DNA from: Obrimoposthia wandeli
Taxonomy: Eukaryota
DNA length: 64,000 nt
Assembly (NCBI GenBank): GCA_977020255.1
Contig: CDROCS010000465.1
Span: 868,001 to 932,000, forward strand
Direction: 5' to 3'
In this document: positions 1 to 64,000 of the stretch, piece after piece
How the letters are laid out: the number at the start of each line of letters is the position of its first letter
Numbering within the stretch: the stretch's first letter is position 1
The notes under the pieces: generated by a model
Told to the model about the DNA's origin: nothing
Databases searched by the model: none
The model's input: the letters and a program-made list of their open reading frames with translations, nothing else
Position numbers and translations under genes: made by a program

Positions 1-873
1 TTGAACCCAAATAGATTTTATTAATGGAAGTTTATTTCCACCCACAAATATCGGTTCAGTAATACTTGTGTAAATATAAATCTGATTATACGCATTACTT
101 AGCTTTGCCCGATTAGATGCTCGGAAAACTTTATTAAGATTTTTAAAACTGTTTTCATTGAATCCTATAATTGTAGCTAAATTTTTATCCATATTTATTT
201 CTTTTACATGTGGTTTCAATTTAAACTCAATTATCTCCTTTTTAACATAAAAGCTTTCAAATATATTATCAATATTTTTCATTAAATATTGACAAAGACT
301 TTCAACATTGGAAAATAAGCAATCATTTTCGAATGCATACTGCTCACGTACATCCTCTTGATTATAATGATGCATCTTTAACTTTAATGTCGGTAAATCA
401 TATTTTTGATTTGGTAATTATGATTTATAAAACATACTTTCAATAGGAGCTTCTTTCATACCGTAACTTAATGCTAAACTTTTATTATCAATTTCTAAAT
501 TGAAAGCTTGTCCCGTAGTGCGAGTTATACAAATTTTGTTTTCGCCGCTAAGGTAAATAACATATTCACTATTAATTGGAGTTAAATACTTGACGAAAAA
601 TTCTCCATGTTTCATTTTCACACCAGCTTCAACTTCAGTTTTTATTCTTTTCTCCGCAACATAATCTATAATTGACCCTCCTTTAATGGATAGAGGAGAG
701 TAATTGAAAGAAAATTCCGTCAGAGCAGCTTCCCAATGCCCAGGTAAATTGATTGAGCTTTGATAATCAATACTAAAACTATTAGCAGTATTATTCGGCT
801 GAGTTAATGGTGAACCATTACTTGGTAATACAACATACATTGAGTTCATTCTATTTGAGAAGCTAATATCCAA
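1..873 (-). pseudogene. Polinton-type minor capsid protein (penton-like) with one in-frame stop
   Basis: N-terminal YVVLPSN...NTANSF...INLPGHWEAALTEFSF motif. After the TAA at 418-420 the same frame stays open to position 1 and reads ...LATIIGF...QIYIYTSITEPIFVGGNKLPLIKSI, resembling the conserved mCP C-terminal motif. Confidence 0.8.
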
Positions 874-1868
874 CTAGGTTCAGTATATCCATGCCACTTA
901 ACATGATATTGTTTATGCTTTCCTCTACCTTTTGTCTCTAAAATTTCTTGGATTCTATATACATTTGGTTTCTCAGGCAAGACTTGTAATTCCTCATGAT
1001 AAAATTTACCCGTGATTACATTATTGGTTTCATCCTCAATGAAATACATTACCGGCATACGTTTATTATCAATTTTAGTTATACGAAATACTTCATCGCT
1101 CCAATTCTCTTTGAAATTCTTTATAAAAGGAGTAGTACTAATTTGAGAAATACGTACATAATCACCAACTTTATACTTGGGTTTCGCGCAACTTGACTTT
1201 GGTTACGGCGTTGCCAAATTTCCATAGCATTCTCATCTGTAACATCAACGGGTCTCTTTCGGTCTAATGATGAGTATTCACTATGATTGTATGCATGTAT
1301 TATTTGAGGTAAAACAGAAACCCAGGACTTATTTCCCTGCTTTGTGAAATACTTTTTCAAACGATCTCTCAATGTTCGATTAAAACGTTCAACTAAAGCG
1401 GCTTTATATTGGGAAAATACTGAGTAATGATTAATATTATGTTTTTTCAATAGTGTTTCAACATGTTTATTATAAAACTCCTTTCCACTATCCGTTTGGA
1501 AATTTCTTGGTTTTATTTCTTTAATCAAAAGCTTCATTGCGGTTAAAACATCGGTACCAGACTTGGACTTTAATGGAATAGCTCGCGCGAATCTGCTAAA
1601 GACATCAACACAAGTTAAAATATATCGATATCCGTCGTTAATACTCGCATACGGAATCATTTCTATCAAATCTGCTTGCCATAAATCATTCGGGCCGCTC
1701 GTTTTGTATGATCTCGTTGGGACGTCTCATTGGTTTGTTTAAGCTGTAAGCTAATTGATTTCTCAACCACGCCTGAGTTTCCTGCTTTGTCTTCTTTGAC
1801 TCTTTTGCTAATTTTGAAACCCCTGTGTAACCAACGGGATGACTTGGATCGAACCATATTTTCTCCAT
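846..1868 (-). pseudogene. Maverick-type retroviral-like integrase (DDE) with C-terminal chromodomain, two frameshifts
   Basis: MEKIWFDPSHPVGYTGVSKL...AYSLNKPMRR, frameshift at ~1722, then PTRSYKTSGPNDLWQADL...QTDSGKEF...LVERFNRTL, frameshift at ~1180, then PKYKVGDYVRIS...NWSDEVF...FYHEELQ...YRIQEILETKGRGKHKQYHVKWHGY (chromodomain). Confidence 0.9.
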
Positions 1869-1965
1869 TGCAGCAAGACGATTTGATTTTTAAATTGAAT
1901 TTAGGAATAGATGGCAGTGATCCCATATATAAATTCATATTATTGATTCGAATTTATGTTTATAA

Positions 1966-2388
1966 TCATCGGTTTATTAGTCTACTAGCAAGTGCACCAA
2001 CTATTGAGCTAATAATTGGTACGAGAAATCCTAAAAATCCACCACTTTGCTTATAAAGCAACTTACGTTTACCGATTCGTGTTTTGGCATGAAACAAAGC
2101 AAGTAGAGGTTTCTTATGCCGATTCAGGTTAGCCTTGACAATTATTTTACCAGAAACTATTTTCTGTATCATATTAAGTAAATCATCAATTACAAAAGTA
2201 GGGAATGATTTAAGAATAGCTGGGCGGCGAATAGCAGGTGCACGCATGAGAGAATTGAAATAGGCAATACTCCTAGATTTCTTAACAACAGTTCTTTTCG
2301 ATTTTTGAGCAACCATTTTCTTTCCACTTAAAACTGATTTAATCAATTTTTTAACTTCGGGTTTAACAGTTTCCTTTTTAAAATTCAT
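1966..2388 (-). CDS. Basic (K/R-rich) Polinton core-like protein ending in QSGG plus an amphipathic hydrophobic tail
   Basis: Intact 140-aa ORF, lysine/arginine-rich, C-terminus KQSGGFLGFLVPIISSIVGALASRL. Its ATG overlaps the ATPase stop (ATGA). Confidence 0.7.
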   Translation of the reverse strand: MNFKKETVKPEVKKLIKSVLSGKKMVAQKSKRTVVKKSRSIAYFNSLMRAPAIRRPAILKSFPTFVIDDLLNMIQKIVSGKIIVKANLNRHKKPLLALFHAKTRIGKRKLLYKQSGGFLGFLVPIISSIVGALASRLINR

Positions 2389-3035
2389 CTTCTCAAAACT
2401 GGTTTCTTTGTTTGTTTATAGACGGTTATTCCCGATGGATTGAATACATCAGTTCTAACTCTAAAGTCATCGGGACAATCTTGAGTAAAATCAATAAAAA
2501 TGTATCCATGAGGAATAGTAGTTGCATCTTGAAATGAATCAATTAAAAACTTTCTATTATTCGGGTAAGCTTGTCTTGAAACAAAATCAACAACCGTCTG
2601 ATCACGTGGATTCTTGAAGTGAACAAGGTAATGTACATTTAAATTACGAGTTCTATGGTTCCCTCCTTGATGAAATAGATTTTGTGTGATGAAAATAACA
2701 GTTACTTCCCGATGTCGTGCTATTTTAGTGAATAAATTATTGAAATCACTCTCTTTATTTGCTTCTTGATATAAGTCATCAATAACAATAACATCATGTC
2801 GCTGTAATCGCTCAGACCAATTATCATCGAATCCATTAATGACTTTTATATTTTTGATTTTCTTAAACTCTTTACTGGTTAAACCAGCTTCTCCATCTCC
2901 TCCCTGATGCCAGTATATTTTATTAAACTTAGAACTAAAGTATTTATTATTTTGCAGTAATTTACATACAAAGTGTGTTTTCCCACTACCACTAGGACCT
3001 ACAATCTGAAAAACTGAATTATTTTTTAAGTTCAT
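2385..3035 (-). CDS. FtsK/A32-like DNA packaging ATPase
   Basis: Intact 216 aa: Walker A GPSGSGKT, Walker B VIVIDDL, ARHR arginine motif, ITQNLF sensor. Confidence 0.92.
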   Translation of the reverse strand: MNLKNNSVFQIVGPSGSGKTHFVCKLLQNNKYFSSKFNKIYWHQGGDGEAGLTSKEFKKIKNIKVINGFDDNWSERLQRHDVIVIDDLYQEANKESDFNNLFTKIARHREVTVIFITQNLFHQGGNHRTRNLNVHYLVHFKNPRDQTVVDFVSRQAYPNNRKFLIDSFQDATTIPHGYIFIDFTQDCPDDFRVRTDVFNPSGITVYKQTKKPVLRR

Positions 3036-3078
3036 ATTAAAAATATTAGATTATCGGGATAATGTTTATAAGACAAAA

Positions 3079-3357
3079 CTATTTAAAATATTTTATTACG
3101 AAACATCCAGCAACAAACAATAAAAAACTCTTCTCGTAGAAAAAGCTCCTTTTCTCTTCTTTGTTTGCGAGTTTCTTCTGATTGTATCCCTGAATGAGAA
3201 GATTGACTGCCTTGTCGTGCACCATTCTTCTTACGTGCTCCTCCAGGGGTAGATTTGAGACATCAATGAGTTGCAGGACATCTGGTTCTATGACATTCTT
3301 CGAGATGAAGCTCTTCACCGCCTTGTCAACATCTTGTTTGAAATAGTTTTTAGACAT
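3079..3357 (-). CDS. Small hypothetical protein with a C-terminal hydrophobic anchor (probable start MSKNYF)
   Basis: Open frame ending SFLLFVAGCFVIKYFK. A CATATAAG box lies ~31 nt upstream of the ATG at 3357. The upstream extension to 3456 is a short tandem repeat. Confidence 0.5.
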   Translation of the reverse strand: MSKNYFKQDVDKAVKSFISKNVIEPDVLQLIDVSNLPLEEHVRRMVHDKAVNLLIQGYNQKKLANKEEKRSFFYEKSFLLFVAGCFVIKYFK

Positions 3358-3427
3358 AATGATGATGAAGAAGTAAAAGGTAATCTGCTTATATGCTATA
3401 CATCTGAAATCTGATTGGTTAATAAAT

Positions 3428-3500
3428 ACACTGACTAATAAAGACACTAAAGACACTGACTAATAAAGACACTGATTAATAAAAACACTGATTAAAGATA
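3428..3500. repeat. Short imperfect tandem repeat (ACACTGA(C/T)TAATAAAG-like units)
   Basis: Four to five adjacent related units are visible. Confidence 0.7.
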
Positions 3501-3514
3501 AAGACGAATAAAAT

Positions 3515-4259
3515 TTACACATGATAACGATTAAAAATACGTATTTGATGAAGCATAGCTTCATTAGGAGCAGCAATAGTCCGTTTAGCTTTAACAAGAT
3601 TCGAAGCAGCAGTAACACTAATCGAATGAGATAAAAATGCAATAACAATGCAAGCAGCATGTAAACTACCATAATGACCACATACTAAAATCTTACCACC
3701 ATTTTCGATAGTTTCTTTAATTATATTATTAGTCTGTTTATAATACTTCATTATTGCTTCTTCTAATTTTGAGTTTACAAAGACAGAAGTATATTTTAAT
3801 TTCTTATAAGATATTTTATTCAGTATAGATGTATTGATTACATGAGTGAAATTGGAATTCTAAAGATTAGTTTCATCAAACCCATCTCTATAATTACCAA
3901 TATATAATTGATTTACTAAAATCTCACTCATCGCTGTTTTGTTTAACTTTTCTAAATTAAGTTGAGTAAATCTAGCACTAAACAAACTATCAAAAAGATG
4001 GGTCATGTGGTTCATTTCTATACTCGAAGCATGAGCTATTATGGGTTCCATAAAAGCCAAAGCATTTAAAAAAATCTATCCGTCTCTTATCTTCAATAAT
4101 TGGATCTATAATAATTTCTTCTTCTATCGTCACTTCATCAATAGTTTCTTCTCTTCTTATAACTGTTGTTGTTGTTGCTGATGGTGATGATGGTGATGAT
4201 GTTGCTGGCGATGTTGCTGGCGATGATGTTGCTTCTGGTGCTGAATTGATTTTCTCCAT
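3515..4259 (-). pseudogene. Dual-specificity phosphatase-fold protein with a non-catalytic P-loop and S/T/P-rich N-terminus; one in-frame stop and a probable frameshift
   Basis: SEILVNQLYIGNY...THVIN...GGKILVCGHYGSLHAACIVIAFL...RTIAAPNEAMLHQI matches the DSP layout. The TAG at 3860-3862 is in frame with ORF 3515-3751. ORF 3990-4259 likely joins by a slip in the T run near 4070. Confidence 0.7.
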
Positions 4260-4292
4260 TTTATCAATTCCGAGTCAATTTAGTCTTATATA

Positions 4293-4551
4293 TTAAACAA
4301 GGTTAGATTTCATTGGAGCATCAGTTTCATCATATGATTTGATTGGAGTATTATTCAATCTTTCCATTGTACTTAACATCTCATGTAAATGTAGTTGATG
4401 ACGTAACCTAAAGAGTTAAATAAACTACATATAAATATTACTCATGATTATTTTTCCTAATTAAAGCATTGAGAATAACTGAAGCAAGATCTTTTAATGC
4501 ATCCTGAACCTCTTTACATTCAATAATTTCATCCATTTTATGATAAAGCAT
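4293..4551 (-). CDS. Small hypothetical helical protein with a predicted 34-nt GT-AG intron (4408-4441); start at 4551 or 4536
   Basis: MLYHKMDEIIECKEVQDALKDLASVILNALIRKNNHE hits a stop unless the intron is removed; spliced, it continues LRHQLHLHEMLSTMERLNNTPIKSYDETDAPMKSNLV*. TATAAACA lies 25 nt upstream of the ATG at 4536. Confidence 0.5.
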
Positions 4552-4574
4552 ATCAAATATTGTTTATAACCCAT

Positions 4575-4660
4575 GAAAAATCTATTTTTAGACCACAACT
4601 ATTTGCAACATTACAACGTTTGCAACTATTTGCAAGTAATGACATGTGATGTCTTTGTCT
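4575..4660. promoter_or_regulatory. Regulatory module, copy 1 (second copy at 6316-6386)
   Basis: GAAAATCTATTTTTAGACCAC...AACTATTTGCAAC...GCAAGTAATGACATGTGATGTCTTTGTC is shared almost exactly by two intergenic regions of the element. Confidence 0.6.
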
Positions 4661-4699
4661 CTAAGAGAAATCTATTTTTAAAACTATTTGGTTTAGGAA

Positions 4700-5207
4700 A
4701 TAAATAACACAAGTGTGAAGATTTATATTAAACAAAATACATTCAATCAGATACTCATAGTTTAAAGATTTAACACCGAGTATCATAATCTTCCCGCTAG
4801 CAAAAATGTTCACGCATAGGGGATTGTATTTGACGTATCGAAGTCAGGGAAGATTTCTGGCTCGTAAACAGCTTCCGATCCCATACTCTTGCTCATCTTG
4901 TTTAGGTTTATTGATGTTTCTAGATTGCTGCTGAGACTGATAGATTGGATTCTTTCGATTTTTATATCAAAAGGAAGACTGCTTTCATCCAGCACTGTTT
5001 TGCAACCCATTATTCTGCATGTACCTAAATTATAATTATATATAAATGTAAAAATAAATTACCAGATTTGAAAATGATAATAGTGTAACCTTCACACTTG
5101 AGTCGATACTGATGAGGCTTCGAAGTCCGAAATGGTAAGTGTTGAATGTTACTTACAACCATTCCCTTGTAATTAATATTCACTAATTTGATATTGTGAA
5201 GTAGCAT
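4700..5207 (-). pseudogene. TATA-binding protein (TBP)-like gene, two repeats, 38-nt intron (5025-5062), one frameshift near 4845
   Basis: IKLVNINYKG...TIIIFKSG|TCRIMGCK...IQSISLSSNL...INLNKM...YEPEIFP, frameshift, LRYVKYNPLCVNIFASGKIMILGVKS. These parallel the TBP motifs LIFxSGKxVxTGAK and YEPELFPGL. The 3' end is approximate. Confidence 0.8.
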
Positions 5208-5270
5208 TTCTGATTATTATAAACGGATTTCTTCTATTTATACAATTTGAACATCTATTTTTAGATTTGC

Positions 5271-6272
5271 TTAATTGCCTATGCTATGAAATCTAATATT
5301 TCTTACTCGTCTAATGATAATTGTCTTGCAATATGGACATGTAATAAAACGATCTGAACATTTAATACACGTGTTTAAGTGACCGCATGGTAAAAATGCC
5401 ACGGAAATCGCATCGCTCATGCAAACAACACATTCGGGATTTGGTAAGAGGTACTCGAGATAATTTATCCGATGTTTTGGTTCAGATTTTATTTCTAAAG
5501 ACCTTACATCCGTTATAAACTCATATATAGAATCATATTTGTTACCGAATGTTTTAAACCTATTAACTAAAACGGCTTTGATTCTATCATGACTGTAATC
5601 ACGTTTCAGCAAAACTATTTGACGAGTTTCCATCTGAGCATCAATTTCATCATTACTAATATGATATTCAACAATACATCCGTTCTTGATTCCCATACTA
5701 GATGCTTTACAATCTCGAGTATGAAAGATTCTTTCGGGCATAGTATCAATAAGGTCAAGTCGGGGTACTGCTTTCCGACAGAAACAACATCGATAAGAAT
5801 CATTCCAAATATATACATGATCGAAAATCGATAATGTAGGTATTTCAATATCATTAGAATAATTATTGCGCACAATAACTACTTTATCCATTGGAGTTGT
5901 ATCAAAATCAATTTGGGTGGTGTTGGAATCAATTATTGGTACGTTTGAAACATTCATTTTCAAAAAAAACGGGCATCTTGGGAAAAATAGCTGATGCTGT
6001 TTCATTGGTTTCAGATAGTACTCCCATCCCGATATTCCTCCCTGACAGTAAATACACTTTACATTATCTTTCGAATCATCGTGCTTGTAAAATCCTGCTT
6101 TTGCTAAAGCTTTCTTATCGGCTAAACCAGTAAACTTTGCTTGTAACGATTCTAATCTTCTTTCTTCATATATCATATTTTCATTTATTCTTGAAATATT
6201 ATCAAAACGCCGTCGTCTAATGGTGAGTTCTCCGTTTTCTGAAACATAATGTGCAATAAATTTAGTAGTCAT
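5271..6272 (-). CDS. Inhibitor of apoptosis (IAP): BIR domain, degenerate second BIR-like region, C-terminal RING
   Basis: Intact 333 aa. RRLES...LAKAGFY...VKCIYCQGGISGW...QHQLFFPRCPF (BIR); CVVCMSDAISVAFLPCGHLNTCIKCSDRFITCPYC (RING). TATATAAG lies 29 nt upstream. Confidence 0.92.
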   Translation of the reverse strand: MTTKFIAHYVSENGELTIRRRRFDNISRINENMIYEERRLESLQAKFTGLADKKALAKAGFYKHDDSKDNVKCIYCQGGISGWEYYLKPMKQHQLFFPRCPFFLKMNVSNVPIIDSNTTQIDFDTTPMDKVVIVRNNYSNDIEIPTLSIFDHVYIWNDSYRCCFCRKAVPRLDLIDTMPERIFHTRDCKASSMGIKNGCIVEYHISNDEIDAQMETRQIVLLKRDYSHDRIKAVLVNRFKTFGNKYDSIYEFITDVRSLEIKSEPKHRINYLEYLLPNPECVVCMSDAISVAFLPCGHLNTCIKCSDRFITCPYCKTIIIRRVRNIRFHSIGN

Positions 6273-6315
6273 AACAAAATTGAATGATGAAATTGTCTAG
6301 CTTATATAGTAAGTG

Positions 6316-6398
6316 AAAATCTATTTTTAGACCACATTACAACTATTTGCAACTTTTCGCAAGTAATGACATGTGATGTCTTTGTCTTAGTATAAACA
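6316..6398. promoter_or_regulatory. Regulatory module, copy 2, in the divergent promoter between the IAP and the + strand ORFs, ending in TATAAACA
   Basis: Near-identical to 4575-4660; flanked by TATATAAG (minus strand, 6301-6308) and TATAAACA (plus strand, 6391-6398). Confidence 0.6.
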
Positions 6399-6424
6399 AT
6401 ATTTTGATAATGATTTTATTGAAA

Positions 6425-6625
6425 ATGGATAATCAAAATAATCAAAATAATGAAAGTAGAGCTAGTACATATATAGGTTCTGGTAGTAATTTATATTCTA
6501 ATATGAATTATAATAGAAATAATCAGAGAGAAAATATTAATCCATCAAGTCAAACAATAACAAGTCCTACGCGCGTAACCGAAGAACGTGAGCCCTTTAA
6601 GGATATGACTAATACTAGACGATAA
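6425..6625 (+). CDS. Hypothetical N/S-rich protein; may extend to ~6713 through a frameshift
   Basis: Open frame MDNQNNQNNESRASTY..., ATG 27 nt after TATAAACA. Another frame is open from ~6618 to 6713. Confidence 0.4.
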   Translation: MDNQNNQNNESRASTYIGSGSNLYSNMNYNRNNQRENINPSSQTITSPTRVTEEREPFKDMTNTRR

Positions 6626-6738
6626 ACAAGAATGTTAACCAATTGAGACTAATCGATTTTCATAAACAAGAATATCGACCAATTAGAATCGAGCTTTGGA
6701 GGATAAACAATTGAATATTTCAATTTATAATTGTCAAT

Positions 6739-7128
6739 ATGAATTTCGAAAAGCTATATCAACCTATGCATACATATTATGGATATGAGATGCACTTTTT
6801 GAAGAAAGCTCATAACTATAATTTTATTTTTCCTGTCAACATCGAGCCGCTTAAATTTGATTTTGAAATATCAAATTTGACTTCTGAGGATAAAGAGAGA
6901 ATCAATATTCTCTTGACTCAATTCGGAATCAACTATGCGCTTCAGTAAAACAAATTCGTAATCAAAGGATCAACTGCCACTTTCAAGCATGAGAATGGAA
7001 CAATATACGAAGCACCTCCTCCTAAGCTAGAATGGATTCTCTCAATCAGAATTCAAGGATGCAAGATCGGGCCCAGTGGATTGGAAACTCCGATATGGAA
7101 AATAATTGATACTGTTAGAGTTGACTAA
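6739..7128 (+). pseudogene. Hypothetical ~129-aa protein with one in-frame stop (6946-6948)
   Basis: The frame stays open after the TAA: NKFVIKGSTATF...LEWILSIRIQGCKIGPSGLETPIWKIIDTVRVD*. An AATAAA overlaps the final stop. Confidence 0.55.
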
Positions 7129-7195
7129 TAAATTTTTGTGTCTTTATTTGTATTATTTTATATATATAAACAATAGTGATACTTTAATATTTATT

Positions 7196-7560
7196 ATGAA
7201 AATGACTAAAAAACCTACTAAATCATTAAAGACTAAGGTTAAAAAGACTATGAGTAAAAGACTATGAGTAAAAAGAAAATCATGGAGGGTTTGGGTATTC
7301 ATATGATGGCAGCAAATCTTTTAGGTAGATGGTTTGGTGGAGTTGATAAAAATGCTATAAAGCACAAAAAGAATGTGGATTATTTGAGAGGTATACAAAA
7401 TCAGAAAAGAGTGCAAAAAGGGGATGGTATACAAAAAGGGGATGGTATGCTTGATATTTTTGTAAAATTAGATAAACTTACAAAAGCATTTGAAAAGGAT
7501 CCTAGTGCCTATCTTGGTCCAAAACTAAACTTTTTAGCAAACCAACCAAAAACTTTGTAA
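7196..7560 (+). pseudogene. Lysine-rich core-like protein with xxGxG motifs; a 14-bp tandem duplication at ~7245-7272 breaks the N-terminus
   Basis: Removing one copy of the duplicated 14-mer (AAGACTATGAGTAA) gives MKMTKKPTKSLKTKVKKTMSKKKIMEGLG...QKGDGIQKGDG. TATAAACA lies 24 nt upstream of 7196. Confidence 0.6.
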
Positions 7561-7601
7561 TTACATTGCAATATAGATGCAGAGTGTCTTTGTTAGACAC
7601 T

Positions 7602-7606
<5 letters not shown>

Positions 7607-7648
<42 letters not shown>
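7607..7648. repeat. (TA)n microsatellite
   Basis: Uninterrupted AT run. Confidence 0.95.
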
Positions 7649-7652
<4 letters not shown>

Positions 7653-7979
7653 AAGAATAAATGTTACTATTGATTACATAAATATGCAAGTATTTGCAAT
7701 ATAGATGCAGTACGTGACTGTCTTTGTTAGATAGATATAGGAACGTTTAAACATGATTATCAAATTATATAATACTTTATTTTATAAGTAGATAGTTTAA
7801 TTTAATTTAATTTAAATAAATTTATCAAATTATATAATACTTTATTTTATAAGTAGATAATTTAATTTAAATTATAAAACACACACACACACTAGATGTA
7901 TTTTAATGAATTGGTGTTAATACAGTCTTTAGATAAAAAGATATATAGATTTAAAGAATGTTACTAAAAATAGAATATT

Positions 7980-8505
7980 TTTGACCTCACCGTGACCTTA
8001 AGTTGTCCTCATGACCTTAAGTTGACCTTAAAGTACATTGTCCTCATCATGAGCTTAACTTGACCTTAAAGTACATTGTCCTCATGACGTCATGACCTTA
8101 AGTTGACCTTAAAGTACATTGACCTTAACTTGACTTGACCTCATGAGGTCATGACCTACATCTTGTCCTCACCGTGACCTTAAGTTGACCTCATGAGGTC
8201 ATGTCCTCACCGTGACTTTAAACTGTGCTCAAGGGGGGGTATGCTCAAAATGTCTTTGTCCTGAAAGACACACATCCCCCTACTTGATGTGTGTCTTTCA
8301 GGACAAAGACATTTTCCTGAGCATAGGGGGGTCATGACCTCATGAGGTCATGACCTAGATTTTTCCCATGACCTCATGAGGTCATGACCTACATCTTGAC
8401 CTCACCGTGACCTTAACTTGACCTACATTTTTTGTCCTCAACTTGACCTTAAAAAATTTTGTTCTCAGGGGGGGCTTTGTTCCAGAAGTGCTACATCTAC
8501 CTACT
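7980..8505. repeat. Terminal (inverted) repeat region of the Polinton-like element, built from TGACCT/AGGTCA modules
   Basis: About 24 exact TGACCT/AGGTCA hexamers by manual count. It ends CTTTGTTCCAGAAGTGCTACATCTACCTACT, an ending shared with 55100-55155. The partner repeat is outside the window, so its inverted nature is inferred. Confidence 0.75.
8240..8325. repeat. Perfect hairpin inside the terminal repeat
   Basis: AAAATGTCTTTGTCCTGAAAGACACACATC (8247-8276) is the exact reverse complement of 8286-8315, with a 9-nt loop. TATGCTCA/TGAGCATA extend the stem. Confidence 0.9.
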
Positions 8506-8549
8506 TACCTTCACTGATTTGTTTCTGTCACTTCGTGATTGATTCCCAC

Positions 8550-9200
8550 CTGATTTACAACAAATGGTTTATATCTCCCAGGTTGATTGATCCCTTAATA
8601 TCTCAATCATTGTCGATCTCTGTAATCAGCTTTTACTTGTATACACATCACACGCCATCCTCATATTTCTACAATTATCCTATTCAAGTTACTTCGTAAT
8701 TTTGACACAATGAATCATATTCTTCAAACATTTCCAATAGTTTGTCACGCTGTGCCAAAAACAATTCTAAGCTTAGATGTCCCAGAAAATGTAGTAAGTA
8801 CTGTCGTACAATAAGCAAACTCACACTTGTTTAACCCGCTTCTCTTTTTGTTTCCCAACCTGGATCATCCCACTTAACCACTTCACAATTCACCCTCACC
8901 TCCTCCTGAGCACACTTCCTCGGAATTATGACAGTCAACCATTTATTTCCGTTCATGGACTCTAAACTCGCAGCATATAAGTATATATCTTGTTTAGTCA
9001 ATTCACAACCAGCATTGGGCATCTGTTCGATTTCCCTAAATTGTCTCAGCTGATGACTTTTCTGTCTCAACTTTCTCAATACATGTCCATCATAGTGTTG
9101 TCTACCTAGCCACCAGTTTGACACGTCTACATCTGCTATCTTCCACACAAGTGTACATATCCATCATATTTGCACCTGTGATAATTTTCTCCATAATCAC
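8550..9200 (-). mobile_element. Highly decayed non-LTR retrotransposon RT fragment (RTE-like)
   Basis: HVLRKLRQKSHQ..., GVKQ-like and GSINLGDINHLL segments resemble RT motifs, but with many stops. Confidence 0.35.
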
Positions 9201-10049
9201 TCTGTTTAACTTACGACCACTATATGACTCTTATGATTTCCAGTCACTTCTTTAATAACTAACACAAAAAACGTTTTTTTCAAATGAATTTTTAAGATTT
9301 TTAATCTGAAAATATATCTTCTTACATCTCCCCTCCTTCACTATTCTCTATATTACTACGATTATGATGTTACTTTTAATGCTGTCTGATCTAAAATAAT
9401 CTGTCATAGACTGACAAATATAACTGGTGGTACTGACATAATCTATTAACACATTAATTATTATTTTCTTCTCACCATTCCTCATGATTATTGGAGTCGT
9501 TCACAATGTCACCTTCATTTTCTGTTGAACCTAGAAATATGTTTGTTCTATCAGATTCATTTGTCTATACAGCCCTAATCTTTCGTTTCTATTTTCATGC
9601 GTTAAAGCCAATGATGACTTTGACTACATTTATCTATATAACAAAATTGGCTGTGATTACAAAAACTTTCCCAATAGTCTTTATGCATTTATTGTACAAC
9701 CCTTTGTTTTTTATAATTTTCATCGGACAATTTCTTAAACTTACTACACTGGTCGGTGTAATGTTCTGCTGTACAATACTATCTTCCGATTTGCAATTCA
9801 TATCAAAGTTATTAATTTTTTTAAATCTTTGCTATATTCTTAGCATATTATTTTTTATCTTTTTACATCATCCAACACATTTTGAAGCTGTCATTTTTAT
9901 TCAAGTTTTTCTATTTCCATGTCATAACCTTCTTCCGAAAATCCATAATTTTTGATAAACTGGAGAAGCTTTTTAATCTGGTTTAAACGTTTCTTTAACT
10001 CCTCCTACCCGTCTTTTCCCTTCAATTCAATAGAGGTGGGTGAAAAATG

Positions 10050-10760
10050 AAATGATACTACAAATTATGAGCAGAAAGAAACTCGTAAATAGTGAAAAAT
10101 ATTCAAAATATACCGACATGGAAAAGGAACTGTCTTATTATGTTATTGATAAGCCTAAGGAGGATATTGTTTTTCGACTATTCAAGTTCGATTGAAGGCA
10201 TAAATTTGGCAAAATTTATGACAGGGACTGATCATTTCAAAGCCTTCACGAAATAATGTATGGATTCTTCTGACGACAGCCATTGTCTATTCGTAGAATA
10301 ATGATCATTATTTAAAACTTTGAAGTTTATGAGGATAAAATTATCGAGTTTCCGAAGTTTTTAATACAAATAAGAAAACAAAATGAATAAGAAATGTCTC
10401 AAATTGAAAACAAATATCAATTACCATTAACATTCAAAATTTCATCCTACATTACCTTAATTATAAAGGGAACTACTTCGGTCAATGTAAAAGCAACCGT
10501 TAATGCAGAGAATCGATTCAACGTAATGTTAGCATTGACTACCGATGGGGAAAAATTTTCCTCCAATTATAATTTTTTAGCGCAAAACATATCGCAAAGG
10601 AACAATTTACTAAGTGTATAATTGTTCAGGTCTAGGCAAAAGGGTGAATGGACGATAACATAATGTTATGTTGGGTAAATAGTGTTTGGTGTAAATGACC
10701 AGGAGGTCTTATTAATGGCAGAAATATAAAAAATGCCAATCTTGTGACAATATATGCATT
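10050..10760 (+). mobile_element. Decayed pogo/Tigger-type transposase (CENP-B HTH plus DDE_1)
   Basis: KYTDMEKELSYYVID, RRQPLSIRR, IIKGTTSVNVKATVNAENRFNVMLALTTDGEK. Confidence 0.65.
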
Positions 10761-11588
10761 GTCTTCTTTGTACGTTAAAATGATAGGTAAATCATTTAAG
10801 AAATGTTCCATTCAAATGTTATGTAAGACTCTGAAGACGATATCTTGTGAGAGGATTCACAATAGATATCAATGATGATTCAGACAGTGATGATAACAGA
10901 AATTTTGGCAACAAATTGTATACGAATGAACGGCTAGACATTCAAAATTTGAATATCAGTAATGTCAGTGAATAGTATCATAGTAATAATTTCCAGAATT
11001 AAAATATGGAAAAATATTATATTGTATATAATATAATTGAATTGAATTTTAAATCCAATAACTACAAAAAATTGCTTTAAAACTTTAAAACGCAAATCTT
11101 AATATTATCTTGACAATTTGTGCAGAAGTACATAATTAAAATTAAATGAAATATAAAAAGCTTGTTTAAGTACACTATATCTTTAAAATTTTGATTATCA
11201 AAATGAAAAAATGTTCACTATTACTTTGTTAAATAAACGAAATACGAATGTATTTTGATAAATTTAACCTGAAAATTTTCAATTTGTAAAGATTTTATTT
11301 TATTTTTAAACTAAAATTTATAAATAAAAAAAATTGAAAATATATTTAATTCAACCAATTTAACTATTATAAAATGTATTTAGCAGTTAATAACACTTAT
11401 GCAAAATATTTATGTTACATTACATTAAAACATTTTTTAAATAAATTTTATTTATTCCTCATTTTATTGTAAAAAAAACTTTTAAACTTATTTATCGTAA
11501 ATTACGAATTTTAGCTACAACAAAAATTACAATTGTTATATTTTACAGTGTAAAAAATATAAGGTAATACAATTGATTAATATTGCGT

Positions 11589-12008
11589 TCCAAACACCTG
11601 TATTATCTAATAAACAAATGTTATGTTTTTTCATCAAATAAATTTTATTCATAGTTTTCCAAAAAAATTTGGAAAATAGACATATTTAAATAGTAATGCA
11701 TACAAAAAAAGAATAATAAAAGTATTTCAAAAATAATATTGGATGGCAGATAAGCTGACATAGGATAAAGGAATAATAAAAGCACATATTGTAAATTGTC
11801 CAAACACCTGTATTATCTAATAAACAAATGTTATGTTTTTTCATCAAATAAATTTTATTCATAGTTTTCCAAAAAAATTTGGATAATAGACATATTTAAA
11901 TAGTAATGCATACAAAAAAAGAATAAAAAAAGTATTTCAAAAATAATATTGGATGGCAGATAAGCTGACATAGGATAAAGGAATAATAAAAGCACATATT
12001 GTAAATTG
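11589..12008. repeat. Near-perfect tandem duplication of ~211 bp
   Basis: TCCAAACACCTGTATTATC...GCACATATTGTAAATTGT occurs twice head to tail. Confidence 0.9.
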
Positions 12009-14941
12009 TTACTAAAAATATAAAATAAAAAAGTTTCATTAAAAAACAGTAAAGTAATTTAGCCAACATCAATGTATTTCCCTGAGAAGGTTAAATGGAA
12101 GAATAAAAGGTATGGAGTTTGAATTGCCAATTGATAAAAACGTATTATATAATTAAATTAGAAATTTTGCAAGAAGTACTAATGAATCGAGAATTTACAG
12201 AATGGAAGTAAGAAGTTTGTAGAGAGACAGTGTCCTCACCGAATTGGTAACTAATGTTTACAGGTTAATTCACACATGTTCAATATTGTTAAGATTTTAT
12301 TTACAGACTGTAAATTTGGACAGATCAAAGAACTGTTTACCTGGACTGATAAATTGACTTTAATGAAAAAATTGCACATTTCCAAAAAATTTCAATATTG
12401 TTTTTTGATATATTCATACTTGTTCAATACCATTATGCTATTGTTCACAGGCTGTATTGTGAGAACCATTTTCAACAGTACTAACAGTGTTAGTATCACA
12501 AGTATATATAAAAGGCGACCGGAATTAACATGCACATAAAAGAGAAGACCAAAGTTCAACAAGAGAAGAAATGAAAAATAAATTAATTAAAATGGAAGAC
12601 AAAGAGTAAGTACGAGACAGAAGAAATAGAAAGACATAAGCCGCCGAACCCACATCACATAATGTAATTAAGGGTAAATAAATTATTCGTAACATAATTA
12701 AAATAAAATATGGAAATAACTGAGTGCACTCTTGTAAATCGTTAAAATTTTATTATCTGATACTTGAAAGTTTGTAAGTGGAACTTTATATAACTTCAGT
12801 TTAACTGTATTTATTTTAGTTTTAGTAACTAACCATTTGTAATTCAATTTGTATTGTGCATGGTTTTTAGATTATCAATGGTCGTAGCTGGAATGGGTTT
12901 TTCTTGTTACAAAATAGCTGTTTGTTTTGAAGTTATGGATTCTTGATTGACCAAACAACTTTTAACGAAAGATTTAATTGAATCTGCTTGACTGCTAATT
13001 ACATGTTCTTATATTAAATCACCAAAGGTTTTGATTGAATTAAGATTATTTTGTAAACAACTGCTTACATACCACAAGACACGCATTATCTATCCAGAAA
13101 CAAGTTTAAGAAAATTTTTACTAGGGTATGTCATAAAAGATATGCTCTTAAAGAACTCAATTTCGGAATAAATAATTTGAGTAAGATAATTATTCAGAAA
13201 ATAATTTTCCATACAATTGTTGCAAATAATTACTATGGCTACATTTAATATTCATCTTAGCTTAATATAATAATTTACTCTTTTTCGTTTTGTACTGGAT
13301 GACAAGCATTGTTGCCTTCACCAATGGAGTTTTTTTTACAATTGAGTTCAATTGCATTATTAAATAACACGACAATGGAAAGAAATTGTGGTTACAATAT
13401 GATTATCAATTGATGACACAAGTAGGTTGATTCGAACAATATCTGGCTTCATAAATGTATATTTCAATGTAAAAATTAATTAGAACATATAGTAGAAGTG
13501 TATGTGAATAATACTATTGGATATATCCAAATATAACTTTTACTAAATTAAAATTGATGCTTTAGATTTAAAGAAATAGAATTTGAAATCAAATGAAAAA
13601 GTTGGTCAAAAAAAGCGTATTGTAAATTTTCTTAAATTAAATGTTTAGTATAAAAACATTCAATCTTTATTTTTTATAATATAAATATTTTAATATCTAC
13701 TTTTATATTTGTATTGTTTGTTTAACATGTTTATTGTCATGAAAATAAAAAAAGATAATATATTACCTTTAAAAAGAAGTAATTGAGTATTCTATTTTCA
13801 GTAAATTTTGTTAAATTAAAACTATAAAAAATGTTTCAGAATTTCAATTTTATAATGATGAATGTTTGTTTAAGCACGAACTCAATTTTATTTAGATTTA
13901 GCTATCACATATAACTGTGCTGTTTATAGAGTTGGTTGCATTTTTCAATATAATTCATGGATTTTTCACTTTTATCATGTCCCATTAGATCATTCCAATC
14001 AGTAGTAAGTACTTATGATAATAATTTTAACCATCAATATAGCTTTACTTATACATAGTTTCTTTGCTGTAACGATACATTGTAACAAGTGAAAAAGCGA
14101 ATTGTATTTAATTGATTTAGTTAACACTATTTTTCACAGTTAATTTTAACATATTGAACTTTTTTGTAAATGTCAATCTTTTGATATCAGATCATTATCT
14201 TTTTCGAGAAAAGATTTTAAACTAATTGCTATAAATTTGATGAAAATGTCAAATTAATAGTAATGGATCACACTTTTAACAATTTTAGACAATGGTTACG
14301 CAGATATATACATCAAATTGTATAAACGAAGTTATATTAAAAAATCTAAATATTCTCAGAGCTCATATGATAAATGAGAATAATACTTCCGTTGATGTTG
14401 TGAGGGCCGGATTAGACTCCTCTATATCAGTTTCATTCTTCTAAGTACCGTCTTTTGTAGTGTTGCTCAAGTGAATGTTTTGCTATGTGCATCTTAAGAT
14501 GCAGTGCAAGTATTCAGTTACAGTTATCCGTGTTCATATACGCGTAGTCATAGTAAAAAGTAAATTAAAAAACTTATCTTGCTTTAAAATTTGGATGAAA
14601 TTTATGTTGACTTTGTATAACTACACTAAAATAAATATTTTTCATTTGCCGCAATCTACAAAACGAATTAAAAAGTAATTTCAAGTACAATCTTTTATTT
14701 TTTTTCTCAAAGAAAAAAGCGAGAACAAGTAGGTAAATTAGTTTTGAATATGTTCAGGATGCGTAAATCGAATAATTAATGCTTTAATTATTGTAATTTT
14801 AAAATGTTTCTTCGAGGAGAAGCTTATTTATTCAATATTGGAGTATTTTCGTTTAACTAAAACTGTATTATTTCCTTTGTTGGAAAATATGAGCCACTGA
14901 TTTAATCCCCATTCGTACATATTGATGAGTTCCTCTTGCAG

Positions 14942-17900
14942 ATGCAGTCTGCCACTGCCCTGGCGGAATCTCTGCCGAAAGAAGATCTTTACATTGCTTT
15001 GAAATCGTCAATCAGTCTCATGGATAAGATTGTGGATCTGATGCAATCGTGTGGTTCCAACATCAATCCAGTGAACAATAGCAACAATGTTGACATCAGT
15101 GCCTGTCTAAGCACAAACTCCTTCCTCAACTCCTTCCCACAGTCCAAACCGGACCAAGTTGGTCTCAACTTCCAAAACATTTCAACCACCAATCTCAGGC
15201 ATCAACCAGACTCGTTCCTATTCTCAAACAGACTTTCATTTCCAAGCACAGAAACTATTTCATCTTCTTGCATACTTCCTGCCTCCTCATCAGAAACTCT
15301 AGCCGTTCTGAATGGGTTCATGAAAAATGGTATTATGTCCAATAATGAGGTGTTGTTTAGTTTAGTACTTTGATAAACTAAGGGACATTAGAGATTTAAG
15401 CCATTTAAGGGAATTTTTGAGAAACAAGAAAATTTTCGTATTTTGTAGGATCAAAAAATCGAATAAAAATGTATTATCAAATGAAACATTTTCACGATAA
15501 TTTCAAATAGTTTACAATATTATTGAATACATAATTTAAATCAAAATAGGGTAATGCAATTACGCTAATAAAAATTATAATTAAGGTTATCTTGTTGACT
15601 GAACATAACTATTTTCTTGGTATATCGTCATTAAATTTTCAGTTATAAAATAAGCAGAGAATCTGGAAATTTGGCAAATTAATATTTGCCCTTAAAATTT
15701 TTGTAAATTTTTATTATACTAAATCCATAGCAAGACAAATTTCTTATATGTCGGTGAGAATATTTTTTATTTTAAAAAAGAAAGTAAAATACAATTTTAA
15801 GAAGAAAAATAAAAAAAACATTTGTTGCGTCCATGAAAATATTACAATGAACTGTCAAATTAATAAATTGATCAGAACATTCAAATTTCATCTCATAAAT
15901 AAGAACATACTTAACTACTGAGATAGCGCAATGCTAACGCATGCGATTATTACATCAATTCTTGATTTTCAAATATATTTACTGTTTAATATTCCAGCGT
16001 ATCAATTAAATCACTTGCAAACAAATTAAAAACAAGGCCGTCAGAATTATATTCAAATCAAATAAAAGTACCAGTTCATGTGAACATTTAATGAAGCTAC
16101 ATTGGCTGCCGATCAGTTCAAGAATCTACTTATTACAAAAACAAGTATTCTCTTACAAAACTTTAAATACTTATATAATCTTTTGGAAGTTAGTGCATCT
16201 TAGGATGATGAAATTCTAGAATGTTACAAAATCTTAAGTGATGGAATATTTGAAATGTATGTTCTGAATCTTCACAACAATTTGCTGATGGATATAAAAA
16301 CTGTAGCAATGTTGAAAAATTCAAGAAGCACCCGAAAACTTTACTATTCAGAAAATTTTATGAAAAATATTTGAAAAACAAAAAGAGCTTTTGAGTAATA
16401 AATCATAAAAATATTAGATATTAGCACTATATTTACCTTTTTTTATTTCTACCTATTCAATATTAAGGATATCAATTTTAATGGAAGCCAGCCGCACATT
16501 CTACCACTGAACTATAACGTCTCGTAATTTATCTCGACAACCCAACTAAGAATTTATGAATGGAGAATTATCTTATTGGTGTGACGGCATTGATCGGCAG
16601 CCAATGAAGCTTCGTTAAATGTTCTCTTGTTCTAGCGCTTTTCTTTGATTTGAATATAATCCTGACGGCCTTTATAATTTGTTTGCAAGATATTTAATTG
16701 ATACGCTGGAATATTAAACAGTAAAGATTTTGGAAAATCAAGTTTTGATGTGATAATCGCATGCGTTAGCATTGTAGTTATCTCAGTAATAAGATATGTT
16801 TTTATTAGATACATTTTTATGATATGACTGTTGCAAGTTCTTATCACTTTATTAATTTGGTGATACTTGAAATATGTTTGTAATTTTTTTTAAAAAGTAT
16901 TCTAACTATTTTTTAATGAGTTCTTTAATTGAAATATTTTTATGAATATTATTGGATTTTGGATTGTTTGGAATTCTTATATTTTATTGCTTTTTGTCTT
17001 CAAAACTGTTTTTTCTCTTTTATATTTAAGTCTGTTTGGTATTTTGGCAATTTAAATAACATTTAACAATATTTGAATAAGTTTACCATATTTAAAATTG
17101 TGCATTGTTTTTACTTACGTAATATGAACTCATTTAAAATAGTTTAAAATAAGTTACTAACATTTTAAAGTTCCAATAAATTTATAAAATGTTATATTTC
17201 GAAGAACAAGTAATATATTTGTTTATTAGTATGTGAAGTTAAATATCGCATTAGAATTGTGGTCTAGTGTCAACTCTGTGTTTTTCAAAAGGGATATATC
17301 TAAATTTAAACGCTAGAAATTCAATATCCTATTCTCAATAAATTCTGATTTTATTATTGATAAAATTTGAATGATTACTGAATGACCGTGGTTAGATTCG
17401 AGAGGTGGCCAGTCTGGAAGAGTGTGACCTGATATTTACACCCCGGTGCAGAGCTTCCTTAGCAACTACCAGCAGCATCAGCAGCATCTTACTCAATTCC
17501 AGCACCAAGACGCAGAAGAGAGTCAGCACCAACACAACAGCAACAACAATAGCCACGATGGCTGTCGTCTGTCTAAGAGTCCTGCTGATGAGATACCCAA
17601 GCTGGAGATGACTAGTCTCTCTGACCAGGGCGCTTGGAAGATGAATACAGAAGTGTCACCCACTTCTTCGTGCTACTCCTACGACGGTGTGGCTCCTGCT
17701 GGAGGGAGGGCACAGACCGCTCCAGGGATCTCGGTGGATGACTGCAGGCCAGAAGGTCGGTAGCACTGACTTAGCTGCTTCATCCTAAATCACCAGTTCT
17801 GTTTATCAAAATTGACCCACTCAGTATTCGTATTAGATCGAGTGACTTGAATGCAGAAAGCCACACATCGTACCAATTTTAAGTTTCAAGATAAGTTAAG

Positions 17901-20900
17901 GAAGTTCCGTGTCTAGTACTGATAATTCCTTTTACTAAATACAACTAGGCTCCAGATCCCATATATCCTGAGGGAAATTACTGAGGAAACCAGCTATCTT
18001 TAATGACCAATTAAAATTACGTGCAGCCAATTTAATAAAAGTTACTTGTTGCTACTCAACGGTGATGGTCAAATCATTCAATTAATGAAATTTACTTATA
18101 GTATTTATAATACATTTCATTATGTGATTCAGCAAAATTGCTGAATCTTGTATTTGGTCATTCAAAAAGGCCAATTTGTGGCCAGGGATGTGTTGTGTGC
18201 ACTGCAGGTATTGGTGTGGGGTTTGGTTATATACTATTACTGCTGAAAATAATGTAGATGTTCATCCATGAGATTTTGGTCTAGATATTAATGTTGTTGA
18301 TACAAAAAGATTCAAAGTGGTTTGGATTGATTCATTTGATATTAAAAGACATAAAACAGATCCCTGATACTCCCAATACTGATTACAACTAGTAGAGCCT
18401 TTGGCAAAATTGAAGTGTACATGAACCTTTGGACCTTTTTGATATGAATATTACAAAATGTACTACCTCAACTTTCATAGTTTATATATATCCTTTTCTC
18501 AAATTATTCGAGGAATACTTCGAGTCTATCAAAGTTAATCATATATTCTTTCTCATCTCGATGAGACGAATATTTTGGTGCTACTTTTGATAATATCCAA
18601 TCTAAATTGCAATAATTAGCAAAATTGAATTTATTCTACAGTATAATATGTATATATCCCTTTCTCTGTGAATACTTCGACTTTGTCAAAATAAACTATA
18701 TATATCCTTTCATATCTCGTTGAGACAAATGTTTTGGTACTACTTGCGATTATATTCGAGCCAAATTGCAATAATTAGCAAAATTAAATGTTATTAATAA
18801 TGTACACAATAAAATATGGATTAAATCAATTAACTGTATTTTTTTTACAAATTCGCCTAATTCTCAGGACATATAAATCGACCATAGATGATATTTTAAC
18901 ACAAGATAAATAATTTCTTCCTCTATAAGATGGATGTAATTTGAAACATACTTTTGATTATTTTCGTCTATACAAGGCTCCAAAGAGGGTACTGAAATTC
19001 ATACAAAGTCATAAATCTAGTGAATAATTCAAAAAAGTATTAAACTAATCATGGAAATAAACACAAATTATTTTGTTTTCGTTAAGACTTAATTTTTGAT
19101 ACTAATTTCAAAAGGTCATTATCAGGATTAACTTATTTAGATTAAAATATCCTTAGAATAGTTTACATTTTAGAAATTCAATTTTGTGAAAAAAATACAG
19201 AAAAAGGGTCATTTTTCAAATCTGAATTTATTCAACTTTCAAAAAAGTCATGAAATATTGAAAGGTTTTCATAATTGTTACAATTTTAAAATCATTTAAA
19301 TAATTTCGCGGATCCCACACTGCACAGAATGCAAATAATTGATTTTTCATACTTATAAACATTTATAATGATCAACTTTAACACATTCTTTCTTTCTCAA
19401 CAATTGTCTATGTATATGTTGAAAATGATGCTCTCAATTATATGGAACAAATATATATAATGTAGAATAGGTATGTGAAATATTTCAAGTAGTTTGTCGA
19501 ATAAAACTATTTTATCATTTGCGTTTCTCCAAAGAAGCACCAGAAGTTTGTTCACGTATCTCACAATATTTGTTGGAAGAATTCTGATGACAACACTCGA
19601 CTACGTGTATCACGAATAGTGACTGCATTTCTTTTGTCAAAGTCACAAATTATTGTTCTTCACACGTAATTTTGATGTGAATGATTTTGGGCTATTTTCA
19701 TATCTCAAATCTCAAGGCTATAATAATTTCATGGTTCGATTACTAATTTAAAATTTTGGTCTAATTTTTAATATGTATTAATGTATCTTAGGAATAAATT
19801 AAATTTTATTGATCTTTTTGAGACTGGAGCAGTGTACATTTATAAACAATTTTCAAATTAAAAATGTATATAAACATACAACAGTAATCAAAAATGTTCT
19901 AATAAAAGCTACCTTATTATTCATACAATTACAATGCTGACGCATGCGTTTATTACATCAGGACTTGATTTTTTAAATTCTTTATTATTTAATATTCTAG
20001 CTTATCAATTAAATCCCTGGTTAAAATTTTTAAACAAAGCTGCCTGAATTATATTAAAATGAAAGAAAAGTGCTAATCAAGTGAACACTTAATTAAGCTT
20101 CATTGGTTTATCATTGCCAGATTTAAATTCAAGATTCTACTTATAATCAAAAAAAGTCTTTTTCGATTTTGTAGCATGTGAGTGAGCATGTATATGCATC
20201 TTAGGAGGAAAGAGGAGGACTGCCGTTTAGTTAGGTAATTCTCAAATAACAAACAGTATGATGAAATATTTGAAATTTACAACAATTTATCGACAAATAT
20301 AAGAAACTGTAACAATGTTGAAAATTTCAGGAAGCAGCTGAAGAATAGACTTTTCAGAAAATAATAAAAAGAATAATAGAAAACAGGTTTTATTAGATAA
20401 TAGTCCTATATTAGATATATTATTAATGTTAAGAAGTTGATAATTGAAATTTTGAAACAAAAGCAATTATGTTAATAGTTTAAAATATTTGAACTAATTA
20501 TGGAATAAAATATCATATTTTGGTCGAAGACAGAATTAGGCTAAGCAATTTAGAATAATTGCTTTGGATAATTGCCTCGGCGCCGGCTATATTCTTTTAC
20601 TTTTTTAAACTCTCATTTTTATAAAGGTTTAATGTTGCTAAAATGAGTATTATCACGAGTAGCATGAGTGTGTTTGTGTACAGAAGAGCCGGAGGAGAGC
20701 AGTGTGGCACGGTACAACTCGTGGGGCCACGGTGGTGGAGGCCTGCACCAGCGCAGGGGTGCAGTCAACTACAGCTCGGACGAGCTCAACAAGCTGCTAG
20801 ACTCATGCGAGGTTCCGGGTCTCGTCATCGACGGAAAGAAGAACTACCGCTGCAAGTTCTGCGGCAAGATGTACGAGATCAAGAGCAGTATCCGCTACCA

Positions 20901-21081
20901 CATTCGCATCATCCACCTGAAGATGCACCTCAAGACTGCAGACATGCGCTGCAAGTTGTGTGGCCGGGTCTTCACTTGTGCCACGGCTGCCAACAAGCAC
21001 CAGATGCGCTGCCTCAACAAGACTGCTGCCGCCACAACTGCCGTTGCCGCTGCTGCATCTACCGCCACCACCTTGCAGTAG
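14942..21081 (+). CDS. C2H2 zinc-finger transcription factor-like gene; exons 14942-15349, 17452-17755, 20684-21081 (~369 aa)
   Basis: GT-AG junctions have matching phases (0, then 1). GC-rich exons sit in AT-rich introns. Fingers: YRCKFCGKMYEIKSSIRYHIRIIH and MRCKLCGRVFTCATAANKHQMRC. The ATG follows a CAG acceptor, so an upstream exon is possible. Confidence 0.8.
15870..16400 (+). mobile_element. L2/CR1-like LINE 3' fragment
   Basis: Decayed MLTHAIITSILDF...QLNHLQ...KLHWLPI, the conserved region downstream of the L2/CR1 RT. Related copies occur elsewhere in the window. Confidence 0.7.
16590..16830 (-). mobile_element. L2/CR1-like LINE fragment, inverted relative to 15870-16400
   Basis: ORF 16632-16847 reads MLTHAIITSKLDF...NIPAYQLNILQT. 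It has a 34-bp perfect reverse-complement match to the + copy. Confidence 0.7.
18486..18790. repeat. Diverged tandem duplication of ~140-165 bp
   Basis: GAATACTTCG...ATCTCG(A/T)TGAGAC...AAATTGCAATAATTAGCAAAATT occurs twice. Confidence 0.7.
19900..20400 (+). mobile_element. L2/CR1-like LINE 3' fragment
   Basis: ACAATGCTGACGCATGCGTTTATTACATC...AAGCTTCATTGG...TTCAAGATTCTAC, homologous to 15870-16400. Confidence 0.65.
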
Positions 21082-22494
21082 CCAGTGTTACCGGAAAACT
21101 CCATACCTCTCATTCGTCAACTTGATGCACTCGCTTGGAACTGTTTTGAATCCACAACGATTTCATTTTAGAGCATTTTTGAAGTGTAACATTTCAAGTT
21201 CCGGAGTTGTGAGTTTCTGGCTAGTGGTAGTAAATCATCTCCATACACACACACACAGGAAACGCCTTTGAAAGTAAATACTGTAAATTCACAATCATCT
21301 GCAGTTGGCATTGCATCTAGCACCAAAAAAAATTGTGTGTTAAAATTGACTCTAATTTGTGTACTTCAAACCACTTTTTCCTCAAAATAAAAATCTGTCT
21401 CTAACGTTTGCGTATAACCTAAATCAGCAGAATAAAATTCGTCCACATAAATTACAGCTATAAAACAAACGTTTCTCTAAGAAAGTTGTAAAATTTGAGA
21501 ATTGCAATAAACAAGATAAATAATATTCAGAAAATGTTTTTGTACATATTTCTTGTTTATTTGATTCATACACAAATTTGTCTTCATTTTTGAGTAAAAA
21601 TTGTGGTCAAAGTAACAAAATCCAGAGTCGACTTGTTTTACAGTTACTACCTAAATCACATTGTGGTTGATCGAAAATTGAATATTTGGTGCTGTGTGTG
21701 GTGCTAACTGTAGGTTCTCCCAGATCAGAAATGATAGGAAAGTCGTAAAAGTAAGTTACGTAAATTCCAAATTTTACAGTGCCCGCAAATACATGTACGG
21801 CTGATTCTGACCGTTTTCCTCACATCAGCATCATCGAATGAACCTCATCCTCGGCACATTCTTCCCTTTGTGTGATAACCGGGTATAGCTTTAAAAATAT
21901 CTTTCAGAGGTTGTGTCAATGGTATTTATTTTACAATGATGAAGTTTGGTTCTCCTAATTCTAACCCCAGTAATAGTGTCTTTTATTTTGAGTTTTATGA
22001 CTTAGATCTATCAACAAACACCCCGCTTCATACTTCTATCCATCGTTGTCTTCTATAATGAGATGTTTCTTTTTCTTTATTTACTCCAATTCTTTAAGTT
22101 TATTTGTTTAGTTAATGATTATTTGGTGCCTCTTTGTTTGCATAATTTTGTCGGCTTTCTTTAATCGAATATCACTATCTCTTTCTCACATGAAGAAGAT
22201 GTTTACTATTTCAGTTCTATTCCTCTGTACGGTGCTGTCTGGCAGCGCCTACAGAACTGTGATTAATATCCTTTAGAATCGTGTTCAAACTTTGTTGTGT
22301 CAACCTGACGCTGGCTGTATATACTCCCGCTGTATGTCGGATCGTCGATCGACATGTGTACAATATTAGTCTCTGTTTAGTATATAATTTATTGGCAAAT
22401 ATGTATAGATTCTTAATGTGTTTTCTGTCTGTGTTTTTTGGAGGGATAGGTTATGTTCTACTACGTTCGACATTATCATATGATCCGTTTGAAC

Positions 22495-23600
22495 AGTAGT
22501 TCTCAAACTTTGTACAAAAGTGTGGCGGTATTACAATTTTGAATTATTCGCGGCCTCTTATAAAATTAGAGACTTAACACAAAAATGTTATTTAAACAAT
22601 TATTCATTCAAAAATAAGAAGTGGTAATATTCACAGTACATATTAGTAGATCAGTGCACCTGCTTGGCCTTCGCTAGTCTTTCTACGTTTGGCTGTGTTT
22701 TGGATAGTGCAACTATACTACTACTAGTGCAAGTCCGTTTCAATAGTTTGTTTTGATATTTCATCATGTGTGGTTGCAAATAAAATCATCTTTGTGATGT
22801 CGTTATAGTGCTGCACCATTTCAATAAAAAACATAAATTTCAACACTCGGAATCCAGAAATATTGCACCTTACCCCTATTAATAAGCAACGCAACCATAC
22901 AAATATTAATGCAAAAAGAGTCAACAGTATTATATGATATATTTTCATCTCCATACATTTAGATGTTAATGTAACTAAATCATTGTAATTAGATGAATGA
23001 TCATTTTTTAGAATTAGTTTCAAAATTTTCACGTAGTTACTATAAACGAAGAAAAATGTTATTTGAATTTTTGCTGATTCATATGTAAATGCAACGTAAA
23101 AATATTTGAAGTTGAACAAAATTGTTTAAATTTTAAACAATTAATTAAAAGTTATTTAACATCATATGACCTTACTTGCTGACTATATTACTTACTTGTA
23201 GTGGCAGTAGTCAATGACAGAAGAAAGGATTTATAGTGTGTCACCTTTGGACAAGTAAACCGAACTCAATAACTTGTTAAATTCCTATCAGAAGTAGATG
23301 TTAGAACTCCGACACAATTGTTACATACGACTTGTCGCAGACGAATCCGAAAAGTTAGAAACAAATTATTTAATAATTATTTAAATGACATAAAATGCAT
23401 TGGTAACTGATCAGCAAAAAGATCACGAAAAAAACTAATTTACCAGAGGAAAATTGTGAGCGATCAACGAAATTACATTTTAAAGACAATACTGATCGAT
23501 CGGCCTTTCTCAATAATCTAATTAAATTGGAATTGTACAAAAATTTAATTAACCTCTTGTATAACTTTCCCTTAACTTAAGCTACATCAACAACCTGACA
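22495..23600 (-). mobile_element. Decayed hAT (Charlie-like) element
   Basis: TIR-like CAGTAGTTCTCAAACT at ~22497. The minus-strand KMILFATTHDE resembles LLPFATTYLCE. Confidence 0.4.
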
Positions 23601-25900
23601 CGTTTGCAGCCCAAATTCATTTATAAGATAGTACGACTAGCAACTATTTCCAAATTTTGCTGATACATGGGATTGACTAGTTTTATTGATTGTAACAGTC
23701 TTGATTTATAAATATTATTGTATTGAACACATTTGTTATTATTTGATTTTTGAACCGTATCATTGCTATTAAATATACTTCGTTTGCTTATAATTGTTTC
23801 AGTTGTAAATCAAACGTGATTTATATAAGAAGCTTTACTTATTCGTATAAAGATAGTGCGTTTGCAATAATCCCAAATCAGGTATGCGTATCCGAGATAA
23901 ACACCAGTGCTTTGTTGTATTCACTTCAGATTTGAGATGAACCAGGTTAGATCCTCCTGCAAGAGCTACAATTTTAATAACTAGCTAGCTAGAGGCCTAC
24001 TTATTTAGTTGTAACAACTCTAACCCGAACACAAATAATAAATAAAACTCGAGGGATTTGACAGATATTATTTAATTAAGTAGTTTTGATATAATGACCA
24101 ATTATGAATCTAATGTGACAAAAACAAATCATATATCAAAATTCAATGTATCTTTGTTCTGTTAAGGTTCATATTTTGAGGTTAATTAAACAAAATTGAT
24201 TATGGTTGTAGTCTTTGCCAACAATAAATTAAAGTACAAATTAAGATAGTAACATAGAAAATGACTCAGGGAGAGTTAATTAATCGCATGTGACTAGGAT
24301 GACTATATTAGTCAGTCACCTGAGGCATACATTGTGAGTTGCATAAAATGAATACTGACAAATGATAACTCCCTCTCAAAATTACTAATTTCCATTGAAC
24401 AATTTATCTGCCTAGACGAATGAACAATGTTAATGCCTAGACGAGAGTCTGGGTTGATTCTCAATGCAAAGTTACTATTGGAGTAACTATTAGACGACAT
24501 AAAATTTACCCTATGAGATAATACGTGAGACAAATACTTTAAATATATTTAAAATTTTTAAAAATTTCTTTCTTTACTGAAATACATATATTAAAATCAC
24601 AGACATGTAACGTTCCTAGTGTCCTTTAAAATCAACTTTCCCATTAACTGAGTAACCCAAAATGGTGCTCGAAATTAGCATAAGACAGTTTTTTTTACAC
24701 AATACACTTTTGTGTTACAACCTATTACTTTTTAAGGAACTGAGTCATTTTCGATGAAGAATAGCGAATGAGTGCAGTTGCTGTAAATTTCCTACAAAAA
24801 TTATCTACAAGTTGATTAACATTATCTAATTGTGAATAAATCGCATATATGACTGCCAAATTTACCTTCAGATTTGATAAAAAATTCTGGTAGGCCCTAC
24901 AGCAAATCATATCTTTAAGAATTCACTAGTTAGAGACTTCCATATGAAGTGCAACAACTCTAACCCCAACGGTTGCATCATAGTAATGTTGGAATTACAT
25001 TATCTAGAAAAAATCTGGTGACAATTTTACTTCTACATATTTAGATGATTCTGTAACAAATTCTGTATAATTAAATTAACTTTTTTTTTTCATTATGTTT
25101 TAAGAGTTAATGGAAAATATTACTTTTTTAACATAGAAGCCCGATTTCATATTTTTCTACAAAATAAAATTTAGTATCTGTTTAACTGCACTTTGAAATA
25201 TGTAGCTTATTCATATCGTTACAAAGTACATCGCTATGTTCTAACTCTTTTTTATCACATTGGTCCATTTAATCTAATCAAAATATACCAAGAAGCCTCT
25301 ATTTCTATTTTTTTACAAAATGTTTAAATAAATAAATTGTTTTAATTGAAGACATAGAAAATGTTATTATACTTTCATTTCGCAGTATAGCACGTATTTA
25401 TATAATTATAGTTAAAATTACTTAATATTTATTTATTAAATAAATAAAATTGGGTTTCATTACAATTTCAATATATATTTTTCTATTATATATTCATCTG
25501 ACAAAGAAAATTGAGCTGCTGCAACAAAAGCATTGCAAAATCATTGAAATCTTAACCTTATTAAATTTGGTGATGCTAATGCTGAAAAATAATGTACGAA
25601 AAATAATGTTGAAAATGCAGAATAATTAAGTGAAAATTCTAAATTTGAAAGCAGTTTATCAAATTCTAAATGTGAAGCAGAAATCCCTAAAAATTCATAG
25701 TTCCTATTTTTCAAATAATCGTTATATGCTCATAAAATAGCATTTCAAATTTGATAATAAAAGTACATGATCTGAGGGCATTGCTTATAATTTGTTCACT
25801 TAAATCAAAAGCATTTAAAAAAAAAAACTCTCAAAATTGACTTGATAATTAATTACAAATTATTCACATTGTGTTACGAGCAATAAAAATTCGATGAGGA

Positions 25901-27069
25901 TAATGGTTTCTCAAATTGAACTCAAATTGAACTCAAATGAGAAAATAATTATTATAAATATATTATAATTTCTAACAGTAATATAAATCTGTAAACATTA
26001 CACTTATCTACACATTCAAAAACCTTATCAGACAGTTTATAACAGCATTGAAATGCATATGCTAGAATATATGTTGCATGTGACCCTGTCAATATCAAGA
26101 CACTTTGGGTTCCTTTAATGAAGTTTTTTGCAAGTTCCGGAAGAGTTGCGTTTGTCATGGCTTTTATTTCATTTGAAACATTGTCTTTTAAGTAATTCAA
26201 AGTATGTGGGTTATTGGCATAAACACAATCTTTGAGCAATCCCCAAAGATTAAACTCCATTGGAATCCAGTCTGGTGAACGCAGAGGGGATATTTCCTTA
26301 TCGATTGCTATGGCACAAAATATTGCTTGAGGACACCATGAGTGACATTAACAGAGAGAGCAGTCCAAACTTCAATTTTCCGTGCATCCAATTGTTTTTG
26401 AATAAATTATGTGGATTGTCAAAGACCCAGTGTTGAGAATTATGCGAATTCCTATATCCATCCAAGTAAAAACATACCTCGTCTGATCAAGAAGTCTTCG
26501 TAATTGTCTAAAACTCCTAAAAGCCAATCACAGAACGTAGTACAGTTGTCATAATCAGCTTAATTTAAAGAATATATGACTGTTGATTTGCATGAACAAA
26601 TGCATATCATTTTTGGTAAAATACAATATGCTGTAGACTTAGATGTGTCAGCTTATTGGACAAGCTACAAAATGATCGAAGCATATTGAACTTCTACTCA
26701 TATCCATTCATTGAATCCCGTGTCAGTATTTCCATTAAGATCATTTAATGCCGAACCCGTACGACAAAATTTGTTCACCAGTCATTTAATCATTGAATCA
26801 GCAGGTATTGCAACATCTGGATATAATCGAGAAAAGTCCGTTGAAGCACCTAAATAACTGTTAGATCTAAAATAAGTATCCACTAAATAGACTCACTGTT
26901 CTGTTGTGTGATGGACCATGATATAAAGTTATGTAACTGAACTATATGAATATTTGAATTTAAACTAAACTGCATGCATTTAAATTAATTGTTTTTGGTT
27001 ATAGAGGTAAACTAAACTATGTAAAATCTAATTTATATGCCACTTGCGTTTAATTTGGGAAACCCTGTA
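25901..27069 (-). mobile_element. Decayed Tc1/mariner element with both TIRs
   Basis: TIRs TAATGGTTTCTCAAATTGAACTC and GCGTTTAATTTGGGAAACCCTGTA. N-terminus MVHHTTEQ...LVNKFCRTGSA; C-terminus PLRSPDWIPMEFNLWGLLKDCVY. Confidence 0.8.
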
Positions 27070-27532
27070 CTTCGATAGTATTATAAAAAATACAATAAAA
27101 GATTTAAATAAAATTGAATAAACACTTATCAATTTTTATTGCTTATTTTTGTTAAAATTTTTATCAAAAATTGTTTGAATTGATTTTTATTAATAAAATA
27201 GGAAATAGGAAATATTATACATAATAATAATCAACTTCTTGATAAACTATAATTAAGTATACATACAAAAAATTAAAAGCTTAAATTTATTTGAATTTCA
27301 AGTAAGTACAATTGATAATTTTCGTAAAACAGTTCATATCAACATTTAAATTTATTTTTTATTATTGAGTTGTTTTATTAGGTAATAATCCCAAATTTTG
27401 GCCTTGTCGCAAAATATAAATACTAAAAATTAAATCTTTTCGTAACTACTTTTTATAAATTAGAATTAATTTTTATTGTAGCATTAATTAAAAAGTGTTA
27501 TGACTCTTTCGACTAAACTTTCAAAAAATAAT

Positions 27533-30500
27533 ATGGAACCAGCCTTTAGAAAGAATAGCTGTGTTAAGCGCTCTGCTCTTTTAAAATTATCAAACATTTT
27601 CTATACAAATTATCAAAAATACAATCGAAGTTCAATTAATTCAACGGATGATTCATTGACGAGTCTTAATTGGCTGAATGTGAGTTATTTTTGACTAGCA
27701 TAGATAAAATAATAAATCTGGTATTAGAATCTCGACATATCAACTGAAATTGAGAACTCCTCGTCCTCTTCGTTGCCGTCGGAACAGTTTTACAATAACT
27801 CACCACTATTGTTACCAGAACCACTGAGTGAGCAATTTCCAGAAAAGCTGTTGGCAGAAATGCAACAAGAAGGCCTTTTCGACCCAAAAATTCGATGCGA
27901 CTATCGTCAGTCGTGGGCTAGCAAACCGCCAATCTCATACACAATCCTCATCTGTATGGCGATTATGGAGCTGCGTCAAGAGAAGATAACGCTGTGCGAG
28001 ATCTACGACTGGATCCGCGCCAACTTCCTATATTACCGAACCTCTGGTACCAGTTGGCAGGTTAGTTAACTTCATGACGTTCTTTGTTTGATTGTCACGC
28101 AATTTTGTGATATTTTTAGTTCATTACTTTAATTGTTTTAAGGGTATAACATTCCAACCCCGAAACATGTATTTGCAATAATGGTATCTTCCTATGAAAC
28201 GAAAATTGGGATTTTTGTATGAAATAGTCTCATTCATATAACTTGAAAATTCTGTTGACAGCGATATTCGTGTTCACTTTGTTTGACTACCGGTTTTTAT
28301 TGGAGAATTGGTTCAGATTAAGATAAACATCATTCGGATTTCATTTAGAAAGGTGTAAAAATGTACAAATATTATTTATAATCGGGAAAATTGTATTGAC
28401 AAATGAGTGAAGATACTTTTATGATACTTTGTGTTTCTTTTCCGTTTAGATTTTCAGTAGATTTACCTTAATTTGCATACCATTTTCTAAAGTTAGCTGG
28501 CGTTTCAGTAGATTTAAAAGACCATACAACCATGCTTGCAACTGCAGTGATTGAGCCTTTTCAGCTGCGTTTGGTCACGCTTAATCGACAGTGATTGTGC
28601 AATTTTCATCAGAGATGCTTGTGTGTAATTGCTCATTGTTACCACAATCTCCTCTTCAATCTCCATGATGACGCAATACGTACGTGAGCAGTCGTTCTGA
28701 GCATGTTGTGACAGGTCCATCTCTATATTCGAGAGGTGATTACAGGGGTTGTCTCAAAATTCACGAATTGTCTATGATAAAAGCAATTTTCAAATTTAGT
28801 TAATTTTAAAGAAAACCACTTACTACGGATAATAGTAAACAATATATGTATATTAATTATTAATTAACTAAGAAATACTGAATGAGAATTTTTAAAGGTA
28901 AATAGCTAAATATCAGACAAATATAAAATAGTAAGAGGTTATATGAAAATATTTGTTTCCAAAAAGGATAAATACTCTTGAAACCTTGAATGAGGGTCAT
29001 TGTAATTATTTTAGTAATGCTTTTACTGGCAAATTTACAAATTTATCATTTGCAAAACCTAGCCTGTTGCTTTAATGCATAAAACAGCTGAATTCTAAAA
29101 ACGGGTACTTCTCAAAAAAATTTAATCAGTAATTTTATGCGAATTTCAACTTTTATAGGGTCAAAGATTGGAAAAACAGCGTCATGGCGATGATTTGTTG
29201 CCCAACTGTTCGAATATGTGGCCCCGACAAAAAAATCTTTCGGTAATTCCCATCTTTTCCGTGACACAAATAACTCTAGACGCAGGAAATAGTGGACAAA
29301 CTCCTTCGATGAATTCGTTATCAGAGATGCATTGACTATGCTGGAAAATATGTACAAACCGGCGTCAGAGAGGAAAAAAATGATAGCATTTATCCATTAA
29401 TTGTTAAAAGTATTTGTTTGTCTTGATTAAGACTGACTGCTGCTAACTCCTAATGAGGAGAGCGACATTGTGTTTGGCTGCAAGAAAAATCTGTAATGTA
29501 GATTGAAACATCTCACCAAACCTCCGTCAAGAAAATGACATAATCTATGTCGTTGAGGCTTTCATAACACGTCAAGGTGGGTCTACGAGTGTTGAAAACA
29601 AAGTTATAACCGAGTACAATCAATTATATTGTCAATATGACTATTTAATTAATTCTTTAATAATTTTTTTGAAAAAATTGTAATTATAAAATCATGTATG
29701 ATTCCGTCTGTCGCATGAATATATCTTTTAGTTTTAAAATAATATAATGATCCCACATTATTTAAATGCGCATTCAGACATTGATTTACAGGATCTTTGA
29801 GAGTGGAACTTGCTGAGACGCAATTTATTGTATCTTCATGTAGATGTCACAGGAACTCTTCAAACTGCTTTTCAAATACTTTAAAAGTATTTAAATTCTT
29901 ACAATTTATCATACATTAAGGGGTAATTTGTCGTAAAATTTACGCATCAGACTTCAAATATTTTTTTTTCATGTTATTTTAGTCGAAGCTTCAAAATTGA
30001 TGTGTATGTGTGACTCTCTTCTTAATTTAAAATACTTATCTGTCAGTCTTTCTTACTAATTTATCTTCTATTAATTACAAATCATTAAATATTATTTATT
30101 TTCCGAGTCATTGGCGTGTCTGTATTGAATAAACCATAAACCCTTTTAATACATATTCTACTTTCTCTAATTGTTAGAACTTTAATACAAGACGTAGCAA
30201 TTTCAAAGGGTTTTTATTTTCACCACCTTATTCAGTCATTGTTTGTTATTTATGGTGGACGACACATATTTTTTTGGAAAATTTATCCTAAAGTCGAACA
30301 ACTGATTTCCCGCATTTTATCAAACTGATAAAGCAATTCAGAGCTAATGTCTCTCAAATCATCTACAGTATCAATACACCCTTTTTCGTTTCTTCAAGAC
30401 CAACTCCATTGGAAGTCAGAACTCATATTCTTTTTCCCGTCAGAATTCTGTGCGACACAATTTGTCGTTGAAGAAGTGCTTCGAGAAAGTTGACCGACGC

Positions 30501-33500
30501 AAGGATGAGCGCGGAAAAGGCGGATTTTGGCGAATAAACCCCAGCTATACGGAGAATTTGCGCACCAACCTCATCAAGTACCGGCGCCAATTCCAAGTCT
30601 ACTCCAGCGTCCCGGCCACCACCACGGCAACGAGAAGACCGCCTGCCACTTTCACCACACCGACCTTGAAGTCCACGCCCAGACAGTCCTCGATTGCTAG
30701 TTTAAAACCGATACTATCGGAGTCGGAACCGCAAATGCGGAGGCTAAGACAACTAGGACAGGTTTTTCAGCAGCAGTATACACAACCAGGCAGTTTGGTG
30801 GGACAGGTGAGAAAGAAATTATATATCAGGGTTTCTCAAATGGGGTTCTATGGGGAAAAATCTTTCATCTATCATAATAACTATTTTAAAATATTGTAAT
30901 GATAACAAATAAATATAGCGCTAATATCTAAAGATCTTCCGTTTTTTTTATTCTTCCTAATATTTTCTGAATGGTAAAGTTTTCAGCTGTTTCTTGAATT
31001 TTTCAACATTTACAGTTTCTTATATTTATCGGCAAATTGTTGTAAAGATCAAGCAAATAAATTTCAAATATTCCATCACTCTGTTTGTTATTTGAATATT
31101 TCCTAATCACTTTGTAGTCATAATTGTTGATCCTAAGATGCATATACATGTTCACTGCATCAGGCTCGAAAAGATCATATACATATTTAAGCTTTTGTGA
31201 GAGAAAACATTTTTTGATAATGAGTATGATCTTGAATTCAATTCTGGTATTGATCGACAGAAATGAAGCTTCATTGAATGTTCACTTGTATTAGCACTTT
31301 TCTTTAATTTGAATGTAATTCTGACGGCTTTGATTTTTTTCTTTCAAAGGAGTTGAAATGATAATCTGGAGTATTAACTAGTAAATCTTTCTGAAAATCA
31401 AGTCTTCAACACTTCAGAATATCACGTTCGATTTGAGGATAGAAAATTAAAGTCGAATTTCAACAAAAATATTCGTTTTTAAGTACAAAATAATTTTAGT
31501 AAATTGGATATTAAGTTAAAAAGAGGATTTTATCTGAACTAATTCCAGTGTATTTAATTTCAACTCTTCCGTAAAATGTTATGTTAGCTGTGTTAAACGT
31601 TACAACTTTGATCAACAAGTATTCAAATAATTTAATAGAGCAAAATTGAAATAATTTTAGATAGTTTACTCTCTATTAATAATAGTAAACATTTTATTTT
31701 AAATACTCTTTTATAACGAAATTGTCAATTGTAACATTAAAACTGTATTTTTAATTGTTTTTATTCATATTTCCAATTTTTTATGATGTTTGAAAATAAC
31801 ATTTAAAATTAAAACTACATTGAAATAAACTGAAAAAAAATTGATTTTATTATCAACTAATAAAATAATTGATAAAATGTTCATTTTAAGTTTCATTCGG
31901 ATCTTTTTTGTATCTTCCGTTGAACGAGTTAAAGAAAACGCATATTTTCATATTTAAATTAAAGAATGCAATTAGAAGTTTTCATTTCAAACCCAATAAA
32001 TTAGATCTTCTGGCCCTTTGTCAGAATCCAGTAATATTGTTTAGTTGACAGAAAATGATTACTATAGAAAATAGCCTTAATTTGTTTTGTAGGTATACGA
32101 TAAAGAATTACAATTGAACAGTAATTTTTGTGCTTTTAAATATATTGCTAATATCTAATTTTCTTTTTTCTTTAATCTTTTAACATTTGTGTTATTTTAG
32201 ACGTTATTTTGATATTTGCCTACAAATACAATTTTTCATTTCGGCTATGCTTCTTTTAGTCCTATATTTGTCTTTAATCAATTTTTGAGTTTGAGCACTT
32301 CTCGGAAAATACAAACTTCTTTAATAGAATTTGATTTTTAGTGGTTCCTTGATGGTATTAAGAGGTGTCGATTTTCGTAGAATCAAATGAAAGTAACATT
32401 GTAAAGTTCAAATTATTTGTGTGTAAGTGTTCATTCAATTTAAAAATAAGATGTCTCGCATTTGAATAATGAAAAACGCAAATTTATTACTGAAATAAAT
32501 GTAGTAGAAAAGCTAATCCTCATTTTTGTTAGGAATACGAATCTTTTGTATAAAATCAGGTATTAAAATATATATTTAAAAATTCTTTATAATAACAGTG
32601 TAGAAGCATAAATTATTATAGGGAAATTTTTTAAACATAAAAATTGAAAATTTTCACTTTATATTTTTAAACTTTTAAGTTACTTTGACCTCAATTTTTC
32701 ATTACTTATAATATATAAAAAAAATTAAAAATGCATACAAATTTAATTATTGTTACCATATAATAATCAATTCCTTAATTGAGAAAAGCTTCTTTCTGCA
32801 GCACATGTTGTAGATTGACATTTTAATAACCTGTTGTGTATTTCGAAAGATAAGTTTAGACTTTTCAATGTTAATATACTTTTAATATCATTATTATCCA
32901 TCCTTTTCAATATATACTGTTTTATTTTGCGCGAATTATTCTCAAAAGTTTTATCTAAGTGTCAAGAAGCTTGAGAAACATTATACGGCGTGTTAGGAAT
33001 TTTCAAAAAAAAAAGAAACTTTACGAAGTCTTACATTCTAATAAAGTTCTACCCATCAGCATTTACGGCTATTTTGATCTAACTGCATATTTTTTGACAT
33101 TTTTAATTCTAACAATTAAAATTAAAAATAGCCTTACTTTTTACATAAAATTTGAAACAATATCATATCATATTAGTTTTTATCTGTGACTGCACCTTAA
33201 ATAACTCGTAGACTATAGTTAAAAATATAATAAAACATGTTTACAAAATAAATTATAACACTACTTAATCTTAAAAGATGAGTGAAACTTTAAATCGAAG
33301 ATAAAATTATTAAAGCCTTTAAAATATGCAATTTTGAGGTTGGAATATTAACGCTTGTTTTGTTTGCTTATAATGGTCAGTAGTCCAATGCTATTAAAAT
33401 TCTTTGCCCATTTTCAGATTATGGACAAGGTGATGCTAGAGAATCCCCAGGAAGAGATGACGCAGCGGGTAAGGAGTGTTTACAATTCATCGATTTGCTT

Positions 33501-35150
33501 CCGTTCCCGGCAGCAGGAACATAAGCTGCCACAATATCATCATCATCAGCAGCAATACCATCATCATCATCATCATCAGGAGCAACATCATCCTCATCAT
33601 CAGCAGCAACATAATCAGTTGCTGACCACGAGCGCGGCACAGCAGTTCAAGTTGCCCCATATGGAGAACTACCACACCGTGGAAACGAGTACACGCGTGG
33701 TCTCACAAGTCAGTCGGTTGCACACCAATAACTGGTATCCACAGGACCGCCAGCTACTGGAGCAGCAGTGGGACTTCAGTATGTACAATGCGCCGCTCAC
33801 AGCTTCCACTGAGTCCTCACTCTTCTCCTCGCTGGCGGACTGTAGCTCCTATGGACCGAGGCTTTCTCCCCAGGTGGGTACACATACACACAAACAACTG
33901 CACTCCGTCTGATCGATCAAACTGAGCATTAAATCTATAATATACTAATCTAAATTACGACCAAGAGAAATTATCGAAGGTGAAAATCACACTTTTATAA
34001 TATTTCAAAAATTTCTTATGTCTCCTAAAACAAATTTTGCTCTCAATATTTATTGTTAAACAAATAAATAAATAAGAAGATAAATATGTAAATATATTTC
34101 TTAAGTTATGTATGTAATCCAATGTTAAAATTGAAATGAATAATTACTATTAAATATTGTATTGAATAATTTTGAAGACATGCATTTTCCCCAATTTTCT
34201 TAACATCAAAAGCACTTCATTAAGTAGATTTATTTGCATTTTAAAATTATTTTTAAATAGCTAAATTTCTGAAACTTTTACAACGTAACACTTTAACATA
34301 GCGTATGAGAAATATTTGCTAAATATAAGGATTTGTGATTTCTGCTTCGATAATTCCCTTGTTAGTTTAACATAGCAACTCGATCTCAAACTTCAGATTT
34401 AAAAAATACCTCCTCATATGTGTCTTATAAGTTCTTACTTAGTTAAAGAAGAGAGAGAAAAGTCAAAAAAAAATGGAGAAATAATTTCAGTATATTTTTC
34501 AATAAAAAAACTCCAACAAAGTTTGGAAATAGCCAAACTACCACTTAATCGTTATGTGGATCACCTAGGTATCCATATGTTGTTTGATTGGTTAACTTTT
34601 AATCATTATTTTAAATATGGGTGCCAGCCTTAGCCTAATTGTATTTAATCGCGATTTTACATAATTTTAATTGACTTTCACCCATAACGTATATTTTTGG
34701 TTGGTTCATCCTAATTCCTTTAATGTAATGAATCAAACTGTTAGGAGTGAACAATATGGTATTTTTAAAACGTTTCATAAATCATTAAACCAATTAAATG
34801 GACTTATATGACGCATGGCTTAATACAAAATGTAACTGTAGAAATGTACAATTTTCCGTTGAATACTTATCCGATTTCAGGCTGACTTTGCTTCTTCGAC
34901 TTCGTCCTTCGACACTGACTTGAGCGGAAGCTACGGTAACAGTGCTTCTTCCTTGTTTCTGGCAACATCAGCGGACACAGGTTGTCATATAGCCAAGAAG
35001 GAGGTGCTCACCAATGATCAACAGCAAGTGTTCTCCACCTGCACAGAAGACAATGTCAACTTCAATCTCGTCAGGGAGATCGAAGAGTTGCTCTATAACG
35101 ACGACGACGAGGATGTATTAAACGACAATGCCTCACTCATGTCTATGTGA
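27533..35150 (+). CDS. FOXJ1: Forkhead transcription factor, FoxJ1-like; exons 27533-27679, 27728-28060, 30444-30806, 33418-33873, 34881-35150
   Basis: FoxJ1-type N-terminal [10 protein letters not shown]. Forkhead domain [14 protein letters not shown]...[18 protein letters not shown]...WQ|[16 protein letters not shown]...[10 protein letters not shown]. All four introns are GT-AG and phase 0. An alternative ATG lies at 27500. Confidence 0.88.
31130..31410 (-). mobile_element. L2/CR1-like LINE fragment in FoxJ1 intron 3
   Basis: Reverse-complement similarity to 15960-16210. Confidence 0.6.
33520..33615 (+). repeat. Coding CAT/CAG repeat (poly-His/Gln) in FoxJ1 exon 4
   Basis: [27 protein letters not shown]. 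Confidence 0.85.
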
Positions 35151-35439
35151 AGTCAGTCTCAGCACAGAGCCATGTTTGACCACACTATACCCTACAGATT
35201 CTGAGGACTAATGTACAGTTTCTACGTCTTTCGATTCACTTACTACTTCCACACCCAGATTAATGCTTTTAAGCCATCCTTATTTCCTTTGATTGTTCTA
35301 TTTTCTCAACCCACACAGAATGATTGTACGATCCCCAAGCTATCCGTGTTGACCGGTGTTTGTCATTGTAATATATATTGACCGTGTTTTATTTGTTTTC
35401 CTTCTATGATGCAATCACAAACAAACACAGAAATCTAAC

Positions 35440-35790
35440 CCAATTATACTGCAAACATCTCATCAAAAGGTTTCAAATTAAAGAAAAGTGCTAGTCAAGT
35501 GAACACTGATCTTATCTCATTTTCATTGGCTGCCGATGGAATTCCAGATCCTACTTATTATCAAAATATATATTTTCTCACAAAAGCTTACAAACAGTTA
35601 CATGATCTACTCCAGTCTGATGCAGATTGATTAAGAAATTCTCAAATAAGAAGCAGACTGATAGAATATTATAAAGCTATGCTTAAATCCATCAATCAGT
35701 TTTCCGATAAATATAAGAAACTGTAGCAGAGTTGAGAAATTCAAAAATCAGAAAAATAATATGAAGAATAATGAAAAACTGGAAGCACTT
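35440..35790 (+). mobile_element. L2/CR1-like LINE 3' fragment running directly into the satellite
   Basis: AAGTGCTAGTCAAGTGAACAC...CATTGGCTGCCGAT...AAATATAAGAAACTGTAGCA, homologous to the other copies. Confidence 0.65.
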
Positions 35791-38294
35791 TTGAGTAATA
35801 TATCATATTCTCATCAGATATTAGTGCTATTTTAAATGTACTAGAGTGATATTATTAATTTTATTTTTTTGTCCTTTTATTGGATATTTGTTCGATATTA
35901 AATTCAAAGAGATTTTAATAGTTTTCATGAAGAAGCACTTTTGAGTAATATATCATATTCTCATCAGATATTAGTGCTATTTTAAATGTACTAGAGTGAT
36001 ATTATTAATTTTATTTTTTTGTCCTTTTATTGGATATTTGTTCGATATTAAATTCAAAGAGATTTTAATAGTTTTCATGAAGAAGCACTTTTGAGTAATA
36101 TATCATATTCTCATCAGATATTAGTGCTATTTTAAATGTACTAGAGTGATATTATTAATTTTATTTTTTTGTCCTTTTATGTAATATTTGATCGATATTA
36201 AATTCAAAGAGATTTTAATAGTTTTCATGAAGAAGCACTTTTGAGTAATATATCATATTCTCATCAGATATTAGTGCTATTTTAAATGTACTAGAGTTAT
36301 ATTATTAATTTTTTTTGTTGTCCTTTTATTGGATATTTGTTCGATATTAAATTCAAAGAGATTTTAATAGTTTTCATGAAGAAGCACTTTTGAGTAATAT
36401 ATCATATTCTCATCAGATATTAGTGCTATTTTAAATGTACTAGAGTGATATTATTAATTTTATTTTTTTGTCCTTTTATTGGATATTTGTTCGATATTAA
36501 ATTCAAAGAGATTTTAATAGTTTTCATGAAGAAGCACTTTTGAGTAATATATCATATTCTCATCAGATATTAGTGCTATTTTAAATGTACTAGAGTGATA
36601 TTATTAATTTTATTTTTTTTGTCCTTTTATTGGATATTTGTTCGATATTAAATTCAAAGAGATTTTAATAATTTTCATGAAGAAGCATTTTTGAGTAATA
36701 TATCATATTCTCATCAGATATTAGTGCTATTTTAAATGTACTAGAGTGATATTATTAATTTTATTTTTTTGTCCTTTTATTGGATATTTGTTCGATATTA
36801 AATTCAAAGAGATTTTAATAGTTTTCATGAAGAAGCACTTTTGAGTAATATATCATATTCTCATCAGATATTAGTGCTATTTTAAATGTACTAGAGTTAT
36901 ATTATTAATTTTATTTTTTTGTCCTTTTATTGGATATTTGTTCGATATTAAATTCAAAGAGATTTTAATAGTTTTCATGAAGAAGCACTTTTGAGTAATA
37001 TATCATATTCTCATCAGATATTAGTGCTATTTTAAATGTACTAGAGTGATATTATTAATTTTATTTTTTTTGTCCTTTTATTGGATATTTGTTCGATATT
37101 AAATTCAAAGAGATTTTAATAGTTTTCATGAAGAAGCACTTTTGAGTAATATATCATATTCTCATCAGATATTAGTGCTATTTTAAATGTACTAAAGTGA
37201 TATTATTAATTTTATTTTTTTTGTCCTTTTATTGGATATTTGTTCGATATTAAATTCAAAGAGATTTTAATAGTTTTCATGAAGAAGCACTTTTGAGTAA
37301 TATATCATATTCTCATCAGATATTAGTGCTATTTTGAATGTACTAGAGTTATATTATTAATTTTATTTTTTTGTCCTTTTATTGGATATTTGTTCGATAT
37401 TAAATTCAAAGAGATTCAGATATTAGAAGAAGCACTTTTATTTTAATAGTTTTCAGATATTAGTGCTATTTTAAATGACTTTTAATAGTCCTTTATTGGA
37501 TTTTGATTTGTTCGATATATCATATTCTCATCAGATATTATGTATTTTAATGTACTAGAGTTATATTATTATTTATTTTTTTTGTCCTTTATTGATATTT
37601 GTTCGATATTAAATTCAAAGAGATTTTAATAGTTTTCACAAATATATCATATTCTCATCAGTAATATATTTTATTACTAGAGTTTATTATTAATTTGTCC
37701 TTTTTATTGATATTTGTTCGATATTAAATTCAAAGAGATTTTAATAGTTTTTTTATAATATATCATATTTTCATCAGAAGATTTTAGTCCTTTTATTGAT
37801 ATTTGTTCGATATTAAATTCAAAGAGATTTTAATATTTTTCATGAAGCACTTTTGAGTAATATATCATATTCTCATCAGATATTAGTGCTATTTTAAATG
37901 TACTAGAGTTATATTATTAATTTTATTTTTTTGTCCTTTTATTGGATATTTGTTCGATATTAAATTCAAAGAGATTTTAATAGTTTTCATGAAGAAGCAC
38001 TTTTGAGTAATATATCATATTCTCATCAGATATTAGTGCTATTTTAAATGTACTAGAGTTATATTATTAATTTTATTTTTTTTGTCCTTTTATTGGATAT
38101 TTGTTCGATATTAAATTCAAAGAGATTTTAATAGTTTTCATGAAGAAGCACTTTTGAGTAATATATCATATTCTCATCAGATATTAGTGCTATTTTAAAT
38201 GTACTAGAGTTATATTATTAATTTTATTTTTTTTGTCCTTTTATTGGATATTTGTTCGATATTAAATTCAAAGAGATTTTAATAGTTTTCATGA
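35782..38294. repeat. Tandem satellite with a ~150-bp monomer: 11 regular units, a scrambled zone (~37415-37843), then 3 more units
   Basis: GAAGCACTTTTGAGTAATATATCATATTCTCATCAG... recurs at 35782, 35932, 36082, 36232, 36381, 36531, 36682, 36832, 36982, 37133, 37285, ~37845, ~37995 and ~38146. Confidence 0.97.
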
Positions 38295-39089
38295 AATTAT
38301 CATCCTAAATAACTTAAATATTCTGTGTAAATTAAAATATTAATTTCTGATACTCTGTACTATTTATCAATGGTATTGCTAATTACTTAGTACAAAAATA
38401 AATTCGTTCAATTGAAAAACTATAAAATGTACTATAAAGATACCCTATTTATACATGAATAGATATTTACGCATTCAAAATTTTCCAAAACATAACCAGC
38501 ATATAACAAATAAAAACGAAAGCTCTTAAAAATTTTATTTTTTTCACTTCATTGGCAGTCTTTGTTACAGTAGAGTTTTTAAGTCAAGTACAACTTTGAT
38601 AGTTTATGAAAATTCCACAATGTGCATTTTGATTATTTTTTTAATATAATGGAGAATTTCTATGGAATCACCATTTTCTTCTATAACCTTGATGGAACAG
38701 ATTAGTTAATGTTCAAAAATGGACTTTTATCAAATAGAATCAGCTGTATTGTTAGTCCTAGTCAAGAACATTTTGCATGTTAACAATACTAAACTGAATA
38801 ATTTAACAATGTTAAAATTACGAAAATGGGTTAATTAACCTTAGGTGATCTTAGGATGGGAAGGAGGACTTGACTCCATTCATCGACGAATGGATACAGC
38901 CAAGTACCAAAGGTTTTTATGCCGGTCCGCCAAGTTATATACGCATGTTATTTTGGGACAAAAAGAAATTGTGAAGAAATTGAATAAATGTTGATCTTGA
39001 GATTTTTTATTTTTGAAATTTTTTGTAATGTTATAAACTGTTTCTTTTAACTTTTATTGAAATTTAAATTGATGTTAAAATAATTTAAA

Positions 39090-40738
39090 TTGATCTCGTT
39101 ATTTTTGATCTTGTTGTGTGTCCTGAAGTTAAGTCAAAAATAGAAGCTATATCTCTGTCTCGAAGAACAATTGTTCGTCGCATAGATGCAATTGTAGTGA
39201 ATATTCAAGAACAGCTGTTAACAGCCAGTGATAGTTTCCAGTGGTTTTCTATTGCTTTAGATGAGAGTACTGATATTCAGGATACTGCTCAGTTACTCAT
39301 TTACATCAGAGGAATTGACAAAAACTTTGAGATTACAGAGGAATTGTTATCTATGGAGTCACTCAAAGACACAGTTACTGGAAAAGATATGTACACCAGT
39401 GTCATTAACAGTCTAATCAGGTCTGGATTAAGCCTGTATAAACTAGCAAGTATTACAACTGATGGTGCTCCTTCACTCACAGGTAAACATTCTGGCCTTG
39501 TAAAGTTGATGAATTATAAAATCAAAGAAGATTTTCCACTGCACAGGTCGTTGTCTTTTCATTGTATTATACATCAAGAAAACCTCTGTAAGTCTTCTTT
39601 AAAACTAAAACATGTTATGGATCCAGTGGTGCGTGCAGTGAATTCAATAAGAGCGCGGGGACTGAAACACAGGTAATTCCGAAGTTTCTTGGAAAACAAC
39701 GAGGCAGATTTTACTGGTGTGCTGTACCACACAAAAGTCCGCTGGTTAAGCATTGAAAAGGTACTAAAGAGGGTGTGGGACCTAAAAGCAGAGATTGTCA
39801 TGTTTTTTATTATGAAAGAAATCTCTTGTGACTTTTCAAAGGAAATGGAGAGTGACGAATGGGTTTGTGATTTTGCATTTGCTGTGGACATAATGCAAAA
39901 GCTGAATGAGTTAAACACAAAACTATAAGGCAAAGGTTTATTTTCTCATGAATTATACCTGGAAGTGAAAGTCTTTCAATTGAAACTTAAACTTTTAGCC
40001 AAGCAGCTGAATGAGCAAAACTTTGTTCATTTTCCTCTGTTGAAAACACGAGCGGTTACACAAGCATTATCAGACAAGTACTGTTCCCAGATGATGGCTT
40101 TAAAAGAGGAATTTATCAGAAGATTTGCTGATTTCAAGGCAATTGAAGGACAGTTCGATTTGCTCAGCTCACCTTTTACCTGTGACATTGAAACAGCTAC
40201 TGAAGAACTGCAGATGGAACTGATTGATTTACAAGCTGACAACTCTTTAAAGAGGATGTTTGAAAGTAAAACACTGGTCGAGTTTTATGCATCTCTGTCC
40301 TCAGAAAAATTTCAAACTCTGAAGAAATTTGCAAGAAAGATGTATGTGTTGTTTGCATCAACTTACATTTGTGAGCAGACTTTCTCTATAATGAAAGTTA
40401 ACAAGTCAAAGAACAGATCTCTTCTCACCGATTAAAATCTTCAGTCAGTGTTAAGGATCAGCACAACCAACTTGACACATGATTTTAACAAACTGGTAAA
40501 AGACTGCAGTCAGATGCATCATTCTCATTGACATTGTTCTGTTACTTATTGAGTCACTTTGTTTTTCAAATAAATGTGCTTCATGTAAAGTTTCTACTTT
40601 AAAATATTAATAAAAAAAAATTATATTTTTTTCTTTAAAAACCTTTTTATTTCATTTTAACTAAATATACTATGCGGCCCTTTAAATTTTTGAAATTTCT
40701 GAATGTGGCCCTTGAACTGAAAAGTTTGTCCACCCCTG
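39090..40738 (+). mobile_element. 5'-truncated hAT element (SPIN/GTF2IRD2-like transposase) with 3' TIR
   Basis: One frame from 39116 to 40531 with three in-frame TAA stops. Motifs ALDESTD, ITTDGAP, HCIIH, RWLS, STYICEQTFS. Right TIR AAAGTTTGTCCACCCCTG is followed by TTCTAGAG. Confidence 0.9.
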
Positions 40739-41599
40739 TTCTAGAGTATACGCTTTATTATATGAAGTTAGACATTTATCTTTTAGCTGATGTATTGAGT
40801 CCTATTGTTTAAAATCTTTAGGAGAAGATGGACTAGATTCCATGCATTTCTTTAGTTTACCTGTTTTTCATTTAAAATATCTGTCGCCAAAATCTCATCA
40901 AAATTTATTAAAATGTCGTTTAAAAGGTTGTTTTGAATTATGTTAAGAAAATATTGAGCATAAATAAATTTTAATAAACATATTTTCTATTTTGAAAGAT
41001 GTTAAATTTTTTCATGTACAACTTTGGCTCAATTTTATATATTGAGTATTACAGTGATCTGATTATAAACTTTTTATTCAAAAAGTTCCCATCAAGAGCG
41101 TCTGTTAATTTCATTGGATGTTCAATGAAATGAACATTTACATAACACTAACAAAAGTATATTTATGTATGAATTTAAATAATGTTTATCTGTTGTCACG
41201 GGAACGAAGAGGAGCATATGTTGAAACAAAACTATCTATTGTGTATTCCATTCATTCCATATTTATTGCTATAACAATTAATTGAATAAATTTAAGTTCA
41301 TGGATGTTAGAATTTTTTTCCTTTTTATTTTCTCTTCGTCATGGGAAAATTTTTATTCTCAGTTCGTTTAATTAGATACTCATGGGATGTTTATCAAATT
41401 AAAAATTAATTTTTAGTAAAATATATTTAATTTATTAAATATAAATTTTTATAAACTATCTACATTTAAAATCTTTGCCAACTTGGCAAGTATTTAAAAA
41501 TGTTCATATTTCTTTTGCTAAATTCCGATTTATTTTGAATTTTATTTGAAATTGTTGTTTTGCTATTTACATACACCAAAATTACAATCAAATTCAAGA

Positions 41600-41735
41600 A
41601 AATTAAAAATTTTTCTGATCAAAGCCAGAATTGAATTCAAGATCCTACAGACTATCAAAAAATGTATTTTCTCACAAAACCCCAAATATTTTCTTTAGTC
41701 TTGTACAGTGAACTTGTATGTTCATCTTAGGATCA
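41600..41735 (+). mobile_element. L2/CR1-like LINE fragment abutting a U6 pseudogene
   Basis: GAATTCAAGATCCTAC...CATCTTAGGAT, as in the other copies. Confidence 0.5.
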
Positions 41736-41840
41736 ACTATTTTCGGATATATATTTGATAAAATTGAAGCGATACATAGAAGATTACCATGGCTCCTGCG
41801 CAAGGATGACATGCAAAATCGTGAAACGTTCTATATTTTT
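41735..41840 (+). pseudogene. RNU6: U6 snRNA pseudogene
   Basis: AAAATTGAAGCGATACATAGAAGATTACCATGGCTCCTGCGCAAGGATGACATGCAAAATCGTGAAACGTTCTATATTTTT aligns to U6. The ACAGAGA box reads ACATAGA and the AGC triad reads ACC. Confidence 0.9.
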
Positions 41841-43049
41841 ATTAACTAATTTCTTATACAATTTTTTTGTTGGTAAAATCGTTTTATTTGATAAACTTAA
41901 ACTGAGTAGGAATTTGATAAATTAAAAAAAACCTTAACTTATTTTAAAATTTCTTTTGCAAGAAGCCTTTTTAGAAGCACTTTTCAACCATATATGACCT
42001 AAATAAATCGTATTTATTCAATCAACCTTATTTTTCTTATTGTGATATTGATTTTGAAATTTTTGTAAAATATTGAAAAGGTAAACTTAAGCTATTCATT
42101 TATTTATTACTTTTAAATAAAACTAGATGTATAAATAATATTAAAAATGTTGATGTCCAAAATTAAACAAAATAATAAATTAAATTGGTTAAAATGACAA
42201 AAAACATATTAAAGTTAAAACGAATTAAAAATTATAATTTCACATACAAAAATGTCAACTAAAAGAAAGGTTTTTAATTTTAATGCCATAATCACAAAAT
42301 CCAATTAATAATGAATAGATAATGTCCTAATACCGAATACATAACGAAGATAAAAGTCAGCCACGAACCGAGTAATTCAGCAAGTTCTATTGGCAGTGAA
42401 TTTCAGTCTGCAAGAAAATATTTGGAATTTCCCAAATCCCGACGTCATTGGTCGCTATAAGAAGAACCAGTGGAGACGACAGCAAAACAATTACAAAACG
42501 CAAAGTCTTGGACAGAAGAGAAATACTGAATACTCTTCAAATCAAACAACAACTCCTCGGATGACAGCAACAACTGTGCTTCAGACGGTAAGAAGTGCAA
42601 GTTACATGTAATAATAAAAAAAGTAACACGTGAAAATAACGAGATAAACTTAATCGTATTAATATTCGAAGATCCGTCATGACCCCAGCCTTAATTGTAG
42701 TCATAAAAGCATAGAAAACCGCTTAACAGCCGCACCCACAGAATATGGCGCAATTCTCTGTTTTCCCCATATAAAGTAGACCTAGTTCCACCATAAAATA
42801 CATTCCAAACCCCATTATAAACCCCTGAAAACTGAAAATCTCATAGTGCATGCATAAAGTGCTCAAATGCTGTTAGGGCCCGCGATGGCCCTCTGAGCGG
42901 AGCGATATATAAATATGAAAATCACTTTATTCCTGTCATTTAGCAATTTGATGGGCTGCGATATGTACCATATACTTCTGCAAGCGTTGAGCCTGTTTCT
43001 GCGCTGTAGTATCTGTCATTTTTCAATTGACAGATAAATTCCTGGATAT

Positions 43050-43985
43050 TTTGGTGCATTTTGAAGGAGTCTATCTGCATTTTTTGATTATCTAGTTTGA
43101 GAAACTCATGAGAACTTTGGTATCACTCCTCTGACACATTCTGTCTTCTGTCAACACCTAGAGAGCAGCAACAGCCTCTTTTCCTACATAACCAAATCGT
43201 TGCTGCTATGTAGATATTGAGACAATATGTGTCAGAGGAGTGATACTAAGATTCTCAACGAGTTTCTTCAGCCAGATATTCATAAACCGCTCTCCACGTC
43301 TTTACAATAATGCCAGCAAGATGGAGTGAGAAGATCATTCTGGCCTAGTACGAGTTGGCAACGATGGTCTGGACTCTAAGCAGGTGTTCATTGGTTTGTT
43401 CATGCTGGTATACATGAAGATAGACGTGTACTTGCTTGCTGACTTCTTCACCATATTCCAGATGATAGCCATCGCTGACGACGGGCTCGAGCCACTCAAT
43501 TTTTTATTCATACCTGGTTTGTATCTATATTTTTCACTATGCAAATTTTGTAATTTGATACTTAATTTTCAGTAAATGCAGTTAATCGTTTTTCATTGAT
43601 TAAAGTTTAGTTGATTAAATGATTCATAAGCAGTAAATTTTGCATTTAATTTATAATTCTATCCACGGACTGACGTTCACAAGTGCCTTCAAATCTCTGT
43701 TAAACCAAAATCTTTCACATATGCTGCCGATTCGGGTGCTGCTTCCACCACAGCCGTTGTTGCTTCCACATCTGCTACCAATAGTCGAGCTGATTCAGAA
43801 CCCGGATATGTATAATCTCTTCCAGACTGAGATTTGAGGCGGTATGATCTTCTTCAACACACACACGGTGGACACTATCAATGGTACCGAAGTACTTTAC
43901 ATCGATGTGAATAACCTCTATGGATGGATCATGTACCAATTTTTGCCTTGCGGTTACTTGTGGGTAACTGACCGATTAAGGTAGG
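43050..43985 (+). pseudogene. Decayed Polinton-type protein-primed family B DNA polymerase fragment
   Basis: Collinear motifs GVY, YELATMVW, YMKIDVYLLADFF...GLEPLNFLFIPG, ELIQNPDMYNLFQTEI*GG, and YIDVNNLYGWIMYQFLPCG (motif A). Confidence 0.8.
43101..43266. repeat. ~165-bp inverted repeat (hairpin / MITE-like) inside the PolB remnant
   Basis: TATCACTCCTCTGACACAT (43121-43139) is the exact reverse complement of 43227-43245. Imperfect pairing extends outward and inward. Confidence 0.85.
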
Positions 43986-46133
43986 GTGAATTGTAACTGC
44001 TTTTAAATTTTCGGATCTCTTTTGCTCATTAATGGAAAGTAGGGTTTATTTATTTCCAATGTGTTGTTTAATAAATTTGACTATCTCCTCTGTTCTGATT
44101 AAGCAGTACCCGCAAGCTAGTAAAACGCCTAAATTATTAATGACCCATTATAATAAGAAATGCTTCACATTTTGTCTACAGAGGAATTCTGTTTGTACAA
44201 ACTAATGTTGTTTTTTTGTGAAATATATCTAGGATAATTTGACGCAAAAAGCTTTAGCTTCAACAGATTTTGAGAAGGATTAATATAAACGGAAAGTTAA
44301 TTCTTTGTTTAGGAAAGAAAAAAAAGTCAGAAAATCTAATGTAAATGTTCAAGCTGATTTGTTACATGCTATGATTGCTGATGGGCTGTTGCGTATCATG
44401 AAGTATTCAAAAAAATCAACTGCTATATACAACAATAAGAAAATTTAAGGATGAGAGTAAGGGGTTATTTAGCTTTTAGGCAAGGAATATTTCTATTTCC
44501 AAAATCATATAGCTTAGAGACTACAAAAAGAGAATGCCAGCTGACAAATGTAAGTGGTTAGAGAAGAATCGGCCAGCAACATACGGTTACATATTAATAC
44601 CCTGACGATGTTAGCTAATCTTTTTATTTGTACAATTTTTGTTGTGATTTTAATAAATAGAGTTTTAAAAATCTTTTTCTTACTAGATTATTTTGTTTTT
44701 ACGAGAATTATTTAATTATTATTTGAGTATTTTTAATAATATTTAATTCTTAAAAAAATTCATAAAATTTATTGAATTTTAAATGATTATTTATATTATC
44801 TTATTTAAATTAAAAAGCAACTGTCTCTTAATATATACAGACTACTTCAGTCTTATTAACAATCTAATATGCAAATGAGGCAACTGCCAATAAGAGCTTA
44901 TTTAAACATTTTTAGATAATTAATTTCATTTTTTAAAATGTCACATAGTACATGCTCACACACAAATACTTATGCCAATGTATTACCTTTTCAAATATCA
45001 TCTTTTTTCTACAAGTTTTAAATTACGTGACCAACTTTGTTACACATTCATACACTTGTAATCTTTACATAAACATTAATTAAGCTCTAATATTATTTAA
45101 TGGTTTTTAAGCAAGAAAATGTTAAATATATTGAATAGTTTAGATATATTTAATTTTTATTAGATATTCTTTTACGATTTCCTGTCTAGTATCTTTGATT
45201 GAACTTCAAGATATTTAAATTTTATTTTCTAATTATATATGATTTTGTATAAACAGTATAGTTCAACAAAATCGATGTTTTGTATAACGTTAAAATTTGC
45301 ACAACTGAATTCTTTTTGTTTTAAATTAATAATTTATTCTGAGCTAACGATTATTCTGATATTTTATATAAATTATTTCAAAATTTGGTTTTAATTCTTT
45401 TTCATAATTTATGAAATGTAAAAATGACAAAAGTTGAGGAAAATATATTAAAATTACAATCATTTCTCGTGTGTATTTTTCATAAATATCCGACCAACAC
45501 AAAACTTGCCTATCAGGATTGGAAGCAACAGTTTCCTTTCCCAAGTTTGTTGACTTTTTGTTTGCTGCCAAGGTTATTCCGTGGTCCATGTGCATTATGG
45601 ATTTTGCTGCCATTCAGTGGCAGTTTCATTGTCCAACAATCTAGCACCAATAACAATTGTGATGAAAATTTGGGATACTCTTTCTATTCATGTTTAGTCT
45701 GTTTATCTGCCTGTTATGTGCGTGTGCGTATCTCATGACAACAACAGAAACAAATAACAATTACCATCTTTTATAATTTTTCTCTTGTATCTAAAGAAAT
45801 ATTTGTTAGCTACTTCTGTTATTTTAAAAATAGAATCATTAGAAAAATATACTATCTATATAAACATTTGCAAACTTTATTTGTATTATTCTTACAATTA
45901 GTTTGGATTTATTATTTTTGTTTTAGTAAATCATTGATATCCATTCGAAGAACAAATTAGTTATCGCGATATAAATAAGGCGGGAACGTCTGATGATTAA
46001 CAACATGTTTCAATTGATTTTCCCAATAGTAAGTTTGATCAACTTGTTGATGTTTTTCTGAACTTGGAAATGTTTTTACAGTTCTAAGAAGTTTTAAGTA
46101 TAAAGAATTTGATTTTCTAAACATATTTATTCT

Positions 46134-49100
46134 ATGGTTTTATTGATTCAGGTACTAATGCTCATCAGAATCAGGAGTAAGTACTTATTTTTACATAAAT
46201 AGTTCAATTTGGTAAGACAGTTGTAAATGCATGTATTATTAATTATCAATTGATTATTTAAATATTGTTATGGGAATATTATATATGTTGTTAAGTAATG
46301 ATGGATTGTTGATATTTTAAAATTTACTATAATCAAAAATATAATGATAGAAAATCTAACAATCTAAAATGATTTTTTTATATTTCATTAGATAAATTGT
46401 ATACGGCCAGCGCGCAAATTCCGGCCCACACTCACATTTTATCCGTTAAGAATGTATTGAAGCGGGTCGCAGTATGGTTAAAAATGCAGTCTTATCCGAA
46501 TTATACAAACAGTATTTTCCTAGAAACAAAAAGAAAATAACAAATACTTTATAAACGTCAATATTTAAATCAAAAGCACAAAAATTAAAGTTGCAGGTCA
46601 TTTTTTTACTTTTGTGGGAGGAATTGATAAATATTTTAATATCACTTAAGAATTATTATCATTAAGTCCAATGTACAGCACAACTACAGGAGAAGAAATT
46701 TCCTAAACCAGGGATTCCCAAAGTGGGTTCTGTATACAAAAGCAGGGGTTCCGCGAGCTGAAATTTAATTAAAAATAAATTTATAAAAATTGGCATTAAC
46801 GATACTCGCCTCTACCTACTAACTACTTAATAAATACTTCATTAGTTTAACTTAAATTTTTATATTCTCATTTTTCAATACAAAGAAGTTTTATTTTTAT
46901 TCTTCCCTTTATGGGTTTAAGTATTTTTTGATAGGTAGGGGTTCCCATATTTTTTACATAATACCAAAGGGTTCCGTGGCCAAAAACGCTTGGGGACCCC
47001 TGTTCTAAGCTTTAAAACAGGCCATGTATGAAATTGAACTTTATTTCACTAATTTAAAAGATTATGTACGGCAAAGGAGTTCTTTCGCTCAAAAGATGTA
47101 TGGACACGTTAAGGCAAAACCATTTAAAATCTGAAAATTTCTATAATTTCCAAAAAGTTTCATTGCGATATTTACTCACAGAATATTGAAAGGTTTTAAT
47201 TCAGATATTTTCAATGTCTTAATTTATTAAATGTATTTTGTAAAAATTCCAGAAAAGTTTCAAATTGAGCTGCTGAAAATAAAAGAACGCTAGAACCTCA
47301 AGGCAAAATTAAATGATGTGTCGTTATATTAATTTTATAAATCTGCTTTAATCAATGAAGAATTTCCACATTTAGTTTCTCATGTGAGACTGATGTTATC
47401 ATTATTGAGACAGCACTTATAAATGTGAAAATTAATTTCCATCATGAAGCAAATAAATTACATTAACTTGGAAATAACTCTGCGTTTGACAACGAGCGAC
47501 ATCAAGTGTAATCTCGATGATTTGGTTAAAATATCTCAGTCGTCAAATTCTCATAAACTTCTAAAAAATTAAAATGTCTGTTTAAGTTCATGTTGATAAA
47601 AAATAGCATAACTACAAGTAAATATTTGTTTTTATAATTTTTCGTCGCTTGTACGCTAGCACAAATTGTGAGGGTTTATTAAAATTGATTGTCCCAACTC
47701 TTTAACAATATTTTACATTTGTCCCAGAATACAAAAAAGTTGCCCAATCCTGCTTTAAAGTGTAGGAGTTAAAAGCTTTTGTTAAGTAATTATATTTTTT
47801 ACAGATCTATGTTCTATTGTTTTGATATAATTACAATATGAATTATATGAATTAACTCCTATAACCCTATGTAGGCTATGCTATTATCGAAATTAGATCA
47901 TTTTTTTGATAATTAATTATAATAAGAAAATCGATATAGGGGAATAAGAGTATTTTTCTACATAAAGCAGATAATGAAACGACAATTTATTACTCTATCT
48001 ACCGGATGGGAAGCAAAGTTAACTAACGATAACCTTGCCGCAAATTCTGAAATGAGGATAGCGAAGGTTGTGAAGAAGTTTTTTAATCTACCTAATTTCA
48101 ATTTTGTTTAACTACATAAAACTATAGTTTTACAAATATTGTTACATGTGGATACAAAATTTATAAAGTTAAGGTCTTCATTTTTTCTCATGAAATCTGG
48201 GACTCTAGTATTTCCTATTTTATCAGTGGCATTTTCAGTGTATATCAGTTGGGTTTTAATTCACAGTAGCTGTATTTGAAATATGTATTTATGACATTTT
48301 AATTTGTTATTTCTTCAAGATATGGAAATTGACACATGTATATTCGGTTTTGGTGTGTGAGAATAATTACATGGTATTGATTTAATTTTTATATCTAGCC
48401 TCCTCACAAGAGATTTGTGTAAGCACGACCAATATGAGCATGATGACTATGAATTTGGCTGGCGCGGGCCTCTACAAGACCCAGGATATGAGTGGCAGCG
48501 ACATGTCTGAATGCAGCGGCGAGTGCTCTGCATCGTCCTTCAAGTACGCAGGCATCTGGAAGGAAAAATACTGTTTCTGCATAAGCGACATATCCGCAAT
48601 GACAAACCTCACGACAGCGGGATGCGTTGCTGGGGACGGTCTGCGTGTTGTGTTGGCAGAGCAGTCCGATGTTGAGTTGATCTATGATGTGAGTAGTCAA
48701 TACAGACTGCTAACTTTCCTGCAAAGACCGCAACATAACCTACAATTCTTCAAACATGGTAAAGACATTTAGCTAAGCATAATAAAGTTCTTTATTTCAT
48801 CGAGAAATACATTTATAGATTGATACATGTCTGTTTTAAGCTCATGCAACTAACAGCTACACACAACAGTTACTCGAATACGCCATATTCAAGACAGAAT
48901 TCTGTATCTTCAGATTTATATTTCTCCAGTGATACATATTCAAAATATGTCATTTAAATTGACTCTTGACATTTTTATGTTGGATATTTTTGGGCAGTGA
49001 TAATACTATTCTATTCGTAATGATAAGCAGCTCATACAAAGTCATAATCACTCCGAAAAGAAATTAAATTGGTTTTGTGTATATAGTTTTAAATGTACTA

Positions 49101-52100
49101 GAGTAATTAAATTAAAAATTGACAAGCTGCAGATTTAAATATAAAAAGATTATAGTTTGGCTGCGTGCAGTGTTTTTTAATATTGCCTAGTTTTAGAGAG
49201 TGAGAATTCCGAATGTGATATACATATGACAGTTTTGCTTTCTAAAGTGAAATATCAATGTATACATGTGATAAAAGTCAATAAACTACTGTTGATATAA
49301 ATTTGGATTTGTTTAAAGCTTAAAACTAACTGTAGTTAAACTTTAGTTAAAAAAATACTAAATATGTGTTGTGTGAATAGAATTTTTTATTTTTTTTTAC
49401 AGATTTTCTCCAACTTTTTACTTAAAGGTCTTACGAGTTTGGGTTTATTCTACTGCGGTCCATATATCATATTCTCTGCAATCAGCTTCACAATTTCTGC
49501 CACGTTAAAACATTTTTTGTATTACTATTATGGCAACTAATTATTTTGTAACTCTTTTTTATCTGAAAAGCTTTTAAAGCTCGTTCGCTTCACACACTTG
49601 TCTTTTATTTAGAAGTTTGAAGTGTGCGATTTCAAAACAAGGGAAATTTTTAATCGAATTTTATACTTAGCAAATGAGGAGTAAACTCTGTTAATGATTC
49701 GTCATATCATAATAAAACTGAAATGGGTTGGGAGAATATGAATGATTTCTTTTCTAACAGTTTTTAATTTTCTGTTTTGGCATTGCTTTTTTGACCAAAT
49801 ATTTTTATTCAGCTGACAACTGCATCAACAAATCTGAAATCAGGAATGACTCCGGTGGATTTTACGATCCTGACTTATAAATCGAGCAATGGCAGTGTTA
49901 ATTTTATGTACAGCTACTCAGATAGGGATCAGATATGGGAACTCTCTCTTAGTGATACTAAACTGGAACGGATATTCAACCAGAATGGTGTTGTAAATGT
50001 CTTCAGCAAATCTGTGAAAGCAAGCAATAAAAAACTGGTTAGTCATTCCTTTTAATTATGTTTATATATTGCCTGCAACAATTTATCTGTATTTAAATTT
50101 ATGAATTTATTAAGATTAAATCATTTAATAGTAATTAGAGGTGAAAAATACTTTAAAAATAATAACAACAAAAAATTTATTTACATTTCCTATTTAGATT
50201 TCCTATTGATCTTTAATCTTAGAAAGATTATTCTCACTTTCCATTTTCTTATTTCGATTGTAAAACTAAAGTAAATTAAAGTGTATCAGAACGGTCCTGA
50301 TTGGGAACAAGTACAAATATCAATTGGTGATGAACATTTAAAGTACTAGAACTGCTTGAAATAGTTTAGTGGGAAAATCAATGCGCATTAGAGAACATTT
50401 GTTCGGCAGTGGTTTTATTGTTGCCGAACTAGGAAAGTAAGCATACATATCAGTGCAAATCTGTTCGTTTGATTCGAAATATGCCATTTTTGCTAGTGAC
50501 ATGTGAAGGCCTCGGCAACAACTTCATGTATGTATCTATTCTGGCAGACATTTGGAGGAATGCTACAAGTAATGAATATATAGCCCACGAAGTAATTATG
50601 ATAAATTATAAGACTGGGTTGAGGCAATATATTTACACAGTTTAAGTCTTTAATTTAAATGTTGAAAAGTTTTATTTATATTTTACTTGTTAAATACATA
50701 AAATATTTAAATCGATAAATTCTGAAAAGATACGAACAATATTGTTTAATCAGTAAAGCTTATATTTCTAAACTGTTTAATGAATTTTAGAAGAACTAAA
50801 GATTATGAAGACGTTGGAAACTGTTTCACAAGAACCAAGGAATGCAATTGGGTTAATTTTCATGAAAATGTTTGTAAGAAAGATTTTGTCAAGTAAGCTT
50901 AGCCAGTGTGTACAAAATTATTAACATATCGAATCAGAAAATGTGTAAAAACATCACAAACAAACATCAAAGTGTAGTCCTATATTTCAGAAAATGTACA
51001 AAATGTTATGAAAGAAAAATAAGACAAAGGCAAAAAATTATATTAACTGAATAACAGAAGCATCAATGTATTAATTTTAGAAACAATTATTAAAATAATT
51101 AATTTCAAATGTGTAGTTTTACAGGTAAGGCTTGATTTTTTGTCGGGACAGTTGTCAACTATAGAGTATCTATTAGTAGAAAAAAGACCGTTTGATGGGG
51201 GCACTATAATGGTACATGGTTCTTTAAATGTAGATGAAAATGTCAAATTAATTTATGTCAAACACTATTTGAACATGTTAAGATCGAATGTTACCGAACT
51301 TCTTTTCTATATATGGCTCAATTATGATCTACGAACACGAAACTGCGAAACCTCTAACCTGCTCTTTATAATTTTCTGTTTGATCAAGGCCTGCAGATAG
51401 CCCAGATTTGTTGAATGTTGACGTATGAAAATTATAGAAATTCTTGCAGTCACACAAAATAAAGATGAATTGACGTTACACATTCAAGATTCAGTGTAAA
51501 CTTATAAAACCGCAACAAGTGTTGTATTTATATTAAAAAATGTAAGACAATCTAGCTGAAAGATATATGAAAGTTCTCACTCGAAACGGAAATAAGAAAT
51601 GAACTTTATGGATGATCTTATTTTGATCGTTTTTTAAATAAAAATATATTCTTCAGAGACAATTCCTTTATTTCGTATTTGTCTTGGCTGCTGAATTTTA
51701 TGTATCACTTTTTATATAATTAACTTCGCAAAAGATTTTAATGCAAATGAAAATATAAACATGTATAATTACTTTTCTCATGAATATTTCGTGGTTTAAA
51801 GGTCAAATATAAAATTTTAGTGGGGTCTGCTTTTTTGGTAGAAATAAATTTTAGTGGATTTTCAATTGTTCATCGTAAGAAAAATAATGGACTATCAAGT
51901 GGAAAAGCAACTGAATAGATAAAGGTCCACAGGAACATAAGATCAATGAATCGCAACTGTGAGCAGGTTTTGACGAGGCAACCGTTCTATAAATAAGTTA
52001 AATTGGAATTAATGTAAATAAATTGGAAAACTTTGCTGTAAAATTCAACTTTTTTAAATTATGAACAAAATTTAAAAAACGTAAAAATTAACTTATCATA

Positions 52101-55100
52101 GGACTTATTATGTAATACTGCTATATATTTCAAACCTCATCAAATATGTTTTAGAACTATATGAAATATACAGGTAGTTTAAGGCCCACTTTAGGTAACA
52201 AAGCCAGAAGACCTAGCAACAAGAAGCGCGCCGTGGCACGCGTACACATACATTGGCAGGTGTAATAATATGTGTATTGTTTCCATCTCAACCGTGGCAC
52301 GTGCCAAGTTCATGTTTTGTTTTAATATTCAATTTCTTTCGCAAATATACAAGAAATAGATTTAAAAATGTAATAAATCAAAAATAAAGAAGGAATTTTA
52401 AAAACCATTTTAATTTTATCAAACTTAACATTTAGCATTTTGGCATTTTTTTATTTTATAGAGTTCTTTATGTTTTCTATTTTCTTTAATTACACAACTG
52501 TACTGCAAATTCAATACGATAGGCAGCATCCTCTTCACTTAGTGTTCTTACTATTTGCCTTTTATATGGATGATATTTCGGGGTATTGAGACATTTTCGC
52601 ACAGTTCACGACTGATACCTGTGTTAGCGGCTTCACGTCTCACATGCATGCGCAGATTATCAATAAATTGATTTTCAATATCATCTAATAATTCACCTGA
52701 ACTCTTTGATTATTGTCGTTCACTTTTGCATCTAAAACACTTCTTGTTGTCATAAGCCCATTATGGCACTTCTTAATACTTCTTTCGTGATGAGATTGCA
52801 CATTTTACCATACACAGATCTATATTTACTTTGAACTGAAACGAAACTTCCACAAATTTTAATACCAATCTGCACATTTGGTTCTTTGCTTTTTCTAAAA
52901 AAGTAAATTAAAGATTAATCCTAATACTTACTGAAATTTGATACAGAAAAACGAAATTATTTGACCTTCAATAAATATTTTATAGCTAAATTGAATCTCT
53001 TTCTTTAGAATTGTCACCATTTATTAATGATTTTTATATATTTTTGTGCAATAATTCTCTTCCGTTTTCTAGATAAATGGCGTCAGTAAACAGTTGCACC
53101 TCTACTCCGATGTCTTGGGCGCCAATCTCACCTGTATTAACATCGCAATCGCACAGAAGCCAACAGAATGCACTCTGACAATCACAGCTGGTTCTGCAAT
53201 ATCTGTTCAGATTCTTATTGATGGCGTATCCACGGAAACATTTGCATTGCCCGGTATGACGCAGTTTTACTGGAATATATCATCAAGGGTTCATAATTAG
53301 GCAAAGAAAAGAAAACCCCGTAAATCAAATTGTAAAGTATTTCTTTAAAAGTTATTCAAACTCACACAATTGCTATATATAGTGTCACCAAACCAGTCAT
53401 TTCGGTTTTTTGTTTATCAGAATTAAGTTGACATTTAGTGGAAAGAAACTGTTATTCATTAAACAGAATATAAAACTACAATTTAATAATTTCGATTACA
53501 AATTTCTATATATCGGGGGTTCCCAAAGTGTGTTGCGCGGAATTATAGGGTTCCGCCAATAAATTAGGGGTTCCGTCAGCTTTTTATTTATTTCTGTTAT
53601 CTGACATTTTGTTTGTTCTATTATATGATTTACGTATTTTTCAATGTATACGAATTTTTTAAAAGTTCCATGAAAGTCAATAAAGTCTTTTGTTCGAAAA
53701 CAATATTTAATGTCTAATTAAAGTTTGATAAAACTGGGTTCATTCATCAAAAAGGGTTCCACAAGCTGTGGAAAACATTTTAAGGGTTCCACGGGTAAAA
53801 AAGTTTGGGAACCCTTGGTCTATATCTTTCTAACCGGTAAGTGTTTATTTCTTTATTATAAGTTTATATATTTAAATTAGGTAGAAGAAAGTAATGGAAG
53901 ATTCGACGATCGACACTAAGGTTATATAACATTGTGACTAATCTCGTTTGTTTAATCAAATTATACAGAAATTTTTCAAATCGTTTTAGAGGTTAAACAT
54001 TCTCTTTAAATTTTATGTTTAACTACTTTTCAAACTTAAAAACATTTTCTTCATTTTCTTGTTTTTGATTAAATTTAGTTGTTATATATATAAAATCATA
54101 AATTAAATATTTTAATAATTCAATATATTTTTAAAGTACAAAGACAATTTTTAGAAATAATAGTTTTTTACAAGTCTGATAAATGTTCTAGTATAACTTT
54201 CTTATTTTTTAATATTTTCTTATAAATTGTAATTACATAGCATTAAAGAAGCTGTTCATTTAAAAAAAATTACCACAAGTTCTTTGCTTAATTATAATTA
54301 ATTTGTTTTTGTAAATTAGATAAATTGAGATTAGTCCAATGTGAATGTGCCCAACACGAAGGCTAAAATTAATTGTGAAATAAATAGTGTGTCAGTGACC
54401 TTCAAATTTTGTATGACCTTCCATGTCGGCAAAGTGTAACGCTTAGTAAAATGCTTTGTTTAATCTAGTCAGTATATGCATGTTAAGAACAGTCTACATC
54501 AAGAATCGATATATCAGTATATGTGAGAATAACTTATAGTACTAATTATTCTCATGTAATTACATGACTGTTAATCTCATATCCTAATATTTATGAAAAT
54601 CAATGAAAATACTAATGAAAATCAATGAAAATACTTATCAGTGACAACCCATAATGAGAACTTGTAAATATATTGGGGCTCATGGTGGGCACATGAGCTC
54701 ATAACCTAGACCTTGTTCTTATGATAAACTTGAGCTCAAAATCTTATAATAATAACCTTGGGCTCATGGTGGGTACATGAGCTCATGGTGAGCATATGGG
54801 CTCACGTGATGAGTGCACTATAGAACAAAGGACATGAGTTATGACCTTGAGCTCACGTAACGAGTATAATAAAACAAAGGACATGAGTCATGCGCTTGAA
54901 ATGACCTTGAAAATCAGGTGTACTCGGGAGAAATTTGACCTTAACATGATCTCAAATGACTTTGACCTCATGTGACATCATGAGGTCATGTGATGAGTCA
55001 TATGTACTTTAGGAGAACAAAGGATATGAGTCATCGATGAGTCATGGTATTTGTTCGATGAGTCATCGATGAGTCATCTAAAAATTAGAACAAATACATT

Positions 55101-58100
55101 TTGTCCTCAGCAGGAGGGCTTTGTTCCAGAAGCGCCACATCAAAAGCGCTACTCTAGTCACATCAAAATATAGATAAATGAGTTATTTGTATATTCATCA
55201 ATAATTTAAATAAAATCAGAAAATCGAATATTTTTCTTGCAAGTTAATACGAATTTATTTTAATTTTCGAAGTCTAATTCAACTTCTGATTTTAGTCCTT
55301 TCTAATGTACATTTATTAAATTAATGTGTTATAAAAATACCTAGCTAATTCCTTTATATATTCCTTTATACTCCTAATTATTCTGAAAATTACAACAAAA
55401 AATTATAAAATTTAAACCGAATCAAACTTACACAGTCTACAGAAAGAAGCCACTGATAAACATCAAAAATAAAAAATCTACAATAAATATAAACCAATCC
55501 AGAACCGGTAAAATATTTAATAAACCTCATGTAGAACTCAATAAAAAAATCTTCCAGAAAAGCAATCATATTGTTTTTTAGTAATGTTATATTTAAAGGC
55601 AGGGCATTGTATATAAACCAAAGATGAAACAGAAAGGTTGTTAAAAATCTTTTTGAGGAAAAGAAAATGTCAGAGGGTATAGGCTCAAAATGGAAACTAG
55701 GTAAGCCAGTATCAAGGAGAGCGAATGCAACATTTAAAAATTGAACTAGTTAAAAAACTTATAAAATAATTTCAATACACTTATTAGAGGTAATGACTTT
55801 ATTTATAAAGATCATGGGAAACCTAAAAGCAGACGCAAGTTTATTAATCTAAATAAAAAACAAAAAGGGTGGAAGATTGATTCGGTGTTTGATTGGCTGA
55901 TTTCTTAACTATTTAATTGTACATAAAGAAAACCATGAATATTTAATAATAATTATGATTCCTTAATATAATTGACGGTAGTTTCATACACTTGTTAAGT
56001 CTCCTCCTCAACATCGAGTTAGAATCCTTAAACCCTTCCAAGGTTACGTTGTTAATAAATTTTTGAAATAATATTTAATATTGTAAAGGATACTAAATCT
56101 AAGCATTGTCTTAAGTTTGGTGTCCTGCTTTCACAGCAGCCGTCCTCCATTACCAGACCACAATCTCCAACTAAACATTTAATCTTTATTTTGTTTATAT
56201 TAAGTCAAAAATTGAAAAAAAAACATTAATATATAATTTATATAATAATACATCCTTCTGTAATTTTCCAAATGAGTTTTACACTTCCATCTAATTTCAT
56301 CTTGTAACATAGAATTGATATGAAAATCTTCCATTCATCTTTCTTAGACTGTTGTATAGCAGCTTTGTAATAATCATCAAATATTTGTTTTAAATTTTAT
56401 ATCCAATATCTATATGATAAAAGATATCATTTAATTGTTTGATCTCTTGTTCATGAATATATTTGATGATGTAATAAAGCTTGATTTTATTCAATTTGAC
56501 ATGATTGGAGAATAGATATGTGATAGGATTCTTGAGTTAATACATGTCCTATCCGTAGTAATAAAAAGGAGATTGAAATTGAGGTTTGCTATTTTTTTTG
56601 TGATACCCTGGTCATTGATATCAGAGACATATCCTAATAAATGTGTGATAAAATCTTTATTCTTCTTCTTGCTTTGATCTTCGATGGAATTCTGTTGACA
56701 ACTGATTTGTTCTTCTTCTTATCTGGAGTGTTCCTTGGCATCCTCTTCTCGATTTTGATGTTTTTCAACATTGTCGGAAATAATGACTGAATTGTCAATC
56801 GTTAATACTTTCAAACCTCATCTGATTGTTCAATGATTTTGATTGATTGTTTCACTTTAAATGTATCCATATGTACATATGTGTGTATGTTGGTATTGAT
56901 TTGTTTATACTGGATGTATATATCAATTTTACTATTAGTTTTGTTTATATCGTAAGTGTTTGTGCGTGCATATTTTATTCACAACATGTGTGTATATGTA
57001 AAAAATTATTGATAACATTTTTCAACTACTTTAATCAACAATAAGAAACTTTTTGTTAAAAATATTTCATATAATAATTTTTTAATAAATATATTTACAA
57101 AAACCGTTTTACTTGTAAATAAAAGTAGTTGACAAATTCTAGTTAAAAAAGAAGTGGTTCACAGAACTTTCGATTACAAAATAGTTCACTACTTATTGGA
57201 AATATTGAGGCAACATTTATAAATTCTTCGGCACTCACTATAAAATTAGCAAACTTATTTGCTTTCATGAATTCTAGTAATATCATATCTTTATCCGGTA
57301 ATTTATTTTATCTATCTTATTGAAAAACAATTAATTGTATCGCCGCTAATTTTTTTTAAGCTTTATTTAATTAACATAATGCATCAATAAGTGTTATGTA
57401 ATTCAATAATTTTTTTCTAAAACATACAATTTCGCAAACATATCTTATGGCATTTTCTCCTAATAAAGGATATTTTTCCTTTATCCAAAGATTGTATAAT
57501 TTAAGTTATATAATTAGAGATCATTAATTTTATTTTGATATTCACGGCTGTTCCCAAAGATTTTTCAAATTTTGCTGTGGTATTTCTTAATTTATAAACT
57601 CCCGCCAATTTTAGAAGCTCAACTTTTTGATAAATATTTATTTTGTTCCTCTTCATCTTAAAATGTTTCATTTAAAAAATAACATATCATAATTTAAATT
57701 AGAACACAATTAATTTATAAATATAGACATTGATAAAATTTTATTATTTTTTTGTAAATTTTATGTCCAAATGTTTAGATTGTGATTGTGTTCAGTATTT
57801 TCTTCGGTGAAAAAGTGTTCAATCAATAAAGATGTTCAACATAAAGAGGATTTTACTGTATATATTCTATAGATCGTAAGGGATGAAGTCAAAATATCAA
57901 TTCAAATTAACGGATTGGATAGTTTTTTTCAAATAAATTATCTCTTTGTATTGTCTGTCAAACCTACACGGATTTGCCAACAAACTAGTGATAGACATCT
58001 CTAACTCAAATTCAGTTTCTCCGTGGGAACGAGTCGGATCGGTGGTAAACTTCTTCAACCAGAACTTCGTTTCTGGAATATCATCGCCTTCAATTTACAT

Positions 58101-61100
58101 ACTCAATGCCCAATTCCAACACGTCGGTGCTATGACGCACGTTGAATTCAACGCCGCTGCTGCAGGATCCTTCACGTTACTGGTAAGATTACTGGGTGAA
58201 AAATACTTTTACTAACTCTTTCTGATCTTCAAATTGAAAGGTTTGATTAGAAAATCAGACATATGAACAAGTATTGCAAAAAAATTTAACACCGGGAATG
58301 AAATATAATAGTATAAAAACCGGCTAGAATTATATCTGGCATGTCTGAAATAAGGTCAATTATTTTCTTTGAAATATTTTATGACATTAATAAGATTATA
58401 CAAAAAGCTACATATAAACTCTTTAATTTTCAATTTCAATCTATAATCGAGTATATGATGATGATTACCAATGAAGAGGTTTATAAACTCCCATTTCTTC
58501 ATTAATTTATCAAGCCCACTACCCATTTGACCTATGTTAGTCATTATTGTAACTATCGTCTTTTTAAAACCCAAAAGTTATGATTATTTAAAACCTTCCT
58601 TAAAAGATGAGAAATTAAATGTCTTGATGGTTTTCTTATTTTACTATTCGTAATCAATCACTGTTATCTTGTATAGAACTAGATATATCTGATGTTGTAT
58701 TACTGTGAATTAATTGCATTCTCTTTAATGGTTGGATTTTAGAAGATTCATTAATCTTTAGAGGTATATTCAACTCAACCACCAATTTCTACTTGTAGCA
58801 AATATAACTTATTATTTTCTAAAATAACCATGAGCCATCATCGTGTGATGTCAAATATATCTTCAAGTGAATGGTATCCCGGCTTCTGAAATTATTGTTT
58901 TCTCAGATTGATTTCTTTTTCTACTACTTATTGACATTAACTAGAGATTATTTTAACTTTTCATTTTAAATCTTTGTAATATGCTGCTGTGTATCTATTC
59001 AATAAGTGTTCCTCAGTGGGAGTTCTACGAAAATAGGAAAATAATATATTCATTGTAGACAAATATCTGGAAATAGTTGAGTAGTGTACCTGTATCGTTA
59101 TTGTACGTTCTCGACACCTACTATAAGAAGTTGATTTGACAGCTTGCTTCATGTGGTCTTATATATAAAAATAGGAGCTCCATAACCTACTTGGTCTTCT
59201 ATGTCAATACTTAAACTTTTCAAACGGATTTTGAGTTAATCTTTCATTCGTATCGTTATTCGTTACATGATAAATAGAGTGCATTGTAAGCTAAAATATT
59301 ATCCAATGTCATTTAAGAATCTTGTCGGGAATTTTGAATTTCACTTAGATATTGTGTCTGGAAACTTTCTTGTGTCACGCTTTATTTCATATTAGTAACG
59401 TGATGATTAATTCATCTTGACAATTTTACAGCGTACCTCTAAAAATTGTAATTATCATAAGCAAGTGAAATATATTCAACTACTTTTCTTTCTGTGTCAT
59501 TGTCATAGTTGAAATCCATAAATTCAAAATTGACTAAAGCTTCTAACATTTATTCAAACCTTATTTCAAACCTTAACTCCAATATTGTGGCTATCAAAAA
59601 TTGATACTGTTTTTGAATTAACAATTGTGACAAAACAATATCTGCCCTGTCTATTTATACAAGGCAGACATCTTTATTTCTGTGGGTGTTTTTGATACAT
59701 TTAAACAAATGCATCACAGATAAACCCCACTAATCTTAAATTTTTTAATTATTTTAATGCAATTTAAATTACAACTTTTATTAAAGGTTTATTAATTTGA
59801 TTTTAAAGAATTAACCCCTGCAGCTCATGAGTCCAAAATGCACCTCCGGCACATTTTGTATAACCAAAAATGCATGCGATGCCGACCTCACATGCTCCAG
59901 TAAACTGACCTGTACCAACGGAATCTGTCCCGTACGAAGGAGCTGTAATGATAGTTGTAACATCAATGCTTTCAATGCCTTCAACCACACTATTCTGCAA
60001 ACTGACTTTGTAATCGAAAAAAGCATAAGTATCACTTTCGCTTCCACTGGATATCAGGTCAAAGTAAGTTGATTTAGACTTTGATATTTAAACTTGTCGT
60101 GCATCTTTAAAATGATAAACACATAACTTATATATTTATTTCAATGTCGTTCTCGCAAGTACGATAGAGTGGAAACTAGGCGGCATTGCGGCAAAACAAT
60201 GAATGGATAGTCCCATTCGTCGTTGAAACGTGGTTCCATCTAGTCGTCATTTTTTCCACGGCTCTAATTAGTGGCTATTTTTAGACTGTTGATTCATGAA
60301 CCTTTAGACTTATGACTAATATGACGCTGTGCCGTTGAATCGTCAATTTCCCCTGGGTATTCATTGTTGCTAATTTCAGACTTTTCGCATGATCTCAAAA
60401 GCGTTTGCCATCAAAATTTCAGAAATATTTCAAGCTTTTTAAGTCTATTAATTCCATTTAAGTCGCAGGAGACCTGTTTTACAGACAAGTCACCCTGCAT
60501 TACAAGGCCATCATATAAGTTTATCCATATAAGTTTAATAAAATAGTAAAACATCAATATATATTAATAGTCTATAACATAATTCTGTCTACAGTGCATT
60601 TTAAATTGGTTCATGCTTCCATCTTGATTTTTCTTGTATCTTTGAATCACCATGAAGAGATTCCTTCTTGATTTCGATATATGTCAACATTGTAATCAGA
60701 AATTTATATAACATCTAATTTCATCGGGTTGATCAATGATTTTAATTGGTTGTTTCACTTCAAATACATATATGTATGTGTAGATATATGTTAGTATCGA
60801 TTGGATTATACCTTCGTTATATTCAAATACTTGTTATGTATCGTAATTCAATTTTAATGTACATTGGCTATTAAGAAAAAATAATTCTTTAACCTTATAC
60901 ATGAATTATTGATTATTTATGTTATATATTTGCAAACCGACACATTATACTCCTACTGAAGTATTAACCAAATAAATACAACTATTTTTCTTTAAACGTA
61001 AATTTATTAAAAATCTGTTTAAATTTGAATGTAGATACATACTCATTTGTTTTGTTATAAAGAACTTATACACACTTCTTTTCTAAATAAATGCAACTAA

Positions 61101-62762
61101 ATACTTTTATTCATAGAACTTTTTAATGTTTATTGGATTTTATCAAAGTATTTTCCCTTATTTACCAAATAAACATAACTATTTTCTTTGTAAACTTAAA
61201 AGTTTCTGAAGTCCTAATGTTAATATTCATTGTTCAAAGGAATATTTGCAGTATTTACACCTATTTACTGAAAAAATAATACTATCATCTAAACATAGAC
61301 GTAGTTGAAATTCAAGTTTAAATGTTACATTGTTTTATTGATTTATTTTACATATTTATACATCAATGCTTGAAATAATAGATTTACTTGAAAGATTTGA
61401 AACTTGACTGTAAATATCCTTTAATGTGTTGATTAGAAGATTTTAAGGAAGTATTTACATCTATTTTCACAATAAATATAAGATAAGAAAGACAACAAGT
61501 TACATACATTAAAATAAAGTATTCTATGCTGAGAATGTTTTCTATTCATTAAAAATCAACTACTTTTGAATATTTTTCTAAACTTTTGTAATTAGATATG
61601 AATGCAATGAAATGATTTTTAGTGTTAATTATTGAATTAAAATTTTTACAATATTTTCTTTTCAGCAAGACTTTAAAATTAATATTTAAATTGAAATTAT
61701 AATTTTTAAACTACTTTTAAATTAATTTTTGTATTGTAATTAGATATAAAAGTTTATAGTGAAAAACAATAAGTTGCATAAAATAAAATAATATTTAGTA
61801 GATATTTTTGAATTTAAAATATGTTTCTGAATGTTTTCCATTCATTAAAAAGTACTTTTAAAATATCAAAGTATTGATAAACTATATTTTAAAATATACA
61901 TTCTACTAAATCTGAGTAATTTCCGATATTTAAATTGTTTTTATTATTATAAATTACACGGATCAAATCAATAGTATATTTTCTAAGATAACAAAGTTAA
62001 CTCATAATAATTTCTAGAATTCGTAGTCTAGATTGATAATATTTCAATGATTTTCCTTCATTTATATTTATTTTGCATGCAGCAAAGATGTGAGCGTTTA
62101 GAGAACAAACAAACAAAAAATGTCAAAGTATTTTAATCACATAAAACAAAAGGGATAAAAAATTAAATGAATTTATCCATGTTTCCTGAAGGAATGGTTA
62201 TAATATGGAAATTATATAGATGACTATCAACAGCGGTAGGTGTGCTATTCGGAGAAAAACACTAACTGGACGATCAAAATGAGCTTATAAGTCTTTGTTA
62301 AGAGGTTAATAAATCGATTGTTCGTTTGTGTGTTATTGCCAGTTTTCAAATTGTAATTTCTATTATGGCCCTCTTTTGAATCAATTGTATCCAATAACTA
62401 AATTTTTGTACTGAAATAAAAATAATGATTGCATTTTTATATTGACCATATCAATTCTTTGTCTGGTTGAATTACATACAGTTAGGTTGATTTTGTTACA
62501 CTTTGTCCTTTAAACTATATTTTCAGGCCTTAAATGCTGTATGGGATGTGGCGATTGGATATCGTCTGGGATTCACTTCAAGCACAGCTGATCTAATCGC
62601 AACTAGCCCCATTCGGTACCTGGAGTCTGCGGACTTCAAAAGCACTGGTTCTAATACTTCTCCGGCGGTTGCTTCTACGTTATCCAAAACCAACTTTGTA
62701 GCAGTTTACGTACAGCATCAGATTTCGGCTGTAGCTATTCAGCCATATAACACAAAATTAAT
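46134..62762 (+). CDS. Secreted/membrane WSC plus PKD-like (polycystin-1-like) gene, 3' incomplete; exons 46134-46176, 48399-48688, 49813-50037, 51125-(~51211), 53073-53253, (~57989)-58182, 59824-60063, 62527-62762
   Basis: Phase-compatible GT-AG exons and a signal-peptide-like start MVLLIQVLMLIRIR. WSC-like ECSGECSASSFKYAGIWKEKYCFC; beta-rich PKD-like exons; Cys-rich exon 59824-60063. The family call and some boundaries are uncertain. Confidence 0.6.
46400..47753 (+). mobile_element. Decayed hAT element (dimerisation-domain remnant plus 3' TIR) in intron 1
   Basis: KFQIELL...FYKS...EEFPHL...LRLTTSDIKCNLDDLVK...SH*. TIR AAAGTTGCCCAATCCTG is followed by CTTTAAAG. Confidence 0.65.
46709..47002. 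mobile_element. hAT-type MITE nested in the hAT remnant
   Basis: TIRs CAGGGATTCCCAAA and TTGGGGACCCCTG; flanks TCCTAAAC and TTCTAAGC (6/8 match); internal GGGTTCC repeats. Confidence 0.75.
52490..52900 (-). mobile_element. Tc1/mariner N-terminal remnant
   Basis: TTRSVLDAKS, HVRREAANTGIS, KYHPYKRQIVRTLSEEDAAYRIEFA. Confidence 0.6.
53514..53817. mobile_element. hAT-type MITE, same family as 46709-47002
   Basis: TIRs CGGGGGTTCCCAAA and TTTGGGAACCCTTG; flanks resembling TTCTATAT and GTCTATAT; GGGTTCC subterminal repeats. Confidence 0.75.
54670..55155. mobile_element. Solo terminus of a related Polinton-like element in an intron
   Basis: Ends TTTTGTCCTCAGCAGGAGGGCTTTGTTCCAGAAGCGCCACATCAAAAGCGCTACTCT, matching 8457-8505. 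The interior is rich in TGACCT, GAGCTCA and ATGAGTCAT. Confidence 0.75.
56740..57000. repeat. Dispersed repeat of unknown class; second copy at ~60660-60800
   Basis: Shared TCAATGATTTT...TTGTTTCACTT(T/C)AAAT...ATATGTA. Confidence 0.45.
58300..59200 (-). mobile_element. Decayed IS630/Tc1-like transposase
   Basis: IQVHYSTISRYLSTMNILF (HTH-like) and SSYTRL*IE, resembling PPYSPxLNPIE. Confidence 0.4.
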
Positions 62763-63272
62763 GTATGTCTAGTTCTACTGTGAAGTGGGGGGGGGATAAC
62801 TGTGTGTTTAAACATTTGTGACATTGACTCGAATTTCTAAAATCATAAGTAGATAAATAAAATATAAATAAATTTAAAAAATACTTTAAAATATTTGATA
62901 CTGTATTTGAAAATATTTTAAAATTTTATTCGTTTTGACAACATGAAAACAAGATTTGTGTTATAGGGTCCAGTCCATAAACAATTTTATTTAACATATA
63001 TAATCTCATTTTTACGGCTTTATTATTTTTATCATGACTTAATACTCTATGACTATTTAAGTTAAAACGAAATCAATACGAAAAAATGCGTAAAATGCAA
63101 ACAGGTTATGAAATTGTAAACTACATTTCTTCAGGTTATGTAAATACTAATTGGATGCATACAAACTTTGACCTTATTAAAGTAAATTTTGAAAACGTTT
63201 TAAGAGACCATAATTTGCTTGTAGATTAGATTTAAATTTATTGAAAAAATATTTCCATAAAGAGCTTTTGTA

Positions 63273-63342
63273 GATATTGGATTAAATCAGATATTGGATT
63301 AAATCAGATATTCGATTAAATCAGATATTCGATTAAATCAGA
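63273..63342. repeat. 17-bp minisatellite, four copies (GATATT(G/C)GATTAAATCA)
   Basis: Four adjacent units are visible. Confidence 0.9.
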
Positions 63343-64000
63343 AATAAAGTAAAACCTATTTTATTTAAATAAAAACTTAATCTTATGTTATTATTAAACA
63401 ACAACAAAAATTATGGAATTGCCAAGCTCATGTTTTCCAATAAAACAACTGTTTTAATATTTAACTCGAATATTGCTAGACTGAAACTATTCTTTCAACC
63501 TTTCTTATGACTTATAACTTGATATTTATCTCTAACATAAAATAGCACAAAAATTCAGTAACCAATTTCTCAAAAGGGAACTCAGTTTGAAAGTTCATTT
63601 GTTAAACTTAACTATTTTATTTGTTCCTTGTCTTTCTTTAAATATGATAAAATAATCTATTCTGTTTCATTTTAATGGATCATTTTTATAAGCCACGTTT
63701 CTAAGTTATCGGCATTTACCGCATCCCTTTTAGATAGAATTGAATGTTCAATTTCAAAAAATTTGTCAGTTTTAACAATTTCTTGAACTACTTACTGAAT
63801 TATATTTTCGTTATTCTTTTACTAGCCTGGGGTATCTTTGTATGTACTGATTGAGTCATTAAATAGTTAAATAGTTTCAATAAAGCCCATTTTCTCATTA
63901 TTAGAACCTATCAGTTAATTGAATATTTTTGAAACTGCATTATTAACCTTAACACTATGAAAGGGTACATATCGATTTTCTTAAGCGGTTCTTCGAATTT

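Follow-up and report, generated by a model that had tools for sequence, protein, structure and literature searches.

The locus studied here raised the question of whether a Polinton carries its own TATA-binding protein (TBP), whether such a gene is anything other than a decaying copy of the host gene, and which promoters its product might serve. It lies in a 64,000-nucleotide stretch of the Obrimoposthia wandeli genome (contig CDROCS010000465.1), which was analysed as a whole and is called the window below. An initial annotation, made from the letters of the window, had proposed that a Polinton/adintovirus-like element encodes a minimal two-repeat TBP with altered sequence specificity.

The TBP-like gene and its element

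We found the gene on the minus strand of the window, where it starts with an ATG at 5207 and ends with a stop codon at 4661. The initial annotation had the start right, whereas its end fell about 40 nt short of the real stop. The motifs by which it had recognised a two-repeat TBP were found where it had placed them, in three minus-strand frames, with IIFKSG in the first, CRIMGCK...YEPEIFP in the second and NIFASGKIMILGVK in the third. The single frameshift it had postulated is present in the window copy at about 4845-4850, just 3' of YEPEIFP. A DNA search of the genome returned 2,283 first-look candidates, 40 of which were scored, and full-length matches were 99% identical. The search for intact copies that had been suggested as a check was successful at this site: among 20 copies that were fetched and compared, the frame was open through it in 14 (132 codons) and broken in six, the window copy being one of the latter. 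The frameshift is copy-specific, and the window copy is a dead, frameshifted insertion that is non-functional as it stands.

Profile searches identified the encoded domain. The broken window fragment scored 21.4 bits against the Pfam TBP family (PF00352), just below the cut-off of 22.9, and the open exon-2 frame of one sister copy (L009) reached 47.2 bits (E 2e-12). That open frame of L009 also matched 35 TBP sequences in the PDB, with a best E-value of 6e-14. The likeness to TBP is thus greater than expected by chance, and the proposed TBP fold holds for the gene as read from an open-frame copy. The exon-1 frame of L009, which covers the N-lobe, found no match in a Pfam search and matched the profile of the family with 99% probability (E 9e-18).

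The proposed 38-nt intron is well supported, and we infer that it is spliced. A segment with 92% AT that starts with GT and ends with AG separates IIFKSG from CRIMG in all 20 fetched copies. A second TBP family of the genome carries 39-40 nt at the same site (GT-AG in four of six loci), a third carries a 39-nt GT-AG segment, and one metagenome locus (L060) has a 40-nt GT-AG segment there. There was no insert in a fourth family of the genome (9 loci) or in 36 of the 37 metagenome loci in which both anchors were present. Thirteen database proteins begin at a Met just past the intron site, like gene calls that comprise exon 2 only. Host TBP genes have introns of 47 and 48 nt, and the site of the Polinton TBP intron is not used by an intron in the host TBP gene.

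The surrounding element is a Polinton, as proposed, with pPolB, an rve integrase, an A32 ATPase, a double jelly-roll (DJR) capsid protein, a protease and terminal inverted repeats (TIRs; Table 1). It spans about 16.6 kb and is bounded by inverted repeats of about 840 bp with 85% identity. Genes for the capsid protein (MCP), the protease, a 179-aa exonuclease-like ORF and pPolB lie to the left of the window. The pPolB gene is broken here; in the adjacent stretch (L022) it shows PF03175 split between two frames and a weak match to endonuclease VII; the protease is in two pieces and was found by tblastn with a PF00770-positive relative. The capsid protein of 408 aa had no sequence match in Pfam or the PDB and scored 0.98 to DJR clusters in the atlas, and the predicted model of a relative matched the capsids of PBCV-1, an iridovirus and mavirus (E 1e-14 to 1e-12). 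An RNA polymerase gene was not seen in the element of about 17 kb. Several genes of the window copy are split over frames, and the copy is therefore a decayed insertion.

Table 1. Features of the Polinton in the window (positions in the window).
Feature	Position	Strand	Basis
Putative minor capsid protein, two frames	1..873	-	named from position; no Pfam match
rve integrase with C-terminal chromo-like part, two frames	846..1726	-	Pfam rve PF00665, 5.6e-15
TATAAAC box, 26 nt before small Met-Gly ORF (c21 by resemblance)	1958..1964	-	sequence
PX-like basic protein	1966..2388	-	weak Pfam Adeno_PX match, E 0.007, under cut-off; conserved in relatives
A32-like genome-packaging ATPase	2385..3035	-	Pfam Pox_A32, 2.7e-6
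TATAAAC box, 32 nt before PX-like start	2414..2420	-	sequence
TATAAAC box, 35 nt before packaging ATPase start	3064..3070	-	sequence
Dual-specificity phosphatase-like gene, two frames	3515..4051	-	Pfam DSPc, 7.7e-13
TBP-like exon 2 (end of N-lobe and whole C-lobe)	4661..5024	-	frameshifted in window copy
Putative 38-nt GT-AG intron, phase 1, inside Gly codon	5025..5062	-	predicted
TBP-like exon 1 (N-lobe strands up to IFxSG motif)	5063..5207	-	family profile match via same frame of copy L009
Canonical-type TATA box (TATAAAT), 35 nt before TBP start; putative early promoter	5236..5242	-	sequence
IAP (BIR and RING)	5271..6272	-	Pfam BIR 2.4e-13, RING 1.2e-11
TATAAAC box before 71-aa ORF upstream of SSB-like gene	6391..6397	+	sequence
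Broken gene resembling cluster c2 of relatives	6739..7130	+	likeness
Right TIR of about 840 bp (85% identity with left TIR)	7674..8505		blastn vs adjacent stretch L022:1922-2667

Some smaller features of the window were also recorded. The c2-like gene was read by eye and presumably encodes an OB-fold single-stranded DNA-binding protein (SSB-like). A small ORF starting with Met-Gly (1666-1938, minus strand) resembles cluster c21 of relatives, and its product is possibly a virion membrane protein that might be myristoylated. A promoter block of about 85 nt with TTGCAA repeats and a MEF2-type site is duplicated at 4575-4660 and 6314-6400, and a MEF2-type site also precedes the TATA box of the TBP gene (about 5256-5265). 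Further to the right lie a host C2H2 zinc-finger-like exon, read by eye (20625-21271, plus strand), and a separate decayed pPolB fragment (42900-44550, plus strand).

The element resembles the adintoviruses of Starrett et al. 2021 (PMC8502044) in its pPolB, rve, A32, double jelly-roll capsid, protease, PX, TIRs and IAP, and differs from them in its TBP, a gene that sections 3.1, 3.2 and 3.4 of that paper do not discuss and that does not appear in the text of its Fig. S2 with the animal maps. "TBP" occurs there as a bare label in the legend of Fig. 5, for MELD viruses with adintovirus-like PolB. This label was the only hit in the literature for Polinton, Maverick or adintovirus together with TBP or TATAAAC, the sequence files and tables of that paper's supplement being outside the scope of the search. 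The mention of TBP in PMC10675990 concerns mirusvirus-like elements. No description of the TBP family or of the promoter box described below, and no published Polinton promoter, was found in this literature; the word "TATA" is absent from the main text of PMC11161782 and of two 2026 preprints.

Spread and ancestry of the TBP family

A protein search yielded 30 relatives among 35 candidates, with lengths of 119-200 aa and identities of 41-56%, and a profile search of a library clustered at 50% gave 62 clusters at E<=1e-30. Among ten elements of the genome that were picked by capsid or polymerase, nine had the TBP in place and the tenth was ambiguous; one contig picked by its ATPase also carried it. 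Another gene of the element was present at 45 of 79 metagenome TBP loci, many of the others being short and seven of the 79 being weak matches. The gene was retained while gene order changed, and the IAP and phosphatase genes were sporadic. The initial annotation had not counted TBP among the known core genes of Polintons; it is a core gene of this whole lineage and not a one-off, and other copies do sit in Polintons, as the initial annotation had asked to be checked.

Within the 1.35 Gb host genome, first-look candidates numbered 19,768 for TBP, 24,442 for pPolB and 30,237 for the capsid protein, figures that are not copy numbers. The TBP-bearing lineage is hugely expanded in this genome, and the TBP-less lineage described next is rare. 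As a rough estimate, at least a fifth of the genome could consist of the TBP-bearing lineage if most candidates are real. We observed at least four TBP-bearing Polinton families in the genome, and pieces of this lineage occurred in many of the control stretches.

The same genome harbours a second Polinton lineage with a PF21738 capsid (196 candidates), a PLA2-integrase, an ATPase, PX and pPolB. We found no TBP of their own in 20 elements of this lineage, each read over up to 20 kb, and TBP occurred in these stretches only as three nested insertions of the TBP-bearing lineage.

If the gene were a passenger or a recent processed copy derived from host TBP and decaying within the element, this would account for the frameshift in the window copy, and the host does have several TBP paralogues, some of them without introns in the core. 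We consider this origin of the gene to have a negligible probability. In a tree of 64 rows, which held no verified giant-virus TBP and whose bootstrap had yet to settle fully, 41 rows of the family formed one side of a 100/100 branch with a length of 1.28, and the three host rows grouped with eukaryote TBPs, so that the family stood apart from host TBPs in the phylogeny that had been suggested as a check. The gene shares 41-56% identity with the family, compared with 34% to a host paralogue over an alignment of 59 residues, and the intron site is not shared with the host TBP gene. The family is under purifying selection, with dN/dS ratios of 0.05-0.42 across 19 overlapping, non-independent pairs and of 0.14 between two subfamilies of this genome. 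The tree and the purifying selection refute the retrocopy origin. Judged by its sequence, the gene is a true, old, element-borne TBP. With regard to the doubts raised beforehand, the fold is that of TBP, the gene is present in other copies of the element, and it is no recent copy of the host gene. Three unclassified rows (P0142, P0162 and P0170), for which there is no genomic context, adjoin the family in the tree; their placement may reflect long-branch attraction.

Host TBP itself is 78-82% identical to animal TBPs. Among the host paralogues (L102-L111), the canonical TBP shares a contig with a second TBP in head-to-head arrangement; two further types are divergent, and in one of them the stirrup and the Asn positions are altered. 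Several host TFIIB/Brf-like genes, apparently duplicated, were also observed (L156-L161); the core of host TFIIB is split over exons.

In a collection of viral contigs we found no relative of the TBP, the window ATPase or the capsid profile, the ATPase profile hitting only three weak, unrelated contigs, and a phage collection held nothing for ATPase or TBP. One contig of 3.8 kb that had been binned in a Bacteroidota MAG (L155) is a piece of a Polinton and carries PLA2, TBP, ATPase and integrase, and the 144-aa cluster of the ESM atlas that is most like the family is labelled archaeal, with few records. Polinton TBPs may be misfiled as prokaryotic in databases. Accessory genes near TBP in relatives (L062:1918-3327, L092:606-1739 and the L082-L088 loci) include those for an LRR protein, a KilA-N/zinc-finger protein and C2H2 zinc fingers.

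Fold and DNA-binding face

The check by structure prediction was made on an intronless natural relative of 150 aa (P0011), about 51% identical, in place of the spliced window protein, and the TBP fold stood for this relative. It was predicted with a pLDDT of 94.9 as a two-lobe, ten-strand saddle like that of cellular TBP. Every match listed by Foldseek at E<=0.001 was a TBP chain, and 147-149 of the 150 residues could be aligned with cellular TBPs (Z 13-13.7, rmsd 2.6-3.1; human TBP: Z 13.7, 147 aligned, rmsd 2.7). Fold matches in BFVD were at 10-21% identity.

The family consists of a lone domain of 145-165 aa, about 30 residues shorter than cellular TBP. The P0011 model has no helix of four or more residues before position 83, the N-lobe helices H1 and H2 of cellular TBP being absent. 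Longer members such as L082 and P0176 keep the N-lobe helix lengths by alignment, those of the L082 type without the basic motif. By these alignments, N-lobe shrinkage marks a short subgroup that includes the window gene. In cellular TBP, the basic patch of N-lobe H2 binds TFIIA, TAF1, Brf1 and Mot1 (PMC7221094).

Residues were counted in 162 proteins, which remained from 178 after removal of 13 cellular-like rows and three rows flagged by pattern; they are given with yeast numbers, obtained via an Arabidopsis alignment plus an offset. Three of the four intercalating phenylalanines of cellular TBP are kept (F116 in 141/141, F190 in 158/159 and F207 in 156/156), and the equivalent of F99 is absent. 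The Asn pair of the DNA face is broken, with N69 kept in 120/126 and N159 replaced by Ser or Thr in 160/160. What had been claimed for the window gene, namely three kept Phe, a changed first stirrup and a repeat-2 Asn replaced by Ser, was correct and proved to be family-wide. Further N-lobe replacements were V71 by Asn (100/126), V122 by Arg (141/142) and T124 by Met (157/157), and in the C-lobe V161 was replaced by Thr or Ser, I194 by Arg (124/160), V203 by Cys (124/158) and L205 by Asn (155/158). We take V71, V122, T124, N159 and V161 to face the DNA. Positions 194, 203 and 205 are the three that are changed in TBPm3, a laboratory mutant with altered specificity, and the N-lobe of TBP reads the 3' half of the box (PMC1636458).

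The C-lobe stirrup is retained as in cellular TBP, with the acidic pair E186 (142/159, plus 9 Asp) and E188 (156/159) conserved. These two glutamates bind TFIIB (PMC7221094). P191 is mostly kept (138/159). The substitutions on the DNA face, together with a matching promoter box, suggest that the DNA specificity of the family is altered.

A promoter box and its likely reader

In the element of the window, TATAAAC was found 26-42 nt before the genes for ATPase, PX, the Met-Gly ORF, capsid and the exonuclease-like protein. Across the loci, YATAAAC occurred 60-10 nt before 67 of 96 virion/packaging starts, at a distance of about 36 nt, versus 0 of 55 TBP starts; the p-value of 5e-20 holds if loci are independent, and they are related to each other. 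An ordinary TATA box preceded 29 of the 55 TBP starts. The eight virion/packaging classes were our choice, with several names taken from position, and had the box in 19/20 (ATPase), 15/16 (PX), 9/13 (minor capsid), 6/10 (capsid), 7/9 (PLA2), 9/15 (exonuclease-like), 1/6 (pVII-like) and 1/7 cases (protease). Integrase had it in 4/12. Within this genome the counts were 6/6 for the exonuclease-like gene, 5/6 for ATPase, 4/5 for PX, 2/2 for capsid and 0/6 for TBP. After removal of upstream regions that were at least 70% alike, ATAAACA preceded 63 of 191 non-TBP starts of metagenome loci versus 3.6 expected, and CATAAAC 28 of 191 versus 1.3 expected. Widening the search to 220 nt revealed one box in 42 TBP promoters. 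The box at 6391 in the window precedes a non-structural ORF and fits a simple late class poorly.

Several other elements were considered and dropped. TATAAGC was rejected as a second form of the box (7/24 and 3/37). The site upstream of the TBP and IAP genes, which we take to be of MEF2 type, occurred in 2 of 42 TBP promoters versus a background of 2.5% and is no family-wide TBP element. Control by p53 or CREB found no support in these loci, neither the CRE (12/42) nor the p53 core (6/42) being enriched. The words TCATTA/TCATAA were enriched upstream of TBP genes (22/42 versus 5.4 expected) and would, we assume, fit a Pol II initiator. As a further side observation, the cluster like the Met-Gly ORF carried the YATAAAC box in 4/4 relatives. 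No link between boxes with C as the first base and TBP residues was seen by eye.

The box might be read by a factor other than the viral TBP, such as a host forkhead protein or a helper large DNA virus, with the TBP fold bending DNA in replication, integration or packaging. The motif core matches RYAAAYA, the forkhead consensus, into which ATAAACA fits, and virophages and some Polinton-like viruses share promoters with their helper viruses, which sets a precedent. We regard this explanation as improbable. When open reading frames were taken without labels, 101 of 156 YATAAACA sites preceded an ORF, at an interquartile distance of 33-39 nt, but the reverse orientation did so in only 9/145 and GTAAACA in only 9/57, at or below the rates of control words (4-29%). 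The forkhead reading was weak when tested in this manner. A purine at position 1 cut the rate to 9/54, the constant orientation and distance of the box agree with a core promoter element, and a TFIIB stirrup would be useless in a role outside transcription.

The second Polinton lineage served as a control. Its ORFs had the box in 5 of 111 cases, with 0/13 for capsid, 0/15 for ATPase and 0/9 for PX, in what is a single contrast with one distant, AT-richer and decayed lineage, in which many ORF starts are fragments. Several of its starts (L176-L215) show a T-rich stretch and a run of A directly before the ATG, which to us recalls promoters of the poxvirus type; the second lineage could, on such sequences, use a helper virus.

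The box thus goes together with the lineage that bears a TBP and is missing from the lineage that lacks it, which speaks against a role of the viral TBP as a decoy. As such it would sequester TFIIB through its Glu-Pro-Glu stirrup or occupy host TATA boxes and so damp host or immune transcription, with host factors reading the box. The DNA face has indeed lost one Phe, one Asn and both Thr, whereas the TFIIB-binding glutamates remain, and the TBP gene adjoins host-modulating genes here (IAP, phosphatase). However, a decoy would leave the invariant new polar residues of the DNA face unexplained, and the TBP is kept across gene orders in which IAP and phosphatase are sporadic. We would give little credit to this explanation.

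The variant TATA box is probably read by the TBP of the element itself. Our main reading, to which we assign a probability of roughly 0.6, is that viral TBP made early would read the box and bring host TFIIB and Pol II to the late genes, "late" being read from gene function. Host TBP/TFIID would transcribe the viral TBP gene and other early genes from ordinary TATA boxes. The viral TBP would then bind the 8-bp YATAAACR, a TATA variant in which position 7 is C and position 1 often is as well, and its intact C-lobe stirrup (Glu-Pro-Glu) would recruit host TFIIB and hence Pol II, with no need for a viral TFIIB. A Pfam search for TFIIB gave 29 first-look candidates genome-wide versus 19,768 for TBP, none of the family matches tracking the element; a very divergent TFIIB would be missed by this search. 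Loss of the N-lobe H2 surface would free the viral TBP from control by TFIIA, TAF1, Brf1 and Mot1/BTAF1, a step limited to the short subgroup because L082 and P0176 keep their N-lobe helices. Capsid and packaging genes would be switched on only once the viral TBP is made.

A stricter version of this model is an orthogonal switch made of one protein, a tiny TBP without the regulatory surface and competent for TFIIB, with its own YATAAACR that host TBP uses poorly. In this case the viral protein would be expected to favour YATAAACR over TATAAAAG more than host TBP does. We hold this version only tentatively, at somewhat short of even odds. The C at position 7 presumably corresponds to C(-25) in PDB entry 1QN3. 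That entry is cited as a Hoogsteen-pair structure of cellular TBP on the C(-25) variant (PMC8643651), which would cut both ways: cellular TBP can bind a box containing C, through a Hoogsteen pair, and selections with TBPm3 (PMC1636458) disfavoured C in the 3' half. The Epstein-Barr virus protein BcRF1 binds TATA and TATT alike in vitro (PMC4893493), and therefore a residue change need not mean a switch of specificity.

Alternatively, a relaxed viral TBP might supplement limiting host TBP at all viral promoters and evade Mot1, TFIIA and TAF control, with host TBP reading the box too. Besides the crystallisation of cellular TBP on the C(-25) variant, this would be in line with TBPm3 being less stringent and not switched (PMC1636458), and with the retention of P191 although the first base of the box is often C. 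We nevertheless consider such a general booster unlikely: it does not predict that all 55 TBP promoters lack the box, ordinary TATA boxes being found among them, and the new residues of the DNA face are near-invariant, not relaxed.

For the main reading, in which the viral TBP serves the late genes through the box, the closest parallel is the herpesviral vTBP (EBV BcRF1, KSHV ORF24, HCMV UL87), which acts at TATT. Both represent a viral TBP fold working with host Pol II, both would place structural genes behind a one-base variant of TATA, and both have TBP-like Phe and a polar DNA face (PMC12529657, PMC4893493). ORF24 differs in being large and part of a six-protein viral complex, in its absence of the TFIIB-binding glutamates and in being modelled as incompatible with TFIIB (PMC12529657). 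The Polinton TBP, in contrast, is a lone domain of 145-165 aa with the glutamates kept and YATAAAC as its box, and no partner gene common to all gene orders of the TBP-bearing relatives was found. By analogy, it would work like the vTBP-TATT system without being a member of it, and close homology is not implied; TBP and box together hint that the element has an early-to-late switch of its own, as herpesviruses do. The TBPs of Nucleocytoviricota and mirusviruses likewise combine a TBP fold in a dsDNA virus with a diverged regulatory surface of the N-lobe, but their TFIIB-binding positions have diverged and they tend to co-occur with a viral TFIIB (PMC7221094), whereas the Polinton TBP keeps these positions in an element of about 17 kb.

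These results touch on the question of whether Polintons are real viruses and how expression of their capsid genes is timed. A viral TBP with a matching box would provide a concrete mechanism for Polintons, which encode no RNA polymerase. Next to herpesviruses and giant viruses, Polintons would be a third independent case of viruses using a TBP, and the only one with a seemingly direct connection to host TFIIB; the family can also be viewed as a natural mutagenesis of the DNA face of TBP. Should the orthogonal switch be true, Polintons would possess a self-contained early/late programme, which would be evidence that they live as real viruses independently of a helper, and the TBP and its box would constitute a naturally occurring pair of altered specificity, the protein being changed at the positions that were mutated in the laboratory in TBPm3.
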